A DNA stretch of 64,000 bases from Octopus vulgaris. Taxonomy: Eukaryota. The DNA is taken from NCBI GenBank assembly GCA_951406725.2, contig OX597815.1, forward strand, positions 24,304,001 to 24,368,000. The letters run 5' to 3'. Under the pieces are notes generated by a model. The model had not been told where the DNA came from and did not search any database. It worked only from the letters and a program-made list of their open reading frames with translations. This document shows positions 1-64,000 of the stretch, piece after piece (position 1 is the stretch's first letter; every line of letters begins with the position of its first letter). The translations under genes and the position numbers were made by a program.

Positions 1-1270
1 TAGCATGGAAAAATGGATGTAAAACAACGATATATACACTTACATTAATTCTATATTCTGTGGTGTGTAATATTTCTTATACATTTCTTTATCCTTTTGT
101 GTACATAGTTGTTACTTTTCATGTGGTTAATTTTTAGTATATTTCCAGCTAACCAGTACCAGATTCCTCTTCAGCAACATTAAAAATTAGTTTCAGACAT
201 TGAGCACTTGTGCATTCATTCTTGAGAAAATCATTGTATTCATATTAGTTAGCTTTGTAAATAAGAATGGTTGTAAAACTGTCTGTCACTTAAGTATAGC
301 CAGGTTTCTGCTTGAATTTTGTTTCTGATTAATATTTCTTTATTTACTTCTTTATGGTTAAATGTTATTTTCAACACTTTCAGTTGCTTTGTGGTTATGT
401 TTATGTTTAACGTTTTTCAACATTTAAATGTTATGAAATATGTATCATTAGATGTAACTATTTGTTATTATTGTCCATCAGCTTAGTAAAGAAATTATTA
501 TGTCTTTGTATAAATTTCCTTTAATATAATCTATGTTTCAGTTTTCAATATATTTAGAAAAGGTTTGAATGCTACAGCATCCAATTTCCTTTTGTCGCAA
601 CTCTTAACTCTGTGTCTAATTAAGAGATGATTTTAGTTTATTTCTAATTGAAGTCAAATAATGAGACAAGACCTAGATCTCATTTTTAAGTTTTACATAA
701 CTTCAGTTATTAATTGGCTTTAATAATGTTGTCATTTGCTTAGACTTTTTTCCCCCCCAGTACAGTAGTTCTGTGCATTAGACATCATATTTGGTATAGC
801 TAGTTTATCTAATGATTCAAAGTGCTCTCACTTCTATTTCCACTAAATAATTTGATAACTTGGTGAACTGGAGCAAATTAAGAGGCCCTTTAGTTCATTG
901 CTGAATATGAGTAATTAGCTTTCATTAATACCAGCATCTCCCATATTGCAGAAGCATTGCACTCTTAGAAATTTTGCTGTAATATGAACATAAAACCTTC
1001 TTTCCCACATGATTTTCAGTAGTGCAATCTTCTATAATGCAAGGATGTCGATAGTAAATATCTTAAGCAGTTGTGATCCTCTTTTCTTCTACTCTGATTG
1101 AAAATAAGTTAGCAATAATAAATACCCTTTCATGTTTAAAGATAATCCACTTATGTGTTAATGCAGCATGCTTTCACTTCAAAAACATAAGGGAAAAAAT
1201 ATAATGGAAAGAAGGGAGTTACTTACAAGATGTCATGTAAAATGAAATTATGAATTATTTTCGTTGTTCA

Positions 1271-1700
1271 TTAAAAGGAAGGATATATTTGATAATTTAG
1301 TCCCAGACACTTTAGTCCCAGACACTTTAGTCCCAGGTCACTTTGGGCAAATAACTTTCACAATATTCCTGGGTCAACCAAAACCTTGTAAATGAATTTG
1401 GTAGATGGAAGTGCACAAGTGTTCCACACATCAGATGCCAAAATGATTGCAGAGCAACATGAAATGAAAGGTTTTGCTCAAGAACACAGTGTGCCACCCA
1501 GTCCAGGAATCAAACCCACAATCTAACAATCGTAAGCACAATACCCTATGAATTATTTTTACACAAAGATTACTAGTATTGTTGGTGTTGCTTAATCTAT
1601 TTTAACTCTGATTGAGCTGACTTGTGATCAAAAATATCCCAGCTGTGTCCATACAGTCAGTATCTGGGACTAAATTATCAAACACATCCTTCTCTTTTAA
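1271..1700. mobile_element. Degenerate MITE-like element: ~40-bp inverted ends, a short TTTAGTCCCAGACAC tandem, and a SINE fragment between the arms
   Basis: 1271-1310 (ttaaaaggaaggatatatttgataatttagtcccagacac) is the near reverse complement of 1660-1700. Confidence 0.5.
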
Positions 1701-3625
1701 GATTCTGGGGTATAATTTGCAGCTGGTTGGTTACAATTTCTGGCAGGATGTACAACCAATGCTTCTAGAAAATAGATATACATTTATGTGACTTAAGCAA
1801 ATAAAGTTGATTTAAGTTTTGCTTTTGGCTTAGGTTTAATTCTGTAAGTCTGTTTTATCTAAGTTAATAAAAGGAGTTTTGATATAAGCTTTGGGGCTTT
1901 TCTCATATATGTTAAGCACAATGCAGAACAGTAGATCTATTTATTCAGTCTTACAACAGTTTTTTTTATTTGACATTTTCAAGCTTCTAGCATGGAAGTA
2001 GAGAAGGAAAATGTGCTACTTTCTTGTCAGTACAGCGTGGATACCTTTCCTCTTGAAATGAATTTAAATTCAAAATTGCTGAGACCGTGTTAGATGAAAT
2101 AATGTGAACATTGTTTATTTATCAGTTAAATGTTTCTTTAACTGTTTTCACAGTGAATGGTTTGTGCTGTTTCAAATGTGCGTTTCAACAAATGTATTTT
2201 TGTTAAAATGAGATAGTTTATATTTTCTTTTTAATTATTTTAAAATTAAGTAACTAACTTACCATTAAACTTTATAATTAGCATTTAGCTTGTTACATTG
2301 CTCCATCTTAATGATAGTTAAAACAGTATTGTTTATGGTGTGTATTATTGTTGTGTCAGGGGTTACCTATGTTGAAATGTGCTCCATGGGTAACCCAAAT
2401 AGTATCTTGGTGAATTCTTTTATTTGGTTGTTCAGTTACCTTAGTTTTATGTTTTCATCTCATTTCCATTGTCTTTCATGTCTGTTCTATTTCTTCTTTA
2501 CCTATTTTTGCTTTAACTTCATTTCTTTCCTATTAATTCAGTTTTATCACTCTACCTATCACTCAAAATTGTGTTTACTAATTAAATTCTTTGAACAATA
2601 TATTCATTATATCTTTTCTGAAAGTCTTGTTTGTTAAAACCATTCCCCTCTTACTTAGCCATTTCTTTACCACCAGAGAATTGCTTGCTTTATTTATTGT
2701 CTTCAGTTATAGGTTATCAGATAAGGCGTTTGTTTTCTGTTAAGCTACCAATTTTTTTTTTGGAAAGACCATTGGCAGATTATTTTCAACATAATTAAAC
2801 ACTATCTTACTATTTACCAAAGTATATCTTAACATTTAGCATTAATAGAAAGTGTTCTAAAAGTGATTCTTGCCACTAACAAGTTTGGAGCTTAAGCTGA
2901 TATGGTTTTTGTTCCTTAAAGAATTGATAAGCTAAGTATAGTAGGGATTAAAAAAGAAAGTTGCTTACTGTGAATTGATCTGAGTGCTTGATTTTATAGA
3001 AAAGCAATTCCTAATTTTGGGTTTTAGTCATTTTACAAGAACTATTTTTGCTTAACATGTTTATAGTGTACAAGTATTTTCTCTGGTAAAGGTATGGTTT
3101 CAAAGCCAAATTCCAAAATGGAAAAGCATAAAAATTATGAACTTGTAGTACATGATGAAACCTAAGGTAGTGTTTAAAATCCACATATAAAAGAAATTCA
3201 CCAATGTGGTTTTTAAGTACTTGGTCTTGTGGTTCGCCACTAATGTGCGCGTGTGTGTCTCTTCTCTAACTAAAATCTAAAATAAGTAATCTATAAGATT
3301 GTCTATATATAGAAGTAAATATTCACACAGGAACTCAGTCCTTGGGGAAGAGTTTTAGTGACCTGGGGAGGACAAAGGACATAGGCTAAGTTTCAGAATG
3401 TGGCTAAAAAAGTAAAGGGGTGGGGCTTATTTTAAAATGTGCAAAGTACTCTGTAGAGCACCATTTTTTCTTTCTTTTTTTAGTTAAAATAGAAAGTATT
3501 ATCTGTAAAAATTGTGTTGTAGAAGTTCTGGAATTGAATTTTTACTTTTTGAAATAGTTTAAATAAAATCCATGATGTTATGAAAAAAGCCATATGCTTT
3601 AATATTTATCTATTTTTACTTGCAG

Positions 3626-3782
3626 ACATATTCTGGATTGTTCTGTGTTGTGGTGAACCCTTACAAGAGGTTACCTATTTACCAGGATAAGGTTATTGAA
3701 CTCTATCGTGGCAAGAAACGGCATGAAGTACCACCACATGTTTTCGCTATCACAGATACAGCTTACAGAAGCATGCTTCAAG
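3626..3782 (+). CDS. MYH10: Myosin II exon, 157 nt: [52 protein letters not shown]
   Basis: Acceptor ttttacttgcag and donor G|gtaaag (phase 1); translation is the canonical myosin head N-terminal segment. Confidence 0.96.
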
Positions 3783-4140
3783 GTAAAGTAGAATAAAAAC
3801 AAAATTCAATATATCATAAATATTTAACTATGTTTAAAAATTTTAAATCAACTTTCCAGCATTAACTCAAAACTTAATAGCTATACAGAAAAATATTTTT
3901 AATATTAAGAAAACAAATGTTTTTTTTTATTTCTTACATCTGTTGATCCTTCTGTTTATCTTTGCTGTATCTCACTTCCTGGTTACTAAATATTTCTTGT
4001 ATTTCTTCAGAACTGCATACTTCAATACTTTGTTCCACGTCCTCCTGTCTCTTCTACAACTTCCCTCCACTTTAAGTAGAGGGAGACCCAGGAGGACATG
4101 CATACATACATACATACGTGTGTGTGTGTGTGTGTGTATG

Positions 4141-4171
<31 letters not shown>

Positions 4172-4320
4172 CAAAAAGCAATAAAGATTCAAGTTAATTT
4201 AAATGAATTTACTTGAATATGGTACCTAACTTAGATGCACCAAAAAAAACTATACTGATTTAACAATACAGTAATGTGGGGTGATTATAAGCGAGAATGA
4301 AGCAACAAGAATGGATAGGT

Positions 4321-4411
4321 TTTTAGTACAATCGTTTCATACAAGGACAGGTTTTATTAAAAGTTGCAAAAATTACAGCATATAAACGTGTCCCGTACTC
4401 ATCAGCTAAAA
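4321..4411 (-). ncRNA. Type I hammerhead ribozyme, mirror copy in the left inverted arm
   Basis: Reverse complement of 4956-5046. Confidence 0.72.
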
Positions 4412-4955
4412 TACATGTGAGTTCTCTAGACATCCTAGTGGTTGAGGCTATACTCATGAAGTAATGTAGATAATTAAGTAACATAAACAGATTTCAAAAG
4501 TTCATTAAAGTTCTTTAAAGATGATGTACAGTCTTATCACAGAATTTTAAAGCCAAATTCCAAAATGGAAAAGCATAAAAATTATGAACTTGTAGTACAT
4601 GATGAAACCTAAGGTAGTGTTTAAAATCCACATATAAAAGAAATTCACCACACCCTCTCTGTAATGCTAATAAGCAGGAATTGAAACCCACCTCGTTGTA
4701 ATTAACAATGGATAAATTTGTCTTCTGTGAGTATGTAATCCCTCATCATATCTCTGGAAATTCATATGTGCACTATGGATTAGGTCACCTTCTCTGTGAT
4801 GCTATTAAGACTTTTTTAAAAATTCTGTGATAAGACTGTACATCATCTTTAAAGAACTTTAATGAACTTTTGAAATCTGTTTATGTTACTTAATTATCTA
4901 CATTACTTCATGAGTATAGCCTCAACCACTAGGATGTCTAGAGAACTCACATGTA

Positions 4956-5046
4956 TTTTAGCTGATGAGTACGGGACACGTTTATATGCTGTAATTTTTG
5001 CAACTTTTAATAAAACCTGTCCTTGTATGAAACGATTGTACTAAAA
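4956..5046 (+). ncRNA. Type I hammerhead ribozyme (sense to the myosin pre-mRNA)
   Basis: Stem I TTTTAG/CTAAAA, core CTGATGA (4962-4968), stem II GTACGGGACA/TGTCCTTGTAT, GAAA (5029-5032), short near-palindromic stem III ACGATTGT, cleavage triplet GUA (5038-5040). Confidence 0.75.
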
Positions 5047-5074
5047 ACCTATCCATTCTTGTTGCTTCATTCTC

Positions 5075-5110
<36 letters not shown>

Positions 5111-5111
<1 letters not shown>

Positions 5112-5354
5112 CTGGCGTCCATATCGGTGACATATAAAAGCACCAACCGATTGTGGCCATTTGCCAGACTCATCTGGCCTCTGTGCCAGTGGCAAATAAA
5201 AAGCACCCTCTACACTCGTGGAGTGGTTGGCGTTAGAAACACTGCCAGATCAGACTGGAGCCTGGTGCAGCCTCCTGGCATCCCAGACCCCAGTCGAACC
5301 GTCCAACCTATGCTAGCATGGAAAACGGACGTTAAACGACGATGATGATGATGA
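5111..5354 (+). mobile_element. SINE family C 3' part (tail CATGCTAGCATGGAAAACGGACGTTAAACGACGATGATG)
   Basis: The same tail recurs at 1-30, 8553-8723, 31640-31905, 32445-32709 and on the minus strand at 47683-48110. Confidence 0.75.
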
Positions 5355-5746
5355 TATATATATATAATATCTGCAATATACTTATTCTGAAACCTGTTCA
5401 GCAGGTATGCATTGTTTCAGATTGCTATTAATTTTGATCTTGCATCATCTCATTTTGGCAACCTCCATTTGTGTCTGTGTCTTTCTTGGTTGTTCCCTGC
5501 TACATTTTCTTTCACTGTCAACACACTCAGCTTTTGTTGTTTGTGTCACATACCAGTGCTACTGTCTGTCTTGTATACAACAGCTGGAGTTGTTAATGTA
5601 TAACCATGCAGATTGCTTGTATTCCACCTCTGAATAAATGTTATTAAGTCATTTATGTAAAAAGGATGTGAATTTTTTGATGTAATTTACTCTGATATTA
5701 GAATCTTACCCTTCATTCTCATCTTAATATAGGCCACTTAGCATAT

Positions 5747-5925
5747 TGGTTTCAAATTTTTGCACCAGGCCAGCAATTTTGGGGTAGGGGCTAGTTGATT
5801 ACATCAACTCCCATAGCTCAACAGAATGAACAACCTTGGTGGAATTTGTGCTCAGAACATTAAAATGAATGAAATGCTATTAAGCATTTTGTTCATCATG
5901 CTAACAATTTTGCCAACTCGCCACC
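5747..5925 (-). mobile_element. Old tRNA-derived SINE family D
   Basis: Similar to the copies at 28628-29055 and 45512-45706. Confidence 0.55.
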
Positions 5926-6378
5926 ATAGACCACTAAGCTTCAAAAAGAGCTCTTTCAGTTCATCATTAACCATTTGAATAAAGCCATTCTCCTCAATGA
6001 TAAGCAGAGGACTGGAATTTTATATATTTAATACTTCCAAACCAACCTTGTTTCATGTTGCCATCATTGTGGAATTCCTGACAGCTTTGAAGTTCTCTTT
6101 GTTTGCATAGACTCTTAGATCTCAAATCCACACCTGATTGCTGCTATAGTGACAATCATTACTCATAGGTTAACTGGTGTACTAGATGTTCACTGTGATG
6201 TTCACGTTTTTGCCTTAGATATCACTAAAACAATTTTGCAAGGTCTGGTATAGAGGATTACTTCGTAGCCTGACTGGCTACAGTAAATATTTTCCACCAT
6301 CAAATCATTTCTGATCAGAAGAAATCTGTAAGTTAGCATCAGCAGTCAGTTCTCTGACATTTATGAAATCAATGTAAA

Positions 6379-6541
6379 CACAAGAGTGGCTGTGTGGTAA
6401 GTAGCTTGCTAACCAACCACATGGTTCCGGGTTCAGTCCCACTGCGTGGCATCTTGGGCAAGTGTCTTCTGCTATAGCCCCGGACCGACCAATGCCTTGT
6501 GAGTGGATTTGGTAGACGGAAACTGAAAGAAGCCTGTCGTA

Positions 6542-6596
<55 letters not shown>

Positions 6597-6790
6597 CTGT
6601 GTTTGTCCCCTAGCATTGCTTGACAACCGATGCTGGTGTGTTTACGCCCCCGTCACTTAGCAGATTGGCAAAAGAGACTGATAGAATAAGTACTGGGCTT
6701 ACAAAGAATATCCCGGGTTCGATTTGCTCGACTAAAGACGGTGCTCCAGCATGGCCGCAGTCAAATGACTGAAACAAGTAAAAGAAAAAG
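6379..6790 (+). mobile_element. tRNA-derived SINE family A, full length
   Basis: A/B-box-like head (GTGGCTGTGTGGTAA ... GGTTCAGTCCC), internal (TA)n(TG)n, tail GGTGCTCCAGCATGGCCGCAGTCAAATGACTGAAAC; near-identical copy at 17876. Confidence 0.85.
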
Positions 6791-7737
6791 AATAAAAGAA
6801 AACTTCCTTGGAATCTTTCTGTAGTCCTGTGCTCTTTTTTATTCCTTTGCTCCAGTAAAGTAATGAAATTTTTTATCGACATATTTGCTGATGGTACATC
6901 ACTAAGAACATCATACACTTGAAACTAGCAGCAGGTCTTTCCAGAAATCTAGCTGAGTTTGTGCAATAGACAAAATTGCTTGTTACATTTAATGCTTCCA
7001 ACAGCAACCGTATTTCTCTTTACCACTATTGTGGAATTCCTCTTCATCCCACGACTGTTTTGAAAGAGTCCCCTTGTCTAGATCGCTGTAGTTCTTAAAC
7101 CCCGATTTGAGATGGGGCTCTAACATTATTTTTGTTGCTGAGGTGGTGGTTAGAATAATGAAAGTCATTCGACCACTCAAAAATATTCCTAGCATCTGAA
7201 GTTCTATTGTATCTTTACAAGAGGCAAATCTGCTTTAAAATGTAGTACTGGTTACACGTTTGGATTGGTTCTGCTGGTCATGTATTGTTGATCAGTGTTG
7301 AATTGATTATGTTGTGTAGCTTGTAATAAGTTCTTTTCACCACTGCAACTCCTCTGTCGATATTGCAAGTCGAGCTCGTTTCTATCATTATTTCCAAAGA
7401 TATTGATGTAAACTTCATTCTTCAGTCCCACTCGTCCAAGTAATTTCCCTTAGAACATAGTTTGCCAAATTTAATGAATTGTCCCATTACTTCATGGTTA
7501 TCTAATGCTGTTAGTTTCATGCAAGATGTTTTTGTCCAGGAACAGCTAAATTGTGAAATACTTTCTTTTCCCATTATTTTCTTGTTTTGTTCTTTTAAAA
7601 TTCAAGATTAAGAAATGCCTTACCATGTTGGTAGTTTACTTTGTGGGCTGGCAGAGTTGGAATTACACCAAAGGTCATTGGGGTCCCTTTTATTTTTTTG
7701 CACATTTCTGCACTATCCATAAAGTAATATTTGTTTA

Positions 7738-7930
7738 TGAAGTATATTTGCCACCTGTGGCTGACCCATATGGGACGATGCTACTGTAGTTTATAGCCCC
7801 AGGAAGACATCTCCTCCAGCTGACTAACAACACACTGTCTGCAGCTGGAGGAGATGTCTTCCTGGGGCTATAAACTACAGTAGTGTCATCCCATATGGGT
7901 CAGCCACATTTAAGTGGCAAATGTACTTCA
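7738..7930. repeat. Fold-back inverted repeat (67-bp core arms 7756-7822 and 7842-7908, 19-nt loop)
   Basis: The arms are reverse complements apart from three transitions; pairing extends outward through TGAAGTATATTTGCCAC / GTGGCAAATGTACTTCA. Confidence 0.9.
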
Positions 7931-8509
7931 CGATATTGTGCTGCTACTGTTTACATCTTGCTCAGATTTATTATTGAATATTTGTTTAATCTTGTATATA
8001 TGTGTGAGTGCATGATACAGAACAAGAAATTTAGCACTTATTTTTCTTATAGTTTTATCAACTATACATATAGCACTAAATATAAAATAAATCGAAAAGA
8101 ATAAAAGAAAAAAGTACATCCATTCATATCACTACAAATGCGAAGACTTTACACTCTGCTAAATTTATGGCTTTGTGCTTGTATTAGAAATAGTTTGATT
8201 TACATACAAGGCCAGCAGTTTTGAAGGGAAAATATAATTTAATTTGGTGTGTATAGGTATTGCAAACTTACATTTGAGTGTATGTGTATTGTAAGTTCCT
8301 CGATGTTTTCTTAGCATGAGTGCTTGAGGACTACAGTTACCGGTTTAAAAAAGGCTCGAAAGATAGGGAGATTGTTTCAAAATATAAAGCAATTGAATTT
8401 GAATAGAAACTATGTTTAAAGTGTGTTGTGATGATTGGTTAAGTAATGGTTTTCAATTAGCAAAGGCAAAATTCAAAGTTGAGGTAAGTGGCAGGTGGTC
8501 TGTGGAAGT

Positions 8510-8552
<43 letters not shown>

Positions 8553-8556
<4 letters not shown>

Positions 8557-8723
8557 CACCATTCAATTGTGGCCGTTTGCCAGCCCCGTCTGGCACCTGT
8601 GTCGGTGGCACGTAAAAAGTACCCACTACACTCACGGAGTGGTTGGTGTTAGGAAGGGCATCCAAGACCCCAGTTGAACTGTCCAACCCATGCTAGCATG
8701 GAAAGCGGATGCTAAATGATGAT
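8553..8723 (+). mobile_element. SINE family C fragment
   Basis: Shared body and tail with the other family C copies. Confidence 0.7.
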
Positions 8724-8754
8724 ATATATATATATATATATACATACATATATC

Positions 8755-9053
8755 TCACCATGACCAATCAGGCTATCAGATGTTGTTACACATCGCTGGT
8801 CACAATGCGCTTCGCATTGTTTTAGCCTTCAAATGACGCCCTCCCGCTGGCTAAGCGAGCAGGCCAACAGAAGAAAGAGTGAGAGAAAGTTGTGGCGAAA
8901 GAGTACAGCAGGGATTGCCACCACCCCCTGCCGGAGCCTCGTGGAGAATTATGTGTTTTCGCTCAATAAACACTCACAACGCCCGGTCTGGGAATCGAAA
9001 CCGCGATCCTACGACCGCGAATCCGCTGCCCTAACCACTGGGCCATTGCGCCT

Positions 9054-9055
<2 letters not shown>
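8755..9055 (-). mobile_element. tRNA-derived SINE family B, full length
   Basis: Minus-strand head GGAGGCGCAATGGCCCAGTGGTTAGG ... GTTTCGATTCC; copies at 29932-30218 and 58334-58500. Confidence 0.85.
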
Positions 9056-9089
<34 letters not shown>

Positions 9090-9300
9090 ATACAGAGGGT
9101 ATATAATCTGTTTTTCTTTATTTTCTCCCTTCTTGCTTTTTCACCAATCATTTTTAGAATGAGACATTTTGACTTAAATTAATACCTCAATTGGATCTCA
9201 TTAGTGTCTTGTGTATCGACATGGTTACAATTCAATATCCTTTTTACATTGTAGATATCAGTAATCAATTTGTATTGACTTTATAAGATTATTTAAATGC

Positions 9301-9917
9301 CTTACTTTTCTTCTCTTTCTCTCTTCTTCTCTTTCTCTCTTCTTCCTCTCTCTCCTTCCTTTCTCTCTTCTTCCTCTCTCTCCTTCCTTTCTCCCTTCCT
9401 CTCTCTCTCTTCTTCTCTCCTCTCTCCCTCTCTTTCTCTTCATCTCTCTCTCCTCTTCCTCTCTCTCTCTCCTCTTCCTCTCTCTCTCTCCTCTTCCTCT
9501 CTCTATCTCCTCTTCCTCACTCTATCTCCTCTTCCTCACTCTATCTCCTCTTCCTCACTCTATCTCCTCTTCCTCACTCTATCTCCTCTTCCTCTCTCTA
9601 TCTCCTCTTCCTCTCTCTATCTCCTCTTCCTCTCTCTATCTCCTCTTCCTCTCTCTATCTCCTCTTCCTCTCTCTATCTCCTCTTCCTCTCTCTATCTCC
9701 TCTTCCTCTCTCTATCTCCTCTTCCTCTCTCTATCTCCTCTTTCTCTCTCGCTCTCTCCTCTTCCTCTCTCTCTCGCTCTCTCCTCTTCCTCTCTCTCTC
9801 GCTCTCTCCTCTTCCTCTCTCTCTCGCTCTCTCCTCTTCCTCTCGCTCTCTCCTCTTCCTCTCGCTCTCTCCTCTTCCTCTTTCCTTTCTTCCCTTTCCC
9901 TCTCTCCTCTCTCTCTT
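9301..9917. repeat. Polypyrimidine (CT-rich) low-complexity tract with a ~21-bp periodic core
   Basis: Almost only C and T; repeated CTCTCTATCTCCTCTTC. Confidence 0.95.
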
Positions 9918-12900
9918 GGATAGTCTCAACTATTATTGAATAAACTTACCTCTGGCTGGGGAATAATCAATTGAGCATAAAATATAGTCCAGTTTGACCA
10001 CTTATCCAAGTATGTTAGTAGGTATTGACCTTGGAGGACTGGAAATATTGATTTATTAATATTTTAAATCTTGACAAAACACTTCCATAGTCTTCATCTG
10101 TACAAAAGTTTCAAAATGTCTTGCAGTTCACATGTTTCCTATAAAGCTAAAATTTTATCATATTCAGGACCATGTCCTGTTTTACCAGAAAAAAATGGTA
10201 TATTATCAGTTGTTTCTATAATAAAGAGAGCTTTCTTGAGGAAATCTGTGTGCAGGAAGAAACTTCTTTGAGTAGGCAATGAAACTCTCCTTATATTGTT
10301 TGACGTCATCCTGGAGTCCCTTCTTTTAAGCCCCTGTATACAACATCCCTAATTGACAAATGGCATATTTGTCTTTTGATCACAGTCTTAACTTTATTAT
10401 GGTCAAAGCAACTTAATTCATAAAGTAATTAATGATAGTCATAGTATAAATAATTAGTTCTTTTATGCAATGTTTGTGCTTGATTGGAATTGCTTGGAAA
10501 TGTCTGTAATTAAGAAATTTACTTTATGTGACACCTTTGTCTTCTACTATAGCCCCAGGCCAACCAAAGGCTTGGTAGAGGGAAATTGAAAGAAGCCTCT
10601 CATAAATAAACGTGTGTGTGTTTTTGTCCTGACATCACGTGTTGCTTGTAGATTGAGCAGCATTGCTATACAAGCAATATGTTTTCAATCTTCCATGAAA
10701 AACATCTGGCCATGGGAAATATTACCTTGCTTGGAAACAAGTGAGGGTTGGCAACAGGAAGGCCTCACCAAACTCTGTTCGGTCCATGCAAGCATAGAGG
10801 AGTACATGTTAAATGATGGTCATACAAGTCTTGTTGGAATCATTGTTAGACCTTGAGTTTTTCTTTTTGGTCTCCTATTAAACTGTTCTCTCATTTGGAC
10901 CCAACACTAACAATTACAGCCTGTTTGATTTCTTCTGCATTTCTATTTTATATACCTGGTTTTCTCTGTGGAGTTAAAGTTGATAGCTTATTTATCATTG
11001 CTTTAAAAGTATGTCATACTTAATCTAAGAAATAAGAATTTGTTTGCATATCAAGTAATCTGGTTAAACAAATCTTACTAAAAGTAACTAAAACAATTTC
11101 ATTAATTCTGACCATTTACATTCTAAATTACACAGGGTTTCATTTGAAACCCCTATAATGGTGCATAGCTCTCCTTTAAGTTGATCTACATCATGGTTAT
11201 CTCTTTGACATTACTAGATCCCTTCTACCACCACCTCCATAGAACACTTACCCAAGAAATTATTCTTTGAATATCCTGTAAAAATTTATAAGAAATTTAG
11301 TGACATTCTTGTCTTGACATTGATTTAACAATTTAACTATTATTTGGGACCTGATAATTAAGTGAAGTCTGGCATGGAAAGTAATATTAGACTTATTTTC
11401 TTGACATCTCTATACAAAAATATAAACTATGTAGCCACTTGTTAAAGGAATTACTTGGCTTTGGTATTGTCTCAAAATAATGAAATATTTTCTGAACCAA
11501 ATGCCAAAGCACCACCTTATTTTAAAAATTTCAAGATTATACTAATTTCTTCTAGGCATTTTCTTTGAACCTGAATTAGCAGTTGGCATTCAAAATTTAA
11601 TTTTACATACACTCTGACATTTGTACTGTGATACATATTTTCTCTTATGTTAATAATAGGAACAGTTTAAAGAATTTGTAAAACGGAATAGATAGCATTG
11701 AATAAAAAATGTCATTTCATTGTTGAATTTTTGAATTCTGAGATCTTTACAATAAGAGGCAAATGCCTAACTGTTTGTTACTGTTTGAATTAAGAAATTT
11801 GTTAGGATTTATTATTCTCAAGATTGATTTTCTGATGAATACTAGATAAATTTTTGTCAGTGGAAAGCCTTTGTTATATTGGTTAATGGATTTGTTTAAT
11901 CTTCTGAAATAAACGAGGTTTAGTTGTCTGAAGTCTTGAATATTCCTTGGTCATTTCACAACCAAAACACACAAAGATTTGTTCTTAAATTTTTATTCAT
12001 ATAAAAAATTTAATATGCATAAGAAAAATATAAAATATCTTATTTCATTTTTTTTCTTTTGTAGTTGAGTTTTATTTTAAGATCTTCAGTATTATGTGTG
12101 TTTATTCAAAGAATGTATTGCTTCCTTTGGTTCTCTTAGTATTTCTTGTAAGAATGGTCTTCAAACTATATACTCAGTTGTGACACTTAAACGCTGACCT
12201 CTATAGATCAGCACGCTTGGTAATAAATTTTAGTGTTTAATTAAAGATTTATAAGTCACTCTATCAGAATTATATTGCAATCTATATTAAAAAATTTTTT
12301 AAACTCATTTGCTTTCATATACTAAATTTTGATTATGTATATTTATGAGCTCTGTAATGACAAGAAATCCTATTTTTTGTTTTATGATACTCATGCTAGA
12401 ATTTTGAGTTTGACTTTGTTGCTTCTACTTTTTCTACATTAACTCATTCATTAGTATGCCATAGTTAAAAGTTATAAATAAAATGTTGATTCCTCTACAT
12501 GGCAATGTCTGTCACACTTTAAACCTCTCTGAGAACTTTGACATATGTCACACAATAATTTCTTAATCTTATTTTTATTAGTTTTATTTTTAATGACTAA
12601 TGGAGAATTTACAGTGCAATGCCTGCCACTTCCTGATAATGTGAGATATACTGAAGAAAAATGGTCCTTTCTGCTTGACATTCTTGAGATATTTTGAAGA
12701 CATTTTTTTTCTTTTTGTTTTTTCAAAAAACTTCTTCCTTTTCCATCTAACCCAAACACACAGAGTATCCCTTCACTAGGGAAAGGGAAGATGAGAGTAC
12801 AAGGAGGAAAACATTAATCTTACTCCAATTACTTGTTTTTCTTTTCTTTCCCTAGAAAGTATTTCCTACTGATTTGGGCTTGTCTACATACAAAGCGCCC

Positions 12901-15900
12901 CCTGTTTGGCTATTTTGAGTAGAAAAATTCTTGCATCAGTTATGTTTTTTTTACTAGCATATCTATAGAACTAGGCTGTTTACATTATTTAACAGTTTCA
13001 CATTAGTTTTTATAAAGCAATTTTACATGGCATTTTGAACTAAAATTGGAAGCATACAGTATGCTTCTTATTTTTGTTTAAAATGCCATAAAAACTATTT
13101 TAGTGACCAATTGAAACACCATCATAGTTCTTTTTTCATCAGCGGATGCTTTTAAAAATTAGTATTTAGTTTCCTCACTGTCCTTGTTTATTTTGCTACT
13201 GATACAAAACAACCTTGTAGAGCCGAGATTAATTACATGCTTGAAAATTTAACTTCACTTGTTGATTCATTTGAATGTTTTTAGAGTATTTTTGTTATAC
13301 ATCATTAACAGTGAACAGGAAAGCAATCTTGTGACTGAGGCTGCTTCCTCAGTTTTAATATTTTATCAGCCTAGCTAACTAATGCAATAGTAATTAACAA
13401 AAATATTTACAAATTAGATGCCATAATATACTAAGTTATGTTAAGAGTAAAAAGTTCATAGCTTTACAATAGGGAGCATATTTTATTAATTCTGACCTTT
13501 TTGAAAATTCTTTAGTGTTGGACACATTGTTAATTAAAAAGTGGAGGAAAAGTGATAGTAATTTTTATGCTAGTTAGCTCAAAACGTGAATGACTGCAGT
13601 TGGCATTCAGTATTTGTAGCAAAGTTGTAAGAGAGAAAAAAAAAAACAAAAAAACTATTTTCTCATAATTACTTTGGCTGCTCATCCTGCAATTTATTTC
13701 TAATAAAGTGAGAAGTTATTTAACAGTTGCACAATTCTATAATATTGGTAGGTTACCTTAATAAAAAATATGCAAGTTCCCTTTTCTTCTATTAGCTTCA
13801 TAATTCAAACTACTATTATGTACCATTACCAGTTGGTGTCTCGTTGCTGTACGATATCTACAAGTCTTATCTCTTTGTATTGTAGTTGCTAATTTATTAC
13901 ATGGAATGTCACAATGGTTGAAGTCTTTTCTGTGAGATGTAATAACTCTTGATGTATAGCTATACTTTAGTTAGTATCATGATCATTAACTTAGTAGTTC
14001 TGCAGCAGTTTTTTCTCATTACTTCTAATTTTACAAGCCATTCCTCTCCAGTCTTGAACTTAACATTTTTTTTTAATGTTCCATCAGTAAGAGGCCGATC
14101 TGCTTTAAATCCTCAGCATCCCAGTACTTTCCAAGAATCTGTTAATGAATCGATGTTCACTGATCGAAAAAGACATTTAGAAATGCTATGTTTCTATATA
14201 AAGAGCATAGAAGGAATAGAAGAGCTGCTACAAATAGATCCTTAACATTTTACTCATCTGCCGTGTACATATTAGTAAAATGTTAAGCAAGGCTATTGAA
14301 AGTATCAAAAAAAAAACCAAAGAAAAAAAGTGATTTATGAAAGTAGAAAATCTAGGTGCCTCTGGATTTTGTAGTAGGCAGTAATCACTTTTGTCTATAT
14401 AAGTGAAATGTTATGCGCTGTACATACATTTATCATTTGAGATAACATGCATCTCTCATCACTTGTCAATTTCTACAGTTGCTATAGTAGTGATGTACTG
14501 AGAATTTGTTGGGAGCTGAAACTAATACACTAGTTAATGAAGGTAGAGATGAGTTATCATAGAGCTAGTGCAGGGCAGTATATATTTCAGTTACACTGCG
14601 ACAAGAGAATATTAATAACAACAAAAATATCAAGTGTTTGTCCCTTTCTAACTTGTGAAGAGAAGTGGGAGCAGCTTTATCTGTTACACCTTGCATATTT
14701 TCTTGGGTGGGTATGAAGAATAAGCACAAGATTAGTTATATATTGAGTTATTTAAAATGTAATTTATTCATAACGGTTGTTTTCATAGCCTTGTTTCTTT
14801 CATACTTAAGAATTCAGATTCTCACAGCATAATTTACTACCTGAATAAGTTAATAGGGGATAAATTGAGTGAATTCTTTTATACTGTTATGGTTGCCGTC
14901 CAAGACCATAAATTTGCCTTCTACCTTAATAATATGATGATAATTGACCAAATTGCTTGAAGTGAAAACTTTTCATATCTTTTCACTGACATCCCCAGCA
15001 AAGTTAGTTCTTAATAATCCAATTTCGCCTAGTTTAAATAGGATATCATATGGTAGTATGGCTTATTGCTGCAAGTAGAGGTGCATTGTAACAGCTCTTT
15101 TATTAGCTAGCAGTGTTGGAAATCACTCTTGGGTAGCTTTTCTAAGTCTGTGTAGTTCATTCATCTGTAGGCTAAGTAGTAGTCAATAACGACTCAGTGA
15201 CATTCTACCATATAATATGACCTTCATAACTCCAGAAAAGTCTCACCTTAAAACTGTAGGTTAGGTGTCAGTCATCTTATATATGAATGTAAATTTTTAA
15301 ACATGCTTATTTATATTGGTGAACAAGTATTTCAAACCAAAAATTTTTTAAACTTAAATTCACGCATATATTCATATATGAAATATGTCCTATACTGTAA
15401 GGTATTAAATATACTGTTTCATTATGTATAGAATACAATATTTCATAGTATTTTGTATTCTCAGAAACCATTGTTATAATAAAAGAAATCATAAATTGTC
15501 ATACTTCATATATTCTTGTAGTTCTGCTGAATTTAATTTAATGTTATAATTTTATTATTTAGTAATTTCATTTAATTGCTTTATACTTAATGTTTGTTAC
15601 ACAGACAAATTTAACATTTCATCAAGTTAAATTCTTGTAACAGTTGTCAATATTTCTAAAGAGTTCATAGGTGAAGCCAGAAGGAGGCTTTATGTGGTTC
15701 TTGACATGCTGGAAATGCCAGCTAAATTTCCATATTATACTCTCTTGTCTTTATATAATAATGTAATTCAATATAGTCACCCCCTAAAAAGATGGTAAAT
15801 GCTGGAATATCTTGAGGTTAGGTCTGCTTGATCAGAGATGACCTAGGGCTAGATATGCTAATTAATGGATAAATCTGTGATTGAAAGTTATTATCCACCA

Positions 15901-16614
15901 AGCACCTTGCTATAAATAATTTAGCTCTATTATAGTTTTGACTTTAAGAAAAGAACTTCAGTTCAACTTCAAAGAAAAAATAAAATAACTCTTTATTGTC
16001 AAATAGAGGAAATATTCTAAAATGTTTTTGATTAGTTAAATAAAATTATTTGCAATTGGAGACAATACTGATTAAATAATAATTACATCTTTAGATAAGT
16101 ATATGTAGATGACTTCACTTGCTGCTTGATTTTGTTGACTAATGGTAGGTAGACACCGATGTTATTTTTGGAGAACAGGCATGATATAATTCTGTAAACT
16201 TGCAGTTGAAACCAACTACCAGTGCTGCTGTTAAGTGTCATTTCAGAATCCCATTCATGTCTGTTAGTAGTTCATAGTTAGTATGTAATTAGGAGTCACT
16301 TGTAAAACGAGATAAAATTTTGCAGTGAGTGTGTGTGTTTGTGAATAAGATGTTAAGCAATGAGTTGTAGGTGATGCCAAAATTGTCAATAAATGTATAA
16401 AAAAATTTTTTATTCACATTACATAGAGCTACATTTAATATTTTGTAAAATGTTTTATTTTTAATTAGTATAATATTACTAATTTGTTTTTTTTTTATGT
16501 ATAAAGTAAGTTATTTAATTATATATATATATATATCAATGATAAATCTCTGAACGAGATGTAAACAGTAACTGCTCGACAACGTAAAGTATACTTAGCC
16601 ATCTCAATATATAT

Positions 16615-16920
16615 ATCTCAGAGGTCCACAGCTCTTCAATATCCTCCCGAAGAACCTGAGAGACCTGCATGGGGTGGATGCAGATGTCCTTAAAATAAAG
16701 CTGGACCTCTTCCTGTCAGGTGTCCCAGATGAACCAACTTTACGGCAAGAAGTGCAGATGAGGGCAGCTGCATCGAACTCTCTCATGCACCAAATGTCAA
16801 TTGCTAAAAAGCATTCGTGAAGTAAAATCATGTAGCAACACTGAATGGTGGTGCCCCAGCATGGCCACAGCTCGTGAGCTGAAACTAGATAGAATAAAAA
16901 AAAAATAAATAAAATAAAAA
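16615..16920 (+). mobile_element. CR1-group LINE 3' end
   Basis: Reads GPQLFNILPKNLRDLHGVDADVLKIKLDLFLSGVPDEPT, then a 3' stem-loop and A-rich tail; resembles the C-terminus of ORF 60174-60779. Confidence 0.75.
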
Positions 16921-17015
16921 ATATAATGATAATAAGGGTAAAATTAATTAATTTTTTGGCTGCTATTTCTAAAGTTCAGATTGTGGTGAAGCAAATTCTT
17001 TTGCCTAACCCTTAT

Positions 17016-17067
<52 letters not shown>

Positions 17068-17875
17068 TTAGTAGTCAGTTGAATTAACTTCACTATTTCA
17101 TAAGTTATATGTCAATGTAAGATAGTGAATTGGCAGTCATTAGTGTAGAATGATAGTATGCTTTGTGGTATTTACTCTGATTCTCTGTGTACTGAGGTCA
17201 AATACTTCTGAGATCAACTTTGGTTTTCATCCTGTTGAGGTTAATAAACAAAAATTACCAGTCCAGAGTAGTAGATTGACAGAATTGTTAGAGCGCCAGA
17301 CAGGATATTTTGTGCTATTTGTTCCAGCTATTTGCATTTGGAGCTCAAATCCTGCTCTTACTGGAAAACGGGAACATTTCTGTTAAGAATTGCAGTCAAC
17401 AGATAGTATCAGCAGTTTGAAAAGTTGATGAAAACAGATTTCTTGATTCAGTTGAAATGATTTCCTTCCACTGAAATAATAATTTATATATTAATACTCT
17501 ATTTTGTGATAATTATCTGGATTCTCATTATTCAAACTTAGTATTTCAAAGAATTTGACTAATGATTGGAAACACTTTTTGCCATTATTATTTTTTTCCC
17601 CTTTATTAAGAAATATTTGTCTTGTTAGTATCTTAATTATCTAATATTATTCTCAGATTCTTTAAATATTGGTAGTTCTTCAAAGTGGTGTCTGTGGTTA
17701 TTGAGAAAATTCCTTTTTTTTTCAAAACGGTGTCTGTGGTTATTGAGAAAATTCCTTTTTAGACAGACTACATAAGCAATTTGTTAAACTTAGTCTTACC
17801 CTAACACTTACTATATTAAATGCTGATCAGAGAATTATTAACCTTAAAAAAATATTGATCTTGTAAGTATATATA

Positions 17876-18268
17876 GGCGCAGGAGTGGCTGTGTGGTAAG
17901 TAGCTTGCTAACTAACCACATGGTTCCGGGTTCGGTCCCACTGCACGGCATCTTGGGCAAGTGTCTTCTGCTATAGCCCCGGGCCGACCAATGCCTTGTG
18001 AGTGGATTTGGTAGATGGAGACTGAAAGAAGCCCGTCGTATATATGTATATATATGTATGGGTGTCTGTGTTTGTCCCCCTAGCATTGCTTGACAACCGA
18101 TGCTGGTGTGTTTACGTCCCCGTCACTTAGCGGTTCGACAAAAGAGACCGATAGAATAAGTACTGGGCTTACAAAGAATAAGTCCCGGAGTCGAGTTGCT
18201 CGACTAAAGGCGGTGCTCCAGCATGGCCGCAGTCAAATGACTGAAACAAGTAAAAGAGTAAAAGAGTA
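17876..18268 (+). mobile_element. tRNA-derived SINE family A, full length
   Basis: Near-identical to 6379-6790; ends in (GTAAAAGA)n. Confidence 0.88.
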
Positions 18269-18462
18269 GTATTAATGATATTGTATATAAAAAGTTTCTT
18301 AGTATTTGAAATTAATCTCATGTTCAAAACTTATGATATTGTTTTTCTTTTTGCATTCATCATGATTTAAACTCTTATTTTCTCTCTACATGCATAATGT
18401 ATATAATTTTGAGTGTTGGTATAATGTATCGAAAAATTAATTGGAAATTTTCTTTTCCACAG

Positions 18463-18490
18463 ATCGAGAAGATCAGTCCATTCTATGCAC
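18463..18490 (+). CDS. MYH10: Myosin II 28-nt constitutive small exon: (D)REDQSILC(T)
   Basis: Acceptor ttttcttttccacag and donor AC|gtgagt; it bridges the phase-1 donor at 3782 and the phase-2 acceptor at 28044. Confidence 0.95.
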
Positions 18491-18699
18491 GTGAGTAAAG
18501 GTTTTTCTTGATTACATATATTTTTGAACCATAAATTTTCTTGGACAGTTGAACTCAGACAACTTGTAATCCTTTTTTTTTTTTTTTTTCTTAGTGGTAA
18601 CAATTATTTCCAGAACTTTGTTCCATATATTAGTAATAGTGCACTACCTCACATTTTAGTTGAGTGGCATGCAAATTACTTTGCCTGGTTAACATGACC

Positions 18700-21290
18700 A
18701 CCTGATCTATGGAGCTGCAAGGCGTGTTCACTGTTTTGCTAGCATTCATATTAGGCTTCCAATATGAGGTGACCTCACCACATCAATACCTTCCACTCTC
18801 TCCTACATAAAAAGAAAATCTGAAATTAAACCTACTGACATTCTCCTTTCTCTTTCCTAACATTCCTGCTCTCCAACCCAGCCTTGACTGCACATCACCT
18901 TTTCTGCCATGCAAACCACATATCCTATTCCTCTGAAGACACAAACTCTCAACCTCTAGGCTGTTCTGCTGTCCTTGCTACTACCTTTACTCAAATTTCA
19001 CTGTGAAATCTGTCTGTGCACATGTAAATTCCCCTCTCCCTGTAACCTATCTTTCTCACCTGGATGTTACCAACAAAGATTTCCAGTTACTGTAGTTCAG
19101 TCTTCTACACTCATGGCTCTAAATATATCTGCTTCTATCTTCCTCTGAGCTCCTGACGACCTTTCAGTCATATCTCTTTTTTTGCATCAAGAATACCTGT
19201 TTCATTTCATTCTTCACAACACTTCTTGGGTCCCACATTTATCCTGTACTGATATTACTCCTGCAGAGGCAAATTATTTTGCAATCTTCAACTCTGTATA
19301 CCAAAATATCTATATGTACCCCTGACTGATACTGTTGTTTCAAACACCTTTGAGCTTTTTCACATCTCCAAACCCTACCTCTACCAACCATGGCTGTCTT
19401 TGTATGTATCGGGTCATTCTACTATTGCCGTATCACTATAACTGGCCTCTCACATCCACGTATTATATCATACCTTTTCCCCACTATCAGCTCTTATGGC
19501 ACTTCAAGCCAACTAACTGGTTGGATCTCCACTAATTCTGTAGTAACTATGCCTGATAGCACGTGTTTTATCCCTAACCCATCAGAAGCAGGTAGACATT
19601 TGCTCCCTTCCTTGTAGGTATGGCCCTTCATATGTAAAACATGAAAAAAAATTCAGCTCCAAATCTCCCTAATGTATCACCCACAGCTACACTGTAGCAG
19701 TTTAGACAAAATACATGGTGTGCAATGATTGAAGAAAATCAACCACTTTTATAAACAGGATGGCTCTCACTAGAACACTTTGTAGTTCATCTCTGAACCA
19801 CAAAGGATGCCTCATTGCATTGCACAACTCTCAGGATCTCCCACCTCCCAAACTGCAGCCAATACTTTTTGTTCCTGGCTAAAAAAGTCTTTAACTTTGC
19901 AGAAGTCTCCACTTCTCAACTGTGATAGGCCTGTGAAGAATACTCCCACTGAGAAAGGCTCCTCTTTCATTGCCCGATTTTCATCCAGCTTAACACAGCA
20001 TAAGTAAAGTTTCTCTGTTGAAGATTAAATAAATCTCCAAATATATCCCCTTCAACCATACCAGCTCACCACTATACATACATGTGAAGTTCAAAACTAC
20101 TTCCAGTTGCTCCAGCCCAACAAAGTCACTGGTCCTGATAATGTCCCTCTCTTTATTATCATACGAGGCATCCCAGAGTTAGCCCCTGTACTTGCCACAC
20201 CCTTCAGTTTATCTTTCCCAAAGGACATAACCCACTTTTTGGTAGCACACTACTGTATCCCCTAATCCCCCTGATCCTGCCAACTATCATCTTCTTATAC
20301 CTCCAGTATCACAGAAGTTCCATCTGTCCTTCATTTCTTGGATTGGAGCTTTTTGTTAGAGCACAGTATCACAGCTCATGCAGATGGAGCTCTGACTTAC
20401 ACTGTATCAACTCTGTTGTGACTCAAGATTCAGTTTCATTCCCCACACATTTCCCCCTTCTCCACTAACAATCTAATTCTTGCCACTTCTTATCATGCCT
20501 ACCCTTATGCAGATGATATTACCTTTCGTTCCTCCCTAACCCAATTGTCCTCTACAAGGGTATCTTATACCAAACCTGCAGTAATTCCATCAATAGAAAC
20601 CTTGGAAATATCTTCCAGTGGGTCTTCTTCAGAAAAAAGTGCTACGTTTATGAAGGAAAACACTATGACATCTCAAACTCCTTTAATATTAGCATTGCCA
20701 AGCTAGATCTCTTGCAGTTACTCCAAATGCAAGGCATTACAGTCACTGAAATTCTCTCCTAATGAACGTACATCCCAACAAAGCAAAGACTCTGTCTCAA
20801 AGACAAGCTTTTCTCTTCAGGAACAGAAAATACTTCAGTCTGCTTCAAATACTCTCGTATAATGCTCAGGTGAAGCAGGTAATGAACTACTACTCACACA
20901 TCTGGGCTGCTGCTGCAGCTACATTCACACACATTGTAGATTGCATCCAGACAAAAGCCATTTGATCAACTGCAATAAAATCGCTCAGAAATACTTCTGG
21001 CCTGTAGCCATGCTGTCTTCTCTGTCTACCTATCCTATTGCTACGACAACGGTTTTCACTCCTTGGAATTAGCTGGTCCCATGCCAGCTCCACTTAGACA
21101 TCATATTTGTTTTTCTTTCTCTCGTTATCCATATTGTGTCCCACCTCCTCGGGCCTATACAGACCAATGCATCTAATCATTTCTTTTTTGCAATCATTGA
21201 CTTGCAACAGATCAAGTAGAACATAACATCAATCTCACCAATTTTGGAGTGCCTTTAAAGGCCGTGACCATAACTCCTTCCCCTAGATCA
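18700..21290 (+). mobile_element. Heavily decayed non-LTR retrotransposon (CR1/L2 group, inferred); boundaries approximate
   Basis: C-rich block with remnant RT motifs in order: KVTGPDNVP (~20122), YADD (~20506), MNYYSHIWA (~20882); many stops and frameshifts. Confidence 0.65.
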
Positions 21291-22539
21291 AACTACTACC
21301 AAAAAAAATTCCCCTTGTGTAAAATACAGTTCAAATTCCATGATCAAACCCCTTCAGTGTGCTATGCAGCAAGGAGAATACAGAACAACTCCCACATTTT
21401 GAAAAAAAAAAAAAGAAATTCCAAATAGAGTACTGAAATAATTTAACCTTAATAGTTTGATAGCTAGGAGTATGCTTTCCCTTGGTAAGTAACAATAAGT
21501 TAAGTAACCGTTCGTCAGAAAATTATTTCACAAAGATCAATTAAGGAAATTCTTGGAAAGCTTAGTTTAATATAATCATTATAACAAGCTCTTAAAGCAC
21601 TAAAACATTTATACAACTGTAAAACATTTTTAGCAAGAACTGGCAGAAATACCTAAATTTTCATAGCCATCAAACTGATGCTATTATTGTAAAAATGCAT
21701 CAAACATGTAAAACAATAAAGTTGTCATACAAATATATACAATGAAGGAAAATTAAAATCATCATCATTTAATGTTCTCTTTTCTGTACTTGTATGGGTC
21801 AGATGGAATTGGTTGAAGTAGGCTTTCTATGGATGGATGTCCTTTCTGTTACCAACTCTCCCTTGTTTCTAAGCAAGGTCATATTTCCCTATAGCCTAAC
21901 GTGTTTTCAACCTAAGACTGGAAAAGAACAATATTGTTTGTATGATAGTGGAGTTCATTTACAATCATATCAAGACAATGGTATACAGAAATATATACAT
22001 ATGTATGTGTATGCACACACACATTCAGATGATAGGCTTCTTTCAGTTTCCATCTACCAAATCCAATCACAAGGCTTTGGTCAGCCCATTGCTAAAGACC
22101 AGCCATTGGGACGCGAGCTTTTTAATGACACAGCCATACTTGCACCTACAAAATCTCTATAAAATATAATAGAAGCATGGAAGAAATAGCCATCATTTAT
22201 AAAGCACAAGTCTAAAATATCATGGAGTACACATCCATCTTGGATAAAGAATATTTTATATACCATATTGAGCCGACAGAGCCTCAACCTAAAAGGAAAG
22301 CACTCAAGATCACTGCAGTTGACTCATCAGGCAGAAGCTACCAAGGATTGCTACAACTGTGGCACTCTATAAAATGCATACAAATTACAACCCATTACAA
22401 CTCGGGACTATGCTACCACTTCAGTAAGAATGACAATGTCATGCAAAGATCAATACATTCACAGCTATGCTTACTTTCTCAATGCTCAATCCTGAGAGCT
22501 AGATATAAGGTTGAATCTTTCTGCACTCTGATTTATAAT

Positions 22540-23060
22540 TACTATTATTATAATAATAATAATGAGATTATTGTATACAGTGCTCAGGTGCACCACAACT
22601 TGTCAAAAGTGCGTATAAAGCATATGCAGTAATGTACAAATGTCTGGAAAGTGAACAGTGTATGAGTCAGATACATGCTCGCGTGTGTATGGAGGGGAGA
22701 AAATCAGGTGTAGTGTTGGCGAATCTCAGGAAGCATGGAAGTTTTGAAGGATACAGTGCTCCGACAACTAACAACTGTTGCCGGCAGTTTGTTCCATACT
22801 TCAGCAACTCTTAGTGTGAAAAAATGTTTCCGAAAATCATGGGAGCTGTGCTGTTTTCTGACTTTGTAAACATGTCCACGGGTGTTAGACAGATGGAGTT
22901 TGAAAAGGTGCTCAGAGTTATTATTTGTAAGATGGTTAATAATTTTATGGGTGTCTGCCAAGTCAGCTGCCAGAAGTTGGAGTTTCAATGTGTCCAGGCC
23001 CAGGGAAGTAAGGCATTCAGAATTGTGGCAAGCTGGCAGAATCGTTAACATGCCATACAA
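22540..23060 (-). mobile_element. CR1-like LINE 3' fragment
   Basis: ORF 22704-23084 contains NTRGHVYK...RKHFFTLRVAEVWNKLP, typical of the CR1 ORF2 C-terminus, with a (TTA)n tail. Confidence 0.8.
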
Positions 23061-25739
23061 AATGCTTAACAGCATCTCTTTCAACTCTTTATGTGCTCAG
23101 TTCAAATTCTGCCTAGATAGCCTTTTCCTTTCATTCTTTTGAAGTTGATAAAACAAGTACCATTTGAGCTCTGGTGTCAGTGTAATCGACTTACCCCTCC
23201 CCTAAAAATTGCTGGCCTTGTGACAAAATTTGAAACCATTATTATTATATATGGAGGAATACACCAAGCTAAATATTATCAGTAACCCATTTAATTGTTT
23301 GAATAGGTTAAAGGTAAAGCACATATCATGTCAAGTGTAATCAGTAGAAAATTGACAGGGTGTGAGGCAGGGGATTATGCAGCAGATTGTGAGGTGAGTT
23401 GCTTTGATGAGGGAAGGGAGCCACTGATTTGATGACTCAGTAGGAAAGCAATAGATGTGGTTAGGTTAAGGTTGTTTGGAGAGCTGGTAAGGTGCCCAGA
23501 GATATGTCTAGAGAGAAAACTAGTGACAACAGTTCAAAATGGTAGATGATTTTATCTGTGCTAGTGGTTTCTGTATAAGGGGAGAAAGTTAAGTCATAGG
23601 GAAAATTATTTTTGTCTAAGCACAGAAACCAGTATAGGTAGGTTAGTTGAAGGAATTATGTATCAGTATTGAAAATTTTCTGTGGTTTGCATATTAGATG
23701 GTGAGTAGAATTGAGGTTGGGCTTAAATCCATAAATATTGTTGTACAAGTGTAATAAAATTTAACAGACTGGTTGTTTTTTCCCCCCCAAAAAATGTCAT
23801 TGCTTTTAAAGAATAATTTGGTAAAAGAGAGGAAAATGGAACAAAGTCTCATGAGTTACTGTTAAAAATAGCAGATCTGTGGGAGTAACTTTTTTATTTT
23901 TAATTTTGTTTCATATTGCTTATTTTAGAAATATTAATTATATAGCATGTTTCTTTGAATTAAAAAGAAAACTGACTTCCCAGAGTTAATTGGTTGACAA
24001 ATTTTGGACTTGGTCAAATTCTTATAGATTTATAGTAGAAAAAGGAAGAAAGAAAATTAATGAAGTGGTTTTGCTTGAGTCTTACATTAGCTCTACTCAT
24101 GGGAATGTAACTATGAGTGAAATTTAATTGCTGTCTATATAATAACTCGAATTTCAAACCTTCCTAAGTAGTTGCTTATTTTTATATATTATATTTATTT
24201 TTGCTTCCTGAAGTACATGTGTGGATGCATGTTTTCAAACTTCTGAGGAAGTTTGTATACATATAGCTTTTCATCTCTCTTGGCTTCCTCTTCATAAACT
24301 GTTTTCCAACATTATATATTTACTGAAGTCTCATTTCCTCTCTATGCCTAAACATACTTTAGTTCTCTTTTGTAATCTTTGGATCACAAACCAAATTGAA
24401 ACAAATTTGGTTTGGCCAAATTTTATTTTCATAATGCAATCACTTTTACATTCAAAGCTAAAAGTTAAATAATTTGCTTTGATTTTTGAAGAAAAAAAAA
24501 AAAAACCCAAGAATATTTGTTAACTAGCATGACTTGTGAATATTTCATGGAATTAATGATAAATCTATTATTTCTGAAAACTTTATACAAAAAAACTTAA
24601 AAGCGTAGCTTGTGTTGTGTCTTTATGGAAAGATAGTCCCTCATCTGTTACTCATTGAAAAGTGAAAGAAATCGGAATACAATGATTACTTAATGCACTT
24701 TATATATACACTTTATATACTTTATGCTCAGTTTTATAGACCTAATTCACAATACTCATAAAATAAATATTCACTCTTATTTTTCTATTTTCCCCATAAG
24801 CAAAAAAAGAAATATTCCATACATGATACAACCTTTAGTTAAGTTGCATATATCTGCCATGCAAATAAGCTTGAACATATGGAATTGCATGTATGCGCAT
24901 GTGTTAAGTGATAGGTGATATAAAAATCTTAGTTCAATAAAAAAGAAAAATACACTTTTCACCATCCAACCACCACAATCATCATCTTTTCCCTCTCTCT
25001 AACCTCACCATCAGAACATCACCCCTCTGCTAAAATTATATTTTTAACTCTCCTCCTATACCTTCAACTTTTTTAACCACATAATAAATATTACGTTCCT
25101 CCTACCTTCCTCTTTTTTTCTTTCTCTTTCTGTTTCACTCTTTGCCTTCTTTCTCCTCTCTTTCTCTTCAATTAATCACATGAACGCATTACAATTACAT
25201 TCCTTCTACCTCACATTATGGACGTTTTTCCTCCCTCTTTTCTTTCTCCCGCTTTTTCTCCCTTCCTCTTTTTCTCTCCCTCTTTTCTCTAATCACGTTA
25301 AAGTGTTACTGATGGGCTAAGTAACACAATGACAAGCGGAATTATTATTAGATTAATTTTGAGATTATCAAAGAAACAAAGGAGAATTTAATGGTCGTTT
25401 GTCAAAGCAATGTTTTATGATGAAAACCATATAGTAAGTGGATAAAATGAAGGATGGAGACAGGTTGAATGGAATATTGCTTTCCAGCCAGAAGAGCATT
25501 TTGCATGTATGAAAGCCCATGTGTATATGTGTTTTATTGAGTTGAGGAAGTTGATATGTGTTTGGTGTGTATGTATACTGCTGTGCTGCTTGTGTGAATG
25601 AGGCTTAATGTTAAGTGTGTCTACATGAAGGACAGGTAGTGTATATGCATGTATAGTGACAGAAGGTAGAGGGGATTGTAAAGTGAATATGAGTGTTTAT
25701 TAATGTGTGATGTGTTGGGAGAGACATTATTACTACAGC

Positions 25740-26800
25740 ACACTAGGGTGATTATCAATTCCAATTTGACCCACATCTACACGCATCTGTTGGACACATT
25801 GAGGCTAAAATTTTCTCCCAGTTCATGATCCTACTCCAGAGCTGCACAGTAGTTACAGCAACACCATCTCCCTTATTCATGAACAACTCAACTCCTTCAT
25901 TACTTTTGTTAACGCCTTCCATCCGACCCAAGATTTCCCACTCATCTCCACCTTCTCATTTAACTTCATGCTTATCTCCGTCTCTATTGACCATCAATCA
26001 CAACCTTTCTATGTTTTTTTACAAGCCCAGTGACTCTCACCTGTATTTCAATTTCATTTCATCAAACCTCACTCATACTGTTCTTGCTATCCTCTCTTCT
26101 GTATCTCCTGTGTAGCTATGACTTCATATTCAACTGTGTACCTTTTTCCACCTCAGACTACCTGGTTTCAACCTCTCCAATTGCCTTTCTGACCTCTGTT
26201 AACATCTTTGCCACTGGATGTGCAACCTAGTGAAGTTCAAACCCCTGGCCCCATTTACCAGCTTTGTGCCAACACATATTGAACCACTTTCATTGTCCTA
26301 AATTAACTCTGCTCCACCACCTTCAAAGTCGACATGAGTTTGTCTTCAAGCATGCCAACAAAAAGTGGTGCTGTGATAGTGTAGTGATCTGAGTTGAATC
26401 TTGCTGAAATTCTCCCGAGTTCCCTATTCTTTTGTCAGTTGCCTTCTGAATCTACCCAATTCCTTAGCAACTAACAAATCTTGTCACTAGCCCCTCTTCT
26501 TTCTCTTCATCCTCACAGCATAAAACTCATCAACTTTGATCATCCTACCATCTCTATCTGAAAATGCTCCACCAAATTTCTCTCTAAATTCTTGGACAAA
26601 CCATTCTCATTTTCAGTTGCAGTCTTTCCATCTTGCATGCATATCATCAATCACACCCTCCACTCTTCAACTTCTTATCTTGCCTCTTCCCAGCTCCTCT
26701 CCATTACAGACAATAAGTCCCTCTGTACTCTCATCTCTCATGATGGTGGTCTCTTGACTCTAAAATGCTCTTTTGACTATCATATTCTACACTAACAATT
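25740..26800 (+). mobile_element. Decayed Penelope-like RT remnant; boundaries approximate
   Basis: FYKPSDSHLYFNFISSNLTH (~26017-26080) resembles the Penelope RT C-terminal motif YxKPTDSHxYLxxxSSHP. Confidence 0.5.
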
Positions 26801-27147
26801 TTCTGCTTACTGAAACCTCACCTTTTACTTGACTATTTCTGCCCCTTTTGGAGACTTCAGAATATAATGCAGAGGCAATGAGAACTGGGATGGATTCAAC
26901 TATGCCAACCTCTGCTTGTTGGACATATTGCACCCTAGAACTATATAGTTGTTACAGTAATGACTGTATTGGTATCACCTTCCATACTTGTAAACAACTT
27001 AACTTTCCTATTACTTTCATCAACTTACCATCCTGCCCTAGATTTCACAGTTACCATCTTGATAACACACACATTGCTTTGAATTTGTCTTCTCTTGCAC
27101 CTGCTTCAAATGTACCTTGTCTTGTATTTGCTTCACATTTGCCATCC

Positions 27148-27290
27148 CTTGTACCTGTCCCACAATTACTTTCTCTTGTACCTGTCCCACAATTACTTTC
27201 TCTTGAACCTGTCCCACAATTACTTTCTCTTGTACCTGTCCCACATTTACTTTCTCTTGTACCTGTCCCACAATTACCTCCTTGTGTACC
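27148..27290. repeat. 27-bp minisatellite CTTGTACCTGTCCCACAATTACTTTCT, about 5 copies
   Basis: Direct tandem copies visible. Confidence 0.9.
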
Positions 27291-27972
27291 TACCCCTTGT
27301 TTTGTACCAGCCCCAAATTTGCCTTCTTTTGTTTTTGCCATGTCTTTTCCTTCTCTCATACCACTACCATATTTACTTCCATTTTCTTCTCAAGTCTGGC
27401 TGTCCATTTTTTAAAATTTATTTTTTATTTGTTTAATTCATCTTTGATGCCGTCTGTCTCTCCTCTTAATAGTTTTTATGTCTGCATTACAAAAAAATAT
27501 TTCTATCATATCATTGTATATCTGCCTCATTGACTCACTTTCTAGTTTCTCATGTCTCTTTTCTTTGATTAATTTATATCTCCTGGGATTGGGAAATGAA
27601 ATTCCTTTGGATCAACTGGAAAGTACTGTGGTGTTTTTCATGGACATAGTTGTTTATTACAGTTTCTTTACCTACTGAAATATAAATAATCATTCTCATT
27701 TCTTGAATGGCTTAAAGCAGGTATCCAATTGGAGCAGATCTGAAGTTGCAGAATCCTCCAAACCATGTTAAATTGTGAACTGTTTTAAAATAATCTTAGA
27801 ATGAAAACAATAATAGAAAAAGTAATTGTGTATCGAACAGGAAATCTATAAAGTGATGATAACAAAATATAATCAAACTATTGAATAGCCATTATAATTT
27901 CCACCTGCCAATATAGAATCATTATTAGAATTGCAATTTCATTCTTATGGACTGTGAACGAGAGAATGTTGA

Positions 27973-28188
<216 letters not shown>

Positions 28189-28627
28189 TAAACTGGCCCT
28201 TTTTTCTATTCTTTCTCTGATTGCTTTTTGTATTTTTTTTTTTTTTTTTTTTTAATATTTAGTTAATCCTTTTGTATTTTATGGCCTCGAAATGTTGATT
28301 CCACCAAAATCTTTTATTTAGATATAAAGAAATTTGTGAAAATGAAGCTAAAGGAAACTAAAATTAAGGTTATAGGTTATATTTGTTTTTGTTTTTTTTT
28401 TTCTCTCTAAATTTGAAAGTAGAAGCTATAAAACTACTTGCTAATTAGGATCTCTTAAAAGGCAGCATCTTATTGAATAGTGAAATATTGTTTTTTGTAA
28501 AGAAGTCAAACTTGTTAAAACTATTGAGTTTAAATTTTGCTACTGAAATAGTATTTAATTTTACTGAATGGGCATTGTGTGTGTGTGTGTGTGTGTGCAC
28601 ACAAGTGATATTCTCAAAAATAATAAT

Positions 28628-29055
28628 CCTTTCTATTATAGATAGGCACAGGGCCTGAAATTTTAGGAAGGGAGCTAGTTGATTACATTGACCCTGGTAC
28701 TTATTTCATTGACCCTGGTACTTATTTCATTGACCCAGAAAGAATGAAAGGCCAAGTTGACCACAGCAGAATTTGAACTCTGGATGGAAGGATGAATGAA
28801 ATGGCACTAAGCATTTGCCTGTCATGTTAACAATTCTGCCAACTTGCCTTCTTTCTCAAAAGTAATAATCCTTTCTACTTTAGGGACAAGGCCTGAAATT
28901 GTGAGGTGGGGGTGGGTCTTGTCAATTACATTGACCCCAGTGCATAATGGGGACTTATTTCATTGACCCTGAAAGGATGAAAGGCAAAGCTGAGCTTGGC
29001 AGGATTTGAACTCGGCCTGTAAGGACAGATGAAATGCCACTAGGCATTTGCCGCC
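28628..29055 (-). mobile_element. Two tandem family D SINEs (Meta-domain-like core)
   Basis: Both contain ACTTATTTCATTGACCC...GAAAGGATGAAAGGCAAAG...GAATTTGAACTC-like sequence; TTCTCAAAARTAATA lies before, between and after them. Confidence 0.7.
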
Positions 29056-29931
29056 TTTCTCAAAAGTAATATTGACAAAAATAACAGTTCATGTGATTTA
29101 GTAGTTATCATTAGTATTTCCTTATTTTTCACTGCTTACTTTCCTAAGCTATAATGTTACTGAACTCTTAAAATATCAATATTTATCTTAAAAATGTGCA
29201 ATATAGATTTTTTTATTTATTTATTGGTGAAATACAACTTTGAGAGCTGCTACGAAATACAATTGTCATTTTTTTTTTTTTTTAAAGATTTGTTTTTGCT
29301 GTGGTTTAATGTATTGTTTGTTGTGTCGTAACGTTTTTCATAAGCATGCAATGTTTAATAGGTAACCTGAGTTACTGCTTCTTGTAACTTGTGTTGTTTT
29401 GTCAGATCTAAAGCCCTAAGCTAATACTAGCTGGTCACTTTTTTGGTGCACTGCACTTACACATTTTCCCGTAGTTTATATATAAAACCTTTAATTAGTT
29501 CGAGTGGCATAACTACATATTACACACTTATACACTTACAAACACAACTAATCTAGTTGAAACTTACTAAAACTGGTTGTATTGTATTTTTTGTAGTGTT
29601 GATATTTATATATTGCAATTTATATATGATTTTTGTATTCTTCAGCAGAAAAAAATATTTAAAAGAAATCTGAGAAGATGAATATCATCACTTTACAGCC
29701 TTGGTTTCCATGCTGATATATGTTCAACAAGCTATTGTTAACTTATAGTTATGTTAGTATTAACATAGTTAACATAGGAATTACTAAAACATTTATGTAC
29801 TGAGTGGGGAAAAAATCATTAGTCAAAAACTAATATTCTGATTTTTAAAGTAAAAATTTTCAGCAAGGCCAGAAGACAACTTTGAACATGTTTGACCTTG
29901 TTATTGCCTCATTGATGAAGTTATATATATA

Positions 29932-30217
29932 TCACCGTGACCGACCAGGCTATCAGATGTGGCTACATATTGCTGGTCACAATGCACTTCGCATTGTTTT
30001 AGCCTTCAAGTGATGCCACCCTGCTGGCTAAGCGAGCAGGCCAACAGAAGAAAGAGTGAGAGAAAGTTGTGGCGAAAGAGTACAGCAGGGATCGCCACCA
30101 CCCCCTGCCAGAGCCTCGTGGAGCTTTAGGTGTTATCGCTCAATAAACACTCACAACGCCCGGTCTGGGAATTGAAACTGCGAGTCCGCTGCCCTAACCA
30201 CTGGGCCATTGCGCCTC

Positions 30218-30218
<1 letters not shown>
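29932..30218 (-). mobile_element. tRNA-derived SINE family B
   Basis: Near-identical to 8755-9055. Confidence 0.85.
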
Positions 30219-30280
<62 letters not shown>

Positions 30281-31639
30281 TTCACTATATTTGCAGAAGC
30301 ATTTTCTAAGTAAATGTATGAGATTGTACATTAGCTGGTGTAGGAAAAGGGCATAGTTTAAAGAATAAATAATTTGGAGCCTCTATCCATATGAAAACTA
30401 ATTGTTAAGTTAGTGTTCGTATTAAAAAGCTAACTAGAAAAAATTATGCTATAAGGAATTTTAAAAAAAACCATGTGTGGAAACTGAAGCAATGGTTAAT
30501 GGTTCTCAACTTGATTGAGTAGCCTGTCTTATTTCATCTAAATAATTCCATGAAGACGAAATTCTAATGTAATAAGCTGTATATCATATGTTGGGCACTA
30601 AAACTATATGTGATATTCCACTGCTTCAGTGGACACGAGTAGGCAACGTTGTATTATTGATCAATGTTATTCTTTTCTTGAGACTGCCGCTACTATTTTA
30701 CTGCCTCTCTTTAAGAGTTAATATAGTTGCTTGTATTGCACAAGCAGCAATACAGCATATTGGCTTACAGCATGTACCATTTTGGCCAACTCATATTCCA
30801 GATTTTCTTGGAATATAGATTTCATATGCTGTCATAACCAAGTTCAATACATGCAGTTTAGGGTCATGTTGGTCTTGATTTATTTGCAGTAACACACACC
30901 TAAGTCCATACTGTGGTTTCATTCACTTCATCTTGTTAAAATATTATGACCTACCCTAAAGTTTAGTTGAATCAAAAATAAGATCTATATTTCAATATTT
31001 TGGAAATTATTAGATTTTTTGCTATCACTTATTCAATTTAAATTTTTTGTATTTTTACAGTTTGATAAGGAATATTCTGGCTAAATCGCTACTATAATCC
31101 CATTAAATATCTGAATTAATTAGATATCTTTTCAATGACATTAAATAAGATCTGGAAATGTAAAGGGGGTAGTGGTAAAGTACAATATAGTTTTAAGAAT
31201 TATTACTCATGAGGTCTGTTTAGTATAACAAATATCATATCCTATTTATTTGTGTATTATACACACTTTTCCCCAGACACTTAAACCTAAAAATTAAGAT
31301 TGTGCATGAGATACAAGAACCGTTGATTATTTTTTCCAGTCTTAAGTGCATGGCCATAATAGAGTTGACATGTCCAGGCTAAATGATGTTTAAATCACTA
31401 TAATGAGATTAAATTTCACTATGACAGTGATAATACGTTAAATGTTCATTATATTAAAGAAACATGTCCTCATCAGATGTAAGATTCAGAAGTAAAATGT
31501 AAAACTGAAATGGAAGCAGAAAAAATATGATGTATACTCAGTTTTTGTTTTATATACGGCTGTATACCTTATTTTGTGTGTATATGCTACTATAAGAACA
31601 TATATTTCTTAAAATTCTATTTCAATAATCTACCCCCAC

Positions 31640-31905
31640 CTCCAGTGAGGAGGATTGGCCTGCACGAATCCTGTACCAATGCCTTATAAAAAGCACTTGT
31701 TCTAGTGCCATGTAAAGGTGTTTGTGCAGTGCCACATTAAAAGCACCCCGTACTCGTAAAGTGATTAGCATTAGGAAGGGTATCAAGCTATAGAAACCAA
31801 GCCAAATCAAACTGGAGCCTGGTTCAGCTCTCCAACTTGCCAAGTTCAGTCAAACTGTCCAACCAATGCCAGCATGGAAAGAGGACATTAAAGGATGATG
31901 ATGAT
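31640..31905 (+). mobile_element. SINE family C, diverged
   Basis: Tail CAGCATGGAAAGAGGACATTAAAGGATGATGATG. Confidence 0.65.
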
Positions 31906-32444
31906 TCTATAATAGAAAACACAAAGGTGTTCCAACCATGAGCACCCAGTTGATATATTGTTTAATATATAAACTATACGATATATTGCTTAAATCGGCT
32001 CAGTAAGCAAACACAGGACCTATGGAATTTCTGCTGTCAAACTTCAGTATGGAAGGATATGAAACAACAATTCTCAAACTAACAAATAACTCCATTCTAA
32101 AGAAAAAAATTAAAATATAAATAAAATTTTGGCCCCATCTCTCTTTATTAATTAAATAGCAAAAGACTATGTATCCATACAATTCTACTTTCTTTGCCAA
32201 GGTGTTGGACATATTTAAAAACTTTATTAAACAGTAATTTGTCCACTCACTTTTCAAGCCTAATCCACTCTTTGCAAGAAACACTGATAAAGGATATAAC
32301 CTAGAATGCTGACATTTAGATATTTTTATTATGAATGCAAATACTTATACATACTATGTGCTTAACTTCCTTCAATATATGCTCACATTTTGATAATGAC
32401 AGTATTTATGTAATATTTTTATCGATTATTTAATTTAATCTTCC

Positions 32445-32709
32445 CAGGCTGATACCAGTACCCCCTGACTGACCTCCCTTGCTGGTGGCATGTAAAAAGC
32501 ACTATACGAACGTGATCGATGCCATGCCTGCCTGACTGGCTCCTGTGCCAGTGGCACATAAAAAGCACCCACTACACTCTCAAAATGGATGACATTAGGA
32601 AGGGCATCCAGCTATAGAAACATAGCCGCCTGGTGCAGCCGCTGACTCTTCGGGCCTCAGTCAAACCGTCCAGCCCATGCCAACATGGAAAGTGGACATT
32701 AAATGATGA
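32445..32709 (+). mobile_element. SINE family C, diverged
   Basis: AAGCACCCACTACACTC...AGGAAGGGCATCCAGCT...CATGGAAAGTGGACATTAAATGATG. Confidence 0.65.
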
Positions 32710-34212
32710 ATAGTATTTTTGATAATGGAAGTATTTTACTTTTAGTAAAGTATGTAAAAAGCAAAAGTATTCCAGTTCAGAATAGTAAAAATATTTACAT
32801 TAATTAATAATGTAAGTATTACATTCTGGTGTTTCATGCTGAAGGTTGACAGTTGTAATTCTATGGGACCTGTGCTTGTAGGGCATCAGACACCTCTTGT
32901 GGCCTGCACTGTTAAGGATTTGAAAATATTTTCAATGTGTTTTATACAGCAATTATAATACATTTGACTAAACTCATTTTATTCATGCATCAAAATATTG
33001 AAAAGGTAGTGCTTATTATACAAAAATATATATGATGTAAAAAATAAATATGGAACTTAAACTTGAAAATGTTGATAAATTGCAATTTTGTATATTAATC
33101 TTGCTTGAAGAACTGTTGTATGTATGAGTGTGTGTGTTATATATATAAAATTAGTGTATGAAACATTCTTATGTTAGCATCTAATACAAAAGAGTATGAT
33201 AATTTTGTCAGCTCGATCCTAGGTTTCGGCTATTTTAATATTTCTAGCTTAAATTTTTTGCTCAACTTAAAATCAAGCCAATTCTCCTTTCTTTAAACAT
33301 AAAAATAGCTAGTGGTCAACTACAAATTGTAGTTGTGTAATTCAATGAAAACAGTAAATCCAGGCATCATTTTGGAATCGGCATGAACATCTGATTCAGT
33401 TTCCAGTCTGATTACTTAGATCTGCAGTTTCTAATCGATCACCTATATTTTTAAGTCCCATTGTCAACTTGGGATCCATTAAATATCTATTTTACTTGCC
33501 TACACCTAGTAACCATTTATTTTTCTTGCAAATACTTGTAATGCACACTAATAGCAAACAAAATTCATCCAGGCCATTCCACTCTGTGCAAGTACCATTT
33601 ACCATAGCCTTTGGTTAACCTAAGGCTCTGAGTGATGAAATTGAGTGAATGAAAGCTGCAGAGTCCTGATGGATAGACTGAGCCTGTGGTCCAGGTTCCC
33701 ATTCATATCTTACTGATTATGCCTGTTGATTACATTGAAGGTACAAGTAACTGTGAAATACTCAGCCAGATTTTAATTCAGTGAGATTGTAGATGCAAGA
33801 CAAAGTTTAAAATTCAGTTCAGTCAGTTGTTAGCAACATGTAGTATGTTAAAATAATTTAAAACTTTGAGTAGTATCTAAAATCCATGCAGATGAATGAT
33901 CTTAGATGCTATTATTTTAAAGAACTTGGCATTAAATTCTATATCACTCAGTAGTTCTGATTACGTTTGACCTAGTTGTATGCAGAGAACATTCTCACCT
34001 GTTTCACACCAGCTGCACATCAGTCGTAGTGCATAGTATTGCTCCAGTATGCACTGTCTGTATATCACTCCAATAAATTGTTCACATGCACAGTACAACT
34101 GGATGTCTCAGTCACTATGAATTCCATGTGCTAACAGCCAGTTAGCGTCAGTTGTATGCATGATTGTTTGCATGTTTAACTCTCAATTCCTCTCTTTATT
34201 GTCATCTTTTAG

Positions 34213-34230
34213 AGCAAAGAGCTGAACCTT
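34213..34230 (+). CDS. MYH10: Candidate alternative loop-1 microexon, 18 nt: SKELNL
   Basis: TTTAAC branch-like site, pyrimidine tract and ttttag acceptor, consensus gtaagt donor, phase 0-0, no stop; five (T)GCATG motifs nearby. Confidence 0.7.
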
Positions 34231-35753
34231 GTAAGTATCCTTTGGTCTTATTGTAGTTCTCACAGCTAATATTTTTATTTTGTCGCACATGTGTGGAAGG
34301 CAACACGCTTACATTGCAGCTTGCATGTTATCTAACTTTTGGCATGTAATCTGTTTATTAACTTAGGGTGTGGTCAGCGAGGAGTCAGTTACCAGCATGA
34401 TATACATGAAAAAGGTTGGCTCATTTTTTTCATTTTGACATTATTACAAATTTTCAGTTACTGTAATTTTTTGTATTTTTAATTGTTCATTATTAATCCG
34501 GCTTTTTTTGAATACGCTTTCACTGGAGCTTTAAATGTTTTACTGGACACATCTAATATATTTGTTGTATATTTAAAAGCTATTTTACATTTATTTGGAA
34601 GCTTTCGCCTCTTAAATTAATTTTTTATATTTTAGTTTATTTTCTGAGATTTAAATGTTGAACAAGTATTTGAGGTTTTACTTGAGTTCGCTCTATGGGG
34701 AAACATTAGAAGCTTTTTCAAAATGTTCTTTGTTCTTATTTTTATTTAATTTAATAGATGCAATATGTTTAAATTATTTAAAAGTACAGCTTTTTGAATT
34801 GATTCTGTGTTTTAGTTTCTATAACTTAATTGAACTGAAAGGAAAAGAATCTCAAATAGCATTCTGCATCTTGACTGGCCTAAGTAGACTGGTATACTGG
34901 AAAATACAGAAAATTCATTGAAAATAGTAAAAATAGGCTTTTCCCTGTCCTCTAAAACCTTTGACAAGCAATATATAAAATCTTCAATATTTTTACTTAA
35001 TATGTTGCCATCTTTCCTCCCCCAAAGTATAATTGAGTTAATAATTTCAGACAGTTTCTTCTAATGTCAATAAAATTGGCAACTTTTTATATGAGCCAGC
35101 TGTGAATGTCTGTGTAATTACATGATCACTTCAATGAAGCAACTTCTACCTCAATAGACTTCCTATCAATAAAATAAGAACAGAATACTGTTGAGAACCT
35201 TTCTTTGAACAAACTAGGAAACAACCGAATTTCATTTTAGAATGTTGAAAAGTTATTTTGTTAGTTTTGTGTTGACATCAGTTTTATTAATTTCTATAGA
35301 AACACGATGTTTCTATAATGATGTTTTATGGTATATACAATTTGTCCCATTTTATGTATAGGTTGCCTGATAAGTTATGCAAAATAAATTGAAAGATAAT
35401 TTTTTGCAAGCCATTACAATTAGAATTTCAGAAAATAAAACTTAAATATTAAATCATTGCACATACTTAATTTGACATTTCAATAAAATGGTAAATTAGT
35501 AACATGTATCAAATTTTAAAATGTTATGGCATGAAATTATTCTTTAACAAAAGCAAAAAAAACTTTTGGTATTTACCAGTTTATCAAAATGTTTTTGTTT
35601 TTGTTTCTTTTTCTAAGGGTGGAGAGAGGTGTTGGGAGTTAAGTGATACACATTTTTCATGGAACATAGTTTTAGTGAGGAACAATATAGGCTTTGTAGC
35701 ACTCCAATTATGGCCACTATATTGGCTGGCTTATATTGAGTAGTTTTGTTTAA

Positions 35754-35974
35754 CCCTTTAGCATTTAAACCGGCCATATCCGGCCAAAAGTATTCTGCCT
35801 GTTTTATGTTCAAACTGGCCAGATCTGGTCTCTCACACCAACCCTACAATGTTGTTTTAAAAATTAATAGTTACCTCATCAAAATCTCATAGCTACAAGA
35901 TGATGCATGATTAGTTCAAAACAATGTGGATGAAAAGACATTAATTGTGGCAGAATAATGCGAACTCTAAAGGG
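35754..35974. mobile_element. piggyBac-like MITE with TTAA target-site duplication
   Basis: TTAA|CCCTTTAG ... CTAAAGGG|TTAA; copies at 42911 and 58128. Confidence 0.8.
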
Positions 35975-38900
35975 TTAAACAATCAAGTCTACAAGGGGGA
36001 AAGCATAATAGAATGAGCAAAGTTATTTGTAGTTCCTGATGTAATAACTCTTCTAATACTACAGAATTAAAATTCTGATGATTCTCAGATTGCTTCAGGC
36101 ACTTATTCAGCCAGTTTCCTCAATATTCTTGTGGAGTTGCTTGTTATGGAAATTGTATGTTTCTGCAAATTATTTAATTCTGCAAGTAACATTTATCGGT
36201 GCGTAAAGATGATTCTGATTGCTAGTTTCCTTGCATTAAGATGTGTTTGCTACAATAACACTATCTGTTCATGTTGGTAATTAATAATGCTGTAATACAA
36301 CAAATTCTAATTGTATGGAATGCAATTATATATTATACATAGCTATAATTATACGTTGTACATGTTAAATGGTTCATGTTGCCAGTTAAGTCAGCATGTG
36401 TTATGGGACACTTTGTATTATATCTTGTTTCTAAGCCTTCATCATTCATGATTGCTAGAATTATGCCATGTTTCGATTACTTTTGTATATTTAGAATTGC
36501 ATGTTTCTTTTTTTTTTCTTTTTTTTTTTTATAAAAAAAGTGAAAAAGCAGTTATGATCTCTCAACATTATCTAGTTTAACCTTTATAATAGTGAAAAAG
36601 TATATCTGCTTAATACCTTTAGCTAGAATATACCTTTTAGAGAGTTTTATTGGAATAGGTATTCAATGGTTTCCATATTCTTATTTCACTCAAAAATGGA
36701 ATAGAAATATAATTGCAAAAAGAAATGGCATGTTAGACAAAAGCAGGCAGTGAGAAATACAATTAAAGAGTTGAATAGAAGAAAAAAAAATCATCAAATA
36801 AAATTGAAATATTTTAAGAATAAGTTTAAAAACTTGTTTTCTTTTCCTTAATAACTGTAAAGTTTTGTTACCAGCTGTTGATTCCTTGTTAATTGTGTAC
36901 ACTTCACTATTTTGCCAATTGTCTCAGCAATAGAATTACTCATTTACAAAGTTTAGATTTTTAATATATCTGCTTACGGTTTGATAATTTAGTAGATGTA
37001 AGTCAGGTTGGTCAGGTGACACAGGATACTTATTTGATATTTTATTTATGCTGTCGCTGAATCGAAGGCAGCAAATTGGCAGAATCATAAGAGCATCAGT
37101 TAGGATGCCTTGTGCTATTTGTTGCTGCTCTTTATGGTCTGAATTTAAATCCTGCTAAACTGAATTTTACCTTCATTGTATTTATTTCTTTTGTGGTTGA
37201 TAAAATACCAATCCAGTATTGGGGTCGTTTCTCTCTTTCTCTATGGATTGTACCTGTATTCTAAGATCCAGCCTTTTGTCCTGCTGATTTGGCCTGAGAA
37301 TCGCATTAAGGGTACATGTATCTGTTGAATATTCAGCCACTTATGTGTAAATTTCACTGTAGGAATTCAGTTGGTCTAACAACTGACTGCTCATCTTCAA
37401 GATTGGTGGAGAATTCACCATTTTTGAATTGTCTGAATTTAGATAATTTTATGTCAATAGTAATTAACATTTAAAGTCTGAAAGTCCATTAGTCTTTTCT
37501 TTTTTTTAAGAAGTATTTTTATTATTCTATTCTATCTATTTGAATTCAAGTAGTTATTGTATATCAAACACTGTATATTGTTGAAGAAATTACATATTTT
37601 AGTAATGACATTTCCTTACTTCATTAGAAGTTTAAAGTTTTCCTTTAACATCAGTCAATGCAGATGGATTTTAAGTCTAGCAGCAACAATATCTGTAGAG
37701 TTACTGTTTGGTTTGTAGATATAAAAAGATGACTACTTTAATGTTCTAATTAGTAAGAATGCTGGTGGAAATATTGATGATCTTCTAAAACTGTTTTTAG
37801 GCAAGTGCCTTTTTTTGAAACCACGTGTGGAAACTGAAGCAATTACATTGCAGAAGAGCCAGTTTAACCATCTAAAACACGTGCAAGAAAAGAGTTATAT
37901 TCACATTTTCATTTATTTCATGAAGTGTTGCGCCTCTGTGATCTGGTTACCAACACAATTTCATTGCAATGGAACTGTGCCATTGACCAAATAGCAGTAA
38001 TAAAATAAAAAAAGTTTGGATAGCTCATGAAATAAACAGGAAGTGACTATAACTGTCTTTGTGTTTTTAGATGGCTAAAATGACTCTTTCCTTGTAATTA
38101 ACTTTACAAGTGTTAAACGAATGTATTAAGTGTTTTGCAAACCATTGTCAGTTATCTTTCTTTTGTAGTATTGGATGCATATATTTTCTTGTACTTATTC
38201 CGTTTAAGCATTGATTTTGTAACCCGCCTCAACCTTTTGTATCATTGCCCACCTGTCAATTTTAGGATTTTTGTTTTGTTGTCAGACATAGATTCTGAAT
38301 TTTTTTTTTTTAGAATTAGAAACCAATTAGGGTAAGGGAATCTACAGTTGAAGTATATATTCAATATATAAAATATGTTTCATTTACATTTGAAGTTTCA
38401 AAATATTTTTTGTTTGCATTTATAATTACACTTTATCCCTTGAAAAAAAAAAAAAAAAAAAAAAAAGAAAGAAAAAATTTTCATTTTCATAAAGTGAAAT
38501 AATTTCAGATGCAAACAAAATATATTTATTTATACACTCAAATGGAAAGAAAATATTTATATGTAAAAATTAATGTAACTCTAAATCCTCTAACTCCACT
38601 CAAGATTCCAAAATAATTTTTTTTTTAATTAAAAGATTGTTTTTCAGATTCAATCGTTAATGCTTAAACATAGAAACCCAAAGTGCCCTCCCCCCAAGTA
38701 TAATAAAAATATAAGATATTAGTGGTGGACAAAATAAAAATCCATGCTTAACAGAATGAGTACTCATTTCCTTGTGTATGACAATGGCATGGTTATAATA
38801 TCTGTTTCAAAAATGTTCCTTATTGTATGCTGTTCTTCAGTTTCATGACTTTGTTCTTTTGTTGATTCAAAAAAAAAAAAAAATTTATTGAGAGCATTAG

Positions 38901-41607
38901 TAGTGGCATTTTGTCAGATGTGTTGTAAGATTCTTGTTTTGATGATGCAATTCTTGCATGTTTGTCACAAAAATTATTTGGTGTATCTTCTATAAGGAAA
39001 AAAAAAAATTCTTCCAAGGCTGTTGTAATTAGCTATTTAAAATGCTAACATAGCATTTTTTTTTTGTATTAATTAGCTATGTTGATGTTTTCTCATTAAG
39101 TGATAGAATTGTTTCTTTCTTCGAAGCATCAGTATCTATTTCTTTCTTTACCTATGAAAATTTGTAATCCTGGTTGAATGCTATCTTAAGTTTTCTTCAC
39201 TTGGATTATAAGGAAATCGTTTTATTACCAAAACATGTTTTTGGCTCGTAATAGTTCTTCATATGACAAATGAGTCATACTTTATTCAAATGTTCTTCAT
39301 AGTAATTCTAATATCTCTGTAAGATTTCATTTACATTATCTGTCTCTTTCGAGAAAGCTCTGTGAAACTTGTTCTTTGCTTACTATTTTGCACAGCTTCT
39401 TAACCTCTTGGCCTCTATTACTAGTGTATTCTACTTCAGGCTACATGCCGATAGTGCCAAGTGATGAGAATATTTACCGTCTTCAATACGAAATTGATGA
39501 TATGCATCATTATGATGGTTGGTGATATCACCAACCATTAAAGATCTAATAAGTTTACTTGACGGTCAACTGTCAAGTTTCCACTAGTCTATTTTCTCCT
39601 CTTCCCCTTCCCCACATTAATTTGTGATACCATTTGTAATTTGCTTCAGGTGCACACACAGTGGTTCCTCACTCATGATAATTTTTTACCATCTGCAAAT
39701 TTTTCCCATTTTTTTCATCGTCTGCTCTTCTCTCTAGCCATATTTTGCTGAGGGTTGTCAATATTCTGAGTTTCCTACTTTCATTTGTTAACTAACATAT
39801 TTTGGGCAGTGAAAACTATCTTGTTAGTATCTATCTATTCTATAGAAACCTGTTAATTTTCAATATGAGCATTCTACATATCTATTTTTTACTCGCATTT
39901 AAAACGTAAATTTTTTGTTCCTTTGTTAACCACAATAGTAAAAATGTTCATGTTCTAATTATTGTACTTTATTGTGGAAATGTTCCAGCCTTCATTTTAA
40001 TTAGGTTACTGTAGTTGGTTTGAATTGTTTCAGTTGAGGTTTTTCATTTTAAATACTGTTTTTATTGAGTTATTCCTGACTTAGGCATTGTCAGGAAACT
40101 GAACAAATAAATTTTTATCAAATTTTACTACTTGAGTTTTATTGATGATGGACTGTTTAGTGATGGACTTTTCAGTTTCATGTCTTTGGTGTATTGCATG
40201 CTTGACCAAAGTGCATTGCTCTAATTACTTGAGTCAACTTTGATGAAAAGTAGGTGCCAATTTCACTTTCTACTTCAACAGTTAACATTAGAAAAGTTAT
40301 CCTGTCACTTTTCCAATAAATTATGAAAGCTATGGTTTTTTTTTGGTTTTTTTTTATATGTTTTGCAATATTTCCATGGCAGCATAAGTGAAATGATTAT
40401 TACAATATTTGCATATTGTCAGATCACACAGTTTTAAAAGTGGGCATCACTTAAGCTGGTCGCAATAATGTAAACGAATGAAATCAGACTTTCAATAGTC
40501 CAGCTACTTTAATAAGCATTAAAAAAAAAAAAATTAAAATACTGTTTGCATTGACAATGGTGATTGAATCTTTATAGTCAGTGTTTTAGTATCATAGTGT
40601 TGGAATAAATCTTTTTCAGCTGAGGAAAGTGTGTTAAAAAAAACCCCACTTTATCATGAATTGTTCACCCTTAAGTTTTGAATGAACTTTGAGGTTAAGA
40701 ATTATAAACTTTCCTTGAATATCAGCCGAAATTTATTTTGTTTGATGTTTTTGGTAATGGTAGCAGTTAGTTTAAAACTTAATAATTAAGAAAATATTGA
40801 GCAAAATTCTTCAATTAGCAAGCAGCTGTCTCAGAATGTTTTATTGAAAATGAATATCAATCGTATCTCAGAGCTGAGGCTGTTAACAGGTGTGGCTGTG
40901 TGTACAAGAAGTTTACTTCTCAACCATGTGGTTGTGAGTTCAAACCCATTGTTTGGCACATTGCTCAAGTGTCATTTACCATAGTTTCAGTTTGACTATC
41001 TTATAAGTGGGATTTAGTAGATGTAAAATATGCTTGTGTGTGTATCACCCAGAAAGGATTAAAAAGTGATGTTCTGTGAACAAAATCCTTTGTAGTATTT
41101 GTTCTGTACTGAGTTACAGACACTCTTGTTACTCTAGCCATCAATGAACCAGTGATTAGCCTATTGGAAACCTGTAATCGGTTACGCTATTATTCACTGA
41201 CCAAAATATAAAACACCTGTTTTCAAACAATTCCTATTTTAAAATTCAAAATTTTTGAAGGCTATCTCATCTTTTTTTAGTTTGGAGATATAAAACCGTA
41301 GGCCTATGAATTAAATTTTTATTGCTCCATTCAAATATATTGTCTAAAATGAATTCTTCCAACATTTTTAAATAACCATATAGTTTTTGCTCTATTTTTA
41401 GTTTCATTTCACATCATATCTGTCAATATAGTCTGTTTAACTATGTCTTTTATTACATCTGCCTGTTTAAGATATATCTCTTTAACAGTAAATTTCAGTC
41501 TCATGAAGATCTTTCGATATTGGGTAGGGGAGCATCTAGTAAGTATTTGATATTCTTCAAAGTGTATCTTCATGATGTAATTGAAATGATTATATCACAC
41601 ATTTCAG

Positions 41608-41700
41608 GGTGAACTGGAAAACCAATTGTTACAGGCTAACCCTATCCTTGAAGCTTTTGGAAATGCCAAAACCATAAAGAATGATAACTCTTCTCGTTTT
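41608..41700 (+). CDS. MYH10: Myosin II exon, 93 nt: [31 protein letters not shown] (switch I)
   Basis: Acceptor atttcag, donor TTT|gtgagt; conserved myosin motif. Confidence 0.96.
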
Positions 41701-42241
41701 GTGAGTATTATTGCATGTTATTTCATTTTTGTTCAAATTTCTTTTATGGCTGTGTTAAGGAATTCGCTTCCCAACCATGTGATTCCAGGTTCAGTCCTGC
41801 AACATGGCACCTTGGGTAAGTGTCTCCTGTTATAGCTCTAGGCCAACAAAAATCTGAAAGAATTTAATAGGCAGTAACTAAGAGAAGCCAGTTGTGTGTG
41901 TGTACATCTTTTGTCCTGACATCCTGCGATGGTTGTAAAGTAGCAATCACTGTTTCACAAGTGATGTTTGTTTTTAGTCTTCTGCGAAAAGTGTGTCCAA
42001 TCATGGGGAAATACGATGTGGTTCGAAGATGGGTGAAGATTAGCGATAAGAGCATGCAGCTGTAAACCAAAAAATCTGCCTTAACAAAATATTTTGACCC
42101 ATGCAAGCTAGGAGCCTAGAAAAGTGAACTTTAAAATGATGGTGATGGTTTATGTTGAAATTTTAAAAAAATGTAACCCAGGGTCTAAAACTAGTTGTAA
42201 TGTTTGCTTACCTAATATAGCAGCATTGAAAGCTTGTGAAA

Positions 42242-42570
42242 GTGCATGACTCAGTGGTTAGAGCACCAGGCTCACAATCATGAGGTACTGAGTTTGATTC
42301 CTGGACTGGGCCATCTGTTGTGTTCTTGAGCAAGCCACTTTATTTCACGTTGCTCCAGTTCACTCAGCTGTAGAAATGAGTTGCGGCATCACTGGTGCCA
42401 AGCTGTATCGGCCTTTGACTTTCCTTTAGATAACATCAGTTGTGTGGAGAGGCGAGGCTGGTATGCATGGGCGACTGCTGGTCTTCCATAAATTACCTTG
42501 CCTCAGCAGGGGCGGGGGGGTGGTGCTTTCTAGGTGCAATCCCATGGTCATCCATGACTGAAGGGGTTTT
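42242..42570 (+). mobile_element. tRNA-derived SINE (separate family)
   Basis: Head TGACTCAGTGGTTAGAGC ... GAGTTTGATTCC followed by GTGTTCTTGAGCAAGCCACTTTA. Confidence 0.65.
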
Positions 42571-42910
42571 TTACCCTGAAGGCCTGTATCAGAAAATTTT
42601 TATTTAGCTTGTTTTGGATTATGTACACTAAGCAAGCAAGAAAGAATAGTCTCCATAGAAATTGTTTACAATGAAAACTTGTCATTTAGTGGCCTTGATG
42701 AATTTCTAATTTAGAAGTCCACTTGCAGCTCAACTGTTTCACTGTCTATACCATGCTCAGCATACTTATATGCCTACTATATAAGAGCATTTACTTTATA
42801 TTGACGAATTAATGAATAATTATTTGCATTGTAATTAGTATATGCAATTAAAATCGCTGGGTGTGGAGTTAAATCACTGCAACAAAATTTATGAGAGTCC
42901 AGATATTTAA

Positions 42911-43129
42911 CCATTTAGCATTTAAACCGGCCATATCCGGAAAAAAGTATTCTGCTTGTTTTATGTTCAAATTGGCCATATCTGGTCTCTTACACCAACC
43001 CTATAATATCATCTTAAAAATTAAGTTACCTCATCAAAATCTCATAACTACAAGATAATGCATGATTAGTTCAAAACAATGTGGATGTGAAAGCATTAAT
43101 TTTGGCAGAATAATGTGAACACTAAAGGG
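42911..43129. mobile_element. piggyBac-like TTAA MITE, copy 2
   Basis: TTAA|CCATTTAG ... CTAAAGGG|TTAA; body matches 35754-35974. Confidence 0.8.
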
Positions 43130-44019
43130 TTAAACACTTAGGAAAACTAAAGAAAGTTGAATTGGAAGCTTCAGAGCTTGGCTCAAGAAAACTATGCTAA
43201 ATGTTAAAATAAGTGGTATATGCATAAAACACTTCGATGGAGCAGCTGTGATATACACACTTCCAGTTATAGATTTATCTGCTACAACAGACTTACAAAA
43301 GCAGTGCAACATTAGGATGCATATTTGTAGTAGGTTGCAGCTGAAAAGGCTCTTTATGTTTACCAGTTATAAAAGTTATATTTTGCACATCTAATACTTG
43401 TGTTATAAGCTATAAAAAAATTACTTTCTGCAAAAAAAAAAAAAAAAGATAGACAGGTTTACTTTTTTGTTATTACTTTCCCAACCACATGGTATCATAT
43501 TTGGTGCCACTGCATGACACTTTGGGCCAGTGTCATCTATAGCCCCAGGATGACCTAAGTCTTGTGAGTAGATTTGGTCAACAGAAACTGAAAGAAGCCT
43601 GTTGTGTCTGTGTGTATATGTATGTTTTTTTGCATCTTCTTGTTTGGACATAGCGTGATAGTTGTAAAAAAAGTGTCACCGTCATATAAGCAGTGTCATT
43701 CTTTTACAATATTCTGTGAAAACATGTCTGGTGAAGAGGGAATATTACTTTGCTTGGAAACGGGTGAAGGTTGGTGATAGGAAGGGCATGGGGTAGGAGG
43801 AAACCTGTCTCAATAAACGCTGTGTGAGCCATGCAAGCATGGAAAAATGAATGCTAAGATGATGGTGATGAAAATGAGTATTAATGCTAATCACTTTAGT
43901 ATTAGTGATGTTTAAAAAACACTTTTCTGTACTGCTGATAGAAGTTTACTTCCATCCTTCTATTTGTTTTACAAGAAAATGTTAAATGTCCTTTTAACTG
44001 TTTGTATTTTGCATTTCAG

Positions 44020-44083
44020 GGAAAATTTATTCGAATCAATTTCGACATGTCTGGATATATCTGTGGTGCCAACATTGAAACTT
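44020..44083 (+). CDS. MYH10: Myosin II exon, 64 nt: GKFIRINFDMSGYICGANIET
   Basis: Acceptor gcatttcag; ends at U12-type donor T|gtatccttt. Confidence 0.95.
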
Positions 44084-45180
44084 GTATCCTTTGTGTATGC
44101 ATAATTTTAAGTAATAAATTATGTAGATATTATATGGTTTGTTCTGTTCAAAAAAAAAAAAAAAAAAAATGTTTAGATATTTCTGGTGAGAAACTTTAAG
44201 CATTTCAAAAAGTTTGCATCATTTATGAATGTTGTAACTTTTATATCAACTTAAAATGAGATTTTTTATTTTATAAGCTGTCAGTCAAAAGGGAAGGCAG
44301 TGCCCATGATACTTTGCTAGGCCTGAGGGAGGTATCATCAAACCGAAGACCTAATTCAGATGCTTGCAATTGAGCGCCCTCCCTCTCACAAAAGTCTTTG
44401 GAGCTGCTAGGTTGTGGTGTTATATCATTCGATGGATAAATCTCCCACCTATGTAGACTAGGGCAGGATTTCAACTTGGAATGCAAAGTGATGGAGACAT
44501 GCATTGCAATGTATCCAGTTCTTGAACATCTGCCCTGGATTGGCTCTTATTTTGATAACCTCTAGAGGATAAAAAGCAAAGTGACTTTGGGATTTGAACC
44601 TTGAGTGCGGAGAATCGGGACAAATGTTACAAAGCATTCTATCCAACACTTTAATGAATTCATTTATTGCCTTAAAATGATATCACAGAAAAAGAAGATA
44701 ATTAGGAAACTAGTAGCAGTCTGCATTACAAAAATTAGTGAAGTTCATAAATCTGTCTGTTGTGAAGGAATGAGGGGTTTCATTCTACATGTCAATATCC
44801 TTGTCTCTTCCACAGCACACTAACCTATCCAACTATATCACAGTTCATGTGTAGTTTTAAATTTTGTCAATAAGAAGGGGGAGTTCTTGTGGCAACTCAG
44901 TGTTGCAGTCATATTTTCTTCAAATTCTTTTTCGCTTGTTCAAAATGGGAGCTAGATGTTAGCATGCTTATAATGAAGACAAAATAGCCACCGGTAGAAT
45001 GCTAACATTTCTTCAATGGATGACCTTTATGTTATGATGTTTAATCTATTTTAGTTCTTATTGGATATGTGTTATATTATAAATACTTTCTTTAAATTTT
45101 CTCTAAAAATCTAATCCTACTATCACCCAGTTGCATTCAATAAATCCATTATGCAATGAATTTCCTTAATAACTGTATAG
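44084..45180 (+). other. U12-type (minor spliceosome) GT-AG intron
   Basis: 5' end GTATCCTTT; branch sequence TTTCCTTAAT at 45161-45170, 10 nt before the 3' end, with no pyrimidine tract. Confidence 0.9.
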
Positions 45181-45279
45181 ATCTTTTGGAAAAATCAAGA
45201 TCTGTCCGTCAAGCTGAAGGCGAACGTAGTTTCCACATCTTTTACCAATTCCTTTCTGGAGCTTCATCTGCTCAAAAAA
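45181..45279 (+). CDS. MYH10: Myosin II exon, 99 nt: (Y)[32 protein letters not shown]
   Basis: YLLEKSR and ERSFHIFYQ motifs; donor A|gtgatt is weak but phase-compatible with the next exon. Confidence 0.93.
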
Positions 45280-45511
45280 GTGATTTATATTTTTGATTAT
45301 AATTTTTTTCTACTCCTCAAGCAGCCACCCATATTTCAATTTGTTCGATTTTATTTTTGTTACAGAATTTGAATTGGCATAGTGGTGGGAATTCATATAT
45401 AATGCCTCATTTTATGCATAATATATATAGGAACTAGTCTTATAGTGTGGTTAGATACAAATTATTTGTTTTCCATCTGTACATTATGCTTGAAGTGTAC
45501 TTTGTTAAATA

Positions 45512-45706
45512 ATGGTTTCAAATTTTGACACAAGGCCAGCAATTTCAGGGGAGGGGTTAAGTCAAATACATTGACCCAGTGCTCAACTGGTACTTATTTT
45601 ATTGACCCTGAAAAGGGATGAAACACAAAGTCTACCCCCCAACGGCATTTGAACTCACAATGTAAGGACAGACAAAATGCCACTAAGCATTTTGCCCAGC
45701 ATGCCA
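45512..45706 (-). mobile_element. Family D SINE
   Basis: Same core as 28628-29055. Confidence 0.65.
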
Positions 45707-46806
45707 GATTACTTAGTTAAATAATGAGAGGTTGTTGAATGAAAATGTGTGGAAAAGAGGACTATCTGAATTAGACCAAAAATAGGGACCATCTGTGTGG
45801 TTAAAAGGACCATTAAGAATATGAAGGTAGGAAAAGCAGCTCAGCTATCAGAGATAATCTCTGTAATGCTGAAAATATTTGGTGGTGCAGTAGGATACAT
45901 AATAGCTAAATCAGATAGCATCATCTCTAAAGACTGATATAGCACCATTGTTGTCAATTGCTACAGTAGTAAAGATGTCCTAGAAAATAACTACTGAGTT
46001 ATTAGATTGATGGGGCCATGTTATAAAAGTTACTAAAAAAAAAATTACAGAACAGTTAATTAGAAAATAAATTAACTTGCATGAAAAGTTTTTTTAAGTT
46101 TGTTCCAAGAAAATATGCCACCAATACTCTTTTTTTATTGAGGTGACTACAAGAGAAGTTCTTAGCCTGTGTAAGTTACCATGTCTAGCATTTAAGGGCT
46201 ACTTGTTCTGTAGTTTTATGGTTGTAGATGAGTGACTTGTGTAAACCATGTACTGGAGTGCTATCAACAAAGTAAGAGCCTTTAGTGTACGAGTTAACCA
46301 TCAGAACTCTGTTCTTACTACTGATGTTTGTTATAGTTTTTTAAGCTGAAGAAGAAAAGTTTATAGTTGTTGACCAAGTAATGAATTAGAGGAAAATTTC
46401 CAAACATGGAAGCAGACCCTTCAACCAAGAGGCTTCAAGAGTAGAAGTCATATTTAGCAGGAAAAAATACAGAACTTCACTATCATCTGCTCAATATACA
46501 TTAGAGATGGTCGGAATTCTATAATGTGTATCCATTGGACAAAGAAGGGCCCAAATGGAAGGGACTTGTGGGGGAGAGAGATAGATAGAAAGAGGTTGTA
46601 AGGTTTGACACTTGGCTACAACAAGAGCTGTGTTGGAAAAGATTGATCTAACAAGTGTATAAATGATTTTTAAGCTGTGTATTTTTGCTTATGTATTAAT
46701 ACAGAAATGAAGCAAACTTTATAGCAATAATTTTCTTATGTAACCTTTTTGCAATAAATGTCTATAAATCAGAATGAATTTAGAGATTTAATTCAATGTT
46801 TTTCAG

Positions 46807-46950
46807 GTGACTTTCTCTTGGAAGATGCTAAATCATACCGCTACCTTTCCCATGGTTCCATGCCAGTCAACGGAGTAGATGATGTTGCTGAATTCAACCA
46901 AACATCAGAATCCATGCTTGTGATGGGTCTTTCACCTGATGATGTGAATG
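46807..46950 (+). CDS. MYH10: Myosin II exon, 144 nt: (S)DFLLEDAKSYRYLSHGSMPVNGVDDVAEFNQTSESMLVMGLSPDDVN
   Basis: Acceptor tttttcag, donor G|gtaatt; frame continuous. Confidence 0.94.
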
Positions 46951-47044
46951 GTAATTGTCGTTAATACTCATTCGGATATTAATGAATTCTTATTAAATTT
47001 TAATACCTAGCACCTAATTTTTTTTACCCATCTTTCTGTTGCAG

Positions 47045-47140
47045 GAATTTTCAGAGTAATTTCGGCAGTCCTTTTGTTTGGAAATCTTGTTTTCAAACAG
47101 GAGAGAAATTCGGATCAGGCCACACTTCCAGACAACACAG
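47045..47140 (+). CDS. MYH10: Myosin II exon, 96 nt: (G)[31 protein letters not shown]
   Basis: Acceptor ttctgttgcag after a 94-nt intron, donor G|gtactg. Confidence 0.95.
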
Positions 47141-47682
47141 GTACTGTTAAGCTTTTTGCAAAACATTCACTAAAAAAGTTCTTTTGAGAACATGTATGGA
47201 GTTATGTGTTTTATTTGTTCATTAAGGACTGTGTTATTAAATATGCTAATCTGAACAAATTACTTGCTGTAATAGTCCCATTTCCTTCAATATGAAGTGT
47301 TGACTGAATGTAATCAGTGAAAAATAGTTTTAGTGCTGCAGAGCTTATCCTTCAAGGAAAAGTATAGTATAAAGTTTCTGTGGTATCAGAGATATTTTAA
47401 TGTTGTAGAAGCATATGGAAATAATGTTCCATGATGTATTCAGTTGAGTGATTTTTCTGTTAAAATCTATGTTCATACCTAGGAAGCCGCCCCTGCCCCT
47501 TTGGTTTATATGGACAGTGATGTAGAAGATAAGCGTCGTTTTGAATGATTTCATTTCTTGACCCTCTGACATTTCTTTCCTGAAAGTTTTAAGTCTTTGA
47601 AATTACATCCAAGCAAGGTCCTGCATTTTCTTTTCCACTCTTAATTACCTTATTTAAATTTTTTGCCAAATGTGAGTGCCCA

Positions 47683-48110
47683 TCATCATCATCATCATCG
47701 TTTAACGTCCGTTCTTCATGCTAGCCTGGGTTGGACGGTTCGACCGGGGATCTGGGAAGCCAGAAGGCTGCACCAGGCTCCGGTCTTATCTGGCAATGTT
47801 TCTACAGCTGGATGCCCTTCCTAACGCCAACCACTCCGTGAGTGTAGTGGGTGCTTTTTATGTGCCACCGGCACAGGTGCCAGACGAGGCTGGCATCGGC
47901 CACGGTCGGATTGGTGCATTTTACGTGCCACCTGCACGGAAGCCAGTCGAGGCGGCACTGGCTTCGGCCACGATTCGGATGGTGCTTTTTACGTGCCACC
48001 AACACGGAAGCCAGTCGAGGCGGCGCTGGCATCGGCCACGATTCGGATAGTGCTTTTTACGTATCTCCAGTCCAGGGGTCCTGGCATCTGCCAGGTGCCA
48101 GTCATAGGAT
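47683..48110 (-). mobile_element. SINE family C with internal GC-rich tandem repeats
   Basis: (CAT)n tail then CGTTTAACGTCCG; GGTGCTTTTTACGTGCCACC-type units recur 3-4 times. Confidence 0.8.
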
Positions 48111-49177
48111 TGGTTCAATTTCGATTCCGATTGGATAACCATGCATGTGATTTCTGATGGATTTAGGGATAAGACGTTTAACTCTTAAAGGCCAAGGTCA
48201 ACTATTTCTAAATACCAATCTAAAAGTGTTTTCTTTGCTCACAGTGCCAGGTTCAAAACTATGTTTAGAATAAAAGCAGCATCTTTTTCAGAAGAAGGAC
48301 AGTTGGGCTTTGATCCAGCAACTCCTTATTACTTGTAATAATTTATGTGTTTTTTGTTTTTGAAGTCATGCTGGTAGGAGACTGAAACAAACCGAGAGGG
48401 AGTGAGTGGCAGTTAAAGATGTTAAAAAAAAGAGAAAGAAATCTAATTGCAAACAAAATGCTTAACATTTTGATGGTAAATTATAGAAATTCTCTCACAC
48501 ACACACAGACATTGGATGTGCCATTAATAAGTGTTGTCATTTTGACAGCATGAATAATGTTGCAGAAATCCTTGATGTAAATTGTCTAAGCTGTTTGCAC
48601 CGCCACAAGATAGCTTCATGAGTGGAATGGAAAAAATTTACCCTATTTCTTTTGTAACACCTCACTCTAATGGCATTTCTCCAATTAGTTCTGCTAAGAA
48701 GAGACACTTAGCTCTTACTCTTACTTCATCATCATTATTTAACGTCTGTCTCCCATACTGGCATAGTTTGGACAGTTTGACAAGTACTGGCAGGACAGTG
48801 GACTGCATGGGCTTTATGGATGGATGTCTTCCCTAACACCAACCACTTTACAAAGTCGACTGGATGCTTTTTTACATGGCACATGCATGGAAGCTCCAGC
48901 TTTGCTAAATATAATTGAAGATCTAAGTGGCATTGTTATATCAGAGAAGCTTTCAGATTAGATGCACATCACTGTGTCAATATTAGGGATATTTTCAGGA
49001 AACAGCTAGTTTTGTTGAGATTAATAGCTTAATTCAGCATTTTATGTTTACCTTGATAAATCCTTTTTCTTTCAGAGGCCAAAGCCTTGTCTATTCACAT
49101 CTGATCTCTCTTTCTTTCTATCTCTCTCAAATGGATCATGTTAAGATAATTTTTTTTTTATTTCTATATTTTGACAG

Positions 49178-49296
49178 TTGCTCAGAAGATCTGTCACTTG
49201 CTAGGACTTCATGTTACTGCTGTGACCCAGGCTTTCCTTCGACCCAAACTGAAAGTTGGTCGGGATCATGTGAACAAAGCTCAGACTAAAGAACAG
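49178..49296 (+). CDS. MYH10: Myosin II exon, 119 nt: (V)[39 protein letters not shown]
   Basis: Acceptor attttgacag; ends at non-canonical donor CAG|gcaagt (phase 0). Confidence 0.93.
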
Positions 49297-49365
49297 GCAA
49301 GTTACTCATGTATTCATTTTTGTTGTTTCAATTACTTGACTGAATGGGATTAGGCGCAAACAATC

Positions 49366-49408
<43 letters not shown>

Positions 49409-50313
49409 GTATATTACCTTGCCTTGGGCCCTCAAGTCCTTGATGCAATTGTAGGGGTGCCGTCATGACGTATATCTCTTCAGCATTTTTAGACCTGGTG
49501 AAGTTAATTCCTCTTGCAATTTTGTCACAGCCAATTTTTTTCTGGAAGATAGAAAGACAGACATAGGACAAAGTGTGAGAGAAAGAGAAGAATTGACTCC
49601 AGTGCAGGATTGGTGCTTTATTTATTGACCTTGAAATGAAGGGCAGTGTTGACTGAAGAGCCAGAATGATTACCACGAAGTAATCTATCCAATGTTCTAA
49701 CAACCTTGCCAACCCTCCTCCCCTCACTTTCTGCATCAAGGATATGATTTTTGATTTACATCATTGAGAAGAGGAATCACTGGATCAGTCAAATTGAAGA
49801 ACAAAGCAATTATGTCAGTATGTAAAATGTTGGATAAAGAAAGAATAGTGCTTGGAGAACTAAAGAGAGCTCTAAGGAAAGGAGAATTGGCAGACATCAG
49901 TAATACAGATAACTGAAACTGTAATATTTGGCAACATGCCATCCTCAACAAATCAGGCTACCCAAAGACTCATGAGAATCAGTGGGCATGAGTAGACTGT
50001 GTGGCAGCATCGCTGGCTCATCTAGGCTCCTCTATATGTCTGGTTTGCAACAAGGCATGCAAGACCAATCCTGGTCTAAAATGATACCTCAAAGTTCATC
50101 AACAACAAGTGCCACAAACTAATGAAATTAATCTCGTGCAGACACACGATCACATGTTACTTATGTTTAATTCTATGTAAGTCATATCTGTGCATATTCT
50201 TAGTTGATCCTGTTTTTGCTGGTAAACCATATGAATATGTAACAAAATGTTGGTTTTTGGGTTTGAGCTGTGTATTTTATATATTAGAATATTTTCTTTT
50301 CTTTTCTTGATAG

Positions 50314-50466
50314 GTTGAATTTTCAGTTGAAGCAATCTCCAAAGCCTGTTATGAACGGATGTTCAAATGGCTTGTTACTCGCATAAACAAATCTTTGGAC
50401 CGGACTAAACGCCAAGGTGCCTCATTCATTGGTATTTTGGATATAGCTGGATTCGAGATTTTCAAG
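50314..50466 (+). CDS. MYH10: Myosin II exon, 153 nt: [51 protein letters not shown] (switch II)
   Basis: Acceptor cttttcttgatag, donor AAG|gtaaaa; DIAGFE motif. Confidence 0.96.
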
Positions 50467-51121
50467 GTAAAAGATTTGTTTTTTTTCCCCCCATTTATTT
50501 TTCTTGGGTTTCAAAGTTAAATGATCTTTATTTTTGTCTTCTTAAAACTTAGAAATCAACATTAAATTTTGTTTCCAAGTAATGCTAGTTGTATTACAGG
50601 ATATGAATTCATGTTTCATCTTTTTAAACACCTGCATAAAACCACCTCTCTCTCTCTACTAAAACCCCAATTAGTTGAGAGGTCTTTTTATTTGTCTTGA
50701 GATAGTTTGCAACCTCACTAGTTTCTGGTGTTATGAAAAAAGAAAGCACTTAATACACTCTATAAAGTGGTTGGTTTTAGGAAGAGTCTCCAGCCATAGG
50801 AATTGTGTCAAAATTGGAGCTCAATACAGCTCTTCAATTTGTTGGATCCTATCAAACTCATGTCAGCATGGAAGACAGACATTAACTGATGCTAATTATT
50901 TTCCCTAAATTCATGAGCAGGTGATGACTGAAATTTTGTATTTTGTTAGGGCAGGTATTTTGGATGCTTTCCTTACTGCTAACTACTCAAAACAATAAAA
51001 GCAGTTATTATCAACCAAACAGGTTCATGGGTTGTGATCCTTGGCTAACACTCCATACATAACTCAGTAGCAAAGGATCTATAGTTGCTGGATCTGTTCA
51101 GTGTAGCTGAAAAACCATATA

Positions 51122-52315
51122 TTAGGTTGTTTCACATGAAATGTCGCATTTTTAATTACTTGTTATTTCAGTTATTTAAAAACTCAATTATGTATACCTT
51201 ACATTTAATCTTGACTCTTCTTCTTTTGCAACAATATTGGTATACAAAATTCGTATCTATAGACTTTATGAAAATGATAACAACCAAACTATGTTGAGTG
51301 ATTTTCTTATATGAGTACAAACTGGGTCACTCTGGCACAGAAGTTCTATGGAATATCAAGTGGGCCTTTGGTAATGGTTTTGTTGACATCAGAACTGTTC
51401 AGAGATGGTTACAAAGCTCTCGTTCAAGATGATAGCCAAAGCTTTCATTCAGGAAAATAAACCAAGGGGTAGGCCAATGTCAGTTATTTGGCATGATGGA
51501 TTAAATGCTTTGGTTGAACAAAATCCAAGAACAACAGTTTGAAAACTTTCATCAGAACTCCAGACATCTCGCACAACTGTTTTTGGACACCTGTAAAAAA
51601 TTGGAAAAGTCAAGAAAACTGATAGGTTTGTTCCACATCAACTGAACGAAATTAAAAAAAAAAAAACAGACACCTTGAAGTGTGCTCCTTACTGCTTTCT
51701 CGACTGGAAAAAGACCATTTTTGCATCATACCATTACTTGTGATGAAAAATGGATACTGTTTGACAACAGCAGGAGAACAGGACAGTGATTAGATGCAGG
51801 AGAGTCAACCTAAACACTACCCAAATCCACCATTACACCCTAAAAAGTTAGTGGTCTCTGTATGATGGTCTGCGAAGGGAGTTGTTCGTTATTAATTTTT
51901 GAAACAAGGGAAAATGGTAGCAGCAACATTGTATTACCAGGAAATTGATTGTATGCATGAGAATTTGAAAAAGAAGTAACCCAGACTAGTGAATAGAGAT
52001 GGCCCAATTTTGCTCCACGTCAATATACGTCCTCACACTCCTCAAGCTACGGTCAAAAAGTTGCAAAGCCTGAATTAAGAGATTCTGCAACATCCTCCTT
52101 ATCCCCCCTGATATCTATCCTACTGATCATCTCTTATTTAAGCATTTTGAGCTTTTAATAAGCAATAAAACATTCTTAAATAAAGAAGAGGTAATTGAAG
52201 CATTCAGACAGTTTATCACAGGATCCTACTTTGATTAAATAAATCAGTTCTCTAACACTTCTGAAACATTTTATTGTTACCTTTCAAATGCGACATTTCA
52301 TCTGAGACAACCTAA
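51122..52315 (+). mobile_element. Mariner (Tc1/mariner) DNA transposon, near full length, inactivated transposase
   Basis: About 30-bp TIRs (TTAGGTTGTTTCACATGAAATGTCGCATTT / AAATGCGACATTTCATCTGAGACAACCTAA) with TA on both sides. Remnant motifs VPHQL, ITCDEKWILFDN, PILLHVNIRPH and HPPY..PD are broken by stops and frameshifts. Confidence 0.92.
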
Positions 52316-55300
52316 TATTTTATAAGACAGACATTATAGTAAAGTTGAAATGCCTATGGCAAGAAAGCTATTCATGAACTTTGACATAATGTTCTGACTA
52401 GTTTCTTTTCATGTCCTGTGCAGTAAATGTTAGCATTGGTTACTCTGAAATATTTGATCAAAGCTACAGCACAAAAGTTGAGTTGCTGACCCAAATGCCT
52501 TAAATTGTATTGTAATGTTTTATAAAGCAAAATACATTCAGCGTAGATGATTGATTAGTTTTGGGAAAAGTAGTTAACCATAAAATTGACATTAGCAATT
52601 GAAAATATCTTCCAAATCAAAAAATTAGTTGTAAAGTTATGTTAATGTTATGATTAATTTGAAAGAACTTCAGTACTGCCCAGATGAAGTGCAAATAGAA
52701 CTTTTTTGTAAGTCAAAGAAATTTATTTAGTGAATATTTTGTGTTTATTTCAATCTCTGTAATATTTGTTTTCTGTTGTATGTATTTGGTAAATTGCCCT
52801 ATATGATACCATACTATAGTGAGTGGGTATTATTTCATTTAATTAGTTTCCAATGTGCCAAGATTATAATTAGGTAATCAGTTATCATTGCTTCCCCTTC
52901 TATTGAATATTTGTTATAAGCTGATCTTTATGTGAGAATTCAATTGTTGATCTCGAAAGCTCAGACACTATTTCCTCATAGTTAAAACAATGTTGTTAAT
53001 ATTTGCTCACATCAATACATTTTTGAACTTGTACTGTTGAAACAAATGGCTGATTAGGACTTTAGAATTAAAGATAGGAAAGAACAAGAGAAAATGGTTG
53101 ATAAAAAAAAAAAAAGTTTCCATCTGGGTAGCTGTATCAATTTGTGTTAGTGTTGAAATGTTTTTTTTTTTCACGATGACCAGTTTCCCAGTGATTACTG
53201 GCTCTCCTCTCTCAATTTGTCTTGAAGGCTGTTAGAATAAAACATTTTATTTTTTTTTTCTATTAGTTGGGATGTGTGAGCTACCATTAACATAATTTCA
53301 ATTCTAAGAATCATTGGGAACATTTGAAATTTTGGTATACTCTTAAATTAATGTTATTTAATTTGGAAATAACATTATTTTGAAAATATTTAGTATTTTT
53401 ACTACACAACTATAAACCTTTTAAACTTGTTTTGAAAATTTATTTTTATAATTGCATTTTGAGAAAGTAAAAATGTTCACTTATTCATGTTTGTTCTTGA
53501 TATTCAAGTTAAATTGTTTTACGTTTAACACCTTTGAAGAATTTAATAGAATGAACATATGTATTCTGTTAATATTTACATATTTTGCTTTGATTAACAT
53601 AATCAAGTAAACTACTTTTCATTTGTAATTTTGTGCAATTGTGCAGTTGCTTATTTCTTTTTAAACAGAAAGAAATATACTTTCTACATTTTCCAAATGC
53701 TGTTTACTTTGGCTTTTATTTCTGAAGAAGACTTGAAAATATACAAATAACAAGCTTTTTTAATCGCAGTTATGGTTTCTGTTGACTTTCAATTTTGCTC
53801 AAATTTTTCTGTCTTCATATACATACACACAGCTGCATGGTTCCCTGCTATCCCCACACAATCTTTTCAGCGATAATACTTGATTATACATCTAATAATT
53901 TCTTAACTTGAATTATCCCTATAATTATTAGCTTACATTTTTCAACATAATCTTCACCACAGCATCTTTAAAAGCAGTTGAAAGGGAGCTTACAGTTTTA
54001 ATGGTCTTTTAATAAAATCATAAAAAAATCATATTGGATGAATAATCTTCTCTTTTGGTCACCTTGAATTTCTTTTTGCACAAAGTAACAATTACAAGCT
54101 TAGTCCATGGTGGAAGTAACTTTAACCCATTTTTTTCTTTTTTCTTTTTTTTTGTTTCCAATTATTGCTTAATCAATTTATGGTAATCACTTATTGAAGG
54201 AATTGACTGCATCAATGTCCAGATTGCTGCACACTTGGGTGGATTAGAGATTACTGATTTAACTTTTTCGATACTGTAATTCTACTAATTTATGATATTA
54301 TACTAGAATGTAAGAACTTTATATCAGAAGCATTATGTGATAAACTTAAAATAGTCTTTCTTGATTTCAGTCGTAGACTAATTGCTGACAGGAAATTTTA
54401 AAAGTTACTGCCATATAATTTTTTTTTTTGTTCTGTTTAGATGTACAATCAGTACTCTTTCAATTAAACTTTAAATTTCATTTCATTTCTTTCTTTTTTT
54501 TTTTTAAATCACATTTGATAAATTTGGTATTGATTTAAAAAAATTTTTCTTTGATTTTGGATAAATTGGATAAATTGATTTGGAGTTAATGATAGTGACC
54601 GACAAAAATGCACCGTTTTTATTAATATTTTTTAAAAAACTGATATTTATCACTCTAGCTGGTTGTGAACTTAATGGATTCAAACCTGGATTAAAATTCA
54701 TAATTCAGTTACCAGAAATATCATTTTAAAAATTTCTATATAAAATATAATTATTTAAAAATGATTTACCAGTTAACGAGCTAATTGTTTAAAGAAAGTC
54801 TGAGATTTTTTTTCAATCAGATAAGAATTTAGTAATAGCTACATGATTTGAAACTTGTCAAAATATAAAATGGGACTGCTCCAATTGGAATGTTTTCTAT
54901 TTTTATACAATAAAAGAAATGTAGAGATGACCGAGGAAATTGGAAATTATATCTTAATTATGAAGTCAGATTATTAATTGTCCTCGAAATTTATTTTTTT
55001 GCTTATGGGAAAATTATTTGCTCACACATCATTTAGTGATCTGTTTACTCTGACCAGAAGTATCAAGAGCCAAAAGTCATTGAAGATTTTTAACATAGTA
55101 TAAGAACAAGTTTTTGCTGTTATGGACAGTCTACAAATGGGTTAAAAAACTCAAATATGACCACAAGAAACAGCTGGATGACAAATAATACCTTGAGTAG
55201 TCATTGTCCTGTCTATGAAATCACCCACAACAGACTTGGCTATGATTAATATGATGATGGTAACTTGTTTGACATTACCAAGTCCAGTCCTACATCATAG

Positions 55301-58127
55301 TGACTAAGGGTGATTGCATGTACTGATTATACATGCAGCTAATTTTCCCACCAATAGAAAATAATATTGAAGCACATAGTGACTAACTGCTGTAGATCAA
55401 ACAGTAATTCTGACCATGCTTAATAATGTGATTATCTTAGATATTTAAACTCTATATTGAATTTTCTAACCTGAAGCGAAGTTTCTGGAGTTGGCCATAA
55501 TATTCCAAATACATTGTTTAAGAGTTTAGGGCTGTACTAAGAACAATCCTATTTCAACCCATAGGCACAGCAATCTGTGACTTAATCTTGAAACCTCATA
55601 CCATATTTCATTCCCCTTTTCTTACTGAAATTTATTTTATATTTTTCTTAAACTTTTTTTTGCCTTCTACTCTGCTGCAGAACTCTGATGGGAAGGTAAC
55701 CAACTCTCTGGTTTTCTTGTTACCTGTGGCTGCCATTGCCACACACCAAGCTTTCTTAACCTCTTCATTAATTTTTTTCTTTCTTTTAATTTTTTTGTTG
55801 CATGACTCATTTATTCTTAATTTTTGTAGTAAAATAACTAAATGCAATCCTAGTTGCTTGGTTTATGTTCTAGTCTTCAGTGGGCCTTTATATCTTACAA
55901 TTCATATCGGTCCCTGAACAGAGAGAAATTTGCTTATTTTGAATTTTGTTATAGTAAAAAAAAAAAAAATCCTTCCTTCTTGCACTGATGATATCATTGT
56001 CCAATGCTGTCACAGTAATACAAAATAGTTCTGCCTTCTCCAAAAGATAATGCTGCATTATGTTATCTCTGACACTGACATGCTTTCATTTTGCAAGATG
56101 TCATTTTTTCCAATCATTAAACAAAGAGTAGAAGTTTATTAAAAAGAATTTTCATTTCATTTTTTCAGATTTATTTCATTCTTTTCAAATTTTACCTTAT
56201 TTTTTACTTCAACTTTTAAAATTTTTTGTTTGTTTTAAAACAAAGAAAATGCATAGCATTATCTTTCGACCCTCACAAATTTGGTTCATCTAGATCTGGT
56301 ATATGAAGTTTTAAAAAAAGCATCTTATTGAGGAATATCTCTTTATTTCAAGAAACAGACAAGCGATGCTTTTTTTTTTTTTTGCCCAGTGTAATAGATA
56401 TATTTAAAAAGATACAGTTCTCTTGCATAGGTTTTATTAAGAAAAGCATTTAAAGAACCTATCACTATCAATAATAATAGTAATGATAATAAATCAACTG
56501 CAATTATGATTGATAATAATCATAATTTTGTATATTATGATGTTCCGTATTTTAGAGGAAGGGAGATAGAAAGTTGCAATGTTGGTGCCTTTCCCAAAGG
56601 CATTAACAATGTAACACTATAATAATGTCTGAGTGTGTAAGATACCTTACCCGTAGCTTATTTTGTAGAAAGCATTGTGGTATCCTCATTGTGGTGCTTA
56701 AATAATCAGTTTTTCCCTCCCAGGAGTTGGTATTTTTAACCTTGTATTTTCCTATCATGTATAACAAGAAATCTTTTAAGATTTTAGTACCCAAGATCTC
56801 GATGAAAATATCCCCAGGCTTACACCATAACAGTCCACTCACTATCAAGACATGTTTGCATGTGCACACACTGTCTATGCATGTATATTCATTCATAGAG
56901 TTCCATTTGAACCTGCATAGAACCTTTGTGGAGTCTAAAAAGCCTTGTTTCACTCACTGTATGTTGTAGGTTTACAGACTGGATACCACCGTAAGACACT
57001 CAACACTCCCATAGAAAATTTCTTCTGAACCTCTAAATATATATATTATTATTATTTTATAATTCATAAAAAGAACTGTGTAAATATTGTCCATTTTTTG
57101 TTTCTTTCTCTTCTTGGTTTTATGAAAATATTTTGGTTTGATCAAAACTGCATGCTGTGAAGTACTCTCCAGAATACCTATCCCTCTTCCTTTTTGGTCT
57201 TGCCCTCTTCTTACATTTTAAACTCTCTGTATTGGAAGTGATCAGAATTTCTCTCAACTTTAACAAGTTTTAGTAATGATCGTGTCTTAAACTTTATTAT
57301 ATAATCAGAAATTATGTATGGGGCTCATTGAACTTTAGAGGTGTTTTTAATTTCCTCTCATAGCTATTAAGAAAGCACAATGTGAAAATATTGTTTTTTC
57401 TTTTCTCTCTTTTTATTTTCTATTGGTTTGAGCTGGAGGAAGGAATGTTGTGCCTATGTCCTCTGCAGGCCCTTTGACACTGATAATATTAATTTCATTT
57501 CTGTTCTTCTTGAACAGTTGTAAGTGCTGGAGAGGTATTCCAGGAATGCAATATTCTGAGGAGGAAAAACTTGTAGTTAATGCAGAGGGGTTGCACAATG
57601 TGAATAGGAAAGATTTCAACAAGTTAGAGCTGAAACGAGCAGATGCTATTGTAATAGTAATAGCAGGGGGAGAGAAAGAGGCGGGATGAGCTGTACATCT
57701 TTGTGTGCTGTTGTTGTTTGTGAATGACTCAGGCTAATCAGTAAAGTAGCCCTTTCTTTAAATGTTGTCAAGGATATCAATGGGTGTGTGTGAGTAGTAA
57801 CAGCACTGTCTCAAATATGGGAGCAGTTCTTCACTGGAATCTTGAATCTTATCTGAGCTTCGTAGAGGATTAGTAATTATCAAAGGCTGAGATATTTTCT
57901 GATTCTGAAGAGGGTGGTCAGTGTTTGGATACATTCTTTGCACTGTTGAGGATGTGTGTTTTGCCAGGAGAGATCCTCAGTAATGGGGAGACCTAACATT
58001 TAAGGCCAGCAAAAGGGTTCTCAGGTCAGTGCTGTTCATGGAATGTGGTGTGGTTGTGGTAGTTTCTTGATGAGCGTGATGATTGTGTTTTTGCAGTTTT
58101 AGGTAAGATTGACATGACTCCATTTAA

Positions 58128-58594
58128 CCCTTTAGCATTTAAACCGGCCACATCCGGTTTAAACTGGCCATATCCAGATTTTCTACTTTTATGTTCAAAC
58201 CATCTAGATCTGGCCTCTCACTCATATCCTACAATGACATCCTCAAAATAAACCATCACATCATCAAAATCTCAGAGCTACAAGATAATGCAGGATTAAT
58301 TCAAAACAATGTGAATGAAAAAGCATTATATATGGAGGCGCAATGGCCCAGTGGTTAGGGCAGCGGACTTGCGGTCGGAGGATCGTGGTTTCGATTCCCA
58401 GACCGGGCGTTGTGTGTGTTTATTGAGCGAAAACACCTAAAAGCTCCACGAGGCTCCGGCAGGGGGTGGTGGTGATCCCTGCTGTACTCTTTCACCACTC
58501 TAAAGGCGGTGCTCCAGCATGGCCGCAGTCAAATGACTGAAACAAGTACAAAAAAAAAAAAAATATTTGACAGAGTAATCTGAACGTTAAAAGG
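58128..58594. mobile_element. piggyBac-like TTAA MITE, copy 3, interrupted by a SINE
   Basis: TTAA|CCCTTTAG start; MITE sequence resumes after 58563 and ends AAAAGG|TTAA. Confidence 0.75.
58334..58563 (+). mobile_element. Chimeric SINE: family B head with family A tail
   Basis: 58334-58498 matches family B; 58501-58548 matches the family A tail; poly(A) follows. Confidence 0.75.
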
Positions 58595-59253
58595 TTAAAG
58601 ATATTTTCAAGGTCCCTGTTCTTAGAGTTGGTGTAAGTTTGGGGTGAACTCTGTAGATTTTATGTGTGACACTTGGGTGTGGAAGGTTAAGGAGCAATGC
58701 TGAGTTGCATCATCTGCTTAGGAATGGGTATTATTAGAGTTAAATCATATTTAGTGGGGGAGAGAGGGAGAAAGTGTGTGTGTGGGAGGGAGGGAGACAA
58801 AACTAAACCCTGTGGCACACTAGAGTTGATCATGTGGGTCGGAGGGAACTATCAGCATACACCATGATAATTACAACCTGACAGGAAGCCATCAATTTGT
58901 TTGAATACTTTTTAATGAAAATTTTGATACAATAAATAAGAACAAATGATATTAGAATTGTCAGTGTCGTTTTTATTTTATAAACCATGATACCCATAAC
59001 CCAGCAGCAGTTCAAGGAAATTGTTCAAGAGGAAATATTTATCATTGATTAAAATTTGTTGTTGACCATAGATCTGCTTGAATAAGCAGATCTATGGTCA
59101 CAAGCATTAAAGCTGTAATGACTATCTTGTTTCCTGTCTACCTGTCCTTTTTTTACCTTGTTTTGTTAATAAGTGTGCCCTGAGCAACGTTATCCAAGAT
59201 AAGTTAGTTTGAGGGAGATTTGGTTGCAATTTCTAATAGATCATGTGACCATT

Positions 59254-59619
59254 CAGTGATGTCCAGAGCATTTTGAGTGATGTCCAGAGCATTTTGAGTG
59301 ATGTCCAGAGCATTTTGAGTGATGTCCAGAGCATTTTGAGTGATGTCCAGAGCATTTTGAGTGATGTCCAGAGCATTTTGAGTGATGTCCAGAGCATTTT
59401 GAGTGATGTCCAGAGCATTTTGAGTGATGTCCAGGGCATTTTCAGTGATGTCCAGGGCATTTTCAGTGATGTCCAGGGCATTTTCAGTGATGTCCAGGGC
59501 ATTTTCAGTGATGTCCAGGGCATGATCAGTGATGTCCAGGGCATTTTCAGTGATGTCCAGGGCATGATCAGTGATGTCCAGGGCATGATCAGTGATGTCC
59601 AGGGCATTCTCAGTGATGT
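59254..59619. repeat. 21-bp minisatellite (AGTGATGTCCAGRGCATTTTS), about 17 copies
   Basis: Head-to-tail copies with no spacers; sequence variants are arranged in blocks. Confidence 0.95.
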
Positions 59620-60090
59620 TCGTATAGGTTTGATTTGGAATTGATAATTTCACAAGCCTGATCCAAAAACTCACTTTGTATAGGCAGTATAAATATACGT
59701 GTTTTATGTTATAAGTTTTAATCTGGATACATTTAGAAAATAGTTTTTATCTTTAAATGTAAATACTTAGAAATCTCTTTCTTTGCTCTTATTTCAATGT
59801 CTGAAGCCTAACTTTTCATTGTAAGGCTTATTACAATGGAGGCATTGTGTTTTAAATAACTGTTTCATTGCAAGGTAAATGAAACCTGTTTCTTGATACT
59901 TTGAAGGTATTATGTACTGTATTTAATCACATTTTTTTATATATTTATATATATTTTTATATATATTTATATATATATATATATTTTTATATATATTTTT
60001 ATATATATATATATATTTTTATATATATATATTTTTATATATATATATTTTTATATATATATATTTTTATATATATATATTTATATACTT

Positions 60091-60786
60091 ACTTTGATAC
60101 TTTGATAGGTTTCGGCCATTATTGGCCCAGGCCATGTCTAACTTAATAGCACCACCTGGTGAAGTCTTTCAAGTCAGAATTTGGGCACTATGGCCCACTC
60201 AAGTAGAGAGTTATTGTTTACAGAGACATATCCGGGTGTAGGGGGTTTATCCGGGATTTCTTGAAGGAATCTGTCCAAAGACTTCTTGAACCCTATAGGG
60301 TCAGTTTCTGTTTTAATGTGTTTTGGTGTAATGTTAAAGAGAGCGGGGCCAATTGAGGTGAAATAATTGTGCCGTATTGTTGTTATGAGATGAGAGTGCG
60401 ATTTTTGTTTTGGGCGGATGGCACGGGGCCCAAGCCTTGGATGTACCTTAAAGGTGATGCCAACATCATTTGGGCAATGTTGATGGAATATTTTCCACAT
60501 CATGCAGATGATGTAGCGCTCACGACGACGTTGGAGAGAATAGAGTTTTAGCTTTTCTAGCCGACCCCAATAGTCGAGGCCTGTCATGCCATCTATCTTT
60601 TTTGTGATTGCCCTTTGAGGTGCTTCAACTTTTATGATACCTTGTATTGTGTGGGGAGACCACAGTGGACAACAGTATTCAAGGTGGGGTCGGGCAAAAG
60701 TGGAGAAGAGAAGGATAATGGTGTGGATATCTCTCGACTGGAAAGTTCTGAGAATCCAGGAACACATTCTGCGGGCCATGTCAACA
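60091..60786 (-). mobile_element. CR1-group LINE 3' fragment with an open 201-aa ORF2 C-terminus
   Basis: [43 protein letters not shown]; 3' stem-loop and (TATCAAAG) tail; both flanks TA-rich. Confidence 0.85.
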
Positions 60787-62820
<2,034 letters not shown>

Positions 62821-63044
62821 TTTCATCAGGAGAGACACAAATAAGTGAGAAGAAAACAAAGGACCACTGATGCGGTCACAGGAGTGCGACGAAAGAACTC
62901 TGGCCGAAATAAGATTAAGATTAATGTAAAAAATAAATATCACTGAAGCAAAATAACACCAAATATATAGTGCGTGTGTTTTTATTGGCTAAACTGGCAA
63001 TATGACCATTCCGAAATATAACAATATATATATATATATATATA

Positions 63045-63275
63045 TTCTTCTTTCCCCGTCTGTCTTGATAGACAATGGGTTGCGCCAAGGGTGGGGCCTA
63101 CTTTGATGATGTGCAGCGTCTGCTGTGACTGAACAGTCCAATTCTAGAGTGGCAGTCCTTGGTACAGTTGCTGCACACGAACATCGATGGGTACGTGTGG
63201 TGTGTTGCTGCAGTTGTCCTCCTGTCCCGCCTGTCCAACCACAGCTGTGCTCTCCTCTCCTCAGCCATGGAAACG

Positions 63276-63278
<3 letters not shown>
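63045..63278 (-). mobile_element. RTE-clade LINE 3' end
   Basis: The minus strand reads [23 protein letters not shown], the RTE C-terminal Cys/His motif, with a (GAA)n tail; set in (TA)n. Confidence 0.75.
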
Positions 63279-63355
<77 letters not shown>

Positions 63356-63809
63356 TTATATATATATTTATATATATATATATATATACATACACAGCAG
63401 GTGTAACTATAAAATTTATCACTGATCCAAGCAAATCTTATTTGAAAAGCAACAGAATCTCCTCATCCTTCAAACATTACATCAGTCATTGCCAATTTGT
63501 TGTTCCTACCTATTTAGAAGTTACTGTACTATGATAAAAATGTGAACCCAGTCTTTTTCTTACCTCTTCTTGTGATGGCTGATAAATATTTTTCATTGTT
63601 TGATATACAAAAATATCTTTTCCTTCTATAGTGCTAGAAAATTTTTTTAATTAAGTTCATATTTTTCATATAAAAATAATAAATTTAGCTCATTTAGCTT
63701 ACCTTCCTTTCTTTTAAAATTTATAATGGAAACCTATTATATATTTCATCTTATTTTTCTTCAGTTTGACTACTAAAACCTTGTTTGGTTTGTAACTTAA
63801 AGTATTTAA

Positions 63810-64000
<191 letters not shown>

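Follow-up and report, generated by a model that had tools for sequence, protein, structure and literature searches.

Organization of the locus

The window, i.e., the whole stretch of 64,000 nucleotides from Octopus vulgaris analyzed in this study, carries part of a myosin II heavy chain gene on its plus strand. An exon with AG/GT borders at 3626–3782 (+) was assigned to the non-muscle/smooth type, as phmmer matched it to myosin-11, myosin-9, and myosin-10 with an E-value of 1.5e-25, versus 1e-19 to the striated myosins. The next exon, at 18463–18490 (+), closes an intron of 14.7 kb (3783–18462), and further motor-domain exons were located at 28045, 41656, 45186, 50440, and 63924 by a scan with peptide motifs taken to mark such exons. 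Tandem arrays with units of 19, 27, and 21 nt, as well as an extended tract of AT-rich, low-complexity sequence, also lie in the myosin introns (9350–9900, 27060–27400, 59150–59700, and 59850–63400). A hairpin with 67-nt arms, 96% complementary and separated by a 19-nt spacer, lies at 7756–7908 in the 14.7-kb intron.

The longest inverted repeat of the window was found in the same intron, where the segments 4292–4548 and 4819–5075 are reverse complements at 257 of 257 nt, with the first mismatches at 4291 and 4549. The left arm begins 510 nt 3' of the exon at 3626–3782, and a spacer of 270 nt separates the two arms. These arm lengths, the gap, and the distance to the exon had all been claimed in the original prediction and were borne out by alignment. 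The arms are parts of a larger insertion that occupies 4172–5075 and is bordered on each side by a (TA)n tract (4146–4171 and 5076–5107); hence, the span of 4292–5075 initially proposed was right for the arms, but it left out a tail of 120 nt.

Both copies in the insertion are 5'-truncated 3' ends of one element. The left copy is antisense to the myosin transcript and extends past its arm (4292–4548, minus strand) by the 120-nt tail (4172–4291, minus strand), which matches the last 120 nt of a natural full-length copy found at another locus (L041). The right copy (4651–5075, plus strand), which holds the right arm, is 100% identical to positions 4106–4529 of that full-length element and stops at a shorter 3' end, referred to here as the short end. 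Neither arm contains the other. The spacer is composed of 168 nt of the element and 102 nt of copied host intron (4549–4650, plus strand); its length had been given correctly in the earlier reading, in which the host segment at the inversion junction was overlooked.

Identity of the parent element

Copies of the arm are abundant in the genome: at least 40 were 100% identical to it (40 of 1,265 candidates were scored), and a 19-nt word of its hammerhead motif had 814 exact occurrences genome-wide. At L041, an identical arm terminates an element of 4,649 nt with an open reading frame of 952 amino acids. This was the one copy that reached element position 1, and it has no direct pseudo-LTR upstream; Hydra-1_Obim is likewise listed without a pseudo-LTR (PMC8557442).

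The predicted fold of the 952-residue protein found its best matches among the telomerase TERTs (E-value 4.6e-9; model pLDDT of 75). The protein contains the motifs RWK (at residue 37), DKT (at 124), YRDD, and CxCX5C (at 813), followed by VIY...YIG at residue 832 and a region with R, H, E, and N; the VIY...YIG motif is conserved in the homologue P0002. No CxxC was found within the GIY-YIG core, while a CxxC occurs at 910 and a CxH at about 940. A CCHH motif and an N-terminal GxKF/Y were both absent, and the sole GxKY, at 554, lies inside an Asn-rich insert. Two such inserts of low model confidence were observed at residues 487–573 and 659–809 of protein P0001 (29% and 34% asparagine), and the frame stays open across both. 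The Hydra clade of Penelope-like elements (PLEs) is defined by RWK, DKT, a CxCX5C linker, the lack of CCHH, a CxxC and a CxH beside conserved E and N residues, and the lack of an N-terminal GxKF/Y (PMC8557442). Its members target (TA)n, in agreement with the (TA)n flanks at the window and the census sites described below, and they are generally shorter than 3 kb, which is a descriptive rather than a diagnostic trait, versus 4,649 nt for the present element. The element is a young Penelope-like retrotransposon with Hydra-clade protein motifs, where the clade placement is by motifs; the 35 homologues retrieved include no named reference protein. As the hammerhead listed for Hydra-1_Obim differs from the one described here, it represents another family.

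The Penelope origin proposed in the original prediction thus held. The search that it suggested for a parent with a Penelope reverse transcriptase (RT) and a GIY-YIG endonuclease was successful for the former, a telomerase-related RT frame, while motifs point to a putative GIY-YIG domain: neither a profile nor a fold match to such a domain was obtained. Pfam searches of the parent frame and six homologues, as well as a sequence search of the PDB with a 29-sequence profile, returned nothing significant. A non-LTR retrozyme, which is defined by non-coding tandem units that each carry a hammerhead (10.64898/2026.07.22.740005), was considered and rejected, because the arms are the 3' ends of a coding element and not tandem units.

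The hammerhead motif

A type I hammerhead motif with the conserved core, the cleavage triplet, and stems I to III all present occurs in the right arm at 4956–5046 (plus strand, predicted cut at 5040/5041), where it had been reported originally, and again in the left arm at 4321–4411 (minus strand). It has a long stem II and a palindromic stem III, the latter also in agreement with the earlier description. The CPEB3 ribozyme is reportedly intronic.

The Rfam search that had been suggested returned no hammerhead family among its 20 matches at E<=5 over positions 3000–7000, probably due to the long stem II, and free folding of the motif was no better than that of shuffled sequences (z from -0.31 to 0.16). 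In contrast to Rfam, a covariance model that was based on 14 motifs of sister families, with the family of the window left out, identified both copies in the window at 78 bits (E-value of about 1e-15), while the next match scored 22.5 bits. The latter, at 48514–48571, covers part of stem II only and may be a decayed relative. Among 18 distinct motifs, 87.5% of the cells were paired, versus 24–50% in slid controls, and changes on both sides were observed in four of the six stem I pairs and in stem III; in this comparison, the search pattern itself dictated the core and the outer part of stem II, the sequences are related, and some of the changes may reflect CpG decay.

The same long-stem hammerhead was found in several sister families (1,083 pattern matches, e.g., L091–L115, L041:9445–9566, and L075:165–325), where stem III forms perfect palindromes and head-to-head pairs also occur. 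A canonical G10.1-C11.1 pair is present in all 1,083 of these matches, as set by the search pattern. The family of the window carries G.U at 10.1-11.1 and in stem III, where the sister families have G-C. The G10.1-C11.1 pair is highly conserved among type I hammerheads, with exceptions, and G.U also occurs in the published hammerheads of Penelope-13_HM and Penelope-17_HM (PMC8557442). The active fold of the monomer was predicted to make up only about 0.3% of the ensemble, and a lone copy is thus predicted to be nearly inactive. The stem III palindrome suits dimers, and no second sense copy was found in the 64-kb window. Among published metazoan PLE hammerheads, cleavage as monomers did not occur (PMC4209133), and the hammerhead of the Penelope-like element PAc required the protein of the element, while it was dispensable for insertion in vitro (PMC11167929).

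Paired copies throughout the genome

The orientation of neighboring copies within 10 kb was determined for the first 100 of the 814 places with the hammerhead word. Among the 38 neighbors identified, 36 were minus-then-plus (head-to-head), none was plus-then-minus, and two were on the same strand at one complex site. Junctions were also scored at two sets of loci, where most loci had been chosen for matches on both strands and the counts therefore do not give the share of copies that are paired. Set 1 included 60 loci with the window among them: 12 held single copies (although an inverted remnant of 13 nt is left at L034, one of the 12), and the others provided 48 head-to-head junctions, 46 with one tail and one short end and two of other types. 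Set 2 included 40 loci of a more diverged subfamily, from which 22 junctions were recovered at a first pass and 28 after a laxer pass (26 with a tail and a short end and two others, besides 12 single loci). Hence, a junction between one tail arm and one short arm was observed in 72 of 76 cases, a junction with two like ends in none, and another arrangement in four.

The two arms of a pair were far more alike than arms of different pairs. Within the 46 tail and short pairs of set 1, they differed at six of 528 polymorphic positions, versus 5,021 of 20,562 between pairs, and no substitution separated the arms in 25 of the 45 pairs that overlap. Truncation points were near-equal (within 25 nt) in 19 of the 46 pairs, whereas shuffled pairings gave a mean of 2.4 and a maximum of 10; in set 2, symmetric truncation was found in only four of 20 pairs. 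Either arm can be the longer one: the tail arm in 15 and the short arm in 12 of the 46 pairs in set 1, and nine versus seven of 20 in set 2. The short arms often reach kilobases further in the 5' direction than the tail arms.

A further asymmetry was observed at the ends. In 28 of 46 pairs of set 1 and 12 of 20 of set 2, the short arm terminates in a G, one position ahead of the TA run, and its partner, the tail arm, carries a T there. This terminal G was never seen in tail arms (short ends of census pairs are found, e.g., at L003, L051–L090, and L116–L144), and it possibly reflects slippage and realignment at the initiation of reverse transcription. The short arm in the window lacks these two terminal bases.

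Several complex sites were also noted (L128:3833–4631, G000:C2:37617341–37627750, L047, L086, and L149), which comprise two pairs placed side by side, a cluster in minus-minus-plus-plus order, and pairs in which the second arm falls short of both usual ends. Copying of whole pairs from one source pair was rejected, as the junctions vary from site to site.

Junctions and captured host DNA

The junctions showed microhomology, with overlaps or inserts of 1–20 nt, and the inserts were mostly copies of the element's own arms. Captures of host flank were rare, with two cases in 76 junctions, one in 75 when the window is left out, and none among the 28 of set 2. In the window, the captured segment at 4549–4650 is a direct, 100% identical copy of 102 nt of unique intron at 3102–3203, about 1 kb upstream (105 of 106 positions are identical when 3098–3203 is compared with 4545–4650), and the donor and the captured piece are the only two near-identical places genome-wide. 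Short microhomologies were found at both edges of the capture, along with a 5-nt slipped duplication at the right one. The second case, at L069:4000–4124, is a 122-nt inverted copy of L069:5700–5821, located 1.3 kb away and also 100% identical.

The donor in the window is a more upstream part of the same gene, in the orientation expected for copying by the right cDNA, and PLEs can carry host sequences (PMC3846280), both of which are consistent with an RT that switched templates onto the nascent myosin pre-mRNA. Most other junction inserts, on the other hand, are short copies of the element's own arms and resemble the products of polymerase theta (PMC5068794), so that a template switch appears doubtful and DNA repair on a resected flank may be the better account.

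A proposed two-ended model of insertion

Taken as a whole, the locus is very probably a single young Penelope-like insertion, in which two 5'-truncated 3' ends were placed head-to-head in a (TA)n tract of the myosin intron, with the inverted arm most likely a by-product of the insertion. The pairing of one long with one short end, in arms that share one haplotype, suggests that the two ends of a break both served as primers on a single template. In addition, the junction in the window would have formed in place, as it holds DNA of the target site and neither of its arms is contained in the other; the copies of host target flank likewise place both junctions that carry them at the target.

The following series of steps is proposed. 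The element endonuclease would cut both strands of the (TA)n tract, and each 3' end would prime reverse transcription at one of two fixed starts about 115–120 nt apart, with either a single RNA or two RNAs derived from one source as the template. The resulting two cDNA ends of the same polarity would be joined at the target by microhomology-mediated repair or via a palindrome; at the window, the repair would first have taken up a copy of about 100 nt of the intron, located 1 kb away. We consider the core of this scheme, with two-ended priming at one start point each and the joining of cDNA ends by microhomology or palindrome, to be the probable course of events. More tentatively, and with somewhat less than even confidence, the reaction may differ from the twin priming of LINEs as well as from the self-priming model in print: its repair step may borrow 100–120 nt of host DNA from more than 1 kb away, the captured intron piece may be a record of joining in place, and each insertion may hide its own hammerhead in any host transcript, whichever strand is transcribed.

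One alternative is a hairpin that forms by fold-back self-priming before integration, with the tail of one arm trimmed by the endonuclease (PMC3846280, PMC8557442), and the inverted arm would remain a by-product under it. It would account for the common haplotype of paired arms, for the excess of symmetric, palindromic junctions, and for the 19 of 46 pairs of set 1 truncated at nearly the same point; moreover, the short end coincides with a TA-rich word, a possible target of the endonuclease. However, host flank from the target site was found inside junctions at two sites, the short arms often extend kilobases beyond the tail arms, the G at the short ends (versus T in tail arms) goes beyond simple trimming, and symmetric truncation is infrequent in set 2. 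A simple fold-back of one arm onto the other was rejected for the window, where neither arm contains the other. Self-priming is thus considered unlikely, and two-ended priming was preferred.

Proposed masking of the ribozyme and other readings

The original prediction had proposed that the antisense arm, transcribed first, protects the myosin pre-mRNA from cleavage, and that RNA editing could tune this effect; as a fallback, it had named a neutral by-product of a young insertion. The physical basis of the proposal appears sound. The arm duplex has a predicted energy of about -446 kcal/mol and could begin to nucleate 137 nt ahead of the ribozyme during transcription, and a 257-bp duplex that buries the hammerhead is predicted to form in the myosin pre-mRNA. 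The host intron is long, and the hammerhead fold covaries among sister families. In animals, ADAR acts mainly on young repeats (PMC9989829), so that editing of the duplex is plausible.

A function does not follow from this. A head-to-head pair presents its antisense arm first on either strand, and the order of the arms therefore says nothing about adaptation; this geometry is family-wide (36 of 38 neighbors) and symmetric, and perfect pairs are common (25 of 45). By itself, the hammerhead is predicted to have almost no activity, and no protective role is therefore needed. With no second sense copy in 64 kb, G.U at 10.1-11.1 and in stem III where the sister families have G-C, and published metazoan PLE hammerheads that either failed to cleave as monomers or required an element protein (PMC4209133, PMC11167929), a functional, ADAR-tuned mask is very improbable, as is its weaker form, in which head-to-head insertions are tolerated in introns through self-masking. 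Most likely, the antisense arm arose as a by-product when the element inserted and does not act as a ribozyme switch, and the fallback is favored by the family-wide head-to-head shape and the identical copies.

An assembly artefact as the source of the inversion and of the duplicated 102 nt is still less credible: contigs of runs X1, X2, X3, and X5 pass unbroken through the donor stretch and none of the contigs listed for runs X1–X5 bridges the junctions in the window (those of X4 do not cover the captured stretch), so that the site lacks independent confirmation. However, contigs show presence and not absence, and other individuals may lack a young insertion. In addition, both ends lie in (TA)n and follow the family rule of a tail on one side and a short end on the other, and a like capture occurs at a second site. 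The combination of unbroken donor contigs with no bridging contig is a weak hint that the insertion is polymorphic.

Implications

The locus probably has nothing special to offer as a regulatory device. It is of value as one among hundreds of fresh footprints left by a class of retroelements whose integration is poorly understood. The rule of one long and one short end, the common haplotype of paired arms, the extra G, and the rare flank captures are concrete predictions for an in vitro Penelope system. In addition, such insertions supply introns with perfect double-stranded RNA. The host belongs to a group of animals in which RNA editing is known to be heavy.

Comparison with known systems

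Several features of these insertions are already in print: inverted 5'-truncated copies with one-sided tails (PMC8557442, PMC3846280), (TA)n targeting by the Hydra clade (PMC8557442), hammerheads on opposite strands 100–700 bp apart (PMC4209133), and capture of host sequences by Penelope elements (PMC3846280). In vitro, PAc cleaves AT-rich DNA on both strands and extends each of them, and its tail is delimited by two internal RT starts (PMC11167929). Genomic inserts of templated origin have been described for L1 (PMC11702581) and polymerase theta (PMC5068794). A literature search, which covered few subscription papers, found no census of the one-long, one-short rule at Penelope inversions and no target-flank captures at their junctions.

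The closest relatives appear to be in the Hydra clade of PLEs with a C-terminal endonuclease, which includes Hydra-1_Obim and Penelope-13_HM (Craig et al., 2021; PMC8557442). Besides the protein motifs RWK, DKT, CxCX5C, CxxC, and CxH and the lack of CCHH, the (TA)n target, a hammerhead near the 3' end, the inverted 5'-truncated copy, and the one-sided tail are shared. In contrast to the clade's general length of less than 3 kb, the present element measures 4.65 kb, with two Asn-rich inserts and a 3' region of 1.75 kb. Its tail is 115–120 nt versus a published 30–40 nt, and stem II spans about 60 nt in a hammerhead unlike that listed for Hydra-1_Obim (PMC8557442). Similarly, the minimal type I hammerheads that Cervera and de la Pena (2014; PMC4209133) described in metazoan PLEs have the same core, a short palindromic helix III, and dual motifs on opposite strands, while helix II is much longer here, with an inner hairpin, and G.U replaces G-C at 10.1-11.1.

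With respect to the reaction, the green anole Poseidon element PAc (Frangieh et al., 2024; PMC11167929) shares the AT-rich target, the two RT starts that define the tail, and the cutting and extension of both strands. It belongs to another clade, and in the available text no start point is assigned to each end of an inverted pair. The Penelope elements of Adineta vaga (Arkhipova et al., 2013; PMC3846280) provide the same head-to-head inversions, palindromic junctions, and tail on one inverted pseudo-LTR, as well as Asn-rich inserts in the reading frame and captured host DNA. Those inversions were explained by self-priming, and the available account does not trace the captures to the target flank.

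LINE-1 twin priming (PMC11702581) and the inserts made by polymerase theta (PMC5068794) are alike in second priming from the reciprocal end, joining by microhomology, and direct or inverted inserts templated by the flank. However, the inverted segments of L1 barely overlap (PMC11702581), whereas both arms copy the same region here, and theta inserts are mostly shorter than 25 bp and derived from sequence beside the break (PMC5068794), in contrast to the 100–120 nt copied from 1 kb away at the present junctions.

What the first reader, a model, noticed from the sequence alone, without database searches (positions are those of the whole stretch)
34141..34400. Candidate 18-nt loop-1 microexon with clustered RBFOX motifs
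Seen: TTTAAC, pyrimidine tract, TAG|AGC AAA GAG CTG AAC CTT|GTAAGT, phase 0-0, in the 13.4-kb loop-1 intron. TGCATG occurs at 34157, 34169 and 34322, and GCATG at 34342 and 34395. It gives ...NFHSS-SKELNL-GELENQ. Known: vertebrate MYH10 has a neural loop-1 cassette (B1/N30) regulated through UGCAUG/RBFOX, and MYH11 has the SM-B insert at this junction. Inference: a cephalopod counterpart, either ancient or convergent, which gene predictors could easily miss.
Basis: partly seen in the sequence, partly recalled or inferred. Interest (0 to 1): 0.72.

Follow-up and report, generated by a model that had tools for sequence, protein, structure and literature searches.

The report
Ancient myosin II loop-1 microexon
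This is a real, optional 18-letter exon in a cephalopod's non-muscle myosin gene, one of two neighbouring optional exons; similar six-residue inserts occur in other molluscs, an annelid and a ribbon worm, and it likely tunes motor speed under likely, untested control by the splicing factor RBFOX.

Summary
The exon is real. 34213-34230 (SKELNL, phase 0-0) is spliced between 28164 and 41608 in an assembled contig of one public run, beside skipped and alternative forms, and in 5 of 15 listed database isoforms of near-identical proteins, so it is already annotated. An x[KR][DE][ILVF]NL insert sits at the same junction in mollusc, annelid (Owenia, with and without) and nemertean proteins, and in none of 19 arthropod, nematode or deuterostome rows; ticks, tunicates and a hemichordate have other cassettes there. 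So A is likely an ancestral lophotrochozoan microexon in a bilaterian-wide splicing hotspot; descent shared with vertebrate B1 or SM-B is not shown. The (T)GCATG cluster exceeds chance (P about 5e-4) and an RBFOX-like exon is in the genome, but one site abuts each branch point, a repressive layout unlike MYH10's distal enhancer. Neural specificity is untested. Side finding: a 15-nt microexon just after switch II (55681-55695). New member of a known kind.

The parts
28044..28164 (+). upstream exon: P-loop and first half of loop 1 of non-muscle myosin II
   Evidence: joint from 28164
28165..28173 (+). 9-nt extension by a second donor (adds VCS)
   Evidence: 1 of 15 listed isoforms (P0130); not seen in runs
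34157..34174 (+). two TGCATG (-56, -44 from exon A); the second abuts the predicted branch point
34175..34212 (+). predicted branch point TTTAAC, pyrimidine tract and TAG acceptor of exon A; AG-free zone 59 nt, no TGC in the last 40 nt
   Evidence: branch point is inference from consensus
34213..34230 (+). exon A: 18-nt cassette microexon (SKELNL), donor GTAAGT
   Evidence: 78-nt junction contig in run X7; 5 of 15 listed isoforms
34322..34346 (+). TGCATG (-45 from exon B, +92 from A), predicted branch point CTAAC 34332-34336, GCATG (-25 from B)
34367..34414 (+). exon B: 48-nt cassette (16 aa), weak donor GTTGGC, holds GCATG at 34395
   Evidence: GT..AG joints in runs X2 and X7, two studies; contig; 5 of 15 listed isoforms
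41608..41700 (+). downstream exon (helix after loop 1, switch I)
55681..55695 (+). side finding in the same gene: 15-nt microexon (NSDGK) just after switch II
   Evidence: protein models only, no reads laid

Best explanation
The 18-nt stretch is an alternatively spliced cassette exon (A) in loop 1 of a cephalopod non-muscle myosin II, one of two tandem cassettes (18 and 48 nt) seen singly or both skipped; A is likely inherited from the lophotrochozoan ancestor, the choice is likely set by RBFOX bound next to each branch point, and the longer loop would likely speed ADP release. Shown: exon, junctions, three mRNA forms in one run, a fourth (VCS) in protein models, the matching hexapeptide in molluscs, an annelid and a nemertean. 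Inferred: RBFOX at -45, -25 and +29 would silence B (the calcitonin exon 4 layout); the same -45/-25 pair lies +92/+112 behind A and would favour A, while the -56/-44 pair would oppose A. RBFOX level would thus move the gene from B towards A or skipping. Which tissue uses which form is not known; the layout does not by itself predict neural inclusion of A.
For:: run X7 holds skip, +A (78 nt = 30+18+30) and +B contigs at 41608. B joints with GT..AG ends in 2 of 4 runs; of 15 listed members (22 in cluster) 5 +A, 5 +B, 4 skip, 1 VCS, 0 A+B; +A occurs on all three contig sizes listed. Owenia with and without YKDLNL, Tubulanus YKDINL; Sinanodonta SREINL; label in 18 of 27 mollusc-group rows, 10 of 10 annelid-group rows, 1 of 1 nemertean, 0 of 7 arthropod, 0 of 4 nematode, 0 of 8 deuterostome; a pattern scan found the exon as genomic DNA (AG|18 nt|GTAAGT) behind a myosin P-loop exon in L002 and L005; motif cluster unique in 64 kb; TTGCATGTT stands just before both predicted branch points. 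RBFOX-like RRM exon in G000 (best PDB hits Fox-1/RBM9/ASD-1, E 3e-6 to 2e-5). (passages): upstream and exonic sites repress, downstream sites activate; -34/+45 layout in calcitonin exon 4. (passages): longer loop 1 raises ADP release; NM-2B1 has higher ATPase and motility.
Against: No binding, knockdown or tissue data. The motif cluster is not seen around the matching exon in L002 (none within 400 nt upstream or the 170 nt held downstream) or L005 (one at -358); L008 has one about 20 nt downstream but no myosin exon on its contig. Sites on both sides of A make the sign ambiguous. +A was seen in 1 of the 4 runs and in no listed row. A+B would be in frame and the 136-nt intron has no steric block; double inclusion occurs in other mollusc clusters, so exclusivity may be only a tendency. 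[quoted passage not shown] Taxon sampling came from two searches seeded with lophotrochozoan loops.
Confidence: 0.55

Rival explanations
1. One reading: RBFOX activates A in neurons, as with MYH10 N30, so A is a neural microexon.
For: Two sites +92 and +112 behind A are in the activating place; N30 is a neural, UGCAUG-dependent cassette of the MYH10 gene; all three forms coexist in X7.
Against: Two sites directly upstream of A's branch point are in the repressing place; the downstream pair belongs to B's acceptor; N30's enhancer is 1.5 kb away; no TGC between branch point and AG, which most SRRM3/4 microexons have; the one named squid cDNA lacks the insert (tissue not shown by the tool).
Confidence: 0.22
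2. A and B are real cassettes but other factors choose between them; the GCATG cluster is incidental or minor.
For: Motif chosen after the fact; cluster absent around the matching exon in L002 and L005; CATGT is as enriched as GCATG; B has a weak donor that alone could set its level.
Against: Only such cluster in 64 kb on either strand for TGCATG; same 9-mer at the same offset in both acceptors, though an old duplication of the acceptor could also give that.
Confidence: 0.2
3. The 18 nt is a cryptic or noise exon without function.
For: Seen in one run only here.
Against: Its contig has the highest depth of the three forms in that run (108.5 against 81 and 52.6; a rough measure); 20 different hexapeptides of one pattern at the same junction in three phyla.
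Confidence: 0.02

Closest known systems
Vertebrate MYH10 (NM-2B) loop-1 cassette B1/N30
   Same: Non-muscle myosin II, short in-frame cassette in loop 1, UGCAUG nearby (passages). MYH10 is the best PDB match of P0003. That B1 and N30 are one exon is recalled.
   Different: 30 nt against 18 nt; enhancer 1.5 kb downstream against sites hugging both branch points; neural specificity shown there, untested here; no sequence evidence of common descent.
MYH11 SM-B 7-residue insert (and MYH14 C1)
   Same: QGPSFSY stands directly before GELE, the place SKELNL takes; some mollusc clusters carry a look-alike second cassette such as QPSFSF.
   Different: Different sequence from exon A; smooth-muscle gene; effect strong in chicken, reported absent in human.
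RBFOX-repressed exons: calcitonin/CGRP exon 4, C. elegans egl-15 exon 5B
   Same: UGCAUG beside the branch point, plus an exonic site in calcitonin; control of an exon pair in egl-15 (passages). Exon B has -45, -25, +29.
   Different: Function shown there, only layout here; no adjacent SUP-12-type GUGUG (nearest is 31 nt before the -45 site).
Loop-1 cassettes of other bilaterian non-muscle myosins (ticks, Ciona, Styela, Saccoglossus)
   Same: Isoforms with and without a short insert before GELE; Styela has two tandem cassettes.
   Different: Other sequences and lengths (4-13 aa); none has the x[KR][DE][ILVF]NL pattern.

Membership tests
[quoted passage not shown] | Myosin_N, Myosin_head and Myosin_tail_1; closest to MYH9/10/11, not striated myosins | tested here: met
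   2275-2229 bits against 1326 or less for full-length striated; sister to Doryteuthis non-muscle myosin II
loop-1 cassette exon of myosin II | lies at the loop-1 junction before GELE, frame-preserving | tested here: met
loop-1 cassette exon of myosin II | both included and skipped mRNAs exist | tested here: met
   one run; protein models
loop-1 cassette exon of myosin II | changes motor kinetics | not testable with these tools
   literature only, mixed
RBFOX target exon | (U)GCAUG enriched in flanks; RBFOX gene present | tested here: met
   41, 44, 47 (one exon of the RRM only)
RBFOX target exon | motifs conserved in relatives | tested here: inconclusive
   not kept near the exon in L002/L005, one in L008; no second cephalopod genome at hand
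RBFOX target exon | binding and splicing change on RBFOX loss | not testable with these tools
   needs CLIP, knockdown or minigene
MYH10 N30/B1-type neural cassette | neural-specific inclusion | not testable with these tools
   runs carry no tissue label and are contigs
MYH10 N30/B1-type neural cassette | activating UGCAUG pair downstream only (distal enhancer) | tested here: not met
   sites lie on both sides, one next to A's branch point; single TGCATG further on at 35904 and 36498, no cluster
SRRM3/4 (eMIC) neural microexon | UGC between branch point and AG (in 74-79% of known cases) | tested here: not met
   exon A: no TGC in the last 40 nt; the switch-II microexon has three
mutually exclusive exon pair | never both; steric, frame or structure mechanism | tested here: inconclusive
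   0 of 15 isoforms and no contig with A+B, but skipping of both is common, the intron is long enough and no unusual fold (z 0.12)

The most novel reading that the evidence does not exclude
Lophotrochozoan non-muscle myosin II is retuned by a microexon code: a loop-1 microexon kept since the common ancestor of molluscs, annelids and nemerteans, switched against a neighbouring cassette by RBFOX at paired branch points, plus a mollusc-only neural microexon that inserts residues between switch II and the relay helix, where none of the vertebrate myosins aligned here has an insert, and that may turn the motor into a slow or catalytically altered form.
Probability: 0.2. Interest if true: 0.7.

Novelty: new member of a known kind. 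Interest (0 to 1): 0.42.

Why it matters
Loop-1 splicing is a known way to tune myosin II, so the kind is not new, and the isoform is already in protein databases. What my searches did not find in print is that one 18-nt exon has been kept across molluscs, annelids and nemerteans, and that the deuterostome and tick clusters opened have their own cassettes at the same junction. That makes the junction a clean test of exon turnover at an old splicing hotspot, and the A/B pair a compact minigene for asking whether RBFOX position rules hold in a cephalopod. The switch-II microexon may matter more, since it touches the catalytic core.

Tried and rejected
Laying four runs on the whole intron: repeats crowded the tables (129 joints and 155 between-letter rows not shown), so A was not visible; a narrow stretch resolved it, but X3 and X9 laid nothing and X5 only intron, which proves nothing. 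No RNA holder listed as RNA on record. Depth arithmetic hints that X2 holds almost only +B, unlike X7; contigs drop variants, so not used as proof of regulation. Structure prediction of a relative with the insert (P0215): mean pLDDT 55.8, loop region under 50, uninformative; no fold search made. RNA fold of the A-B region: z 0.12, no case for structure-driven exclusivity. Metagenome scan: 5 of 8 loci lack both a pyrimidine tract and a myosin exon and were set aside as chance. Pfam RRM search of the genome did not single out RBFOX; 2 of 3 pattern hits were chance. First tree run timed out; the FastTree tree has weak deep branches and misplaces Tubulanus, so it only sorts rows into groups; four mollusc rows were labelled from cluster members, and 'n' in molluscs often means a skipped isoform. 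Homology of A to vertebrate cassettes: not testable on 6 residues; a shared hydrophobic-polar-hydrophobic ending before GELE was noted by eye, not tested. Two papers asked for by DOI were not held. Earlier findings of the scan: none.

Full report
Observation. The sequence is as described. Exon A spans 34213-34230, with a TAG acceptor, a 59-nt AG-free zone and a GTAAGT donor, inside a 13,443-nt phase-0 intron (28165-41607). It is the only strict in-frame microexon candidate in that intron; the reverse strand has none and simulations expect 0.12. Three TGCATG within 150 nt compare with 0.15 expected (P 5e-4), and no other 254-nt window of the 64 kb reaches that count (0 of 6318).

The gene. The flanking exons encode the P-loop and switch-I region of a non-muscle myosin II. 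The closest named protein is Doryteuthis pealeii non-muscle myosin II (90% on the upstream exon; sister group). A near-identical full-length protein has the three myosin II Pfam domains and matches MYH10, MYH9 and MYH11 best. The upstream exon has one strong match in G000 and one weak.

The exon is used, and optionally. In the cluster of proteins 98% identical on the upstream exon, 15 of 22 members were listed: 5 carry SKELNL, 5 a 16-residue insert, 4 none, 1 VCS, none both. So annotation already has it. In one search one of four runs (X7) held three contigs ending on the 41608 exon: skip (depth 81), +A (78 nt, depth 108.5, showing the upstream exon end followed by the 18 nt) and +B (depth 52.6). 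The other three runs did not cover the exon. The runs are only guessed to be RNA, but the joints fall on splice sites; contig depth is a poor measure of level, and no tissue is given.

The 16-residue insert maps to 34367-34414, 136 nt behind A. Joints 28164-34367 and 34414-41608 with GT..AG ends appear in 2 of 4 runs from two studies. The GCATG at 34395 is inside this exon, and those at 34322 and 34342 flank its predicted branch point. A second donor 9 nt behind the upstream exon explains VCS. Loop 1 therefore has at least four lengths (+0, +3, +6, +16).

Age. Among 296 fetched proteins with both flanks (redundant, and drawn from searches seeded with such loops), 94 end in x[KR][DE][ILVFM]N[LF] directly before GELE, in 20 spellings. 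Named carriers: the bivalve Sinanodonta, the annelid Owenia, which has both forms, and the nemertean Tubulanus. On a 57-row tree built without the loop, the label falls in 18 of 27 mollusc-group rows, 10 of 10 annelid-group rows and the nemertean, and in 0 of 7 arthropod, 0 of 4 nematode and 0 of 8 deuterostome rows. A pattern scan of metagenome contigs gave 8 loci; two (L002, L005, 89% alike, so one observation) are an 18-nt YKDLNL exon behind a myosin P-loop exon of the annelid-like type, a third (L008) has the look but no myosin exon on its contig, five look like chance. A is thus likely ancestral to these lophotrochozoans. Ticks, Ciona, Styela and Saccoglossus have isoforms with and without other inserts at this junction, and MYH11's QGPSFSY sits there too. 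The junction is an old hotspot; whether any cassette is shared by descent with vertebrates cannot be told from 6 residues. Drosophila zipper splicing at this site is recalled; one search did not return a paper on it.

Regulation. G000 holds an exon whose product matches Fox-1/RBM9/ASD-1 RRMs. Both acceptors carry TTGCATGTT just before the predicted branch point (-44 for A, -45 for B). By the Fox-1 review (PMC2777236, passages) upstream and exonic sites repress, downstream sites activate, and calcitonin exon 4 is silenced through -34 and +45 sites. Exon B (-45, -25, +29) fits that layout. For A the sites stand on both sides. MYH10 N30 instead depends on two sites 1.5 kb downstream (PMC3082911, passages). 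I infer that RBFOX likely silences B and shifts the gene towards A or skipping. Against: the cluster is absent around the exon in L002 and L005 (about 170 nt held downstream), and nothing here tests binding. A lacks the UGC typical of SRRM3/4 microexons (bioRxiv 2024.09.17.613571, passages, where it is also not strictly needed).

Effect on the motor. Inferred from relatives: longer loop 1 raises ADP release in scallop myosins (PMC3912159, passages), and NM-2B1 has higher ATPase and motility (PMC3535348, passages); human SM-A/SM-B are reported unresponsive (PMC3938199, abstract). A structure prediction was too poor to use.

Side finding. Six of the 15 isoforms carry NSDGK right after DIAGFEIFK; it maps to a 15-nt exon at 55681-55695 with TGC at -20, -8, -5 and a 108-nt AG-free zone, the look of an SRRM3/4-type exon. 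Other mollusc clusters have different inserts of 5-11 residues there; the annelid-group, nemertean, arthropod, nematode and deuterostome proteins printed and the four vertebrate chains aligned have none. No reads were laid on it.

Novelty. Ten full-text searches returned no paper describing this exon; most subscription journals are not searched. A 2026 preprint on tissue-specific splicing that includes an octopus (10.64898/2026.09.05.749416, passages) does not mention myosin in its main text; its supplements, which I could not see, may list the exon with tissue values. 10.1101/2021.02.24.432780 was searched for five terms without a relevant passage. Other papers were seen only as search listings.

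Verdict. Real, alternatively spliced, old, already annotated; a new member of a known kind. Exon real and optional about 0.97; ancestral to lophotrochozoans about 0.85; RBFOX involved about 0.6; neural-specific inclusion of A about 0.25. Interest 0.42.

Noticed in passing
window 55681-55695: 15-nt microexon (NSDGK) between switch II and the relay helix, in 6 of 15 listed isoforms; three TGC near the acceptor and a 108-nt AG-free zone; other mollusc clusters have different inserts at the same joint, non-molluscs seen have none.
   Followed up: partly
window 34367-34414: Second loop-1 cassette B with a weak GTTGGC donor; spliced in two runs of two studies; never with A.
   Followed up: yes
window 28165-28173: Second donor 9 nt downstream adds VCS; in one protein model.
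   Followed up: partly
proteins P0174, P0043, P0196, P0213: Mollusc clusters carry arrays of 2-4 loop-1 cassettes; one class (QPSFSF, SGFSF, QNTFTF) resembles the MYH11 SM-B insert shown, a better candidate for shared descent than exon A.
   Followed up: no
L002 about 1000-1010 and L005 about 4100-4110: About 78 nt behind the YKDLNL exon lies a second acceptor-like site (CTAAC, pyrimidines, CAG) followed by GGTGAACT, which copies the start of the next myosin exon; L008 has the same 8 letters near its donor. Unexplained.
   Followed up: no
L012 1476-1622 (-): RBFOX-like RRM exon in G000 contig C24.
   Followed up: partly
window 18463-18490: 28-nt exon before the P-loop exon, also present in L005; appears constitutive.
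   Followed up: no
window 28566-30234, 31636-33036, 35372-36305; 59252-59619; 60786-62821: High-copy interspersed repeats in the intron, a 21-nt tandem array of 17.5 copies and a 2-kb AT microsatellite.
   Followed up: no
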